From: Haliotis rufescens
Taxonomy: Eukaryota
Direction of reading: 5' to 3'
Assembly: GCF_023055435.1 (NCBI RefSeq)
Contig: NW_025963913.1
Span: 13,144,001 to 13,208,000, forward strand
DNA: 64,000 nt
This document shows, piece by piece, positions 1-64,000 of this stretch (positions are counted from its first letter, which is position 1; each line of letters opens with the position of its first letter). Position numbers and translations under genes: made by a program. Under the pieces are notes generated by a model. The model was not told where the DNA came from. It did not search any database and worked only from the letters and a program-made list of their open reading frames with translations.

Positions 1-263
1 CACACTGGCTTGCCTGGCCCAGACATACATAGACCACCGCCTCATGCACACACTGGCTTGCCTGGCCCAGACATACATAGACCACCACCTCATGCACACA
101 CTGGCTTGCCTGGCCCAGACATACATAGACCACCACCTCATGCACACACTGGCTTGCCTGGCCCAGACATACATAGACCACCCCAACATGCACACACTGG
201 CTTGCCTGGCCCAGACATATATATAGACCACCGCCACGTGCACACACTGGCTTGCCTGGCCCA

Positions 264-324
<61 letters not shown>

Positions 325-342
325 CACCCCAACATGCACACA
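1..342. repeat. 48-bp minisatellite with an (AT)n expansion in the last unit; runs off the window start
   Basis: Unit cacactggcttgcctggcccagacatacatagaccaccacctcatgca, about 6 copies visible. Confidence 0.95.
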
Positions 343-2769
343 CTTGTTTACGTTTCGGCTGACGGGCGAGGTTGCTAATATTTTAGTCAGCTGGTCTTAC
401 AACGATACTGACGGTTTTAGTCTGCATACTTCATACCTTCATCATATTGTCTGCCTGGTATTGTTTACTTATCTTAATCCTGGTGTACTGGTGTCAAGTA
501 TCCACACTGATATATACCTGGTACTGTGTTTTGTGACATCTAGTTATTAAGACTGTAAGCTGTCGTGTACTGGAAGCCGAGTTTTGGGTTAAAGTCTTAT
601 ATGCGTGCGGAAGAGACTACGCGAACAGCTGTTACAACACAGACATCAATTCAGTCTGCAGGATACTTGTATTTCAGGCTTATTTGCAGCACCAAGGACA
701 TACTAAATACATGTGGACTTTAGGTTTACAACATGAGTGCTGACTATTAATTGGTTGTTAAGCAATTTCTACAACTATAAAAATCAACTAGAAATGTACC
801 AATTATTTATTTTTTTGTCGTGGTATGGACGTGCTTTCCACTTACACAGGAGTGATCTGATGTATAGCATTTACTTCCATTCTCCACTAAGTGGTGCCAA
901 TTTCTTGTGCGATGTATTTTACAATCAATGTCGTTCAGTATTCAACTCTGCAGGACATCACAGGTATTCTAGGTGAAAACATGTATGTAAAAGTGAACGA
1001 AGAATGCAAATTAAAATCTTATTTACAACTCTGAAGGTTTATGAAAGGTATTGAAAGATTTCTACAAATAGTTTTGCAAGTGAGTATTGCGACAATACCG
1101 CTAAAACTCCCAAGCTGGTGTAAATACAGTGTTGCTACCTTAAATAATTAAAAGAAAGATAATTATGCACATGTGATTAGAGGTACGTACATTCTGACAT
1201 ATATGAACACACAATGCTCTCTGTAAATTCAGATGGGAGAAAAGCATTTTCAAAGTTCCAGCTTCTTTAGATTCGTGTCTTCCATTTTATTAACTGCAGG
1301 CCCTTCATGGGTCCTGCTCTAATCAGTGACTAATCTGCCCTTCATTACTTGAAACACACAACGCCCTATACGTTATGGATATAGTGTGTATTTCAAACAA
1401 TAATGGTGAAGTAATTTTCAATCTTATATTACGATTAGGAGCAATGTTTAGTTACTTGAACCATGTCACTAGCTCTCCCTGTAATTTCGCTGTATTTCCA
1501 TACGAGTTTTAGCCATAATCTGCAACAAAACAAAAAGTTGATAATGCCAAAGTAATTTTTTTCAAATCACATCATTTGGGTGGACGAAAGACGTTGGACA
1601 ATAAGACAATGACAGATCAAATTGACGTTGTTGTCATGCTATAAACACGACAGACGGGAACAGATACACATCCGTTACCAGTAAAAGCAGATACGTTATC
1701 ATCAAGTGTAGCGATGGGTGTCAGCTCTAAAACATAATCTAATCTGAAAGATGCTGTTTACAAAGTAAACAAAGATACTTCAAGATTTACACAAGTATGA
1801 AAAGTCTCCCTTTATTTCATTATTAAGAACGACATACACGTAACACAAAACACAGATACGTCACCTTTCACACTGATCCAGCAACACCGTCGTTTACCTT
1901 GTCATTCTGTACAAGCCCTGTTTGAACACAGATCTACTATGTAATCAATGCATACCCCAAGCATCCTGCTATATCATGGAGTTGGTCTCAGCCATATGAA
2001 ATTTTGTAGTAAATGTAAACTTACCTATTTTCAACTGAACTTGATGTCGACTTGTATTCTGACTTTGGAAATAGAAACGAAAATGTGGTCTTCCTTATTG
2101 TTTCGGTTAGTACTGTTCACTCACACGACGTTTTGACGCTCACTTCGCGGGAATAACCACCTTTTCACATTCGCAACCTCTGACTTCGACCTTATTAACC
2201 CGTGGCTCACATTCATGCAGCAGTATGTTAATAGTACGGAAACTTCCGAGGTTAACCGATGTCATATCCAAACTCATTGGTCTACCCGGGTCCCATCAGA
2301 GAAAATCGTTTGAAAAGCGACGTCCTAGTTTCTCTGGCCCTCGTTGGAGAAATATGTGGTAATGAAATTGGTCATCATTTGCCAACTGGTTATATACAAG
2401 TGTGGAATTGATGCCATCCATCATACTCCTGTCTGGAAGTTATCAGACAGACATCACGTGACCAGTAATCATCACTAACGACAATCACGGCGTTCCCGTG
2501 ATGAGTGATTTCATAACTATTACTGGTGTCGAAAGCAAAAATAGATCATCATGCCTTTTCAACCTCGATTAACCAGTGTATTACATATATCCCTTCGTTT
2601 ATGGTCATAATAGAATGGCGATACAATACACTGGATAATTGAAGATGATGCTAGATGTTAAAAAATCCGAAATATATCAATGGTCAGGTAGGTACATGCA
2701 ATGCGGTATGTACATCCACACAGTGGGCAATGCCGAGAAATAAACCCAGTATCTCATGCTTTTAGTAGT

Positions 2770-3030
2770 TGATTGGTTTGTTTTTTAACGCCGCACTCAG
2801 CAATATCCCAGCTATATGACGGCGGTCTGTAAATAATAGAGTCTGGACCAGACAATCCATTGATTAATATCATGAGCATCGATCCACACAATTGGGATCC
2901 AAGACACGCATCAACCAAGTCAGCGAGCCTGACCACCCGATCCCGTTAGTCGACTCTTAAGACAAGCATAGTCGCCTTTTACGGGAAGTATGGGTTGCTG
3001 AAGACATATTCTATCCCGGAGCTTCGCGGG
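2770..3030 (-). mobile_element. SINE-like retroposon family A copy
   Basis: Reverse complement of the family seen at 49931-50204, with (caaa)n tail. Confidence 0.85.
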
Positions 3031-4082
3031 GCGCTTGTAGCAAGGGCCGCCGAAAGAGGATCGGGTGGTCAGGCTCGGTGCCTTCACTGTTTCCTGGTCA
3101 TCGTTCCCTCGTAGCATTAGTCGTTTCAGTCACTGGTTTATCTAAACCCAGACTCGATACATTCCGCCATGCTAAGGATCTTGTAGTGCTTACTGTGGCA
3201 TTCACCCTCTTAGTGAAGTGTATGAATCACCACTTGATGCAGCAGCACATGTCATGGTGGTATTATTTGTTCCTTGCAAGGCACGTTTCTTGGATCACAG
3301 CGTGGCACCTGTAAAGTTGATGGAAGGGAGTCCATCCAGGGCCGTGTATTCTGTTGCACCTCTAGTGAGCCAGGATTAGTTGTCCGTGCCGCTGTTGTTG
3401 CACATCTCCCTCGTGTGGACACCAGCCTCTAATTATACTTTAGCACAGGGCCAGACTTCTCCTGGTCGTGGTCGGCATTAAGAATAGATGGGATGACGTA
3501 ATGTCTGGGATGATGTAATGTTTTGAGGGAACGTCAGTCACCGTGCCATCAGTTTCATGGATCCCAAAATGCTTTCAGTTACTTGAGCCATATTTATTTT
3601 TTCCAGGTCCAGCTAATGGAATTGTTTGCAAATATCGTATTTCCATGAGGGAGCAACCATTTGATATTCTGATTTCGGGGGAATTTTTTGTATTTTGAGA
3701 CTAGATTTTTTTTCGACAATTTACGGGGACAGTTAATTATTTTATAACCTGAACGCTTGCAACGGAAAAAAATCGGTTTTTAGAGATGTTTAAACTTTTA
3801 GATAGACAAATACCCAGTCTCATGAACATATTTTCCAGAAAAAAACCAGTTCTAAAATTATCTTCATGAGATAAGTAAAATGAGCCAGAAACTGCAAAAA
3901 ATCTGGACATGCCAATATTATAGACTTGCATGGGCTGTATTGGATACATCTGTTTCGGGGTCTTTAAGACTAACCTTAAGACTAAGGTTTCAAATTAACT
4001 TTAGTGCTGACGGCATTTTATACACAAATTGTGTATTTTGATAAATCAGAGAGCTTAAACCTGCAGATCGACTGTCGACAAT

Positions 4083-4213
4083 TACCGTGTTTCCTCAATT
4101 AAACACTAGAAAGTTTTTATACTCGGAATTCTCCCTATTGTTATCTTTGCGATTAAACGCCGGTGGTGTCTGAAAATAATACACTCCCGGGGTTTAATCG
4201 AGGAAATACGGTA
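4083..4213. mobile_element. ~130-bp MITE with TA termini
   Basis: Terminal inverted repeats taccgtgtttcctcaattaaac / gtttaatcgaggaaatacggta (20/22 match). Confidence 0.75.
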
Positions 4214-4685
4214 CACTACACACACTCATTGAGTTTTCTGGTATATGCACATAGGCTTGTAAAAATCGAAGTCCGTGAATGAAACCTGATCTGCTATGTT
4301 GTCTCGCAAATGGAACCTGCGGGTGGAATAAAATCCTAAATTATGATAGATTGAAAGATACCGCGATACATCAAAATTAATAAACTCTCATCGCTCGAAA
4401 GGCAGCATTACCCGATAGAAATCAATTTGTGCTCAGTGGAATGATTGTCTGGTAAACTCAGTTATTTTCGGTGGATATGTAATGATGACGGGAAGACTGC
4501 AAAAATGAGATAATTGTTCTGAAATCTCGGAAGTAATATAAAAGAGATGAGTAATCCTCCACAGATAGTTATGATCGGTCCTGCATGACGAATTCCATGT
4601 GTCAATGTATATCAACATGAAATGCGGTGACTGGAAAATATATCTGTTGCTTTACATTTATATTTTGTGAACGAAATAAATTCGT

Positions 4686-5613
4686 GTATATAGCTCCACA
4701 CAGGGTCAGTCAACCATGTACAGAACTTGAATAGTTCCACACAGGGTCAGTTAACCATGTACAGAACTTGCATAGCTCCACACAGAGTCAGTTAACCATG
4801 TACAGAGCTTGTATACACCCACACAGGGTCAGCCAACCATGTACCGAGCTTGTATACACCCACACTGGGTCAGTCAACCATGTACAGAACTTGCATAGTT
4901 CCACACAGAGTCAGTTAACCATGTAGAGAACTTGCATAGCTCCACACAGGGTCAGTTAACCATGTACAGAGCTTGTATACACCCACACAGGGTCAGCCAA
5001 CCATGTACAGAGCTTGTATACACCCACACAGGGTCAGCCAACCATGTACAGAGCTTGTATACACCCACACTGGGTCAGTCAACCATGTACAGAGCTTGTA
5101 TAGATCCACACAGGGTCAGTCAACCATGTACAGAGCTTGAATACGCCCACACAGGGTCAGCCAACCATGTACAGAGCTTGTATAGATCCACACTGGGTCA
5201 GTCAACCATGTACAGAGCTTGTATACACCCACACAGGGTCAGTCAACCATGTACAGAGCTTGTATAGATCCACACAGGGTCAGTCAACCATGTACCGAGC
5301 TTGTATACACCCACACAAGGTCAGTCAACCATGTACAGAGCTTGTATAGATCCACACTGGGTCAGTCAACCATGTACAGAGCTTGTATACACCCACACAG
5401 GGTCAGCCAACCATGTACAGAGCTTGTATAGATCCACACTGGGTCAGTCAACCATGTACCGAGCTTGTATACACCCACACTGGGTCAGTCAACCATGTAC
5501 AGAGCTTGTATACGCCCACACAGGGTCAGCCAACCATGTACAGAGCTTGTATAGATCCACACTGGGTCAGTCAACCATGTACAGACCTTACGTAGCTCCA
5601 CACAGGGTCAGTT
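4686..5613. repeat. 41-bp minisatellite (~22 copies)
   Basis: Unit cacacagggtcagtcaaccatgtacagagcttgtatacacc. Confidence 0.95.
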
Positions 5614-7173
5614 AAATGTGTACATAACTGATACAGTTGGTTAACAGACCCTGTGTAGAGCTATACAAGTTCTGTACTTGGTTACGGCCTGAACATCATG
5701 TGACGAGTCTGTCCCCCGGAATGTACTATGCACTGGGATCGCACAGACGCTTCAGCGCGTACATCACTGAGATGTTAGAGATGTGTTTCGCCCATTAATG
5801 AGATATTACCGCAATTGATGTATGTTCGAACGAACTGCGCGGCGTCAAACAAGACGCACTCCTGCTGATGACGCCACCACAGGCATGTAACTTTCTCACC
5901 CTCTCGCTTGGGTGCACAGGCGGTAACACCTCCCCCATCCGCAGCCCCCACCCCTCATTTCTGGGCTAAAATGGCTTCCCCGAGAACGATAAAACTAATT
6001 TTACGTACTTGTCACATCGACGTCTGCTGTGAAAACAGCGGACATTTCAGCAAGTTCGTGGCATGTTTATAGTTTTGTCTCGGAAATCTTCCAGCGCCAC
6101 GCTGTGTGTCGACGATTCGGACAGGGAACGAATGTTCATTTCGTCCCTACAATATTATAATGTTTCCCCTACTCTACATGTAAATAGAGTATGAAACAGT
6201 ATCAAATGTTCATGTTCCGGGTTGTTTTTCAACCACCCTGCTACTGCACGGTCTATCTTTGAAAGAGCGCTTTATCTCAATACACTTAACTACCCGTTCT
6301 TCATCCAACATCTCATCTTTCTTCCTATGTCACTGTCAGCATTCGTCGTATCACTATATCTATACTTTAGAAATAAAACTATTTACAAGTCTCCACGTGA
6401 CGACACGGTAATTAATTAAACCGAAATCTATCGGGCACAAACTTAAGTGCTTTATGAAGCCAAACACCAATATTTGAATGAAATGTAGCTATATGTTCCC
6501 GAATTAATTTATTTTAAATCGCCCTTCGTTTTAAGAGAATAACCCAGGTCATACAGCAAGTAAAACCACATGCATCATCCAATGTGACTGAAAAACGTGG
6601 TTATGAAAGACCATTTCCAGTAATTTGTGGCATTCTGTGGCCCCCTACTGATGTTGAATGCACACACTGATTAGTAGTTAATTACATAGCAATTATCTTC
6701 AAGTGGTGCAGTTAGTGACCTTGGTCCCGTTGTATTTGTTTGATTAACTTTGCTGATGTTTCGACAGATTGTTCACATACCGCCGGAATGCGTGTTGACT
6801 TGGGCGTGACGTTCTGAACATGGCGACAAGGGTAACCAAACCCTTTGCCAGCTTAGTCTAAATGAATAGAATCATCTCGTTGAATGTTTTACAAGGCGCT
6901 TTTTTATTTTTTTCATAAATGTATATGAAACGTTAGCACATGTCTGGTGATAAAGGATCAGCAGCATCATGGCTCGTACCCCGCTATTTGAAGTATTTCA
7001 CCCCCACCCTCATCGCTGTATAATTTTTTTAAAAGGCCCCAGGAATTCGGTGTACTTTGAACTTTATTCAGATATGAAACACATATCTGTGACTTAAACT
7101 TCTTTAGAGCACAAAACACGTGTGGTTACAATCAATTGTCTGCTAATCAACCCCATCTACTGTATGTTACTCC

Positions 7174-7356
7174 TTGTTTGTTGTTTGACGAGACGAGGTA
7201 AACCAGTGATTGATATAATGAGCATCGATCCACGTAATTGGGATACGATGACATCCATCAACCAAGTCGGCGAGCCTGGCCAACCGATCCCGCTAGTGGC
7301 CTCTTACGACAAGCATGGGTTGCTGAAGACCTTTTCTAACCCGGATCTTCACGGGT
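7174..7356 (-). mobile_element. SINE-like family A copy (internally deleted)
   Basis: Shares ccgatcccgctagtggcctcttacgacaagcatgggttgctgaagac...cttcacggg. Confidence 0.8.
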
Positions 7357-8189
7357 GTGTATATTATATTACTGGCGAAATTAGCCTTCAAGCCTACATT
7401 CCAAGGACAGTATTGCTATCTTCTGGTGACAAGGTAAAGGACGGGTTTGCCAAGGGGAGGTTTGTGGAGACACATGTTAATGGTCTGTGTGGGCTGGTTT
7501 CAATATTATGTACAGGTGTTATCCAATAGACTAAAATTAGTCTATGAAAACATTTCTTTAAATTAATTTTATTTTATTTTCAAAATAATCTTTCCTCTTC
7601 TGCTGTTTTCATGTTTTCTGATATGGACTCAGGGAACCTAGACTTGGTTTAGTTTGATCTAGACTTGCATATTTATTCCACAGTCATGGCTCAGGGCTAG
7701 TTTTCCAACAACGAGGTAGCATCTAAGTAACAGCCAAAATTCCATTTGAGGAAACCTGATATTGTGAGTGTTACTCACATCCACTGGTGCTGATGTGTAG
7801 ATTATTTCTTCACCAACCGTGTATGATTAAGTTATCATATGATGGACAATAAAATTACCTCAAAATAAAAACAGCTATATTTGTGACCTCTAGTCTAATA
7901 ACCGGATGTTCCCGAAACCCGCATGTCATATTTAAAGCAGACGATAGTTGGAAGCGATTGTGATTCCTCGACAACATGCTGAAACACGCGGTCAGTTATA
8001 CATCATGTCCTGTGTCTCTCTATGGCTGGAAGGTCATACATAGGGGGCGCTATTTATCAGGACCCGCCATAGGTTTACCTCAAATACCATAGTTGCTTTG
8101 ATTGCATGTACAACTAGGAGCCGTTAAGGGCAGAATAAAATGTGAAGTCGTATTGATAAGGGTGTCACCTCGAAGGTAGTCTGTCGCAC

Positions 8190-10092
8190 AGTCCCTGAAC
8201 CGTAGTATTTTCCCTTTTGCCCAGCTCTTACTGTGATGATATAGGCCTAAACAGAGACCATATACCGATTTATGGTCTCTGACCTAAAAATGAAGCAAGT
8301 CTAGATTTTCCTCACGTTCATGAATCTCCCATCTCACCGAGTCTCCTTTTCAATTTAAAGGGAGTTGTTTGTTTCTATCAAGCGTTAGTCTACCGAAGAG
8401 GTTCATTAGCCCTTGAATACAGTTAACAAAATACCCTTCATGTTGAAGAAGGCAGGGGACACGGAATGTTTTGGAAGGTGCTATGGGTTTTTAAAGTCGT
8501 TAATCTCGGTTTATGGTATTCGCCCATTTGCCAGATGTTTTCAACAGCTTGGATTTCACTCGGGTATCACTGCAGACATGCCTGAAGTCGCAGCGCATGC
8601 GCCGGTACATGTCTGGCGACTCCCAGCACTCTCAACACGTACGTGGCTTTTTTTGCTTTACCGGAAAATTATGCAAACGTGGCGAAACGCCACATCATGA
8701 CAGCAGACAGCACTTCGCATGTCTATATTCATATGTCTGATCTGATCGTCTGCTCAGGCTTGAAACAAAGGAGGAGAGGGATGAGGCGTGTCATCAAACA
8801 TTATTTCCGTTAATGTCTGAAGACTCTTGTGCTCATGCCGCAACTCCCTTATTTCTCAGAAATTGCAAAGCCTACTTGTCAGCCATTAGTGCTATTGTTA
8901 GTGGCAGACATTGACTTAGTAACACAATTCTCGCTGACAGTTGGAGATGTTTGGTGCCTAAACTCGGAAGAGGCAGCGAAAAACGCGCCATTAATTAGGG
9001 AATGGTTAAAACAGCAGTGAAAGCCGACTCAGGCAAATTAAAAGATGACAGGAGTATTTCACGGATCAGGATATCACGTATCAACTGGCAGATGTTGGCT
9101 TCTGTATGACTGACGTCTGAGTGCTTGAGAAGCAAGTCGAAATTCTTCGTGCACCTTACCTCATCCACATACATACTGCACAATTAACCCCAAGAACAAA
9201 CTCTTGTTCGAAATTCACAAAATCAATTCCAATTTATAAGAATATACATTTGATTAATTTGAATAATATATCTGTGATTGTATGATTGGAGTGTATTATT
9301 GATTGGCGCCAGGCCTTGAGAGTAGGTTATGCTGTGCTAGGCATGGGAGGAGGGATGTACCCACGTAGCTTCTCAATAAGTGTGGCGTACACTTGACTGG
9401 GGCATTTGCCAGGCCAGCGTCTAACTACAGCGGAGCGAGAGGGTCTATCTGATGTCTCTATCTGACTTATGTTTTGGACATACTGGAGTACTTATCCCTA
9501 AGAATCCACTGACGCCGAACACTTGTTGACCCCGCTGTCAGATTGAGATATATGGAACTATCTGCTTACTGAGGGTAAGTGCTGGTTCCTCTCTGTCACT
9601 ATGAGTTTCAGCGGCGTCATCTAGAGGAGCCGCTATGTAAGTACGTGCATGTACTATGTATGTCATCAGACTTAACCACTGTAGGACGCCTTGTGCGAAT
9701 GGGATTTTTAACATGAAAGGCTATTAAACACTGATATGTAAGTCACGCTTAAAATAGGTTATGAAACGCTAATCCGAGTCGGTAGACTAGTTAAACTTGG
9801 GGTTCCGAAGATCGATGCTGATGTTGGTACCGGCGGACTATAGACCATGTTGCTTGTGCCGTGTTGTCATCGTGTCAAGGAGTGGTGTATCATACAGAGT
9901 ATTTACACAGTGTAGGGTGTGCTGGTAGTCTTTATCACAGTCCCTCACCCATAGTATTTTCCTTTCCGCCCAGCCCTTTCGTTTTGTCATACAAAAGTCC
10001 AAATGAAGCAAGTCTAGTTTTTCCTCAATTTCAAATCTCCCATCTCACTGGGGCTCCTTACCAATTTAAATGGAGTTTTTTGTTTTTATCAA
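8190..10092 (+). repeat. Diverged dispersed repeat pair (8190-8381 and 9938-10092)
   Basis: Both share agtccct..cc.tagtattttcc, aaatgaagcaagtctag.ttttcctca, atctcccatctcac and caatttaaa.ggagtt. Confidence 0.75.
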
Positions 10093-10144
10093 AATTATAT
10101 GTTTGTGTCGTGTGTCAATATTAGTGTCCTACTGCGACTGGTTT

Positions 10145-10223
10145 AGCCCATTTCTTGTGCTATTTCTGGTGGAATATTGCTAAAAGAGGTGTAAAACCAC
10201 ACTCACTCATTCACTCACTCACC
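10145..10223 (+). mobile_element. 3' fragment of SINE family C
   Basis: cccatttct...ggaatattgctaaaagaggtgtaaaaccac(actc)n matches the tail of the 51963 copy. Confidence 0.65.
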
Positions 10224-10361
10224 CAATAGTGACTGACAGTGAAGGTCGCAGTAGGTTCCCCCAGCTCTGTTCTGTGTGCCCTACATGAGCACAGCTGGTG
10301 CATCTCAAGTCCATGATGTAACCTAGCTTTGTTTTATATCCGGTTCCCTCAATACTATGCG

Positions 10362-13300
10362 GTTGGTGTATTGTCGGCCCCGTCTGTCGGCTGTAGTTGG
10401 TGTATTGTCAGCCCCGTCTGTCAGCTGTAGTTGGTGTATTGTCAGCCCCGTCTGTCAGCTGTAGTTGGTGTATTGTCGACCACGTCTGTCAGCTGTAGTT
10501 GGTGTATTGTCGGCCCCGTCTGTCGCCTGTAGTTGGTGTATTGTCGGCCCCGTCTGTCAGCTGTAGTTGGTGTATTGTCAGCCCCGTCTGTCAGCTGTAG
10601 TTGGTGTATTGTCGGCCCCGTCTGTCAGCTGTAGTTGGTGTATTGTCGGCCCCGTCTGTCGCCTGTAGTTGGTGTATTGTCGGCCCCGTCTGTCAGCTGT
10701 AGTTGGTGTATTGTCAGCCCCGTCTGTCAGCTGTAGTTGGTGTATTGTCGGCCCCGTCTGTCAGCTGTAGTTGGTGTATTGTCGGTCCCGTCTGTCGCCT
10801 GTAGTTAGTGTATTGTCGACCACGTCTGTCAGCTATAGTTGGTGTATTGTCAGCCCCGTCTGTCAGCTGTAGTGGGTGTATTGTCAGCCCCGTCTGTAAG
10901 CTGTAGTTGGTGTATTGTCGGCCACGTCTGTCAGCTGTAGTTGGTGTATTGTCGGCCACGTCTGTCAGCTGTAGTTGGTGTATTGTCAGCCCCGTCTGTC
11001 AGCTGTAGTTGGTGTATTGTCGGCCCCGTCTGTCAGCTGTAGTTGGTGTATTGTCGGCCACGTCTGTCAGCTGTAGTTGGTGTATTGTCGGCCCCGTCTG
11101 TCAGCTGTAGTTGGTGTATTGTCAGCCCCGTCTGTCAGCTGTAGTGGGTGTATTGTCAGCCCCGTCTGTCAGCTGTAGTTGATGTATTTTCAGCCCCGTC
11201 TGTCGGCTGTAGTTGGTGTATTGTCGGCCCCGTCTGTCAGCTGTAGTTGGTGTATTGTCGGTCCCGTCTGTCGCCTGTAGTTAGTGTATTGTCGACCACG
11301 TCTGTCAGCTGTAGTTGGTGTATTGTCAGCCCCGTCTGTCAGCTGTAGTGGGTGTATTGTCAGCCCCGTCTGTCAGCTGTAGTTGGTGTATTGTCGGCCC
11401 CGTCTGTCGCCTGTAGTTAGTGTATTGTCGACCTCGTCTGTCAGCTGTAGTTGGTGTATTGTCGGCCCCGTCTGTCGCCTGTAGTTGGTGTATTGTCGGC
11501 CACGTCTGTCGCCTGTAGTTGGTGTATTGTCGGCCCCGTCTGTCAGCTGTAGTTGGTGTATTGTCAGCCCCGTCTGTCGGCTGTAGTTGGTGTATTGTCG
11601 GCCCCGTCTGTCGGCTGTAGTTGGTATATTGTCGGCCCCGTCTGTCAGCTGTAGTTGGTGTATTGTCGGCCGTGTCTGTCGGCTGTAGTTGGTGTATTGT
11701 CGGCCCCGTCTGTCGGCTGTAGTTGGTGTATATGTCGGCCCCGTCTGTCGCCTGTAGTTGGTGTATTGTCGGCCCCGTCTGTCGCCTGTAGTTGGTGTAT
11801 TGTCGGCCCCGTCTGTCGCCTGTATTTGGTATATGTCGGCCCCGTCTGTCGCCTGTAGTTGGTGTATTGTCAGCCCCGTCTGTCGGCTGTATTTGGTATA
11901 TGTCGACCCCGTCTGTGGGCTGTAGTTGGTGTATTGTCGGCCCCGTCTGTCGCCTGTAGTTGGTGTATTGTCGGCCCCGTCTGTCGCCTGTATTTGGTAT
12001 ATGTCGGCCCCGTCTGTCGGCTGTAGTTGGTGTATTGTCAGCCCCGTCTGTCAGCTGTAGTGGGTGTATTGTCAGCCCCGTCTGTCAGCTGTAGTTGATG
12101 TATTTTCAGCCCCGTCTGTCAGCTGTAGTTGGTGTATTGTCGGCCCCGTCTGTCAGCTGTAGTTGGTGTATTGTCGGTCCCGTCTGTCGCCTGTAGTTAG
12201 TGTATTGTCGACCACGTCTGTCAGCTGTAGCTGGTGTATTGTCAGCCCCGTCTGTCAGCTGTAGTGGGTGTATTGTCAGCCCCGTCTGTCGCCTGTAGTT
12301 AGTGTATTGTCGACCTCGTCTGTCAGCTGTAGTTGGTGTATTGTCGGCCCCGTCTGTCGCCTGTAGTTGGTGTATTGTCGGCCACGTCTGTCGCCTGTAG
12401 TTGGTGTATTGTCGGCCCCGTCTGTCAGCTGTAGTTGGTGTATTGTCAGCCCCGTCTGTCAGCTGTAGTTGGTGTATTGTCGGCCCCGTCTGTCGGCTGT
12501 AGTTGGTATATTGTCGGCCCCGTCTGTCAGCTGTAGTTGGTGTATTGTCGGCCGTGTCTGTCGGCTGTAGTTGGTGTATTGTCGGCCCCGTCTGTCGGCT
12601 GTAGTTGGTGTATATGTCGGCCCCGTCTGTCGCCTGTAGTTGGTGTATTGTCGGCCCCGTCTGTCGCCTGTAGTTGGTGTATTGTCGGCCCCGTCTGTCG
12701 CCTGTATTTGGTATATGTCGGCCCCGTCTGTCGCCTGTAGTTGGTGTATTGTCAGCCCCGTCTGTCGGCTGTATTTGGTATATGTCGACCCCGTCTGTGG
12801 GCTGTAGTTGGTGTATTGTCGGCCCCGTCTGTCGCCTGTAGTTGGTGTATTGTCGGCCCCGTCTGTCGCCTGTATTTGGTATATGTCGGCCCCGTCTGTC
12901 GGCTGTAGTTGGTGTATTGTCGACCACGTCTGTCGCCTGTAGTTGGTGTATTGTCGGCCACGTCTGTCAGCTGTAGTTGGTGTATTGTCGACCACGTCTG
13001 TCAGCTGTAGTTGATGTATTGTCGGCCCCGTCTGTCAGCTGTAGTTGGTGTATTAGCGGCCCCGTCTGTCGCCTGTATTTGGTATATGTCGGCCCCGTCT
13101 GTCGCCTGTAGTTAGTGTATTGTCGACCTCGTCTGTCAGCTGTAGTTGGTGTATTGTCGGCCCCGTCTGTCGCCTGTAGTTGGTGTATTGTCGGCCACGT
13201 CTGTCGCCTGTAGTTGGTGTATTGTCGGCCCCGTCTGTCAGCTGTAGTTGGTGTATTGTCGGCCCCGTCTGTCAGCTGTAGTTGGTGTATTGTCGGCCCC

Positions 13301-15152
13301 GTCTGTCGGCTGTAGTTGGTATATTGTCGGCCCCGTCTGTCAGCTGTAGTTGGTGTATTGTCGGCCGTGTCTGTCGGCTGTAGTTGGTGTATTGTCGGCC
13401 CCGTCTGTCGGCTGTAGTTGGTGTATATGTCGGCCCCGTCTGTCGCCTGTAGTTGGTGTATTGTCGGCCCCGTCTGTCGCCTGTAGTTGGTGTATTGTCG
13501 GCCCCGTCTGTCGCCTGTATTTGGTATATGTCGGCCCCGTCTGTCGCCTGTAGTTGGTGTATTGTCAGCCCCGTCTGTCGGCTGTATTTGGTATATGTCG
13601 ACCCCGTCTGTGGGCTGTAGTTGGTGTATTGTCGGCCCCGTCTGTCGCCTGTAGTTGGTGTATTGTCGGCCCCGTCTGTCGCCTGTATTTGGTATATGTC
13701 GGCCCCGTCTGTCGGCTGTAGTTGGTGTATTGTCGACCACGTCTGTCGCCTGTAGTTGGTGTATTGTCGGCCACGTCTGTCAGCTGTAGTTGGTGTATTG
13801 TCGACCACGTCTGTCAGCTGTAGTTGATGTATTGTCGGCCCCGTCTGTCAGCTGTAGTTGGTGTATTAGCGGCCCCGTCTGTCGCCTGTATTTGGTATAT
13901 GTCGGCCCCGTCTGTCGCCTGTAGTTGGTGTATTGTCGGCCCCGTCTGTCGGCTGTATTTGGTATATGTCGACCCCGTCTGTCGGCTGTAGTTGGTGTAT
14001 TGTCGGCCCCGTCTGTCTCCTGTAGTTGGTGTATTGTCGGCCCCGTCTGTCGGCTGTAGTTGGTGTATTGTCGACCACGTCTGTCGCCTGTAGTTGGTGT
14101 ATTGTCGGCCCCGTCTGTCAGCTGTAGTTGGTGTATTGTCGGCCCCGTCGGTCAGCTGTAGTTGGTGTATTGTCGGCCCCGTCTGTCAGCTGTAGTTGGT
14201 GTATTGTCGGCCCCGTCTGTCAGCTGTAGTTGGTGTATTGTCGGCCCCGTCTGTCGCCTGTATTTGGTATATGTCGGCCCCGTCTGTCGCCTGTAGTTGG
14301 TGTATTGTCGGCCCCGTCTGTCGGCTGTATTTGGTATATGTCGACCCCGTCTGTCGGCTGTAGTTGGTGTATTGTCGGCCCCGTCTGTCGCCTGTAGTTG
14401 GTGTATTGTCGGCCCCGTCTGTCAGCTGTAGTTGGTGTATTGTCGACCACGTCTGTCGCCTGTAGTTGGTGTATTGTCGGCCCCGTCTGTCAGCTGTAGT
14501 TGGTGTATTGTCGGACCCGTCGGTCAGCTGTAGTTGGTGTATTGTCGGCCCCGTCTGTCAGCTGTAGTTGGTGTATTGTCGGCCCCGTCTGTCAGCTGTA
14601 GTTGGTGTATTGTCGGCCCCGTCTGTCGCCTGTATTTGGTATATGTCGGCCCCGTCTGTCGCCTGTAGTTGGTGTATTGTCGGCCCCGTCTGTCGGCTGT
14701 AGTTGGTGTATTGTCGGCCCCGTCTGTCGCCTGTAGTTGGTGTATTGTCGGCCACGACTGTCAGCTGTAGTTGGTGTATTGTCAGCCCCGTCTGTCAGCT
14801 GTAGTTGGTGTATTGTCGGCCCCGTCTGTCGGCTGTAGTTGGTGTATTGTCGGCCCCGTGTGTCAGCTGTAGTTGGTGTATTGTCGGCCACGTCTGTCAG
14901 CTGTAGTTGGTGTATTGTCAGCCCCGTCTGTCAGCTGTAGTTGGTGTATTGTCGGCCCCGTCTGTCGCCTGTAGTTGGTATATGTCGGCCACGTCTGTCA
15001 GCTGTAGTTGGTGTATTGTCGGCCCCGTCTGTCAGCTGTAGTTGGTGTATTGTCAGCCCCGTCTGTCAGCTGTAGTTGGTGTATTGTCAGCCCCGTCTGT
15101 CAGCTGTAGTTGGTGTATTGTCGGCCACGACTGTCAGCTGTAGTTGGTGTAT
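10362..15152. repeat. 34-bp minisatellite (~140 copies) with higher-order duplications
   Basis: Unit gttggtgtattgtcggccccgtctgtcagctgta. Confidence 0.97.
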
Positions 15153-15985
15153 TATCAGCAGATGTTATTCCGTCAATGGAGTGGCTAAACAGCAACTGAT
15201 GATTATTTCTGCAATTATCAATGGGCATCATGTACTATTGATTTTGCCGATTGTTGACTTCTAAATATGAAGAGCACGAATTGGCCCTTCAGTATGAGGC
15301 ATAGGAAATAGGCCACCTTGCTGTTTAACGACCTCACGAAACACTCCTAGCCTGGTGGAGCTTGATGTGAATAGTGTCTCTGGTAGTGGACCTGAGCGCC
15401 CCCGTGCACGTGCAGCTATTACCACCCGACCACAACCAACCTCGTGTGCTGCAACCGCAATGTTAACTTCTGACTGAGTTCAATATTGATATCATTTCAG
15501 AACCGACATCATCAAGTATAATACCCTACCAACGAAATGTTTCCTTTCTTTAGCTGAATGTACAGTACATATATATCCTCTGTCATTATCTGGCGTCGTA
15601 TAACACATTTTTCTGTTAAACAAACACTTACTGACACCGACAAATAAACATGGCTGGAACCTTACCCCAGCGACTGTCCCCCAGATTATCCTCAGACTAT
15701 CCCTCAGACTCGGGCCTAACCCCCAGGGAAGTCAGCTGTCCTGGATGTGAACCAAGCTATCTACCACTGATGCCATGCTGGTACTCTATGCTTGATGCTG
15801 CTGTATCTTGTTTCCAATCCGATCTCCTGGAGTCAAAAGTTGATGGAAAGACCATGACCCGACCAAACTGCTGGTCAAACCGCCGCTAAGGGAAAATATT
15901 GACGGTAATAAACACTTGCTCAGCATGGAACCGCTATGGCTATTAAAGTTACTGAAACAATATATATAATTCTTAATAGAATTAA

Positions 15986-16232
15986 TAGAATAGGTCTTTA
16001 GCAACCCATACTTGCCGTAAAAGGCGACTATGCTTGTCGTAAAAGGCGACTAACGGGATCGGGTGGTCAGGCTCACTGACTTGGTTGATACATGTCATCG
16101 ATCGCAATTGCGTGGATCGATGCTCATGATGTCAATCACTGGATTGTCTGGTCCAGACTCGATTATTTTACAGACCGCCGTCATATAGCTGGAATATTGC
16201 TGAGTGCGGCGTTAAACAACAAACAAACAAAA
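15986..16232 (+). mobile_element. SINE-like family A copy
   Basis: Near-identical to the 49931 copy; ends gcggcgttaaacaacaaacaaac. Confidence 0.87.
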
Positions 16233-19200
16233 TCTGTGGCAGCAACAGTACATTTTCGTTAAGACTGTCACCACTTTCGAAATCCCCTTTTAAAAAGCAC
16301 ATATGAATAGTTCTATAGCGTATATATTACTAGTATTCGTCAACAAACATTAAATACTTAAAATCATAATGTGACCCTCCCCCACCCTCCTCCACACACA
16401 CACACAATTTAAACAATCCTGGATCCGCCCCGTGCTATTACCAGTAGCAGTGATATAAGGTCATGGTGTGCCTGTTCGCAGACATGGACGCCCCATGTAA
16501 ACCACGTGTAAACCCAGGTTCAGGTGGAACTAAACATTGACTACTTATTTGCAGAAATAAGAAACACTGTTTCTAGAAACAGGAACACTTCTTTCACTCT
16601 CATTCAACTAACGCCTCGAGTAACAAATAATTAATGTGGAAATCGTAATGAACACTACATCTTCGCGAGGCAAGGGAATTAACTGACTGTAAATGTCCAG
16701 TTTCCACCTTTGACGAACAAGGCTCAGACTAACATCTAATCTCTGAAATGATCATATCTTACAGAAAAAAGAATTATCTCAATAACAATATAATAAAAAG
16801 GAGCCCCGGGACTCTCTTCATTTTCAGATACTTCAGTAATCTAAATTTGCCAAACATTATAGACTTGCATGGGCTGTATTGGATATAAAGCGCTCGGTTC
16901 CAAATTGAAATAAGAGGTATCTACTCAACAGTGGGACTACATCAAATTTCAAAACTCAGTAGGTTTATCTCCTAAATGACAGAACCAAATAATGAAATGA
17001 AATTACCACATCCGGCTAACGAGTTCAGATAGAGAATTACCTCTGACTTTTATTCAAGACAGCTATCTGGTTGAGTGCCTCTAAACTCTCCGATGATGAC
17101 ACTGTAAAAAAGATATTGATATCGTGTAAAAATCCCAAAATTCAATTCAAAAGACAATTTTGTTTTACCACTCTGACATATGATAATTAAAACCTCTTTT
17201 TTGGACTACTCGTACCTTTTATCAAAATCTACACCCGAAGAAAAATGTGTGTAAGGGTTCCAGTCGTATTCATTTTCAGTATGTTTTTTCAGTAATGAGA
17301 TGCAGAAAGATCCCTTTAAAAGTGAATTGCGCGCTTGCTGAATTCTGATATAAACTTGCATACTCAATCATGTTCCACAAATATTGTCCTTTTTTTCTCC
17401 ACCTTGTGAAAACTGACAAATGTAATCTGAAATCAAATCACTTTTGTAGATTTCGATCGATGTGAATTTGCGTCCTTAGTGAAAATTTATAGCTGAAAGT
17501 CGTATTTGTATGTTTATGGGTCAAGTATGATCACACATCTCTACACTAGACCGACTTCTCAGTCACGTGGGGCTTGTCTGAGTCATTCGGCGTTTCGGGA
17601 CGTTAGGAGTTCGGTCCATCTTTGCTTTAAGAATACTGAAGATAAACCCCCGCCATCTTTACATGCTAATCGATAATGTGCCAATTGCAATGTTGCATGA
17701 CTCATTCAAGTTGAGCGATACTTTCCGGACCGTTTGATCGAATAATAACATAATTAGACAAGCGGGGTAAAAGTTTCTTGATTTATCAATATCAGCGTGG
17801 TTCCACGAAGTCGGTCTCTGACATACAGAAGTCAGGAATTGTCATAATTCTTGGTCGCAAAACGCCGGCTCTGGATGCCCAACCTTGGCGCCATCATGGC
17901 TGTTCGACTGCTTGATGTTGGATTCAGGAATAACAAATATATTGGAACTTTCATGTTTGTATAAATAACTAAATTGGCAAATATAAATACAATGTATCTC
18001 AGACAAGGGTCGGCTTCGTTTAGTTTGATTCGCGTTTTCCCCAAATATCCCAGATTTAACGATGGTTTTAGTGGTATGTAGTATTCCCCTTTGAATTTCA
18101 AAATTATCAATTGAATAGAATGTCTCGTATGTTGATTTGCCCATCTGTAGTATTAAGAAATATACAATTTGCCAAATATCATTATAACGACACCAATACA
18201 TATTTTGAAAAAAACAATGTTGCGTCTATATAAAGTTAACCAGTGTAACCTTATATTGTGCCTTCAGGAAACAGATTTCAGACGGAATATCTCTGTGTAA
18301 CTAACCAATCCCAGGGTGCAATACACCCAACGTCAGCATGGAACCTTAAATCCACAGGCATCTATATATCGGGAGTTTTTAGTCCTTTTTATGTGCCTAA
18401 GCATCTTTCCTCCACGAATCGTGTTTCGAAGGAAAATGCGTAAGAATAGCCTTGCTCCAAGGCTGTAATGCATGAAATCCATGGGTGTATAGTTATTTTA
18501 TCCTCATAATAGGCGAGTCTAGATAAGCGGTCTAAGGACGCCAGGCTTTTATAGGGGCAACCTGTTCTTAGTATTTATATAATCTAGAAATTATGATTGA
18601 AACTTATCATTATTACCTCAGAGGTGCAGATTGTAATGCTGGACATGAGCTGTGCCCTGGTCAGGCCTGTCCACTGGCTGTAGTTTCCTCTCTGGACGTC
18701 TGCAATGACCCCGACGGAGGTTAGATGACCATCGTACTTATCGGTTTAAATGGCACTAGATCCACATCGAGGTTGGAGCAATTACATTCATATTTACAAA
18801 TCCTGAAGGGCATTGGTTTATACTGATTACCATAATATGACCGTTTTCATATTGATTGCAGTGACATGATAATATGATGCGGTCAATCGGGAATTAATCA
18901 TTCTCATCATGTCTATGTATGACTGCGTATTAAGTGAACTTACATAATGATTGAACCATTTCGATCCGTGAGAGTAAACTTGTATTTCGATATAGATGTG
19001 CAATGGCTGTGCAATGTAATGGGCGATGATTCACTAATTCGCCTGCATCAGTTATTTTGCGGTCTCTGCTTGCAAATAGGCTGAGGTGTGGTAGTGGTGG
19101 CGGCCATGTTGTTTTGGTCAGCATTCTCTTCTTTCTCAGGCATTTTTTGTATTTTCAACTCCGGATACAACGGACTCCAGGGGACCACCACTCACACTAA

Positions 19201-20353
19201 CTATGGCGTTGACGGTGCGTGTGGTACATCACCAGTCAGTACTCCAGCACCAGCTAATACACAGTTTGCTGCCGATTTAGAGCGCAAACTAAATACTGAT
19301 TAATTAAGTGCAGCTGCAAACCCTGCGGGAAACCTGAGATACGGTCTGCCATCGTGCCACTGTGAGTTGTTGCGCATGCTATCAATCACTGGCCCAGACC
19401 CGACTATTTACAGCCCGCCAATATATATAGAGGATAGTGTGTCTTTTCCTGTCAAATAATATTAATATCTCATCTCGTGATCTGCAAACTTGATATTTTC
19501 GTGACTGGAGCAGGTATGAGTGAAAATGGCAACTGAGATCATGACGAGATGAGCTACTAGTATCCATGTTTTCGGACAAGAAGATGACATATGTGATGTA
19601 CTGTTCTGCGTGCTTGCGTGGCTGTGTGAATGTGTGTATGACATTTGATTTGGTTGCTCCCTTTGGTAACGAGGCATTTCAGCTTCATAAAGCTTTATTG
19701 GTTCATCGCAACGGCATTCCATCCTGTACGTCCTTTAAAGTAATAGTTTCACAAAAACGGTATAACATTTGGTGCTAATTAATTACTCCCACTTTTCCGA
19801 TTCATTTATTATCATTTTCCTCGACGTAATTATGTTAAAAATGTTGCAATTGACCTGACGGACCTGACGGAACCCGCGACCTTTGCTGTGCTCTAGGTAC
19901 TGTCGAACCCAGAGAACTAAACATTGAACACTGGCTGGAAGCCTTTACAGCTTGTACAAGAGAACTGATGTAATCTGCGTCATTGATTCGACTTAATAGA
20001 TTAGACAAACAGCTTGAATTATTTGAGGTTAGGAGGCGGTTTTATCAGCCGAAGTTCAGTTGTATAAATATTTCACTTCTCCCTGCGGGTTACGTAGATT
20101 GATGAGGTCGGACACGGTAACGCTAAGGAAGGATGTCCGACACTCACACTTAAAGGTGGAGTTTCTATTGAAGACAACTGGTTGTGAAGAGTGGACAATG
20201 TTGGGAACGCGGGAACACTGGCTATGCCTGATCCTCACGTGTAACTTGATCAAAAATATGTCAGTTATAGACATGGAGCTGTGTGTTGGAAGTACATCAT
20301 ATACATCTCATAACACCATCGCGATGACCACAACGTTTACTTTGTCCAGAACG

Positions 20354-22820
20354 TAGATGTAGGCTGCTGTGTGTTGGGTTTGTTCCACACAGACCACCGT
20401 ATCCTAGGTGTAGACTGCTGTGTGTTAGGTCTGTGCCACACACCGTATCCTAGGTGTAGACTGCTGTGTGTTGGGTATTTGCCACACACCGTATCCTAGG
20501 TGTAGACTGCTGTGTGTTGGGTATTTGCCACACACCGTATCCTAGGTGTAGACTGCTGCGTGTTGGGTATTTGCCACACACCGTATCCTAGGTGTAGACT
20601 GCTGTGTGTTGGGTCTGTGCCACACAGACCACCGTATCCCAGGTGTAGACTGCTGTGTGTTGGGTCTGTGCCACACAGACCACCGTATCCTAGGTGTAGA
20701 CTGCTGTGTGTTTGGTCTGTGCCACACACCGTATCCTAGGTGTAGACTGCTGTGTGTTGGGTCTGTGCCACACAGAACTCCGTATCCTAGGTGTAGACTG
20801 CTGTGTGTTGGGTCTGTGCCACACACCGTATCCTAGGTGTAGACTGCTGTGTGTTGGGTTTGTGCCACACAGACCACCGTATCCTAGGTGTAGACTGCTG
20901 TGTGTTAGGTCTTTGCAACACACCGTATCCTAGGTGTAGACTGCTGTGTGTTGGGTATTTGCCACACACCGTATCCTAGGTGTAGACTGCTGTGTGTTGG
21001 GTCTGTGCCACACACCGTATCCTAGGTGTAGACTGGTGTGTGTTGGGTCTGTGCCACACACCGTATCCTAGGTGTAGACTGCTGTGTGTTGGGTCTGTAC
21101 CACACAGACCACCGTATCCTAGGTGTAGACTGCTGTGTGTTGGGTCTGTACCACACAGACCACCGTATCCTAGGTGTAGACTGCTGCGTGTTGGGTCTGT
21201 ACCACACAGACCACCGTACCCTAGGTGTAGACTGCAGTGTGTTGGGTCTGTACCACACAGACCACCGTATCCTAGGTGTAGACTGCTGTGTGTTGGGTCT
21301 TTGCCACACACCGTATCCTAGGTGTAGACTGCTGTCTGTTGGGTCTGTGCCACACAGACCACCGTATCCTAGGTGTAGACTGCTGCGTGTTGGGTCTGTA
21401 GCACACAGACCACCGTATCCTAGGTGTAGACTGCTGCGTGTTGGGTCTGTACCACACAGACCACCGTATCCTAGGTGTAGACTGCTGTGTGTTGGGTCTG
21501 TGTCACACACCGTATCCTGGATGTAGACTGCTGTGTGTTAGGTCTGTGCCACACACCGTATCCTGGATGTAGACTGCTGTCTGTTGGGTCTGTGCCACAC
21601 AGACCCCGTATCCTAGGTGTAGACTGCTGCGTGTTGGGTCTGTACCACACAGACCACCGTATCCTAGGTGTAGACTGCTGCGTGTTGGGTCTGTACCACA
21701 CAGACCACCGTACCCTAGGTGTAGACTGCTGTGTGTTGGGTCTTTGCCACACACCGTATCCTAGGTGTAGACTGCTGCATGTTGGGTCTGTGCCACACAG
21801 ACCACCGTATCCTAGGTGTAGACTGCTGTGTGTTTGGTCTGTAGCACACAGACCACCGTATCCTAGGTGTAGACTGCTGTGTGTTGGGTCTGTGCCACAC
21901 AGACCACCGTATCCTAGGTGTAGACTGCTGCGTGTTGGGTCTGTACCACACAGACCACCGTATCCTAGGTGTAGACTGCTGCGTGTTGGGTCTGTACCAC
22001 ACAGACCACCGTATCCTAGGTGTAGACTGCTGTGTGTTGGGTCTTTGCCACACACCGTATCCTAGGTGTAGACTGCTGCGTGTTGGGTCTGTGCCACACA
22101 GACCACCGTATCCTAGGTGTAGACTGCTGCGTGTTGGGTCTGTAGCACACAGACCACCGTATCCTAGGTGTAGACTGCTGCGTGTTGGGTCTGTACCACA
22201 CAGACCACCGTATCCTAGGTGTAGACTGCTGTGTGTTGGGTCTGTGCCACACACCGTATCCTAGATGTAGACTGCTGTGTGTTCGGTCTGTGCCACACAC
22301 CGTATCCTAGGTGTAGACTGCTGTATGTTGGGTCTGTGCCACACACCGTATCCTAGATGTAGACTGCTGCGTGTTGGGTATTTGCCACACACCGTATCCT
22401 AGATGTAGACTGCTGTGTGTTCGGTCTGTGCCACACACCGTATCCTAGATGTAGACTGCTGCGTGTTGGGTATTTGCCACACACCGTATCCTAGATGTAG
22501 ACTGCTGTGTGTTCGGTCTGTGCCACACACCGTATCCTAGATGTAGACTGCTGCGTGTTGGGTATTTGCCACACACCGTATCCTAGGTGTAGACTGTTGT
22601 TTGTTGGGTCTGTGCCACAAACCGTATCCTAGATGTAGACTGCTGCGTGTTGGGTATTTGCCACACAGAACTCCGTATCCTAGGTGTAGACTGCTGTGTG
22701 TTGGGTCTGTGCCACAAATCGTATCCTAGATGTAGACTGCTGCGTGTTGGGTATTTGCCACACACCGTATCCTAGATGTAGACAGTTGTGTGTTGGGTCT
22801 GTGCCACACAGACCACCGTA
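20354..22820. repeat. 46/53-bp minisatellite
   Basis: Unit gtatcctaggtgtagactgctgtgtgttgggtctgtgccacac(agaccac/ac)c, two length classes differing by 7 bp. Confidence 0.96.
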
Positions 22821-24008
22821 TTGGTATCTGGCCAGTCGCTACGTAATTGATCGTAAGGGGATCGCATATAAGACATAAGTATTAAGTCTTTCTGTACATC
22901 GTGTGGAGATTGATGGCGTCGACCAAGACTGTCACCGTGGTTTCCGAGTCCCGTGAGTCGACGCCACCCCGACCCTGTCTTTCTCTTTCATACCAGCTCA
23001 AACATACAGTTTTATACATGATAATGAACGCATTTACAAACGTACGTACTACATTCTGATTGGACAATACAAGCAATGAATATTTATGACGTTTATGCTT
23101 ATGTATCTATAATTATGCTTGGACTTAACATGCATGAGAGGTGGCATGTCGCTTGGGGCGTCAGTCAACAATCTTTGATTACAGATAACAGACACCGTCA
23201 CAAAGGATGGACAGGCCAAGCTGCGACACTTAATTATCTAATAGAACCTTATTTCTGTGATGTCAGTACGCAAACTGTGCCAGACGATAAGGTTTTACGT
23301 TTAGGATTTAACTTCTAACTTTGAATGTGTATGCACATTGTAAACATATATACATAAAACGTAGCTGTATGGCAGCATCCTAGATATAGACTGCTGTATG
23401 TTGTGTTTAGTGAGTGCTAAGCACTGAACATCAATAGCCTGAACACTTGACACAGAGATACGTCTTACCATGCTGTTATTCATACTTCTTAATTGAATAG
23501 TTGCCTGTGGCGAATAATTTGTTATGAGGCAACAACGAATTGATAATGTTCTTCGGATTTAAAGAACGATCATTTAATATGTGACCAATGTACACCCATA
23601 TATGTGCCAAGCATCTGTATAGTATTATCATATTAAACCACAGATCTTTCTCATCTGTAGCACATTAACCCGCATTAACAACCTCATCGGCTACGTCACA
23701 CGGAATTACACAAACGGTCTGTATTGGTTCGATGTGGAGGTGTAACGAGTCCATTACAATCAACTACTGCCGAACTTTATCTGAACATGAACCAATCTGA
23801 TTGTAGGATCCAGTTCAGAGATAAACCACAGGTTCCCGAAATAAATGGTATGTTGGTTGGTTAACGTACTCCCCGGCCCTGATTACATGACTGATATTGC
23901 TGGGAGCACGAGATCTCCTACTTGACCCACCATAGATGGATACACTTGGTATGATGAGAATGATGTTATACCCTAGCTATATACTTAATAGTTGTGCAGA
24001 CAGCCTTT

Positions 24009-27000
24009 TGACAACACTTCAGACAATGCAGATATAGACATGACAACGCTCCAGACAATGCAGACAGAGACATGACAACGCTCCAGGCAATGCAGACACC
24101 GACATGACAACACTCAGACAATGCAGACAGACATGACAACACTCCAGACAATGCAGACAGACATGACAACGCTCCAGACAATGCAGACATGGACATGACA
24201 ACACTCAGACAATGCAGACAGACATGACAACACTCCAGACAATGCAGACAGACATGACAACGCTCAAGACAATGCAGACATGGACATGACAAAACTCAGA
24301 CAATGCAGACAGACATGACAACGCTCCAGACAATGCAGACAGACATGACAACACTCCAGACAATGCAGACATGGACATCACAACACTCCAGACAGACATG
24401 ACAACACTCCAGACAATGCAGACAGACATGACAACACTCCAGACAATGCAGACAGACACGACAACACTCCAGACAATGCAGACATGGACATGACAACACT
24501 CCAGACAATGCAGACATGGACATGATAACACTCCAGACAATGCAGACAGACATGACAACACTCCAGACAATGCAGACATGGACATGACAACACTCCAGAC
24601 AATGCAGACAGACATGACAACACTCCAGACAATGCAGACATGGACATGACAACACCCCAGACAATGCAGACAGACATGACAACACTCCAGACAATGCAGA
24701 CATGGACATGACAACACCCCAGACAATGCAGACAGACATGACAACACTCCAGACAATGCAGACATGGACATGACAACACTCCAGACAATGCAGACAGACA
24801 TGACAACACTCCAGACAATGCAGACATGGACATGACAACACTCCAGACAATGCAGACATGGACATGACAACACCCCAGACAATGCAGACAGACATGACAA
24901 CACTCCAGACAATGCAGACATGGACATGACAACACTCCAGACAATGCAGACATAGATGACAACACTCCAGACAATGCAGACAGACATGACAACACTCCAA
25001 ACAATGCAGACATGGACATGACAACACTCCAGACAATGCAGACAGACATGACAACACTCCAGACAATGCAGACAGACACGACAACACTCCAAACAATGCA
25101 GACATGGACATGACAACACTCCAGACAATGCAGACAGACATGACAACACTCCAGACAATGCAGACAGACACGACAACACTTCAGACAATGCAGACACCGA
25201 CATGACAAAACTCCAGACAATGCAGACAGACACGACAATACTCCAGACAATGCAGACAGACATGACAACACTCCAGACAATGCAGACATGGACATGACAA
25301 CACTCCAGACAATGCAGACAGACACGACAACACTCCAGACAATGCAGACATGGACATGACAACACCCCAGACAATGCAGACATGGACATGACAACACTCC
25401 AGACAATGCAGACATGGACATGACAACACCCCAGACAATGCAGACAGACATGACAACACTCCAGACAATGCAGACATGGACATGACAACACTCCAGACAA
25501 TGCAGGCAGACATGACAACACTCCAGACAATGCAGACAGACATGACAACACTCCAGACAATGCAGACAGACATGACAACACTCCAGACAATGCAGACATG
25601 GACATGACAACACTCCAGACAATGCAGGCAGACATGACAACACTCCAGACAATGCAGACAGACATGACAACGCTCCAGACAATGCAGACAGACATGACAA
25701 CACTCCAGACAATGCAGACATGGACATGACAACACTCCAGACAATGCAGACAGACATGACAACACTCCAGACAATGCAGACATGGACATGACAACACTCC
25801 AGACAATGCAGACATGGACATGACAACACCCCAGACAATGCAGACAGACATGACAACACTCCAGACAATGCAGACATGGACATGACAACGCTCCAGACAA
25901 TGCAGACATAGATGACAACACTCCAGACAATGCAGACAGACATGACAACACTCCAAACAATGCAGACATGGACATGACAACACTCCAGACAATGCAGACA
26001 GACATGACAACACTCCAGACAATGCAGACAGACACGACAACACTCCAAACAATGCAGACATGGACATGACAACACTCCAGACAATGCAGACAGACATGAC
26101 AACACTCCAGACAATGCAGACAGACACGACAACACTCCAGACAATGCAGACACCGACATGACAAAACTCAAGACAAAGCAGACAGACACGACAAAACTCC
26201 AGACAATGCAGACACCGACATGACAACACTCCAGACAATGCAGACATGGACATGACAACACTCCAGACAATGCAGACAGACACGACAACACTCCAGACAA
26301 TGCAGACATAGACATGACAACACCCCAGACAATGCAGACATGGACATGACAACACTCCAGACAATGCAGACATGGACATGACAACACCCCAGACAATGCA
26401 GACAGACATGACAACACTCCAGACAATGCAGACATGGACATGACAACACTCCAGACAATGCAGGCAGACATGACAACACTCCAGACAATGCAGACAGACA
26501 TGACAACACTCCAGACAATGCAGACAGACATGACAAAACTCCAGACAATGCAGACATGGACATGACAACACTCCAGACAATGCAGGCAGACATGACAACA
26601 CTCCAGACAATGCAGACAGACATGACAACACTCCAGACAATGCAGACAGACATGACAACACTCCAGACAATGCAGACATGGACATGACAACACTCCAGAC
26701 AATGCAGGCAGACATGACAACACTCCAGACAATGCAGACAGACATGACAACACTCCAGACAATGCAGATATGGGCATGACAACACTCCAGACAATGCAGA
26801 CAGACATGACAACACTCCAGACAATGCAGACATGGACATGACAACGCTCCAGACAATGCAGACACCGACATGACAACACTCCAGACAATGCAGGCAGACA
26901 TGACAACACTCCAGACAATGCAGGCAGACATGACAACGCTCCAGACAATGCAGGCACCGACATGACAACACCCCAGACAATGCAGACAGACATGACAACA

Positions 27001-27148
27001 CTCCAAACAATGCAGACAGACATGACAACACTCCAGACAATGCAGACAGACATGACAACGCTCCAGACAATGCAGACAGACATGACAACACTCCAGACAA
27101 TGCTGACAGACATGACAACACTCCAGACAATGGATGACAACACTCAGA
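24009..27148. repeat. 30/32-bp minisatellite (~100 copies)
   Basis: Unit gacatgacaacactccagacaatgcagaca(tg). Confidence 0.96.
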
Positions 27149-28031
27149 GTTCCTGCAATGGCGACATACCTAAGACTCCAAAACAACTCCCAAAAGTAAA
27201 AAATAACCACGTAGAACAATCCACGCAACTAAACGGACATGATCTGGGAGCCCTCCGATATATGGCCACATGTAAACTTCATGCTGTAGATTTAATAATT
27301 GAATTCACTATTTTGTGCGTTTTTTGGAGGTAAAAACCTGTGTCCATATTGTGCACGTCGGTCTTACGTTGATAATTCTAAAAAAAACAAACCTTTGCTG
27401 AAGTCACTCCTTATTAATAAATATGTCAACAGTAATAACTTCACAGACTGCTTATTTAATCAGTAACAACAAAAAAATGAAGCCACTGAAACGAACTCAA
27501 TGACATCGATCAGCACAATAATGCGGCACAAGCCCCGCGCATCAACCAATCAGAAGGCAACAACATGTTAGTACGCGTGGCCTCTGTTTTAGGTTTATAA
27601 ACTCAAAAGACATTGCTTGGTGAGCCAATCAAATAGCACGGACTCACGTGTGATGTATTTACACAGATCTGCATGGGGATCTGTTATTGTGTTGTTGAAT
27701 AGCAGTTTGGTATGACTAGATCATGTACTGTTATGTTTGTGCACCAATAACAATGTTATACTGCGCGCGTGTAGGTTGAGTCGTTAAAGATGGATGAAAT
27801 GGTAAATGTACTGATTGATAGGTAGTGAAATTGTGCTTGTTAATGGATAGATGGATATGTTTTTGGAACGAGGGGTAGACATAAAGCGAAGTGATGGATA
27901 TATAGATAGTGTCTGTATTAACTGTTTGATTTGCATTCTAGAAGTTGGTGAGTAAGTAAGAAAACGTACAATTTTATGGATCTACATCGAAGAGTCGCTA
28001 TATGCAATAAACAAGAACTTGTTATCCATAA

Positions 28032-28312
28032 GACCGCCTCCGTGGTCTAGTGGTAGAGCGTCCGCCCGGAGTGCGGAAGGTCCCGGATTCGATCCCCGTC
28101 CGCGTCATACCAAAAGACGTCAAAAGATTAGACTTGTTGTTAACCTGCCTGGTACTCGACATTATGGGGCTAAAACAAGGACTGTTTAGTATATCGGAGT
28201 CAGTATACTGTGTCTGAGTGGGGTATTCATGTTAAACTGCGGCATGGTCTCTGAGTGGGCTAGCACTATAAAATCGGCATTATTCCGGACTAGTACAAGC
28301 AGCCACACACAC
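28032..28312 (+). mobile_element. tRNA-derived SINE family B (body resembles V-domain SINEs)
   Basis: A box tggtctagtgg, B box attcgatccc, then a non-tRNA body (cataccaaaagacg...cctgcctgg) shared with 34002-34350. The V-SINE likeness is from recall and unverified. Confidence 0.85.
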
Positions 28313-28896
28313 AACTACGCCCCCGATAACCAACCCTCCCTCACCCTCCCACTCACGTGTTATTCAAAAAATTGTAGTGTCTGTTTCGCTGATGACACCT
28401 CACACAGACAAACCCCTTGTACTAATATTACTACGACTTCAACTGTTTCTCCACTTCCCTTTTTACATGTCGTTAATCATTTGCTGTGTATTTCTCGCAG
28501 ATTTAGCTTTTGGATATTTACAGGTTCCATTCACAAGGCTGCAATTCCCATTTCTGCTGGATCACTGCCCAGTCGGCGTGTGTTCAGGCAGTCGCTGTGG
28601 CCCACGTGGAGGCAGCTGGCTGCTGCTGCTGCCGGCAACCCGAGGCACTGTTGTTGATACAGTTGCGCATTACCTCCACGGTGAAGTTGGCAAAATCCTC
28701 ATTTGTGTTTTCGCAGAAACCCCAAAGGGTTTTCCCTCCCAGACTGTGAGTGTGTGTTCGGACATTTCACTAATTACTATTTGAGCCATCCACCTATCTA
28801 CTGTGTTTATGAGGTATGTTTTCTGGTCACGGTTGCAATTGTAAACATGGTAACCTCCTCGGGAAAAGCGTCTTTCTTGATTTGTCATTAAAATAA

Positions 28897-30787
28897 ACTT
28901 TTAGCTTCTTCCTTGACACGCCATCAGATGAAACTCTCAGCGTCTTCCTTGATACGCCAACAGATGAAACTCTCAGCTTCTTCCTTGATACGCCATCAGA
29001 TGAAACTCTCAGCTTCTTCCTTGATACGACATCAGATGAAACTTTCAGCTTCTTTCTTGACACGCCATCAAATGAAACTCTCAGCTTCTTCCTTGATACG
29101 CCATCAGATGAAACTTTCAGCTTCTTCCTTGAAAGGCCATCAGACGAAACTCTCAGCTTCTTCCTTGATACGACATCAGACGAAACTCTCAGCTTCTTCC
29201 TTGATACGCCATCAGATGAAACTCTCAGCTTCTTCCTTGATACGCCATCAGATGAAACTCTCAGCTTCTTCCTTGATACGACATCAGATGAAACTTTCAG
29301 CTTCTTCCTTGATACGCCATCAGATGAAACTTTCAGCTTCTTCCTTGATACGACATCAGATGAAACTTTCAGCTTCTTCCTTGATACGCCATCAGATGAA
29401 ACTCTCACCTTTTTCCTTGATACGCCATCAGATGAAACTCTCAGCTTCTTCCTTGATACGCCATCAGATGAAACTTTCAGCTTCTTCCTTGAAAGGCCAT
29501 CAGACGAAACTCTCAGCTTCTTCCTTGATACGACATCAGACGAAACTCTCAGCTTCTTCCTTGATACGCCATCAGATGACACTCTCACCTTCTTCCTTGA
29601 TACGCCATCAGATGAAACTCTCAGCTTCTTCCTTGATACGACATCAGATGAAACTTTCAGCTTCTTCCTTTATACGCCATCAGATGAAACTCTCAGCTTC
29701 TTCCTTGATACGCCATCAGATGAAACTTTCAGCTTCTTCCTTGATACGCCATCAGATGAAACTCTCAGCTTCTTCCTTGATACGCCATCAGATGAAACTT
29801 TCAGCTTCTTCCTTGATACGCTATCAGATGAAACTTTTAGCTTCTTCCTTGATACGCCATCAGATGAAACTCTCAGCTTCTTCCATGATACGCCATCAGA
29901 TGAAACTCTCAGCTTCTTCCTTGATACGCCATCAGATGAAACTTTCAGCTTCTTTCTTGACACGCCATCAGATAAAACTTTCAGCTTCTTCCTTGATACG
30001 CCATCAGATGAAACTCTCAGCTTCTTCCTTGATACGCCATCAGATGAAACTTTCAGCTTCTTCCTTGATACGCCATCAGATGAAACTCTCAGCTTCTTCC
30101 TTGATACGCCATCAGATGAAACTCTCACCTTTTTCCTTGATACGCCATCAGATAAAACTCTCAGCTTCTTCCTTGATACGACATCAGATGAAACTTTCAG
30201 CTTCTTCCTTGAAAGGCCATCAGACGAAACTCTCAGCTTCTTCCTTGATACGACATCAGACGAAACTCTCAGCTCTTTCCTTGATACGCCATCAGATGAA
30301 ACTCTCACCTTCTTCCTTGACACGCCATCAGATGAAACTCTCAGCTTCTTCCTTGATACGACATCAGATGAAACTTTCAGCTTCTTCCTTTATACGCCAT
30401 CAGATGAAACTCTCAGCTTCTTCCTTGATACGCCATCAGATGAAACTTTCAGCTTCTTCCTTGATACGCCATCAGATGAAACTCTCAGCTTCTTCCTTGA
30501 TACGCCATCAGATGAAACTTTCAGCTTCTTCCTTGATACGCTATCAGATGAAACTTTTAGCTTCTTCCTTGATACGCCATCAGATGAAACTCTCAGCTTC
30601 TTCCATGATACGCCATCAGATGAAACTCTCAGCTTCTTCCTTGATACGCCATCAGATGAAACTTTCAGCTTCTTTCTTGATACGCCATCAGATAAAACTT
30701 TCAGCTTCTTCCTTGATACGCCATCAGATGAAACTCTCAGCTTCTTCCTTGATACGCCATCAGACGAAACTCTCAGCTTCTTCCTTG
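28897..30787. repeat. 36-bp minisatellite (~52 copies)
   Basis: Unit cttcttccttgatacgccatcagatgaaactctcag. Confidence 0.96.
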
Positions 30788-31445
30788 GTTCTCCATCTCC
30801 TGAATTCGTCATTACAACTCCAGTGGAAATGGTGTTAAAATACAGATATGAATGTGGACTCTTCACCGTCGGCTTACATATGTCTGTGAAGTCACAAATC
30901 GACTCCATTTTCCAACGGCCAGTCGGTCGGCCTTATCACCTCATCACTTTAATTGACGACCAGATCAAATCTACTGGAGTTAATTAGATGAAGTACATCA
31001 TCCCAATCAAGTCGCAACATCATCCTGACACTGAGCACTGGAATATCCTACCTCAGTATATAATTCCTGTCTCCTGTGTGCCTATAAAAGTCCAGCTACT
31101 CAAACCCACACTCTTCATACATGCTATATGTGCCACGGCTGCAATCTTTGTTATTAAGAGAAAACAAAACCTTGGATGATTCGACTCTCTTGAGGGAGCT
31201 CCATTTTACTCCATACACCCTGTTCCATAATGCCATTCAACTTCTAAGACTACCATAACTGCTATAGTCTTCCCAAAGACACTAATGGTTTCCAGGAAAG
31301 GGTCCAGACTAATATGTAATTTCGACAGGCACTAAATCTATCTTTGGTTGCGGACATAATGTCATCATGCAATTATGCATCTGTGAAAACAACAATTTCT
31401 TGTATGAAAGTTTACTCCAAGTTAATTATTGTTTATCATCTCGTT

Positions 31446-33245
31446 TTATCACCAAGCTGCCCTGACATGGTAGAAGCACTCCTCCATTCAGTGGGTCCGT
31501 CTTATCACCCGCTACCCTGACATGGTGGAAGCACCCCTCCATTCAGTGGGTCCGTCTTATCACCCGCTACCCTGACATGGTGGAAGCACTCCTCCATTCA
31601 GTGGGTCCGTCTTATCACCCGCTACCCTGACATGGTGGAAGCACTCCTCCATTCAGTGGGTCCATCTTATCACCCGCTACCCTGACATGGTGGAAGCACT
31701 CCTCCATTCAGTGGGTCCGTCTTATCACCCGCTACCCTGACATGGTGGAAGTACTCCTCCATTCAGTGGGTCCGTCTTATCACCCGCTACCCTGACATGG
31801 TGGAAGCACTCCTCCATTCAGTGGGTCCGTCTTATCACCCGCTACCCTGACATGGTGGAAGCACTCCTCCATTCAGTGGGTCCATCTTATCACCCGCTAC
31901 CCTGACATGGTGGAAGCACCCCTCCATTCAGTGGGTCCGTCTTATCACCCGCTACCCTGACATGGTGGAAGCACTCCTCCATTCAGTGGGTCCGTCTTAT
32001 CACCCGCTACCCTGACATGGTGGAAGCACTCCTCCATTCAGTGGGTCCATCTTATCACCCGCTACCCTGACATGGTGGAAGCACCCCTCCATTCAGTGGG
32101 TCCGTCTTATCACCCGCTACCCTGACATGGTGGAAGCACTCCTCCATTCAGTGGGTCCGTCTTATCACCCGCTACCCTGACATGGTGGAAGTACTCCTCC
32201 ATTCAGTGGGTCCGTCTTATCACCCGCTACCCTGACATGGTGGAAGTACTCCTCCATTCAGTGGGTCCGTCTTATCACCCGCTACCCTGACATGGTGGAA
32301 GCACTCCTCCATTCAGTGGGTCCGTCTTATCACCCGCTACCCTGACATGGTGGAAGCACTCCTCCATTCAGTGGGTCCGTCTTATCACCCGCTACCCTGA
32401 CATGGTGGAAGCACTCCTCCATTCAGTGGGTCCGTCTTATCACCCGCTACCCTGACATGGTGGAAGCACTCCTCCATTCAGTGGGTCCGTCTTATCACCC
32501 GCTACCCTGACATGGTGGAAGCACTCCTCCATTCAGTGGGTCCGTCTTATCACCCGCTACCCTGACATGGTGGAAGCACCCCTCCATTCAGTGGGTCCGT
32601 CTTATCTCCCGCTACCCTGACATGGTGGAAGCACTCCTCCATTCAGTGGGTCCATCTTATCACCCGCTACCCTGACATGGTGGAATCACCCCTCCATTCA
32701 GTGGGTCCGTCTTATCACCCGCTACCCTGACATGGTGGAAGCACTCCTCCATTCAGTGGGTCCGTCTTATCACCCGCTACCCTGACATGGTGGAAGCACT
32801 CCTCCATTCAGTGGGTCCGTCTTATCACCCGCTACCCTGACATGGTGGAAGCACTCCTCCATTCAGTGGGTCCGTCTTATCACCCGCTACCCTGACATGG
32901 TGGAAGCACTCCTCCATTCAGTGGGTCCGTCTTATCACCCGCTACCCTGACATGGTGGAAGCACTCCTCCATTCAGTGGGTCCGTCTTATCACCCGCTAC
33001 CCTGACATGGTGGAAGCACTCCTCCATTCAGTGGGTCCGTCTTATCACCCGCTACCCTGACATGGTGGAAGTACTCCTCCATTCAGTGGGTCCGTCTTAT
33101 CACCCGCTACCCTGACATGGTGGAAGTACTCCTCCATTCAGTGGGTCCGTCTTATCACCCCGCTACCCTGACATGGTGGAAGTACTCCTCCATTCAGTGG
33201 GTCCGTCTTATCACCCGCTTCCCTGACATGGTGGAAGCACCCCTC
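31446..33245. repeat. 55-bp minisatellite (~32 copies, very homogeneous)
   Basis: Unit gctaccctgacatggtggaagcactcctccattcagtgggtccgtcttatcaccc. Confidence 0.96.
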
Positions 33246-33699
33246 AATAAAGCTACCTATTAGCTAGTTTGTCTCTGTTTGTTTGGTTATCGTGTCCTCA
33301 TTGTCGTTAGTTCAAACCACACCCTCACAACCACGCAGTGCCCTTTACATAAGGAACAGTACAGCCGTTGTGTCACTGTGTTCCTGCAGCGCGAGAAAAC
33401 TTACTTTGAACCCCCAATCGCCCAATATGCCACCACACCTCGCTATTGATAGTGGGATATGTAATGAACTTTTCTTGGCTTGGCAGTCGTGGTGGTGACA
33501 CGAGTTGTTGCTTCAAGCGATGTGGGCGTTTCTGTGAGGAATGTCCTTTACTGACGTCATAGTCATCGTGTATGTGTATGTTGTGATCCTTCAATCCTCA
33601 ATTTCAGAGCTGAGGCAACATGGGCTTGCCAAATCATTCTAGACTTGAACTGGACTCCTTTTTTATTTTTTTTCTCTCTGGGGTCTGGTTGACAGACTA

Positions 33700-33880
33700 T
33701 TAGTGCAGTAGCAGACCCTTTCAATGTTACCAGGGCAACCATTCACCGCCTTCTTAACCACCTTAACAACACTAGAACAACCAATGCCCTCCTCGGACAT
33801 GTACACAAAGGGTTACAACCGCTGTGCAGGATCGGTATATTCGAACAAGCACTCTACGTAACCGGTTCCAGGATACCACA
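33700..33880 (+). mobile_element. Decayed Tc1-type transposase N-terminal fragment
   Basis: Translates with a frameshift to AVADPFNVTRATIHRL... and RVTTAVQDRYIRTSTLRNRF, typical of the Tc1 HTH/linker region. Confidence 0.7.
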
Positions 33881-34001
33881 GTATTGGCTAGATGAATGTA
33901 TCTGCCTAGACCATAAGAAATCACCTTCGTTATGAAGCTTTCATAGACGCCAGAGGAGGACTCATATTGACCGGTTTCATTGGGGTTCATTGGTGATTCC
34001 A

Positions 34002-34350
34002 ACCACCTCCGTGGTTTAGTGGTAGAAAGTCCGCCCTGAGTGCGGAAGGTCCCCGGTTCGATCCCCAGCCGCCTCATACCAAAAGACGTTAATACTTGTT
34101 GTTACCCTGCCTGGTGCTTGACATTCAGCGGCTAAAACAAGGACTGGTCAGCTCGGAGTCAGTATACTGTGTCTGAGTGGGATATCCATGATAAACTGCG
34201 ACACGGTACCTCAGTGGGCTAGCTCTATAAAATCGGCATTAGTCCTGACTAGTACAAACAGACAAACACGCAAACACACAAGTGTATCCACGTCGCTGTA
34301 TAAGTTCAATAATCTTAAACAAGACGTTAAATACCATTTCACCTCACCTC
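34002..34350 (+). mobile_element. tRNA-derived SINE family B copy
   Basis: A box tggtttagtgg, B box ggttcgatccc, same body, tail gacgttaaa...cacctcacctc. Confidence 0.85.
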
Positions 34351-35959
34351 AGAATGACTCCATCTGCCCCATGTTACAGCATCTTCTGAGGATGCATGTG
34401 TTTGATGTCGCGTCGTTTGCGCCGTCAGTGGCACAGATGAACTGAACACATTCCATTGTATATGTGTTGTATATTTCATACAATGACGTTTCAAATGCAA
34501 TAAATTACGGTCCATTTGCCATCTCCTATAGTTTTGTAGTTCGTTGAGTATAGTAGCGCGACAGAGCCACAGATCACTGTGGAGAACCTAGGATCGAGAG
34601 CTCTGTCTTTGTACCCATCCAGTCGCTTTCTGCCTGTCTTTGTATCTACGGTAACCTGCCTTTTTTATTGCCTTTATGTATACTTGTATGCCTCAGCTTT
34701 GAATCTCCAATGAGAATTAATATATACCTGTGTATTTGTTATTTGTCTACCTATGCATCTACCGTTATCCCTATTTGTATCCGCCCTGTTTCCTTCAGAT
34801 TAGCCATCTGTTTACCACTATTCGTCCGTTTATATATCTATCTATCTATTGTAATAAGGCAATGCATTGAGCGGTTTTCTCCGTGGTGAACCGCACATAA
34901 CTTCATCGTCGCTGTAGCAGGAGATAAAGTAGACACCCTCATTACCTAGCCACGTGCTTTCTCCTTCATAGAGTTCAGAAGAAGCCTTTTATCAGAGTTG
35001 TTGTTCTTATAAACAAACCTTTCAGCGAGCTGCACAAACTTTGTTCGGTTAAAAGGGCCGCTCAGTTTACTCGAACATTCGCCTAGAATTTCGTGCGGCT
35101 GCTGGCCATCCTTTGATAATGCCTAGCTCCTCTCCATCCATTACGTCCATCACATTCCTGCAATGTTGCTGTTTACTGAGACGAGGTTCTAACGGTTTAA
35201 GCTTGGATGAGCGCAGCTCACATGAGCTGTTGCCCGGTGGTACTCGAGGGGTCTGTATCCATGGTATAGGCACGTTTGTTTCCTGATTCAAACGGGGAGT
35301 TTCTTACTTAATATTTTTCTCCTTCTTAAACCTGAAGGGGTCGTTGTCGGCACGGGTACTACAGATAAGGCACCCCAGGTAAGTTTCTGTTTACAGAAAT
35401 CATGAGAGGTCTTAGCTTAGCCTAGCTAGGGTTGGACTAGGTGCTCCGGGGCACCAGTACCACTACTGGATTGAAGAATATGGACTCGTCTGTGGTTTAG
35501 GGTACCGGATACCTTTCTATATTCTGATTGTGGCTGGGGTACATTTCTGTATGTAGAAACGTACCTGGATACATATATGTAGTAACCGTGCCTACCACGA
35601 CCCATTCTGCCTTTTAAAAAAAATATAGGCACTTAATGGGTTGATATGTTGATACATGGCCTGATAACATCTTAAAACAGACACCCTTTGAACAGCCGCC
35701 CCAGCCCCTCGTCCCCACCCACCCGTAAACGTGCTGTATGGACAGACCGTGTGGTGATTCGGGGACGGAGGTAGGAACTACATGACATTGTTTCATCCCA
35801 TGAACAAGATGGAAATATTCATTAACAAGTAGATGCCATGGTTTTACAAGAGATGGTTCATAACCTATATGACTGAAATGTGAAACTATCGTGGTTTCAG
35901 CAAATGACATGGAGTTACATTAAAATAATGTGTGTGCTTATATTGCGTAAGACCCAAAG

Positions 35960-36740
35960 CGCAGAAAACATGCAACAGATAGACGCAGAAAACATGCAAC
36001 AGATAGACGCAGAAAACATGCAACAGATAGACGCAGAAAACATACAGCGGATAGACGCAGAAAACGTGCAGCGGATAGAAGCCGAAAACATGCAACAGAT
36101 AGACGCAGAAAACATACAGCGGATAGACGCAGAAAACGTGCAGCGGATAGAAGCCGAAAACATGCAACAGATAGACGCAGAAAACATACAGTGGATAGAC
36201 GCCGAAAACATGCAACAGATAGACGCAGAAAATATGCAACAGATAGACGCAGAAAACATGCAACAGATAGACGCAGAAAACATGCAACAGATAGACGCAG
36301 AAAACATGCAGCGAAACAATACTCAAAACATGCAGCGAATAGACACACAAAACATGCAGCGGATAGACGCATAAAACATACAGCGAACCAATACTCAAAA
36401 CATGCAGCGAATAGACACACAAAACATGCAGCGGATAGACGCATAAAACATACAGCGAACCAATACTCAAAACATGCAGCGAATAGACACACAAAACATG
36501 CAGCGGATAGACGCATAAAACATGCAGCAGGTAGATGTATATAAAGCATGTAGACATACAAAACATGCAGCGGATACGCGCAAAATTTCAACAAATCAGC
36601 ACACAAAACATTCAGCAGAAGACATGCAACTGATAGACGCACATGCAATGCAGCAGAAGACATGCAACTGATAGACGCACACGCAATACAGCTGATAGAT
36701 GCACTCAAACAAGCAGCGACCATGTGAAAAAACATGCAGC
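35960..36740. repeat. 24-bp minisatellite, degenerating rightwards
   Basis: Unit gcagaaaacatgcaacagatagac. Confidence 0.92.
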
Positions 36741-37194
36741 ATCTGATGGTTAAAGCCATCACCACCAATGATATGACAACATGTAATTGGCAATTTTTTT
36801 TTTATAATACATACCTTTATTGTAAATAAATGTTCATATAACACATGTTTTTCATGTAGTTGTTAGGTGGATACGATTTGATAAATGGTACTAACACGAT
36901 TATGATATTATATAAAGTTTCATCATTTTTAGTTAATATTTCCTCACTCACTAATGTTTATTTATATTACAAGAGGGTAACCTAGTATATCTGATTACAA
37001 TACAACATTCCTTTCCCTCGGTGTAGTTATAGTCCCTAGCTTGGTCTGCACAGTCCCGGGGGTGTTACAAATCAGCTTTTTACATGATCGGAAATACATG
37101 TACGTACATCAGGAGAAATGGTCTGGCTGTACATGATTATAATTATGTAACATACTGGTGCTGTTGCAGGTGGGTGGCACGGCAGTGAGCGGCG

Positions 37195-37273
37195 ATGGAG
37201 ACGGGGAGAGCGTGGCCGATGCTGCTTCTGATGTTGCATTGGGGCGTGCATACGGCAGCTGACGAGTTACCCC
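37195..37273 (+). CDS. L1-like coding exon 1 (signal peptide METGRAWPMLLLMLHWGVHTAADELP)
   Basis: Acceptor ttgcag at 37169, ATG at 37195, hydrophobic core, donor gtaagt at 37274; phase 1 fits the next exon. Confidence 0.8.
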
Positions 37274-39105
37274 GTAAGTGTTGTGGTAGTGAATGTGATT
37301 GTTGACATGAGGTATCAGTACATGTAAGTTAATGCTCTAGGAAGACACTGCATGGCGATACACGCTATCCTTCATATATAGACTGAATTCCAACCATCGC
37401 CAGTATTGTACTATGTCAATATAGCAGCTGTACCTGCTACGTGTGTGTTGCTTGTATTGTGCTGTCAGACCGGTACATGTACACACGTCGTCCATCTTGA
37501 CCGGTACATGTACACACGTCGTCCATCTTGACCGGTACATGTACACACGTCGTTCATCTTGACCGGTACATGTACACACGTCGTCCATCTTGACCGGTAC
37601 ATGTACACACGTCGTCCATCTTGACCGGTACATGTACACACGTCGTCCATCTTGACCGGTACATGTACACACGTCGTCCATCTTGACCGGTACATGTACA
37701 CACGTCGTCCATCTTGACCGGTACATGTACACACGTCGTTCATCTTGACCGGTACATGTACACACGTCGTCCATCTTGACCGGTACATGTACACACGTCG
37801 TCCATCTTGACCGGTACATGTACACACGTCGTCCATCTTGACCGGTACATGTACACACGTCGTCCATCTTGACCGGTACATGTACACACGTCGTCCATCT
37901 TGACCGGTACATGTACACACGTCGTCCATCTTGACCGTTCAGTTTGTATGATTACACGGAGGTCAGTTTTGAATGTTCAGCACCGACGCCAAACTGACTA
38001 TGTTACCTATCGATTTGTTTTCTTTCTTTTTTAGCGCAGAGCGTTATTTTATACCGTCACCTTTAACCTTTCACTGTTTTAACTTCTCTTGAACTGATGA
38101 TCCGGAAGTAGGTGACTCTGAATATTTACTTTCGACACAAACAAGTGTGATCTTTCGTATTTCCACTTTTGTTCCTCAGCCGTGTTGTACATCGTTGATG
38201 TTGCAAACATTATCGATCCCTTATCCAGAACAAGCGGGGAAATCGCAGATATGTACTGCCTATTTCTTATTTCTTGGTCGCTTACATATTGACAGGCCCG
38301 TGAAGTTTCGGGTTAGATTTGATCTTCAGCAACCAATGCTTGTCGAAAGATGCGACTAACGGGATCGGGTGGTCAGGCAGTCTGACTTGGTTGATGCATG
38401 TCATCGTCTCCTAATTGCGTAGATAGATGATCGTAACATCAATCACTGGATTGTCTGGCGCAGACTCCTTATTTACAAACAACCGTTATAGAGCAGGGTA
38501 TTGCTGAGTGCGGCGTTAAACAGCAAACAAGGAAAACATATTGACATTTATTGGTCGATAATATTAGATTAGTGACCAATAAATGTTAAATAGTAGCAAC
38601 TAGTCGAGAACTAAATACAGGTCGATGTTTTGTAGATGTCTGTAAAACAAAGGAAGGGGAATGTGTTCAAGGCATCAAACTTGAATATTAGGTCGTTGTT
38701 AAGACGGAACCGGTCGGTTTACAGAAACAACAATTACGATTATATATATATACGACATAACGACATAACATGGGTCAAACTTTATTGTGATTACTAACCC
38801 ATGTCAAACATATAATGTCAGGAAACTAAATAAGTCATTTTTCAAGTGTGCGTTCGATTTAGAGAAAACTTTTAAAATGATAAAACGGATCTACAGTAGA
38901 AGTCCGTCCGTCGATGAGAGAAGCATGACAATCTTTACTGTAAAGGTGTTGACGGCGTCATACTTCATGTCATCATTCCAGTGCCCCCTGTTGTTGCCAA
39001 CATGTCCCCAAAGAAGAGGCACTTTGTTGAGGGCGAGAGACTCAAGCTACCGTGCGAAGCCCAGGGACAACCCATACCCGTGTGAGTACACACCACCTTG
39101 CCGGC

Positions 39106-39140
<35 letters not shown>

Positions 39141-42100
39141 ACCAAACACATCACCTGTATCTAGGTCACTGCGACCTACCGCGCCGACTCATTTAAACCT
39201 TGTAATATGCAGTATGTTAAAAGACACATAGTTCAACATATTTATTGCGAAATTCTTACAATCCGAATGACTAATGCTTGTCAATATCTTAACAAAATAT
39301 GAAATTACTATACATGTATAATACCTAGCGTAGTATAGATGTACATCACCCCTACGCTGAAACACCGCGGACGTTACCGTTCTGCGTTAAATCTTACGGA
39401 TAAACGAATCATGGGCACCGAAGAATGTATTGTATATCTGTGGACGTTCCTGACAGTAATTGCCCGAAAAGCCGGATGTCCTGATTAATGGTGTCCGGTT
39501 TAACGGGTTTCAGTGTAGATGTGTTTTCGTTGGAAGCTGTCATAGTATTGAGGTATATTCATTGACCTAGTGGGTGACAAACATGTAAAACACTTTGTAC
39601 AAAGAAACGGAATTCATTTTCTGATATTGCTTTCCAGCCTGTATTGGCTGAAATCCGGCGTCAACATTGACTACAACAGCGACATCAACAAAGGCCGTGT
39701 GGTTGTAACAAAAAGCAATACTCTTGTCATCCACGACGCCCAGGCGACGGATGCTGGCTACTACCAATGTAGAGCTGAGAACATACACGGTATATCCCTG
39801 TCAAACAAATACGAACTTATCGAGGCCAAGGCTGAAAGTGGGAGGACTTCCCAGGTCAGAGCCCGACGTCTAGTTCCTGGACGCTCCTTGAAGCTCAGAT
39901 GTAACCCCCCCAGGAGCGTTCCAAACGCCAGGATTGTGTGGTCCTACCAGTACGACTACGACTACGAAGATGAGCAGGAATTCGTGGAGCTATCGGAGAC
40001 GGTCGTCACAGATTATGAAGGTAAGTGATACTGGGGTCAGCGAACGGCAGAAAGTTTAACGAAGAAAATACAGTTATAAATTACGTCCTTTTGAAATGAT
40101 GACGTCTTCAGTAGCCAGTGTTAATATGATGCAGGAAGAGGTACAACAACTGCACTACTTGGCCAGCTGGAAACGTCAAGTATTAAAGTTATGAAAATCA
40201 ATGGCATTTTCGTAGGATATTTGTCAGCCGCTTCAAACGTTTTATGTTGGACCCAAAACACAAATGTTGCTAATATTTGTGACATTGCCTGGTTTTTCGA
40301 ACTTCAAAATATCATTTACATATGAGCAACTCTCTTTTGATCCAAAATGATTTTTATATACCTGTACTGTTAACATCTACATGTGAAAATCCGGGTTAGA
40401 ATAGGTCTTCAGCAACCCATGCTACTAACGGGTGGCTGACTTGGTTGATGCATGTCATCGTATCCCAATAGCATAGATGGATGCTCATGATGCTCATGAT
40501 GCCAACCACAGACTCGATTTCCGCAGTCATAAAGGTGCAATATTGCTGACTGCAACAAACAAGCAAACAAATCTTACGAACATCAGCTTTGGCCAAAGAC
40601 TTGCCTATGTTCAAATTTTAGAAAAAAACTTCCCGAAACCGCTAAAATGAGCATTGTTGTAACATTTTAGCCTAACCTATGCATTTAGTGTCCCAAAACA
40701 TGCAAGTATTGAAATTCTAACGCCTGATTTTTATTTATATGAACACACCTGATGACTTTATAACGAACCATGCATGTTTTTAAGCATTATTATGTCATTA
40801 TGACTTGTTCTAATTCTTGTCCGACCGTGCGATACAGTATTTTAAACCGGGGGAATCGCTGAAGAGGAGGTCGAGATGCACACACGTTAAGCTGTTTTGT
40901 TGGTTCCTTTTGTCGACCTCCGCTAAACGTCTAGGTTAATGAGCTCACCTTTCCTCCTGCAGCTTAGGTTGAAGAACGTCTTGAATCATCACTGATCTCA
41001 CCTTTCCTCCTGCAGTTTAGGTTGAAGAACGTATTGAATCATCACTGATCTCACCTTTCCTCCTGCAGCTTAGGTTGAAGAACGTATTGAATCATCACTG
41101 ATCTCACCTTTCCTCCTGCAGCTTAGGTTGAAGAACGTATTGAATCATCACTGATCTCACCTTTCCTCCTTCAGCTTAGGTTGAAGAACGTATTGAATCA
41201 TCACTGATCTCACCTTTCCTCCTGCAGCTTAGTTTGAAGAACGTATTGAATCATCACTGATCTCACCTTTCCTCCTGCAGCTTAGGTTGAAGAACGTATT
41301 GAATCATCACTGATCTCACCTTTCCTCCTGCAGCTTAGGTTGAAGAACGTATTGAATCATCACTGATCTCACCTTTCCTGCTGCAGCTTAGTTTGAAGAA
41401 CGTATTGAATCATCACTGATCTCACCTTTCCTCCTGCAGCTTAGGTTGAAGAACGTATTGAATCATCACTGATCTCACCTTTCCTCCTGCAGCTTAGGTT
41501 GAAGAACGTATTGAATCATCACTGATCTCACCTTTCCTCCTGCAGCTTAGGTTGAAGAACGTATTGAATCATCACTGATCTCACCTTTCCTGCTGCTGTT
41601 TAAGTTTAAGAGCATTTTGAATCAATATTTTGACTGCTCTAACTGTCGCAGCAGCAGTTTTGGTTGAAGAGCTTTTCGACCAACCCTTGTTACAATAAGT
41701 ATTACTTACCCTATTTTTGCAGGTGACCTATACTTTGTGAGTGTACGCGAGGACGAGATCAAGGGGGACGCGGAGTATGCCTGTGTGGCCTACAATCAAA
41801 TCACAAGATCAATGACGTACGGGAACTCCTTCAGGTTGAAGCTACAAGGAGGTATGTCGTGTACAGATAGTGCATAAATTGAGTCGATTTTACATTTAAG
41901 CCGCTTTTAGCAGAAGGCTATGAAAGACTGGATGGATATGCAGTTGACATTGCTCACATCGTCACTATCCCACTCTGTTGTAGGTAAGCCTGTCGACGAA
42001 CCGATGTCTCTTATGTGGCAAACTCCGGCCGCAATGTTGGGTCTGCAGGGGAAGACGCTGAAGATGATGTGTATATTCGGGGGCAAGTGAGTACATGTTA

Positions 42101-45100
42101 CTATATTGTATATATACCTCCTGTACCACCACAGCATGAAACTGTTTCCATGACATCCTGTAACTGTATCCACGACATCCTGTAACTGTTCCACAACAGA
42201 CTGTAACTGTATCCATGATATCCTGTAACTGTATCAACGACAGCCTGTAACTGTATCCACGACATCCTGTAACTGTATCCACGACAGCCTGTCACTGTAT
42301 CCACGACATCCTGTAACTGTATCCACGACAGCCTGTAACTGTATCCTCGACATCCTGTAACTGTATCCACGACAGCCTGTAACTGTATCCACGACAGCCT
42401 GTAACTGTATCCACGACAGCCTGTAACTGTATCCATGATATCCTGTAACTGTATCAACGACAGCCTGTAACTGTATCCACGACAGACTGTAACTTTATCC
42501 ACGACAGTCTGTAACTGTATCCACGACATCCTGTAACTGTATCCACGACAGCCTGTCACTGTATCCACGACATCCTGTAACTATATTCACGACAGCCTGT
42601 AACTGTATCCACGACATCCTGTAACTGTATCCACGACATCCTGTAACTATATTCACGACAGCCTGTAACTGTATCCACGACATCCTGTAACTGTATCCAC
42701 GACATCCTGTAACTATATTCACGACAGCCTGTAACTGTATCCACGACATCCTGCAACTGTATTCACGACAGCCTGTAACTGTATCCAAGACATCTTGTAA
42801 CTGTATCCACGACAGCCTGTAACTGTATCCACGACATCCTGTAACTGTATCCACGACAGCCTGTAACTGTATCGAGTAACAATCCAATGACTGGAAACAC
42901 GGGCAACGAGCCATAGGGGTGACATGACATATAAAGCTGCCCCCAGTACGACACACATGACTCACTAGGGACCTGCTCTGACCCGGTACGAATGCAACTC
43001 AAGAACCTATGTCCTGGTCAGATGAAATGTTCAGTGGTTTGAAAGATGATCCAAACTTGCTGATTCCTCCCAAGATTGCAAGAAAAGATACTATTGTATA
43101 CAGGACAAAACCCCAGTACATATGAAGTATTATATTCTGATATAAGGTACAAGGTGTCAAAATTAAATGCCACTCACGAACCAAGCTCTGTTCTTTCACA
43201 ACCAATAATACCTTCCGGCAATTAACACCGATCTGAATAGGAGCTCCTAGAGTCCTGGTATTTCTGATTGGCAACTGACTCTAACCAATTCTTGCTATAT
43301 AAACTGAGTTCTCTCTATCGCTTCTTAAGTCCACGACCCCAAGTGTCCTGGAGCCGCGCCGACGGATCCATGCTGAACTTAACACGAAGTAAATTTGGAC
43401 CAGGAAACCATGAGATTCGAATCGAGAAGCTGGAGGAGGCTGATACAGGAGTGTACATGTGTACAGGGAGCCAACAGGGAACCAGGCCCCTCACAAGGAC
43501 ATTCACAGTGGACGTAGAAGGTAGGGGTAAATGATAGTTAACAAGACATTCACAGTGGACGTAGAAGGTAGGGATAAAATATAGTTGACAAGGACATTCA
43601 CGGTTGGCGTAGAAGGTAGGGATAAAATATAGTTGACAAGGACATTCACGGTTGGCGTAGAAGGTAGGGATAAAATATAGTTGACAAGGACATTCACAGT
43701 GGACGTTGAAGGTAGGGATACAATATAGTTGACAAGGACATTCACGGTTGGCGTAGAAGGTAGGGATAAAATATAGTTGACAAGGACATTCACGGTTGGT
43801 GTAGAAGGTAGGGATAAAATATAGTTGACAAGGACATTCACGGTTGTTGAGAAGGTAGGGATAAAATATAGTTGACAAGGACATTCACGGTTGGCGTAGA
43901 AGGTAGGGATGAAAAATAGTTGACAAGGACATTCACGGTGGGCGTAGAAGGTAGGGTCAAAATATAGTTGACAAGGACATTCACGGTTGGCGTAGAAGGT
44001 AGGGATAAAATATAGTTGACAAGGACATTCACGGTGGGCGTAGAAGGTAGGGTCAAAATATAGTTGACAAGGACATTCACGGTGGGCGTAGAAGGTAGGG
44101 ATAAAATATAGTTGACAAGGACATTCACGGTGGGCGTAGAAGATAGGGTTAAAAATAGTTAGCAAGGACATTCTCAGTGGACATAGAAGGTAGGGATAAA
44201 ATATAGTTGACAAGGACATTCACGGTGGGCGTAGAAGGTAGGGATAAAATATAGTTGACAAGGACATTCACGGTGGACGTAGAAGGTAGGGATAAAATAT
44301 AGTTGAAAAGGACATTCACGGTGGACGTAGAAGGTAGGGATAAAATATACTTGACAAGGACATTCACGGTGGGCGTAGAAGGTAGGGTTAAAAACAGTTA
44401 GCAAGGGCATTGTCAGTGGACATAGAAGGTGGGGATGAAATAAAGTTGACAAGGACATTCACGGTGGACGTAGAAGGAAGGGATAAAATATAGTTGACAA
44501 GGACATTCACGGTGGGCGTAGAAGGTAGGGATAAAATATAGTTGACAAGGACATTCACGGTGAGCGTAGAAGGTAGGGATAAAATATAGTTGACAAGGAC
44601 ATTCACGGTGGACGTAGAAGGTAGGGATAAAATATAGTTGACAAGGACATTCACGGTGGGCGTAGAAGGTAGGGTTAAAAACAGTTAGCAAGGGCATTGT
44701 CAGTGGACATAGAAGGTGGGGATGAAATAAAGTTGACAAGGACATTCACGGTGGACGTAGAAGGAATGGATAAAATATAGCTGACAAGGACATTCACGGT
44801 GGACGTAGAAGGAAGGGATAAAATATAGTTGACAAGGACATTCACGGTGGGCGTAGAAGGTAGGGTTAAAAATAGTTAGCAAGGACATTCTCAGTGGACA
44901 TAGAAGGTAGGGATAAAATATAGTTGACAAGGACATTCACGGTGGGCGTAGAAGGTAGGGATAAAATATAGTTGACAAGGACATTCACGGTGAGCGTAGA
45001 AGGTAGGGATAAAATATAGTTGACAAGGACATTCACGGTGGACGTAGAAGGTAGGGATAAAATATAGTTGACAAGGACATTCACGGTGGGCGTAGAAGGT

Positions 45101-48100
45101 AGGGTTAAAAACAGTTAGCAAGGGCATTGTCAGTGGACATAGAAGGTGGGGATGAAATAAAGTTGACAAGGACATTCACGGTGGACGTAGAAGGAAGGGA
45201 TAAAATATAGTTGACAAGGACATTCACGGTGGGCGTAGAAGGTATGGATAAAATAGTTGACAAGGACATTCACGGTGGACATAGAAGGTAGGGATAAAAT
45301 AGTTGACAAGGGCATTCACAGCGGACGTAGAAGGTAGGGATAAAATAGTTGACAAGGGCATTCACAGCGGACGTAGAAGGTAGGGCTAAAAGACACCATT
45401 GTGTAGAAGTTAGTTGTTTCTATGGATACATATTGTAACTGATGTTTATCAAAATAAATGCATTGAAACAGCATTCAATATGACCATTTTGTCAGCCTAT
45501 GAAAACATAATTTTTTTAATAGAAGAAATTTGTAGAAATCCACCCATCCTGTTCCAGCGGCGCCGACGTGGGTGACGGAGCCCAAAGACGTCACTGCTGA
45601 CGAGGGGGAAGACGTGGTGATAGACTGCCGGGCGGCAGGAACTCCCAGTCCACATATTGAGTGGCTTATAAATGGCATCCCACTGAGAGGTATGCTGAAG
45701 GTGACGTGCAGCTGGCTGATAGAATAGGGTGAAGGGGGCAGTAGGTACATGTACATGGAATACTGGGTGGTTTCTCAGAAATCTTTTTGTGTGGAAATTG
45801 GCAAGGCGAATTTGACATTTAAAAGCAGACTCAATTGTCCGATTCCGAATGTGTGGTAACGGATCACTATCAGAGCTAGTGATGATACCAGATGTTCACG
45901 AAAATGTGAGCGTATCCATCCATACCGACTGTGCCAAGGTGTGTGTTAACGACTCACCTTCAGTTAGTGATGATACCAGATGTTCATGAAAAGGTGAACG
46001 TATCCATCCATACCGACTGTATCACGGTGTGTTACCGACTCACCTTCAGTTAGTGATGATACCAGATGTTTACGAAAAGGTGGGCGTATCCATCCATACC
46101 GACTGTATCACGGTGTGTGTTAACGCATCACCTTCAGTTAGTGATGATACCAGATGTTCACGAAAAGGAGAGCGTATCCATCCATACCGACTGTATCACG
46201 GTGTGTGTTATCGACTCACCTTCAGTTATTGATGATACCAGATATTCACGAAAAAGTGGGCGTATCCATCCATACCGACTGTATCAAGGTGTGTCTTAAC
46301 GACTCACCTTCAGTTAGTGATGATACCAGATGTTCACGAAAAGGTAAGCGTATCCATCCATACCGACTGTATCACGGTGTGTGTTAACAACTCACCTTCA
46401 GTTAGTGATGATACCAGATGTTCACGAAAAGGTGAGCGTATCCATCCATACCAACTGTATCACGGTGTGTGTTAACGACTCACCTTCAGTTAGTATTGAT
46501 ACCAGATGTTCACGAAAAGGTGAGCGTATCCATCCATACCGACTGTATCACGGTGTGTGTTAACGACTCACCTTCAGTTAGTGTTGATACCAGATGTTCA
46601 CGAAAAGGTGGGCGTATCCATCCATACCGACTGTATCACGGTGTGTGTTAACGACTCACCTTCAGTTAGTGATGAAACCAGATATTCACGAAAAGGTGGG
46701 CGTATCCATCCATACCGACTGTATCACGGTGTGTCTTAACGACTCACCTTCAGTTAGTGATGATACCAGATGTTCACGAAAAGGTGGGCGTATCCATCCA
46801 TACCGACTGTATCATGGTGTGTGTTAACGACTCACCTTCAGTGAGTGTTGATACCAGAAGTTCACGAAAAGGTGGGCGTATCCATCCATACCGACTGTAT
46901 CACGGTGTGTGTTAACGACTCACCTTCAGTTAGTGTTGATACCAGATGTTCACGAAAAGGTGAGCGTATCCATCCATACCGACTGTATCACGGTGTGTGT
47001 TAACGACTCACCTTCAGTTAATGATGATACCAGATGTTCACAATGGGTGGGCGTATCCATCCATACCGACTGTATCACGGTGTGTGTTAACGACTCACCT
47101 TCAGTTAGTGATGATACCAGATGTTCACGAAAAGGTGGGCGTATCCATCCATACCGACTGTATCACGGTGTGTGTTAACGACTCACCTTCAGTTAGTAAT
47201 GATACCAGATGTTCACGAAAAGGTGAGCGTATCCATCCATACAGACTGTATCACGGTGTGTGTTAACGACTCACCTTCAGTTAGTGATGATACCAGATGT
47301 TCACGAAAAGGTGAGCGTATCCATCCATACCAACTGTATCAAGGTGTGTGTTAACGACTCACCTTCAGTTAGTGATGATACCAGATGTTCACGAAAAGGT
47401 GGGCGTATCCATCCATACCGACTGTATCACGGTGTGTGTTAATGACTCACTTTCAGTTAGTGTTGATACCAGATGTTCACGAAAAGGTGGGCGTATCCAT
47501 CCATACCGACTGTATCACGGTGTGTGTTAACGACTCACCTTCAGTTAGTGATGATACCAGATGTTCACGAAAAGGTGGGCGTATCCATCCATACCGACTG
47601 TATCACGGTGTGTGTTAACGACTCACCTTCAGTTAGTGATGATACCAGATGTTCACGAAAAGGTGAGCGTATCCATCCATACCGACTGTATCACGGTGTG
47701 TGTTAACGACTCACCTTCAGTTAGTGTCTATACCAGATGTTCACGAAAAGGTGGGCGTATCCATCCATACCGACTGTATCACAGTGTGTGTTAACGACTC
47801 ACCTTCAGTTAGTGATGATACCAGATGTTCACGAAAAGGTGAGCGTATCCATCCATACCGACTGTATCACGGTGTGTGTTAACGACTCACCTTCAGTTAG
47901 TGATGATACCAGATGTTCACGAAAAGGTGGGCGTATCCATCCATACCGACTGTATCACGGTGTGTGTTAACGACTCACCTTCAGTTAGTGTTGATACCAG
48001 ATGTTCACGAAAAGGTGGGCGTATCCATCCATACCGACTGTATCACGGTGTGTGTTAACGACTCACCTTCAGTTAGTGATGATACCAGATGTTCACGAAA

Positions 48101-51100
48101 AGGTGGGCGTATCCATCCATACCGACTGTATCACGGTGTGTCTTAACGACTCACCTTCAGTTAGTATTGATACCAGATGTTCACGAAAAGGTGAGCGTAT
48201 CCATCCATACCGACTGTATCACGGTGTGTCTTAACGACTCACCTTCAGTTAGTGATGATACCAGATGTTCACGAAAAGGTGGGCGTATCCATCCATACCG
48301 ACTGTATCACGGTGTGTGTTAACGACTCACCTTCTGTTAGTGTTGATACCAGATGTTCAGGAAAAGGTGAGCGTATCCATCCATACCGACTGTATCACGG
48401 TGTGTGTTAACGACTCACCTTCAGTTAGTGATGATACCAGATGTTCACGAAAAGGTGAGCGTATCCATCCATACCGACTGTATCACGGTGTGTGTTAACG
48501 ACTCACCTTCAGTTAGTGTTGATACCAGATGTTCAGGAAAAGGTGAGCGTATCCATCCATACCGACTGTATCACGGTGTGTGTTAACGACTCACCTTCAG
48601 TTAGTGTTGATACCAGATGTTCAGGAAAAGGTGAGCGTATCCATCCATACAGACTGTATCACGGTGTGTGTTAACGACTCACCTTCAGTTAGTGTTGATA
48701 CCAGATGTTCAGGAAAAGGTGAGCGTATCCATCCATACCGACTGTATCACGGTGTGTGTTAACGACTCACCTTCAGTTAGTGTTGATACCAGATGTTCAG
48801 GAAAAGGTGAGCGTATCCATCCATACTGACTGTATCACGGTGTGTGTTAACGACTCACCTTCAGTTAGTGTTGATACCAGATGTTCAGGAAAAGGTGAGC
48901 GTATCCATCCATACTGACTGTATCACGGTGTGTGTTAACGACTCACCTTCAGTTAGTGTTGATACCAGATGTTCAGGAAAAGGTGAGCGTATCCATCCAT
49001 ACCGACTGTATCACGGTGTGTGTTAACAACTCACCTTCAGTTAGTGTTGATACCAGATGTTCAGGAAAAGGTGAGCGTATCCATCCATACTGACGACACC
49101 AGTCACGAACTCATGCAAGGACAATTCAAGTGTTCATCTGAACAAACTCGGGAATATATGGTGCAAGTCAAAAAGGGAACTGAATGGGGCAAATGGTCGC
49201 TGATGTTTCAAATTTGGAAATGCCCTCCACATGTCTACCATAACATGGTGTGAATGCTTCAGTAAGGCCTTGAATGCTGTACTCCTGATCAAACAACTCT
49301 TGAAATATTGGTCGATAGGGCTTGCTCGATTAATCCTAACCAGTTCTGAAATGAACACAGAAAAGGATGCAGCTGCTGGAAAATTGCTCGACATAAAGTT
49401 AGTGTTGACTATTGGTACGTTGAAGTCACCCCACAGACTTCTGGATAGTTTGTTGCCTCTCTTTATGCATAGTTCTAAAACGTGAATAGATCAATGAAAG
49501 GGTATTGGCTATTTGACCACGATTGAACAATATCAGATCATCAATATACATCAAGCTTAAGTTAAACTTCTTGGCCTTTTTTTGTTTTGATTTAGACAGT
49601 CTTCTTGCCTAAATGTTTCCTCCCCATATGTCACGAAGGTGTAACACATCTCCAGATATTACATTCGTCTATGTTCAAACATCTAACAGAACGAGAGCCG
49701 AAAGAGAACCAGAGAATAACTGAGGGGAAACTGGTGTTGACGGACGTGAGACGCACGGACACCATGGCCGTCCAGTGTAACGCCTCCAACATCCACGGCT
49801 ACGTCTGGTCCGACACCTACATCAACATTCTAGGTGGGTTCTTGGTACAACGTTACATAAAGCAGACATCTGTAATCGCTGACATTTGATAAAGACGACG
49901 TTCGTTTCAGCCCAGAGACATTGACTATGTGACCCGTGAAGATTCCGGGGTAGAATAGGTCTTCAGCAACCCATACTTGCCGTAAAAGGCGACTATGCTT
50001 GTCGTAAAAGGCGACTAACGGGGTCCAGTGGTCAGGCTCGCTGACTTGGTTGATACATGTCATCGATCCCAATTGCGTGGATCGATGCTCATGATGTCAA
50101 TCACTGGATTGTCTGGTCCAGACTCGATTATTTTACAGACCGCCGTCATATAGCTGGAATATTGCTGAGTGCGGCGTTAAACAAAAAACAAACAAACAAA
50201 CAAAACATTGACTATGTGTTCGTTGGATTTGGGGTACAAATTTAAGGAGCTTGCGGACGATTTCATGTTAGGAAGGATAAACGGTTCCCAATTAAAGATA
50301 AGAATTTCAATGCATTTCTCATGAATAGACTTAAGGGTTCATGGAGATTGATTGGTTGAGAGTACTTCCCAGAAGGCGGTACATTTGTAGTTTAAACTAT
50401 AAGCATTTAACTTACCACTAAACGGTTCTTTAGAATAATTGAGGTGGCAATATTCAATATATTGTGCTGATCATATCCTGAGGACCGTGCAGGCTGGAAC
50501 CTTGGTTTGCTAGGTACATTATACTGAATGAAGAACACCGCATGGAGCATACTTCTGACGAATGCAGTGCTACACTTTGTAGTCTAGTTTGAGCAATAAC
50601 ACATTCATGACTTGAATCTTTCTAGCCATCCCTGCAGTCATCAATGAACCTGAGCATGCAGATGTGAAGGTCATTCGAGGGGGAAGGGCACTCCTACACT
50701 GCCACCACACCGGTCACCCCGTCCCGGACCTCGTGTGGTTTAAGGGAGAGAAGAAACTGTATGCAGATGGGAGATATGAACTGTTTGAGAACGGATCTCT
50801 GCTGATTGGCGTAAGTGTTACCAATAGGCATAATCTGTTACAAGACGGGTCTCTGCCCTAACATGGCCACAGCTTTGTCAGCTAGAGGATACGAAGGGCT
50901 TCGGTTCAAATGACCATGCTTGATCCTCTATGACCTGCGTAAACTGGGACCATTCTCCCACCTGAAGCTTACTCCCTGTGATAAATCTGAAATAGAATTC
51001 GAAACGGCGATTAACTCAAGTGACTCAGACATGGGATGTTAGAAGATTTTTCAGTATCTCTCGAAGAATTGGTGCGGGTGCATTATCATAAGGTACACAT

Positions 51101-54100
51101 TTTGTCAGAGGATTTATACAAGTTACCGTTTGAACACTGATTTGAAATTTGGTGGATGTCTTCATGTAAGCGAGGTAGGGTTACTGTTTTGTTGGACGAA
51201 GAAGATCAATTAGATGGTTAAACCAACAGTGGGTAATGAAGGGACTGATTGGTATCCGTGTCACAGTGTTGCCACGGGAACAATGTCTGTAAGTCAATGT
51301 TGTGGGTTTTTCAGAAAGCCATGATGAGAGATGGTGGTCTGTTCAAGTGTTTTGTACGGAACAAATACGGCGAGGACAACAGTAAATATACAGTAATCAT
51401 TAGAGGTAAGTCATTCACTGAAGTCCTTAATTGTCATGGTGCATTTCATATGCGTATTAACCAGATGACTGTACACGGCTTGTGGCCACACCTAGAGAAC
51501 GATGTTTACAAGGAAACACGTTGGGAACAGTGTTTCAGTGCGTTCCATATCGAATCCCTGGTTCGGGGACAAAGAATAAATGCGGACTTGGTGCTTAAAG
51601 CCGATCAATGATTTGTCAATCTTTAGGAGTTGTTATTGAGACTAGATATTTTATCAGCTACAGCTGCAAAACCAGATGGGTTTTTTCACTTACTACAATG
51701 AGCCAAACAATTTTTATGGCAGCCGAATTTCTATTTTGACAACTATATAAAGCATGATTGTTTTTTCAAGAATTTTCGGGAACAATTTATTTTGTTCGAT
51801 AAAATCACAGCCCACCATCACCACCCCAACCCCCGTCAAAATATCAAATGATCTACCCCTTAGTTATATGCATTACTAACGTTGAAGCACCACCTACAGA
51901 AGCTTATCGTTGAGCTGGAGTTGCATCTGTTCAGCAACCTATCTACCGGTTCTAACCATATACGGGGCGGTGGGGTAGCCTAGTGGTAAAGAATTCGCTC
52001 GTCAAGGGTTCGATTCCCCACATGGGTACAATGTGTAAAACCTATTTCTGATGTCCATTTCTGGAATATTGCTAACAGCGGCGCAAAACCATACTCACTC
52101 ACTAACCATATATCATCAGGTTATGCCTTGATCCACTCCCTTTTCAGATCCAACACGGATTGTGCACGGTCCTAAGGACGTGTCTGTGCGGACCGGGCAG
52201 GATGCAGTGATGGAGTGCAAGGCTGCTACTGACCCTGCTGAGGTGAACAACCTCCGCTATGAGTGGAAGAAAGACAACACAACGCTGGACTTCACCAATC
52301 CTCAACTGAACCGACAGAACGGGAGGCTAGTCATCACAAAGGTAGCATTGGCAGATACAGCTGTGTATAAATGCGTGGCAACCAACGGCATAGACTCCGT
52401 CGTGGCGACTGCACGTTTGCTGGTTCAGGGTAAGGAACACNNNNNNNNNNNNNNNNNNNNNNNNNNNNNNNNNNNNNNNNNNNNNNNNNNNNNNNNNNNN
52501 NNNNNNNNNNNNNNNNNNNNNNNNNNNNNNNNNNNNNNNNNNNNNNNNNNNNNNNNNNNNNNNNNNNNNNNNNNNNNNNNNNNNNNNNNNNNNNNNNNNN
52601 NNNNNNNNNNNNNNNNNNNNNNNNNNNNNNNNNNNNNNNNNNNNNNNNNGAGCATTCATATGTACACACACATAACCAGAGCGGTTTTTTATGAGAGTTC
52701 GTGTTTAGTAAGTAGTGCAGGTCGTAAGCTGTGACATTCAATTCAAACACTGGTTTGCCATGTACTGTGTTAGCAGTGGTCATACACTTTTCCCGATTTA
52801 AAGTACTGTACACTCTGTGTTATTTGACGCCACACTCAACAATGTTCAAGCTATATAACGGCGATCTTTATATAATCAATTCTTGAGCAGACAATCGCAT
52901 GGTTAAAATCATGAGCATCGATCCACGCAAATGGGATACGATGACATGCAACAACCAAGTCAGCGAGCCTGAACACCCGACTCCGTTAGCATAGTGACCT
53001 CTTAGGGCAAGTATGGGTTGCTGAAGACCTATTTTCTATCCGGACCTGCACGGGTTTCATGCAATATGAACATACAGTGTTAGATGAACACATGTCTTTG
53101 TAGAATCCCACCTGACGGTACGTCAGTAGCGGCAGTTAAATGAAGGAACGGTTCCGTTCTGGAAGATGCCGACAAGGGAACACATTCCTCACACAAACCA
53201 CAGGTCACCTTGGGTCATACCTACGCTCGTGGGTTTTACAAAAGTGGTAAACGTCTCAGACCTGCATCACTTCTTTCGATGTAGGACGATGCAAGTTTAA
53301 CGTTTAGCAGGGGCTTTTATCTTGAGCTTGCAAACATATTGGCAAGGGGAGAAACATAATGTACAAAGTTGTATGCAGGCTTCCTGGCTTGAATAACCCT
53401 TTCTCATATTATCCCCAACAGCACCCCCGGGCGAGCCTTCAAAAGTGACATTGTTACGTTGTGACGGAGATAGTGCAACTATAGCCTGGAAATTCAACAC
53501 TTCTCTGACCAACCACTCACCTCTGAAGAGATTTTTTGTGGAATACAGCACCGACTATGACCCAGGAAATTGGTACAAGATGAAAACAGTGGGGGCCAAT
53601 AAGCGTCAAGCCAAAGTGGAATTGTCGCCGTTTGGTTCGTACACCTTCCGTGTGAAAGCTGTGAATGAGATTGGACCCGGCCTTCCTAGTGCCCCTACGA
53701 TGAATATGTGTGAAACCCCCGAAAACAGGCCACCTTTCCACCCCAAGAAGGTGCACACAGTCACAGATACAACCAACGTCCTGGCGGTGGAGTGGGAGGT
53801 TAGTACAAGCCATGTGATCTGATGGGTGTTGGGTGATGGATGGGTTTCGGTAGTCTGTCACTCAGACACTTGAGAATAAATCCAGAAATGTTCCCAACTC
53901 TGGTCTAGAGAGATTTGGCAAGTCTAGATCGCTTCAGCCCTGAAATTAAGTAGTGTTCTTGGCTCCATTTGGATTTGATTTTATATTTTGTGGATATATA
54001 TTTTTGAATGAGATAACTTTATATCTGGGACTAAATGTTAGTCTAGGGTATCGGTACTGATATGGTGTTTGGGTGTTGCCTCTGTGTTCCGTTATGGCGA

Positions 54101-57100
54101 TGAAGGGTTTGGGAGGTTTAGAAATATATTCTATGGTTTGGTTAAGGCGATGGAAGGGTTAGAATTTTAGGGCTACGGTTGCAGTAGGGCTGTGTTGATG
54201 ATTAGAGTTAGGGTTTAGGTTAGAGTTACAGTGATGGTAGGGTTAGGTAAGGGTTTAGGCCCAGGTTGGGTGTTTTGGCGATGGTAGGGTCAGATTAAGG
54301 GCGAATGAAGGGTTTTGTGATGGTACAGGATGCGGTTTGGGGAGATATAGGGTCAGAGGGGAAACAGACATGTACATGGAAGAGCAAGTGAGCCTGAGGT
54401 CCCCCTGATCTGTTACAGCCGATGGCCCCAATTCAACACAACGGCCCCGGCTTCCACTACGTCGTCATGATCAGCAAGGTGGGCGACAACACTGTCCAGA
54501 GCTACATCCGTAACGACTCTTTCAAGGGCCGTTTTGATATACCGGTTGATGACGTCTACCAGCCCTACACCGTGACGGTCAAGGCCGCCAACCGTGTCGG
54601 GGAACCTCCACAGCTTGCCACTAGTCACATGGGCTACTCGGGGGAGGGAGGTGAGTGAGTGAGTGAGTGAGCGTTATGAACATCAACTATGTTGCCAGGT
54701 GCGCGACGGTGCAACGTCCATTGCGGTTCCTTTTGAACCATTTTGTACTTAAAAATTAGAGCAAAAAGAGGGTAAGTGTGAATTATTTGCTCTTCAAAAT
54801 ATCACCCTTTCTGTTTGTGCATTATACGTTTCCACATATGTTTCTACCATGCCGGACAAAAGCTAGCATAAATAGAATCACCTACAAATTAGGTGCCAAG
54901 GTGACCTGTGGTTTGTGTGAGGGTTGTGTTCCTTTGTCGGCATCTTCCAGAACGGAACCGTTCCTTCATTTAACTGCCGCTACTGACGTACCGTCAGGTG
55001 GGATTCTACAAAGACATGTATACAACAAACACTGTATGTTCATATTGCATGAAACCCGTGCAGGTCCGGATAGAAAATAGGTCTTCAGCAACCCATACTT
55101 GCCCTAAGAGGTCACTATGCTAACGGGGTCGGGTGTTCAGGCTCGCTGACTTGGTTGTTGCATGTCATCGTATCCTATTTGCGCGGAACACGCATCAACC
55201 AAGTCATCGAGCCTGACCACCCGATCCCGTTAGTCGCTCACGATGTTGTTTACAGATAGCCCTGATATAGCTGGGATATTGTTGAGTGTAGCGTTAAACA
55301 ACAAACAAACATAACGCATGTACATCATGTACTTGAGAATCGTCAGGGAAAACGTGGATCACGTCCTACACTTAAAAAAATGTTGACTCTGAGTTGCTTC
55401 AATCTTGTTTCAGTTCCATTGGTCTTTCCTGAAAATTTGACCCTGAGCGACTTTTCCCGTCTGGGTGAAGGACAAGCCGAACTCTCGTGGGTAGGGGTTG
55501 AAGACGACCCAGAATTGATTCGAGGGATGCTGCGCGGATACATGGTATTGCTTGGGGGAAGGTTGGTGGGGGTGGGGTTGGGGTGGGGTGGGGGTGGGGT
55601 GGGGGAAGGTTGGTGGGGGTGGGGTGGGGGTGATATGAGGTGCGGAAACGAGTGGGTGAGCTCGCCTGTAGATGGCATCTTTTGTCAAAGTACATAATAT
55701 TTACTGAACTACTCCTATGTTAAGAATCCCTATTTCTAAAGGACTTACCATGACATACGTACAAGGCAAGGTTATGGTGGGGTTTATTAAATAAGTTTAC
55801 CTATTCACCAAAAAATTGAAAAGCGTTTTATATGTGATCTTTTTCACTTTTTCGCAAGAATAGTTCTTCAGCAACCCATACCTGACCATGGACGGAAAGA
55901 GGCGACTATGCTTGTCGTAAAAGGCGACTAACGGGATCGGGTCGTCAGACTCGCTGACTTGGTTGATCCATGTCATCGATCCCATTGCGTGGATCAATGC
56001 TCATGGTGGTCAAGACTCGATTATTTACAGACCGCCGACATACAGCTGGAATGTTCCTGAGGGTGGCGTTAAACAACAAACAAACACACAAACAATAGTT
56101 TTCATTTGATAAACCATGGTAAATTGTATTGCAACTTGACACCATAGAACCAGTTAAATATACTCAGCATTACATAACATTACATTTTTGCTTCCCTGAC
56201 ATGTTGACTGTTAACTAGTTCGAGGTTAAACTGGTTCCGTACATTATCTTCATGGCTCTCCTGCAGATCCGATACTGGAAATCAGGGGACCCTGACAACG
56301 TGTTTGAAACGCTTATTCCACTCGAATCCACGGAAATATCTGGAACTCAAACAGTAGTCCGGAATTTGCCGATGTACTCCGATCTTCAGGCTGACGTCAC
56401 GGTCGTCAACACACATTTCAAAAGCATCGGCAGTAACGTCGTGAACTTCAGCACTCCAGAAGGAGGTATGTTAGAACAATATATTCATCTTCATCAAGAT
56501 GAAACCGTCATGTTTAATTTACCTGCCATCATCATTCATTGTCACACGCCACTTATAGTGACGTCGACCCGTGAAGATCCAGGTTAGAATAGGTCTTCAG
56601 CAACTCAATCCTGCCGTAAGAGGCAACTAACGGGATCGGGTGGTCAGGCTTGCTGACTTGGTTGATGCATGTCATCGTATCCCTGGATTGTCTAGTCGAC
56701 ACTTGATTGTTTACAGACCGCCGTCATAAGCTGGGATATTGCCGAGTGCAGCGTTAAACACAAAACACAGATTTTGAACACAGGAATCGCATTAGTGACA
56801 TCAGCTTTCTATATTGTTCTAAGGCTTTCATGTTTGTGAAAATATATACTGAACAACATAAGTTCCTGTGACATTGAATAAGATTTAATGCAAAGTTATG
56901 TTTTTTTACCAAATCTGAAACAATTTCGGTTTGCAACAGATAAAAGACTTCTGTAAGTGTTCAAATGGTTAAATTTGCCATACTGACTTCAGAAAATGCG
57001 TGATTTCATAAAAAAACAACATGAACATGCCAAAATGTCAATTTACAAATCAATAGCGCGTGTGTCCACCTCTTGTGCGATGCTAGCAACACATCTTCGT

Positions 57101-60100
57101 CTCATGGAATGGACCAGGCGTCGCACAAAGTCCTGTGGGATATCTGTCTATATCTGCTGGAGCATGTTTCGAAGTTCCTCGAGTGTCTGTGGAACACGTG
57201 GTTGATCATGACGTCGAAGGCGCCGATCCATCTCATCCCACATGTGCTCGATTGGTTAGATATCAGGGGAGCGAGCCGGCAAGGGGATGATATTCACGTT
57301 GTTTTGTCGAAGCGAATCCTGAACAAGTCCAGCAATATGAGGCCGGGCGTTGTCATGTTGAAAGGTAATGCCTGGGTAATGACGACGCAAAAACGGTAGA
57401 ACAGGGCCGATGATCTCGTCGCGGTAGCGCTGTCCATTGAGATTTCCCTCTACCACTATCAAACGGGTCCTCTGTCTTGCTGTAATCACTCACTCACTCA
57501 CTCTTGTCGATTATTGCCTACGCGTAGCTGCCACTCCGAGGATGGTCTCTGACTGCATTCGTCTGTTGCCAACGTTGCCATAAACACTAAATGTTTCCGT
57601 GGATGTTAAATTGTCTTGCAACACCACGTTGACTCGATCCTGCTTCAAGCATACCAATGGCTCGCAGACGCTCATTTTGGGACAGGCGTGGCATCTCGTA
57701 ATGTTGAATAATTGCGTAATTTTGTTGTTTTTCTGAGTGGTTGTTGTCAGCACGATGCTAAACAATGCTTATGGAATCCCGTTAACGCACATGTTTTTAT
57801 ACCCATTCTTGGGTAGTGAAATGCATGGGGCTTGCATAAAAGTCAATTTTTGCATGGAATGCATGCTTTTCTGTAGCAGTTGCGTTTTTGTGACTTCATT
57901 CCATACATGTACTACAATATTGAAAAACAAACTTTACTTGTTTGAAAAATACACTAAAATTTTGGTGTCACGGGAACTTTTGTTGTTGAGTATACATGGT
58001 AGTCGGCTACACAGATAGATAGGAAAGAGACGTGTGGGACACCGGGTGTATTTAAACTAAGAAGGTTCATCTGACCGACTCCTGTTCCCCGTTGACAGTG
58101 CCGGACCCCCCACAGTACATCAACGTACTGCACCGTGGGGCCATCCATTTCCTGGTAGACTGGGGGCGGCCGGAGAACACCAATGGGATTCTGACTGGCT
58201 ACAAAGTCGGCTACAGACTAAGTAAGTGCTTACACTGACATAAAGTTCCCGGTGATTGTCTTGTGTCGTTGACGTTCACCACTCTCAGAATGTTTTTTTC
58301 TAAATCTTATATGGATATGCATTTATGTACGACTTATCATGGACTTAACGGAACACCCATATTGATACTTTTGAAATATACATGGACCTTTTTCTCTCTA
58401 TCAAATATAACTTAATAAAGGACGGAGAAGGATAATGAACATCTAGAAATGTCAAATGTAATATTGATGGAAAACTTTGGTATGACGATTATCAAATATT
58501 TTCAAATAGCTCTTTTATTATCATCTTCCCGGAGCAAGGGAATTATCTGACTGTTAAAGTCAAGTTTCCACCCTTCCACTAGTCTGCAATTATGGAGTTA
58601 TATATTGGCTGGACTAACGAGTCTATGCATAGTGCAATTAAAATTGCGTAACGAAACGACATTCAATTCATGAACAACATAGGGACTTCCGTAAAGATTT
58701 CGGTCGAATGCAGGATTTGCACAATCTCAATGAAATCAAATCTTAGTTCTCGCTATCGCTCAACAAAACTAAGATCTGATTTTAATGAGATAGACAGATA
58801 TTTTCATGATCTTTTCATGTTTTTAATCAAGGTTCTCAAGTAATTTGATGTACTTTGCAAGGTAAGACCCATTTTCTGACAATAAAGATCTTGATTATCG
58901 ATCAGATTGTCTTGACTGGGCGCCACCATTTTGTTTGAATCAAATGCAAGTGATATGAGAGGTCGAATCTGATTGGTCAATAGGAGGGACATAGAAGGGA
59001 CATAACTCGTAATCGCCACTGGTCTCGCTTCGATCGAGCCACAAAATTGCAGCCTAGTTCGACAAGGGTGGAAAGTTGACTTTTATAGTCAGTTAACTCC
59101 CTTACCTCGGGAAGATGTTTTCTTATTTCCATGTGTAAGTTGGGAGTCCTGACATACAAAAATACGTACGTTTGGCTAAAAGTAGTGAAAAGGGACAATG
59201 GCTTGTTCATATTATCATATTAGTAAAGCGTTTCTTGAAAAAACTTTAAAGTCATTCTTTTCGATAATGTTTTATCCTTACCGATCGATACATTGAAAGT
59301 TGTTATAAGTCCAAAAATGCAAGTGTTGAAATGAACCAAGTCTGATTCTTTTTTATATAAAGACATTTGATAACATTCATAACGATTTTAAAGGTTTTTC
59401 TCATTCCTTGAATCAGAGACCGTGAAATAGTATCCACTTTATGGTCTCTGCTTGAATTATGCAGATCCTGTTTGTGAAAACGTCCCTTAAGTACCTTGTC
59501 CTTTGCTTAATCACAGATCTCATTTACAGACATTTATAAGAATTAGTGGCCATGCAATGACAGTGTTGTGTTTGCCACAGTGAACAGTACTCACACAGGA
59601 GATATGATGGTCCTGCCGGAGACCACGCGGCGACGCTCCTTCATCAAGGATCTCCAGCCCAACACGGAGTACCGCGTGTATGTCTGGGCACTGACGATGA
59701 AGGGTCCTGGTGACCCAATCTACATGGATGCGAAAACAGCCAAGAAGAACACGGGTAAAGTGTGGTGTTCTGTCCAATGTCTTAAGTTGGCACGTACAAC
59801 GTTCAGTGACAGTTCACATGCAGTGTTTCATCCTCAGTTATGTGTGTGTCCTGTGATATTTAATTATTTTCCTTCACATTTTGATTTGTTGTATTTATCG
59901 TATGGTGGAGTACATAAAACGTGTACTAAGTAGAAAATTAGTATATTGAACAGCCTCGTTGTGACAGCGCCGTCTGTTGGTTAAGAAATACCGGATGTTG
60001 GATGGTGTCTGTCTCATAGTGTAGACTTCTGTTGTGCGTGTAATGTATCTATAAACACGTTTCAGTTGTTATAATACATGGATTTCAGCTATAACAAAGC

Positions 60101-62378
60101 CACAGATTTTGGATATGGAGCCAACAGACAGAGCTGTTGAAATTACATGGGCTCTCAAGAACAGCTCTAACACAAGAGCCGCCGCTTATTACCTCCTACA
60201 ACACAAACTGTTGGGTAGGTTATACATAATGGTACAAACTGTTGGGTAGGTGATACATACATGGTACAAATTGTTGGGTAGGTGATACATACATGATACA
60301 AACTGTTGGGTAGGCGATACATACATGATACAAATTGTTGGGTAGTTGATGCAAACATGGTACAAACTGTTGGGTGGGTGATACATACATGGTACAAACT
60401 GTTGGGTAGGTGATACATACATGGTACAAACTGTAGTGTAGGTGATACATACATGGTACAAACTGTAGTGTAGGTGATAAATACATGGTACAAATTGTAG
60501 TGTAGGTTAAACATACATGATACAAACTGTTGGGTAGTAGATACATACATGGTACAAACTGTTGGGTGGGTGATACATACATGGTACAAACTGTAGTGTA
60601 GGTTAAACATACATGATACAAACTGTTGGGTAGTAGATACATACATGGTACAAACTGTTGGGTGGGTGATACATACATGGTAGAAACTTTTGGGTAGGTT
60701 ATACATACATGGCGCAAACTCTTGAGTAGGTGATACATACATGATACAAACTGTTGGGTAGGTGATACATACATGGTAGAAACTGTAGTGTAGGTGATAC
60801 ATACATGGTACAAACTGTAGTGTAGGTGATAAATACATGGTACAAACTGTAGTGTAGGTTAAACATACATGATACAAACTGTTGGGTAGGTGATACATAC
60901 ATGGTAGAAACTGTAGTGTAGGTGATACATACATGGTACAAACTGTAGTGTAGGTGATAAATACATGGTACAAACTGTAGTGTAGGTTAAACATACATGA
61001 TACAAACTGTTGGGTAGGTGATACATTCATGGTAGAAACTGTAGTGTAGGTGATACATACATGGTACAAACTGTAGTGTAGGTGATAAATACATGGTACA
61101 AACTGTAGTGTAGGTTAAACATACATGATACAAACTGTTGGGTAGTAGATACATACATGGTACAAACTGTAGTGTAAGTGATACATACATGGTACAAACT
61201 GTAGTGTAGGTGATAAATACATGGTACAAACTGTAGTGTAGGTTAAACATACATGATACAAACTGTTGGGTAGTAGATACATACATGGTACAAACTGTTG
61301 GGTGGGTGATACATACATGGTAGAAACTTTTGGGTAGGTGATACATACATGGTAGAAACTGTTGGGTAGGTTATACATACATGCCGCAAACTCTTGAGTA
61401 GGTGATACATACATGATACAAACTGTTGGGTAGGTGATACATACATGGTACAAACTGTAGTGTAGGTGATACATACATGGTACAAACTGTAGTGTAGGTG
61501 ATAAATACATGGTACAAACTGTTGGGTAGTAGATACATACATGGTACAAACTGTTGGGTGGGTGATACATACATGGTAGAAACTTTTGGGTAGGTTATAC
61601 ATACATGGCGCAAACTCTTGAGTAGGTGATACATACATGATACAAACTGTTGGGTAGGTGATACATACATGGTAGAAACTCCAGTGTAGGTGATACATAC
61701 ATGGTACAAACTGTAGTGTAGGTGATAAATACATGGTACAAACTGTAGTGTAGGTTAAACATACATGATACAAACTGTTGGGTAGGTGATACATTCATGG
61801 TACAAACAGTTGGGTAGGTGATACATACACGTTACAAACTGTTGGGTAGGTTATACATGCATTGAACAAACTGTTGGGTAGGTGATACATTCATGGTTCA
61901 AACTGTTGGGCAGGTGATACAAGCATGGTACAAACTGCTGGGTAGGTGATACATATATGGTACACACTGTAGTACAGGTGATGCATACATAGTACAAACT
62001 GTTGAGTAGGTGATACATACATGGTACAAACTGTTGGGAAGGTGATACATACATGGTACAGACTTGTGTAGGATTTTGAGAAGGCAATACATGCAAGTTT
62101 TAAGTTTGGGCAATTCAATTAACGGAAACATGAATGTCTATGTGATTGGTACTAACATCATGGTTGTGTGGTCGTGCAATACATGTGATATACCCGTGCA
62201 TCACCAGGGACCAATGCCTGGACACGCGGGGCGAAGGTAGAGGGCAACCGGTTCTCCCAAAGCGTGTATGGTCTTCATCCTCAGTCCACCTACCAGGCGC
62301 GGGTCGTGGCACTGGACAGTGGGCAGCGGGCTGTCAGTGACACAGAGCTGTTCAACACGGCCGAGAGAGAACGTGAGG
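37195..62378 (+). CDS. Nrg: L1-family cell adhesion molecule (neuroglian/L1CAM/NrCAM-like), 19 coding exons, ectodomain only; gene likely continues past the window
   Basis: Manual splicing gives an open frame of 3352 nt with matching phases at every GT-AG junction: signal peptide + 6 Ig + 5 FN3. Family-typical motifs include CNPP..VPN (Ig2), G.LYF, CIFGG.P.P (Ig3), AP.W..EP.D and QCNASNIHGYVWSD.YINI (Ig4), and PM.PIQHNGPGFHY...GYSGE (FN3-2). The symbol is a family-level call; orthology is untested. Confidence 0.88.
37468..37937. repeat. 31-bp minisatellite (~15 near-identical copies)
   Basis: Unit gaccggtacatgtacacacgtcgtccatctt. Confidence 0.96.
38295..38535 (+). mobile_element. SINE-like family A copy with 11-bp TSD
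   Basis: TSD acatattgaca at 38284-38294 and 38536-38546. Confidence 0.87.
38982..39081 (+). CDS. L1-like exon 2 (Ig1 N-half, PPVVANMSPKKRHFVEGERLKLPCEAQGQPIP)
   Basis: ttccag acceptor, gtgagt donor, Ig I-set C-x-A-x-G-x-P-x-P motif. Confidence 0.9.
39638..40020 (+). CDS. L1-like exon 3 (Ig1 C-half and Ig2 N-half)
   Basis: ttccag/gtaagt; encodes WLKSG...DAGYYQCRAENIHG...LRCNPPRSVPNARIVW. Confidence 0.93.
40382..40570 (+). mobile_element. SINE-like family A copy (degenerate)
   Basis: ccgggttagaataggtcttcagcaacccatgct...gctgacttggttgatgcatgtcatcg...caaac tail. Confidence 0.78.
40943..41625. repeat. 53-bp intronic minisatellite (~12-13 copies)
   Basis: Unit ctcacctttcctcctgcagcttaggttgaagaacgtattgaatcatcactgat. 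Confidence 0.96.
41723..41851 (+). CDS. L1-like exon 4 (Ig2 C-half, DLYFVSVREDEIKGDAEYACVAYNQITRSMTYGNSFRLKLQG)
   Basis: tttgcag/gtatgt, phase 1-1; LYF...YAC motif. Confidence 0.9.
41984..42086 (+). CDS. L1-like exon 5 (Ig3 N-half, KPVDEPMSLMWQTPAAMLGLQGKTLKMMCIFGG)
   Basis: ttgtag/gtgagt, phase 1-2; CIFGG motif. Confidence 0.88.
42140..42873. repeat. 22-bp intronic minisatellite (~33 copies)
   Basis: Unit ctgtaactgtatccacgaca(g/t)c. Confidence 0.95.
43330..43520 (+). CDS. L1-like exon 6 (Ig3 C-half)
   Basis: cttcttaag acceptor, gtaggg donor; encodes PRPQVSW...DTGVYMC...FTVDVE. Confidence 0.9.
43493..45390. repeat. 48-bp minisatellite seeded by the exon 6/intron junction (~39 copies)
   Basis: Unit acaaggacattcacggtggacgtagaaggtagggataaaatatagttg; the first copy overlaps the coding exon. 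Confidence 0.96.
45558..45689 (+). CDS. L1-like exon 7 (Ig4 N-half, APTWVTEPKDVTADEGEDVVIDCRAAGTPSPHIEWLINGIPLR)
   Basis: ttccag/gtatgc, phase 1-1. Confidence 0.92.
45851..49094. repeat. 88-bp intronic minisatellite (~37 copies)
   Basis: Unit ttagtgatgataccagatgttcacgaaaaggtgagcgtatccatccataccgactgtatcacggtgtgtgttaacgactcaccttcag. Confidence 0.97.
49690..49833 (+). CDS. L1-like exon 8 (Ig4 C-half)
   Basis: ctaacag/gtgggt; encodes DTMAVQCNASNIHGYVWSDTYINIL. Confidence 0.92.
49931..50204 (+). mobile_element. SINE-like family A, full-length copy with 13-14-bp TSD
   Basis: TSD acattgactatgt(g) at 49918 and 50205; (aaac)n tail. Confidence 0.9.
50626..50810 (+). CDS. L1-like exon 9 (Ig5 N-half)
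   Basis: tttctag acceptor (an alternative in-frame cag ends at 50637), gtaagt donor; encodes LHCHHTGHPVPDLVWFK...ENGSLLI. Confidence 0.9.
51315..51405 (+). CDS. L1-like exon 10 (Ig5 C-half, KAMMRDGGLFKCFVRNKYGEDNSKYTVIIR)
   Basis: tttcag/gtaagt, phase 0-1. Confidence 0.9.
51963..52103 (+). mobile_element. Short tRNA-derived SINE family C
   Basis: A box tagcctagtgg, B box ggttcgattcc, tail ctggaatattgctaacagcggcg...(actc)n. Confidence 0.8.
52148..52429 (+). CDS. L1-like exon 11 (Ig6)
   Basis: ttttcag/gtaagg; encodes PTRIVHGPKD...MECKAATDP...YEWKKD...DTAVYKCVATNGID. Confidence 0.93.
52441..52649. other. Assembly gap (209 N)
   Basis: Run of N just after the exon 11 donor. Confidence 0.99.
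52817..53055 (-). mobile_element. SINE-like family A copy
   Basis: Reverse-orientation match to the family; part of the left arm of an inverted duplication. Confidence 0.82.
53422..53798 (+). CDS. L1-like exon 12 (FN3-1 and start of FN3-2)
   Basis: caacag/gttagt; encodes IAWKFN...NHSPL...LSPFGSYTFRVKAVNEIGPGLPS...VEWE. Confidence 0.93.
54419..54650 (+). CDS. L1-like exon 13 (FN3-2)
   Basis: ttacag/gtgagt; encodes PMAPIQHNGPGFHY...YQPYTVTVKAANRVG...GYSGEG. Confidence 0.93.
55053..55310 (+). mobile_element. SINE-like family A copy, rearranged (contains an inverted internal fragment)
   Basis: 5' part mirrors 52922-53055; 55188-55238 is an antisense fragment of the same family; normal tail. 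Confidence 0.8.
55414..55544 (+). CDS. L1-like exon 14 (FN3-3 N-half)
   Basis: gtttcag/gtattg; encodes PLVFPENL...AELSW...IRGMLRGYM. Confidence 0.88.
55856..56094 (+). mobile_element. SINE-like family A copy
   Basis: agaatagttcttcagcaacccatac...ggcgttaaacaacaaacaaac. Confidence 0.83.
56267..56465 (+). CDS. L1-like exon 15 (FN3-3 C-half)
   Basis: ctgcag/gtatgt; encodes IRYWK...NLPMYS...SNVVNFSTPEG. Confidence 0.92.
56566..56769 (+). mobile_element. SINE-like family A copy (internally deleted)
   Basis: gacccgtgaagatccaggttagaatagg...gcagcgttaaacacaaaac. Confidence 0.83.
56847..57992 (-). mobile_element. Internally deleted Tc1/mariner transposon with transposase pseudogene
   Basis: TIRs tactgaacaacataagttcctgtgaca / tgtcacgggaacttttgttgttgagta flanked by TA. 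The minus strand gives the N-terminal HTH MPRLSQNERLRAIGMLEAG (ATG 57694) and the catalytic C-terminus FQHDNARPH...SPDI*PIEHMWD, with stops and the middle missing. Confidence 0.92.
58099..58221 (+). CDS. L1-like exon 16 (FN3-4 N-half, PDPPQYINVLHRGAIHFLVDWGRPENTNGILTGYKVGYRL)
   Basis: tgacag/gtaagt; W..P...NGILTGY FN3 motif. Confidence 0.92.
59581..59754 (+). CDS. L1-like exon 17 (FN3-4 C-half)
   Basis: ccacag/gtaaag; encodes IKDLQPNTEYRVYVWALTMKGPG. Confidence 0.92.
60089..60214 (+). CDS. L1-like exon 18 (FN3-5 N-half, ITKPQILDMEPTDRAVEITWALKNSSNTRAAAYYLLQHKLL)
   Basis: tttcag/gtaggt, phase 1-1, FN3 B-strand Trp; not in the ORF track. Confidence 0.85.
60203..62062. repeat. 32-bp minisatellite seeded by the exon 18/intron junction (~58 copies)
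   Basis: Unit acaaactgttgggtaggtgatacatacatggt; the first copy overlaps the coding exon. Confidence 0.96.
62208..62378 (+). CDS. L1-like exon 19 (FN3-5 C-half); 3' boundary uncertain
   Basis: caccag acceptor; encodes TNAW...VYGLHPQSTYQARVVA...FNT. Phase-1 donors at 62373 (gtgagg) or 62379 (gtacgt); read-through is open to 62830. Confidence 0.82.
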
Positions 62379-62407
62379 GTACGTCAGATGGTCTCCTCAC
62401 TCATGCT

Positions 62408-62522
62408 GCCACCACTACCATCACTACTATTAACACCGTTGCAAATACTTCACCTACTACTGCTACAGCTACTACTATCACTACGACCACGACTACTACT
62501 ACTACTACTCCTACTGCTACTG

Positions 62523-62569
<47 letters not shown>

Positions 62570-62670
62570 GCCACTGCCACTACTACTGCCACTACTACTT
62601 ACACCACTGCAACTACTGCCACCACTATTGGTGCTACCACCATTAGTAATATGACCTTCACTACTTCTTC
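62408..62670. repeat. (ACT)n/(ACC)n-type trinucleotide microsatellite
   Basis: Imperfect act/acc/gct triplet run. Confidence 0.9.
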
Positions 62671-62903
62671 ACCATCACTATTCCTTCCACTCCTTGTTCT
62701 GCTTACTAAACACTTCTCCAATACAGGGGTCTCAGCTACAACTCCAAATGACATAGTTTATGACAATGTTGTGAGAAGGCCATTTGACACTATTCTTGAA
62801 TTAAATTGGCATGCAATCATTTGTGCATGATCTGTGCATGGTGTTGTTCACCCCTATTCCTGTATATGTTTTTTATGCGTAGTCATTATTATGTGATCAT
62901 TAG

Positions 62904-64000
62904 CAATATCTCAACTATGTCCATATCTCAACTATGCCAAATATCTCAATCATGTCCAATATCTCAGCCATGTCCAATATCTCAACTATGTTTCTAGCTC
63001 ATCCATGTCGAATATCTCGACTATGTCAAATATCTTAACTATGACCAATCTCTCAACTATGTCCAACATCTCAACTATGTCCAATATCTCAACTATGACC
63101 AATATCTCAACTATGTCCAATATCTCAACTATGTCCAATATCTCAACTATATCCAATATCTCAACTATGTCCACTCTCTCAACTATGTCCAACATCTCAA
63201 CTATGTCAAATATCTCAACTTTGACCAGTATCTCAACTACGTCCAATATCTCAACTATAAACAATATCTCAACTATGTCCAGTATCTCGACTATGACCAT
63301 TATCTCAACTGTGTCCAATATCTCAACTATGTCCAATATCTCAAATATGTCCCAGTATCTTAACTCTGTCCTAGTATCTCAACTATGTCCAGTATCTCAA
63401 CTATGTCCAATATTTCAACTGTGTCCAATATCTCAACTATGTACAATATCTCAACCATGTCCAATATCTCAACTATGTCCAATACCTTAACTATATAAAA
63501 TATCTCAACTATGACCAGTATCTCAACTATGTCCAATATCTCAGCTATGAACAATATCTCAACTATGTCCAGTATCTCGACTATGACCAATATCTCAACT
63601 ATGTCCAATATCTCAACTGTGTCCAATATTTCAACTATGTCCAATATCTCAACTATGAACAATATCTCAACTATGTCCAGTATCTCGACTATGTCCAATA
63701 TCTCAACTATGTCCAATATCTCAACTGTGTTTACTAGCTCATCTATGTCGAATATCTCAACTATGTACAATATCTCAACTACGACCAATATCTCATCTAT
63801 GTCCAATATCTCATATATATCCAATATCTCAACTATGTCCAATATCTCGACTATGACCAATATCTCAACTATGAGATATTGGACATGGTTGAGATATTGT
63901 ACATAGTTGAGATACTGGGACATAGTTGAGATATTGGACATAGTTGAGATACTGGGACATAGTTGAGATATTGGTCAACTATGTCCAATATCTTAACTAA
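62904..64000. repeat. 18-bp minisatellite with an internal inverted block; reaches the window end
   Basis: Unit tccaatatctcaactatg; reverse-orientation units at about 63872-63977. Confidence 0.95.

Follow-up and report, generated by a model that had tools for sequence, protein, structure and literature searches.

An inverted duplicate around two fibronectin exons of an abalone neuroglian-like gene: a likely promoter of exon circularization

Two coding exons of an abalone gene lie between the arms of a long inverted duplication, and the question raised by this arrangement is whether the arms influence how the exons are spliced. The arms were first noticed during a first-pass annotation of the window, the whole 64,000-nucleotide stretch of Haliotis rufescens DNA that was analysed. 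The left arm is in intron 11 (52922..53213, minus strand) and the right arm in intron 13 (54896..55187, plus strand). As that annotation had claimed, they are near-perfect reverse complements: 282 of 292 bases are identical (96.6%), with 10 mismatches and no indels, and a gap of 1682 nt separates them. Each arm comprises 158 nt of non-SINE sequence (53056..53213, minus strand, and 54896..55053, plus strand) and 134 nt that correspond to the 5′ half of a SINE. The exon map likewise places exons 12 and 13 (609 nt, phase 1 at both ends) between the arms, as had been proposed. The arms were also said to bracket the exon pair 'exactly'; the enclosure is real, but the arms stop 208 and 245 nt short of the splice sites and are not aligned to them.

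Judged by its sequence, the host is a neuroglian-like gene of the L1 family. The best relatives of its protein are molluscan neuroglians, exon 12 matches the FN3 pair of Drosophila neuroglian (1CFB), and six Ig domains precede FN3 repeats, as in other family members. Unlike other family members, the protein carries an additional Ig domain and ends in a hydrophobic tail, and it has neither a Bravo/FIGEY domain nor a FIGQY motif; a search of the host protein for PF13882 and FIGQY returned no match, and the sole stretch of strong hydrophobicity lies at its C-terminus. Canonical neuroglian and L1CAM are recognized by a transmembrane segment followed by a cytoplasmic, ankyrin-binding FIGQY/FIGEY domain, and the host is therefore better described as an L1-like paralog. 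Four plus-strand exons matter most here. Exon 11 (52148..52429), which encodes the sixth Ig domain, would supply the donor of a hypothetical skip junction, and exon 14 (55414..55544) its acceptor. Exon 12 (377 nt, 53422..53798) encodes FN3-1 and the start of FN3-2 and is the back-splice acceptor, whereas exon 13 (232 nt, 54419..54650) encodes the rest of FN3-2 and is the back-splice donor. Canonical splice sites mark the ends of the circle, with AG before 53422 and GT after 54650, and the flanking introns are short (992 nt for intron 11 and 763 nt for intron 13).

In considering how the duplication arose, we examined the copy number of its parts. The 158-nt non-SINE part yields two candidates and two matches in the 1.33-Gb genome. 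The same search applied to three background arms gave 767, 1997 and 95 candidates, and thus it does report multi-copy families. An ungapped scan of an 800-kb sample, which recovers the focal pair, found no two-copy duplication among 22 comparable inverted pairs, and all three background pairs that appeared unique in the sample belong to genome-wide repeat families. A transposon or MITE would have multi-copy termini, whereas the non-SINE flank has only its two genome matches. Rfam gave no match in the region at E values up to 0.1. Metagenome contigs held no match to a 25-nt flank pattern and no abalone locus; the FN3 loci that they did contain were 14 distant ones, with 30-36% identity.

The SINE portions are more informative about origin. 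On the left, the arm runs into an old, near-full member of an abundant family of SINE-like repeats (52818..53055, minus strand; 78.5% to the family majority), which continues beyond the arm end to 52818. On the right, the SINE 5′ half (55054..55187, plus strand) carries the private variants of the left copy and stops mid-SINE. It adjoins two pieces that do not carry those variants: an inverted 50-nt SINE middle piece (55188..55237, minus strand; 48/50 to the majority) and a SINE 3′ end (55246..55315, plus strand; 60/70 to the majority) that is a remnant of a separate copy. In a comparison set of 58 near-full copies that includes both arm copies, the SINE halves of the arms are 97.8% alike, versus 85.5% for the best other near-full copy, and have in common 12 substitutions from the family majority, which bears out the private variants reported at first pass. 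These variants and the two-copy flank also uphold the earlier view of a local duplication as opposed to two independent insertions. For the 3′ end at 55246..55315, 33 of the 58 copies (own locus included) match better than the left SINE does. An ancient whole-SINE duplication with only its core homogenized was considered and rejected, as the similarity of the right 3′ piece to the left SINE does not exceed that of typical copies. The Haliotis SINEs MESC and LP are described in the accessible portion of PMC4758252, and no divergence time for H. rufescens and H. discus hannai was found in the corresponding portion of PMC8557453.

This arrangement suggests a likely origin of the duplicate in DNA repair, with priming between two SINE copies of opposite orientation. 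On this view, the plus-strand SINE of intron 13 would have broken and then invaded its minus-strand counterpart in intron 11, after which one-sided ectopic repair would have copied the 5′ half of the intron 11 SINE, together with 158 nt of its flank, into intron 13. The left arm is the likely donor, because its SINE is continuous past the arm end and the right arm, the likely inserted copy, stops mid-SINE beside pieces of a different copy.

Misassembly, which the first-pass annotation had named among the points to check, does not account for the structure, since it is present in public DNA contigs of other runs and of a second species. At the right arm's inner junction, contigs extend at least 31 letters across in three of four runs and 30 letters in the remaining one; contigs into which the arms have collapsed reach two to three times the flanking depth in three of the four. 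Contig building merges bubbles, and for this reason we rejected the collapsed contigs as proof that the arms are identical within individuals. One organism, represented by run X12, carries a single mirrored change (54907 T>C with 53202 A>G) that keeps the base pair, and contig ends of run X5, read with the same merging in mind, imply the right-arm dinucleotide in the left arm. There is thus a hint of arm-to-arm conversion, occasional and short. In the first of these organisms, the mirrored change would sit at a CpG, so that parallel decay can explain it. A bias towards G-U wobbles among the arm mismatches was not significant (4/6 transitions, p = 0.34) and was rejected as a sign of selection.

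Reverse-complementary sequences are present in both introns flanking exons 12 and 13, and among the 190 intron pairs of the gene, scored for intron 11 over the part that does not read N, introns 11 and 13 form the strongest (490 bits versus 199 for the next). A predicted minimum free energy fold pairs 285 of the 292 arm bases and loops out both exons, with a calculated duplex energy of -577 kcal/mol. A local hairpin predicted at 55120-55237 (-79.5 kcal/mol), in which the inverted SINE middle piece pairs with 55120-55165, could draw the right arm's SINE half away from this duplex. ADAR editing of the duplex, which the first pass had also raised, is putative. Work on human cells, fly and worm, as given in the accessible portions of PMC4201285, PMC4617980 and PMC8330042, reports that flanking complementarity suffices or is needed for circle formation; the first of these papers gives 30-40 nt as sufficient.

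A published listing of circular RNAs from H. discus hannai muscle (PMC11764893, Table S1) supports, for the ortholog, the back-spliced exon 12-13 circle that the first pass had envisaged. The entry novel_circ_0009817 consists of a 377-nt exon, a 608-nt intron and a 232-nt exon, and was recorded in six of six samples with 12, 17, 48, 7, 10 and 8 junction reads (102 in total). Circles found in all six samples occupy 9 of 53 rows in one part of that table. All eight exon lengths given or implied by the table match the present gene, including those of exons 12 and 13. Intron 13 is 778 nt in H. discus hannai versus 763 nt here, leaving room for the right arm, and we infer that the arms are present in that species. 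Two further circles from the gene are listed. One spans exons 16-19 (58099..62378, plus strand, 594 nt spliced) and serves as an internal control; it occurs in six of six samples, with 142 junction reads versus 102 for the exon 12-13 circle and 212 non-junction reads versus 899. The other, spanning exons 12-19, has two reads in one sample and fits a SINE pair in introns 11 and 19, the third-ranked inter-intron pair. The main text of PMC11764893 contains no occurrence of 'neuroglian', 'flanking' or 'reverse complementary' and does not mention the circle, whose identifier occurs once in the supplement and is hence absent from the differential tables. No paper joining abalone, circRNA and neuroglian was found in the literature covered, which lay outside subscription journals and bioRxiv supplements.

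Taken together, we favour with moderate confidence the view that this is a repair-derived inverted duplicate whose arms, predicted to pair with each other in the pre-mRNA, likely help exons 12 and 13 to back-splice, probably as an unselected by-product. Pairing of the arms would loop out the two exons and favour back-splicing into the circle tabulated for H. discus hannai, to which we infer that the duplex contributes causally. Several points count against this explanation. The more abundant exon 16-19 circle of H. discus hannai has no such repeat in this genome, where a search for an inverted match between introns 15 and 19 found none. Circles present in all six samples are not rare, the exon 12-13 circle comes from another species, and the local hairpin could compete for part of the right arm. 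In addition, linear splicing may be fast because the flanking introns are short.

The strongest competing account, which we regard as rather unlikely, is that repair left the duplication as a neutral scar and that the arms play no part in forming the exon 12-13 circle, just as the exon 16-19 circle appears to form without such a repeat. The calling of 11,744 circles in H. discus hannai muscle is in keeping with this account, as is the indirect nature of the case for arms in that circle-bearing species. Against it, the best of the 190 intron pairs flanks one of the two reproducible circles and the third-best flanks the third circle, while a 292-bp duplex is far above the length reported as sufficient.

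It is doubtful that the arms have been selected, with conversion, as a splicing switch whose product is an isoform without FN3-1/2, a circle with a function, or an FN3 polymer made by rolling-circle translation. Skipping exons 12 and 13 would keep the frame, as the first-pass annotation had calculated, and the 609-nt circle has, as also claimed, one stop-free frame of 203 codons with internal ATGs (six Met), the other frames having 10 and 12 stops. Its length is a multiple of three and it holds a start codon, so putative rolling-circle translation would be compatible with its sequence; the occurrence of arms in two species and the mirrored, pair-keeping change also speak for selection. However, such frame symmetry is common here: six of the eight two-exon blocks among exons 11-19 are divisible by three and the exon 16-19 circle is likewise stop-free, so that the open loop is unremarkable. 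The predicted skipped isoform, lacking residues 607-809, was seen neither in eight full-length abalone sequences nor in the best-listed 120 of 193 matches. Annotation misses minor isoforms; a skip of exons 18-19 is annotated in three species. The loop has no signal peptide, and the missing wobble bias, the CpG setting of the mirrored change and the absence of the circle from the differential tables further weaken the case.

A bolder version, which we hold to be a long shot, is that a SINE repair accident created a de novo circle/skip switch, kept paired by conversion across North Pacific abalones, with part of the gene's output diverted to a circle whose stop-free frame would give an FN3-1/2 polymer, or to a receptor shorter by two domains. 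If so, the birth and maintenance of a circRNA could be read across species with and without the arm. It is very improbable that the arms serve at the DNA level as sites of recombination by which exons 12-13 become inverted in certain haplotypes or cells. Inverted arms of 97% identity could recombine, and the contig ends hint at exchange between them. Yet the exons stand in gene orientation in the window, an inversion would take two domains out of the gene's main product, and among the joints listed for four DNA runs none joins the unique flanks in inverted order, collapsed contigs being unable to phase the arms. An assembly error or transposon terminal inverted repeats can scarcely be credited, for although the apparently unique background pairs all proved to be repeat families, the flank here is two-copy, the SINE on the left runs on unbroken past the arm end, the right arm's inner junction is spanned by contigs, and the collapsed arm contigs have the raised depth given above.

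The preferred reading, promotion of the circle by a repair-derived duplicate, involves a mechanism of a known kind and indicates no new one, and any function of the circle is putative. Most such layouts come without RNA evidence, whereas a public table for a related abalone already lists the circle predicted at this locus. The gene also offers a built-in comparison, with one circle that has a strong repeat and one that does not; with a datable, locus-specific origin, this makes complementarity-driven circles in molluscs testable across abalone species.

Several known systems resemble this locus. In mouse Sry, a locus-specific inverted duplication likewise surrounds a circularized coding region, but the Sry repeats are many kilobases long and its circle is a major developmental isoform, whereas the abalone arms are 292 nt and function is putative. 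In zip-2, intronic complementarity around frame-compatible exons similarly predicts both a circle and a skipped transcript; in zip-2, however, the conserved matches of 7 and 13 nt proved necessary on deletion, whereas the abalone match extends over 292 nt and the isoform sequences covered include none with the skip. For the human ZKSCAN1 and HIPK3 circles, the accessible portion of the source describes SINE-containing inverted repeats, short in human, that flank circularized exons (PMC4201285); the abalone arms differ in descending from one SINE copy plus flank and in being 96.6% alike. The Drosophila laccase2 exon-2 circle, as described in the accessible portion of PMC4617980, is also from an invertebrate and has inverted repeat-derived sequences near both splice sites of the circularized exon. 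Its repeats are DNAREP1_DM copies in long introns and their role has been tested, whereas at the abalone locus causality is putative, the arms lie in short introns, and a single local duplication gave rise to both of them, with two-copy sequence making up more than half of each.

The two arms, in intron 11 (52922-53213, reverse strand) and intron 13 (54896-55187, forward strand), occupy the positions given in the first-pass annotation and are reverse complements of each other over 292 nt, without gaps and with 10 mismatches. The 1682 nt between them carry exon 12 (53422-53798, 377 nt) and exon 13 (54419-54650, 232 nt). Each arm combines 158 nt of non-SINE sequence with 134 nt belonging to an abundant SINE-like repeat, namely its 5′ half; in the two arms these SINE portions face outward, in opposite directions. 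The non-SINE half matches at two places in the 1.33-Gb genome, which are the arms themselves. The SINE halves are 97.8% identical to each other, against at most 85.5% for the other members of a set of 58 near-full copies drawn from 884 kb, and they share 12 substitutions relative to the family majority. The two-copy flank, the SINE identity and the shared substitutions together indicate that both halves derive from one ancestral locus, in agreement with the earlier proposal of a local duplication. The arms do not qualify as terminal inverted repeats of a transposon.

Misassembly of one arm had been named as a possible objection. DNA contigs from 4 of 24 listed public runs (three from organism A and one from organism B, a second species; four separate studies) argue against it: contigs from the exon 13 side reach 68, 30, 37 and 68 letters into the right arm, and in three runs a collapsed arm contig is two to three times as deep as the adjacent contigs (32.9, 35.8 and 68.9). 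In X7, one of these runs, the left inner junction is not crossed among the contigs listed. The N stretch of intron 11 sits outside both arms and is uninformative on assembly. The inverted duplication is real. Because the arms differ from each other by 3.4%, and organism B from the window by about 0.9% (unique contigs listed), the duplication is older than the split between organisms A and B.

The frequency of such pairs was estimated from 16 blocks of 50 kb on five contigs, chosen non-randomly at round coordinates, by an ungapped scan for inverted pairs that were 100 nt or longer, at least 93% identical and no more than 10 kb apart. Twenty-two pairs were recovered, 20 of them made up entirely of sequence that recurs at other places in the sample; the remaining two, together with one 90-nt pair found at a looser threshold, belong to genome-wide families (767, 1997 and 95 candidates). 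None of the 22 is a two-copy inverted duplication, which sets an upper bound of about 4 per Mb. Inverted repeats as such are common in the H. rufescens genome, and locus-specific ones are uncommon. Elsewhere, at G000:C1:50027908-50029681, 138-bp inverted termini mark a young family of high copy number, with 99% identity and many pairs spaced by about 5.5 kb, that is likely an active DNA transposon.

The simplest account of the right arm would be invasion by a broken SINE followed by copying. On the left, the SINE runs beyond the end of the arm as far as 52818. On the right, the arm breaks off mid-SINE; next come a 50-nt SINE piece in inverted orientation (48/50 agreeing with the majority) and a SINE 3′ end whose similarity to the left copy does not exceed that of typical copies. 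A separate plus-strand SINE may first have been present in intron 13 and have broken, possibly at the 46-bp hairpin formed by the inverted piece. Invasion by its end into the opposed SINE, some 2 kb upstream, would have followed, with the 5′ half of that SINE and 158 nt of flank being copied before rejoining. One-sided repair of such a type is known; no literature precedent closely resembling the proposed SINE repair was found.

Contig ends also hint at exchange between the arms. In run X5 the right-flank contig stops after 30 nt of arm sequence, and another contig, 206 nt long and with two differences, begins at the left boundary; the implication is a left arm that bears the dinucleotide of the right arm at 53185-53186. 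At that position X12, the organism B run, has the same left-arm letters as the window. In organism B a mirrored change is present in both arms (54907 T>C and 53202 A>G, on separately anchored contigs). This variant creates a CpG, so the pattern at this site could also have arisen by parallel decay in organism A, without exchange.

Among the 190 intron pairs of the gene, 12 have any inverted match, and introns 11 and 13 rank first (490 bits; next pair 199 bits). In the predicted fold of 52650-55413, 285 of the 292 arm bases pair in register, and the duplex closes the loop 208 nt upstream of the exon 12 acceptor and 245 nt downstream of the exon 13 donor. At 55120-55237 a local 46-bp hairpin (-79.5 kcal/mol) is predicted between the inverted SINE piece and the right arm, and could draw part of that arm out of the long duplex; the folding z of intron 13 is -6.4. 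The 18-bp minisatellite array of intron 19 (62904-63978) reverses its orientation around position 63872, and a large imperfect fold-back results.

The peptide of exon 12 is identical to part of an H. rufescens protein named neuroglian-like by NCBI; residues 607-809 of that protein come from exons 12 and 13. As exon 12 aligns from its beginning with the Drosophila neuroglian FN3 pair 1CFB, the exons correspond to FN3-1 and FN3-2, as previously assigned. In at least two abalone species the gene (37195-62378 and the adjoining stretch L068) encodes six Ig domains, FN3 repeats, one extra Ig domain and a C-terminal hydrophobic tail, and the FIGQY domain is absent. The Bravo/FIGEY domain of its molluscan relatives is missing from the protein, which ends in the hydrophobic tail. 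By its domain content the host is an L1-like paralogue rather than canonical neuroglian, and its product is possibly lipid-anchored. A second gene in H. discus hannai is likewise labelled neuroglian. Intron 6 contains a minisatellite of about 48 bp (43493-45391) comprising dozens of copies of the exon 6 3′ end, including its GT donor.

The exon 12-13 circle foreseen by the first-pass annotation is tabulated for the orthologue in H. discus hannai, the evidence being rows of Table S1 of PMC11764893, not sequencing reads. That survey covered adductor muscle of six animals, with RNase R and find_circ according to its methods. Its novel_circ_0009817, in a neuroglian-annotated gene, comprises a 377-nt exon, a 608-nt intron and a 232-nt exon and was recorded in all six samples, with 12, 17, 48, 7, 10 and 8 junction reads and 116, 128, 213, 202, 150 and 90 non-junction reads (totals 102 and 899). 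The gene is taken as the orthologue because all eight exon lengths stated in or implied by its four rows (377, 232, 199, 123, 174, 126, 171 and 327) agree with exons 12, 13 and 15-20. Intron 13 measures 778 nt in H. discus hannai versus 763 nt in H. rufescens, of which 292 nt are arm, and this agreement favours presence of the right arm in the former; introns 12, 15 and 17 differ by at most 15 nt and introns 16, 18 and 19 by more. In one part of the table, 9 of 53 rows are present in all six samples, so the circle is reproducible yet ordinary.

A causal link between arms and circle is weakened by the exon 16-19 circle, which also occurs in all six samples (142 junction and 212 non-junction reads; PMC11764893 Table S1): an inverted match between H. 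rufescens introns 15 and 19 was sought and none was found; intron 19 is, however, not of the same length in the two species. This circle (58099-62378, 594 nt) is the gene's most abundant in H. discus hannai and, like the exon 12-13 circle, has a stop-free frame. Two further circles, of exons 12-19 and 16-20, have 2 reads in one sample each (PMC11764893); the former fits a SINE pair in introns 11 and 19, the latter no pair.

The predicted exon 12-13 loop would be stop-free with internal methionines, as the first-pass annotation said, with 6 Met in the open frame. Skipping of both exons would keep the frame, as the first-pass annotation stated, but the isoform lacking residues 607-809 is absent from all 8 full-length sequences of three abalone species; 6 of the 8 two-exon blocks among exons 11-19 keep the frame. 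Among the 120 top-ranking of 193 matches to residues 480-940, no additional close relative appeared. Skipping of exons 18-19, which lie within the exon 16-19 circle, is annotated in all three species.

On balance we favour, with moderate confidence, a repair-derived inverted duplication that likely promotes back-splicing of exons 12-13, probably as an unselected by-product. The abalone locus has the sequence features of the class of repeat-flanked circles, and the orthologous circle is listed in the relative H. discus hannai. Its layout would function like the laccase2 (PMC4617980), zip-2 (PMC8330042) and ZKSCAN1 (PMC4201285) loci.
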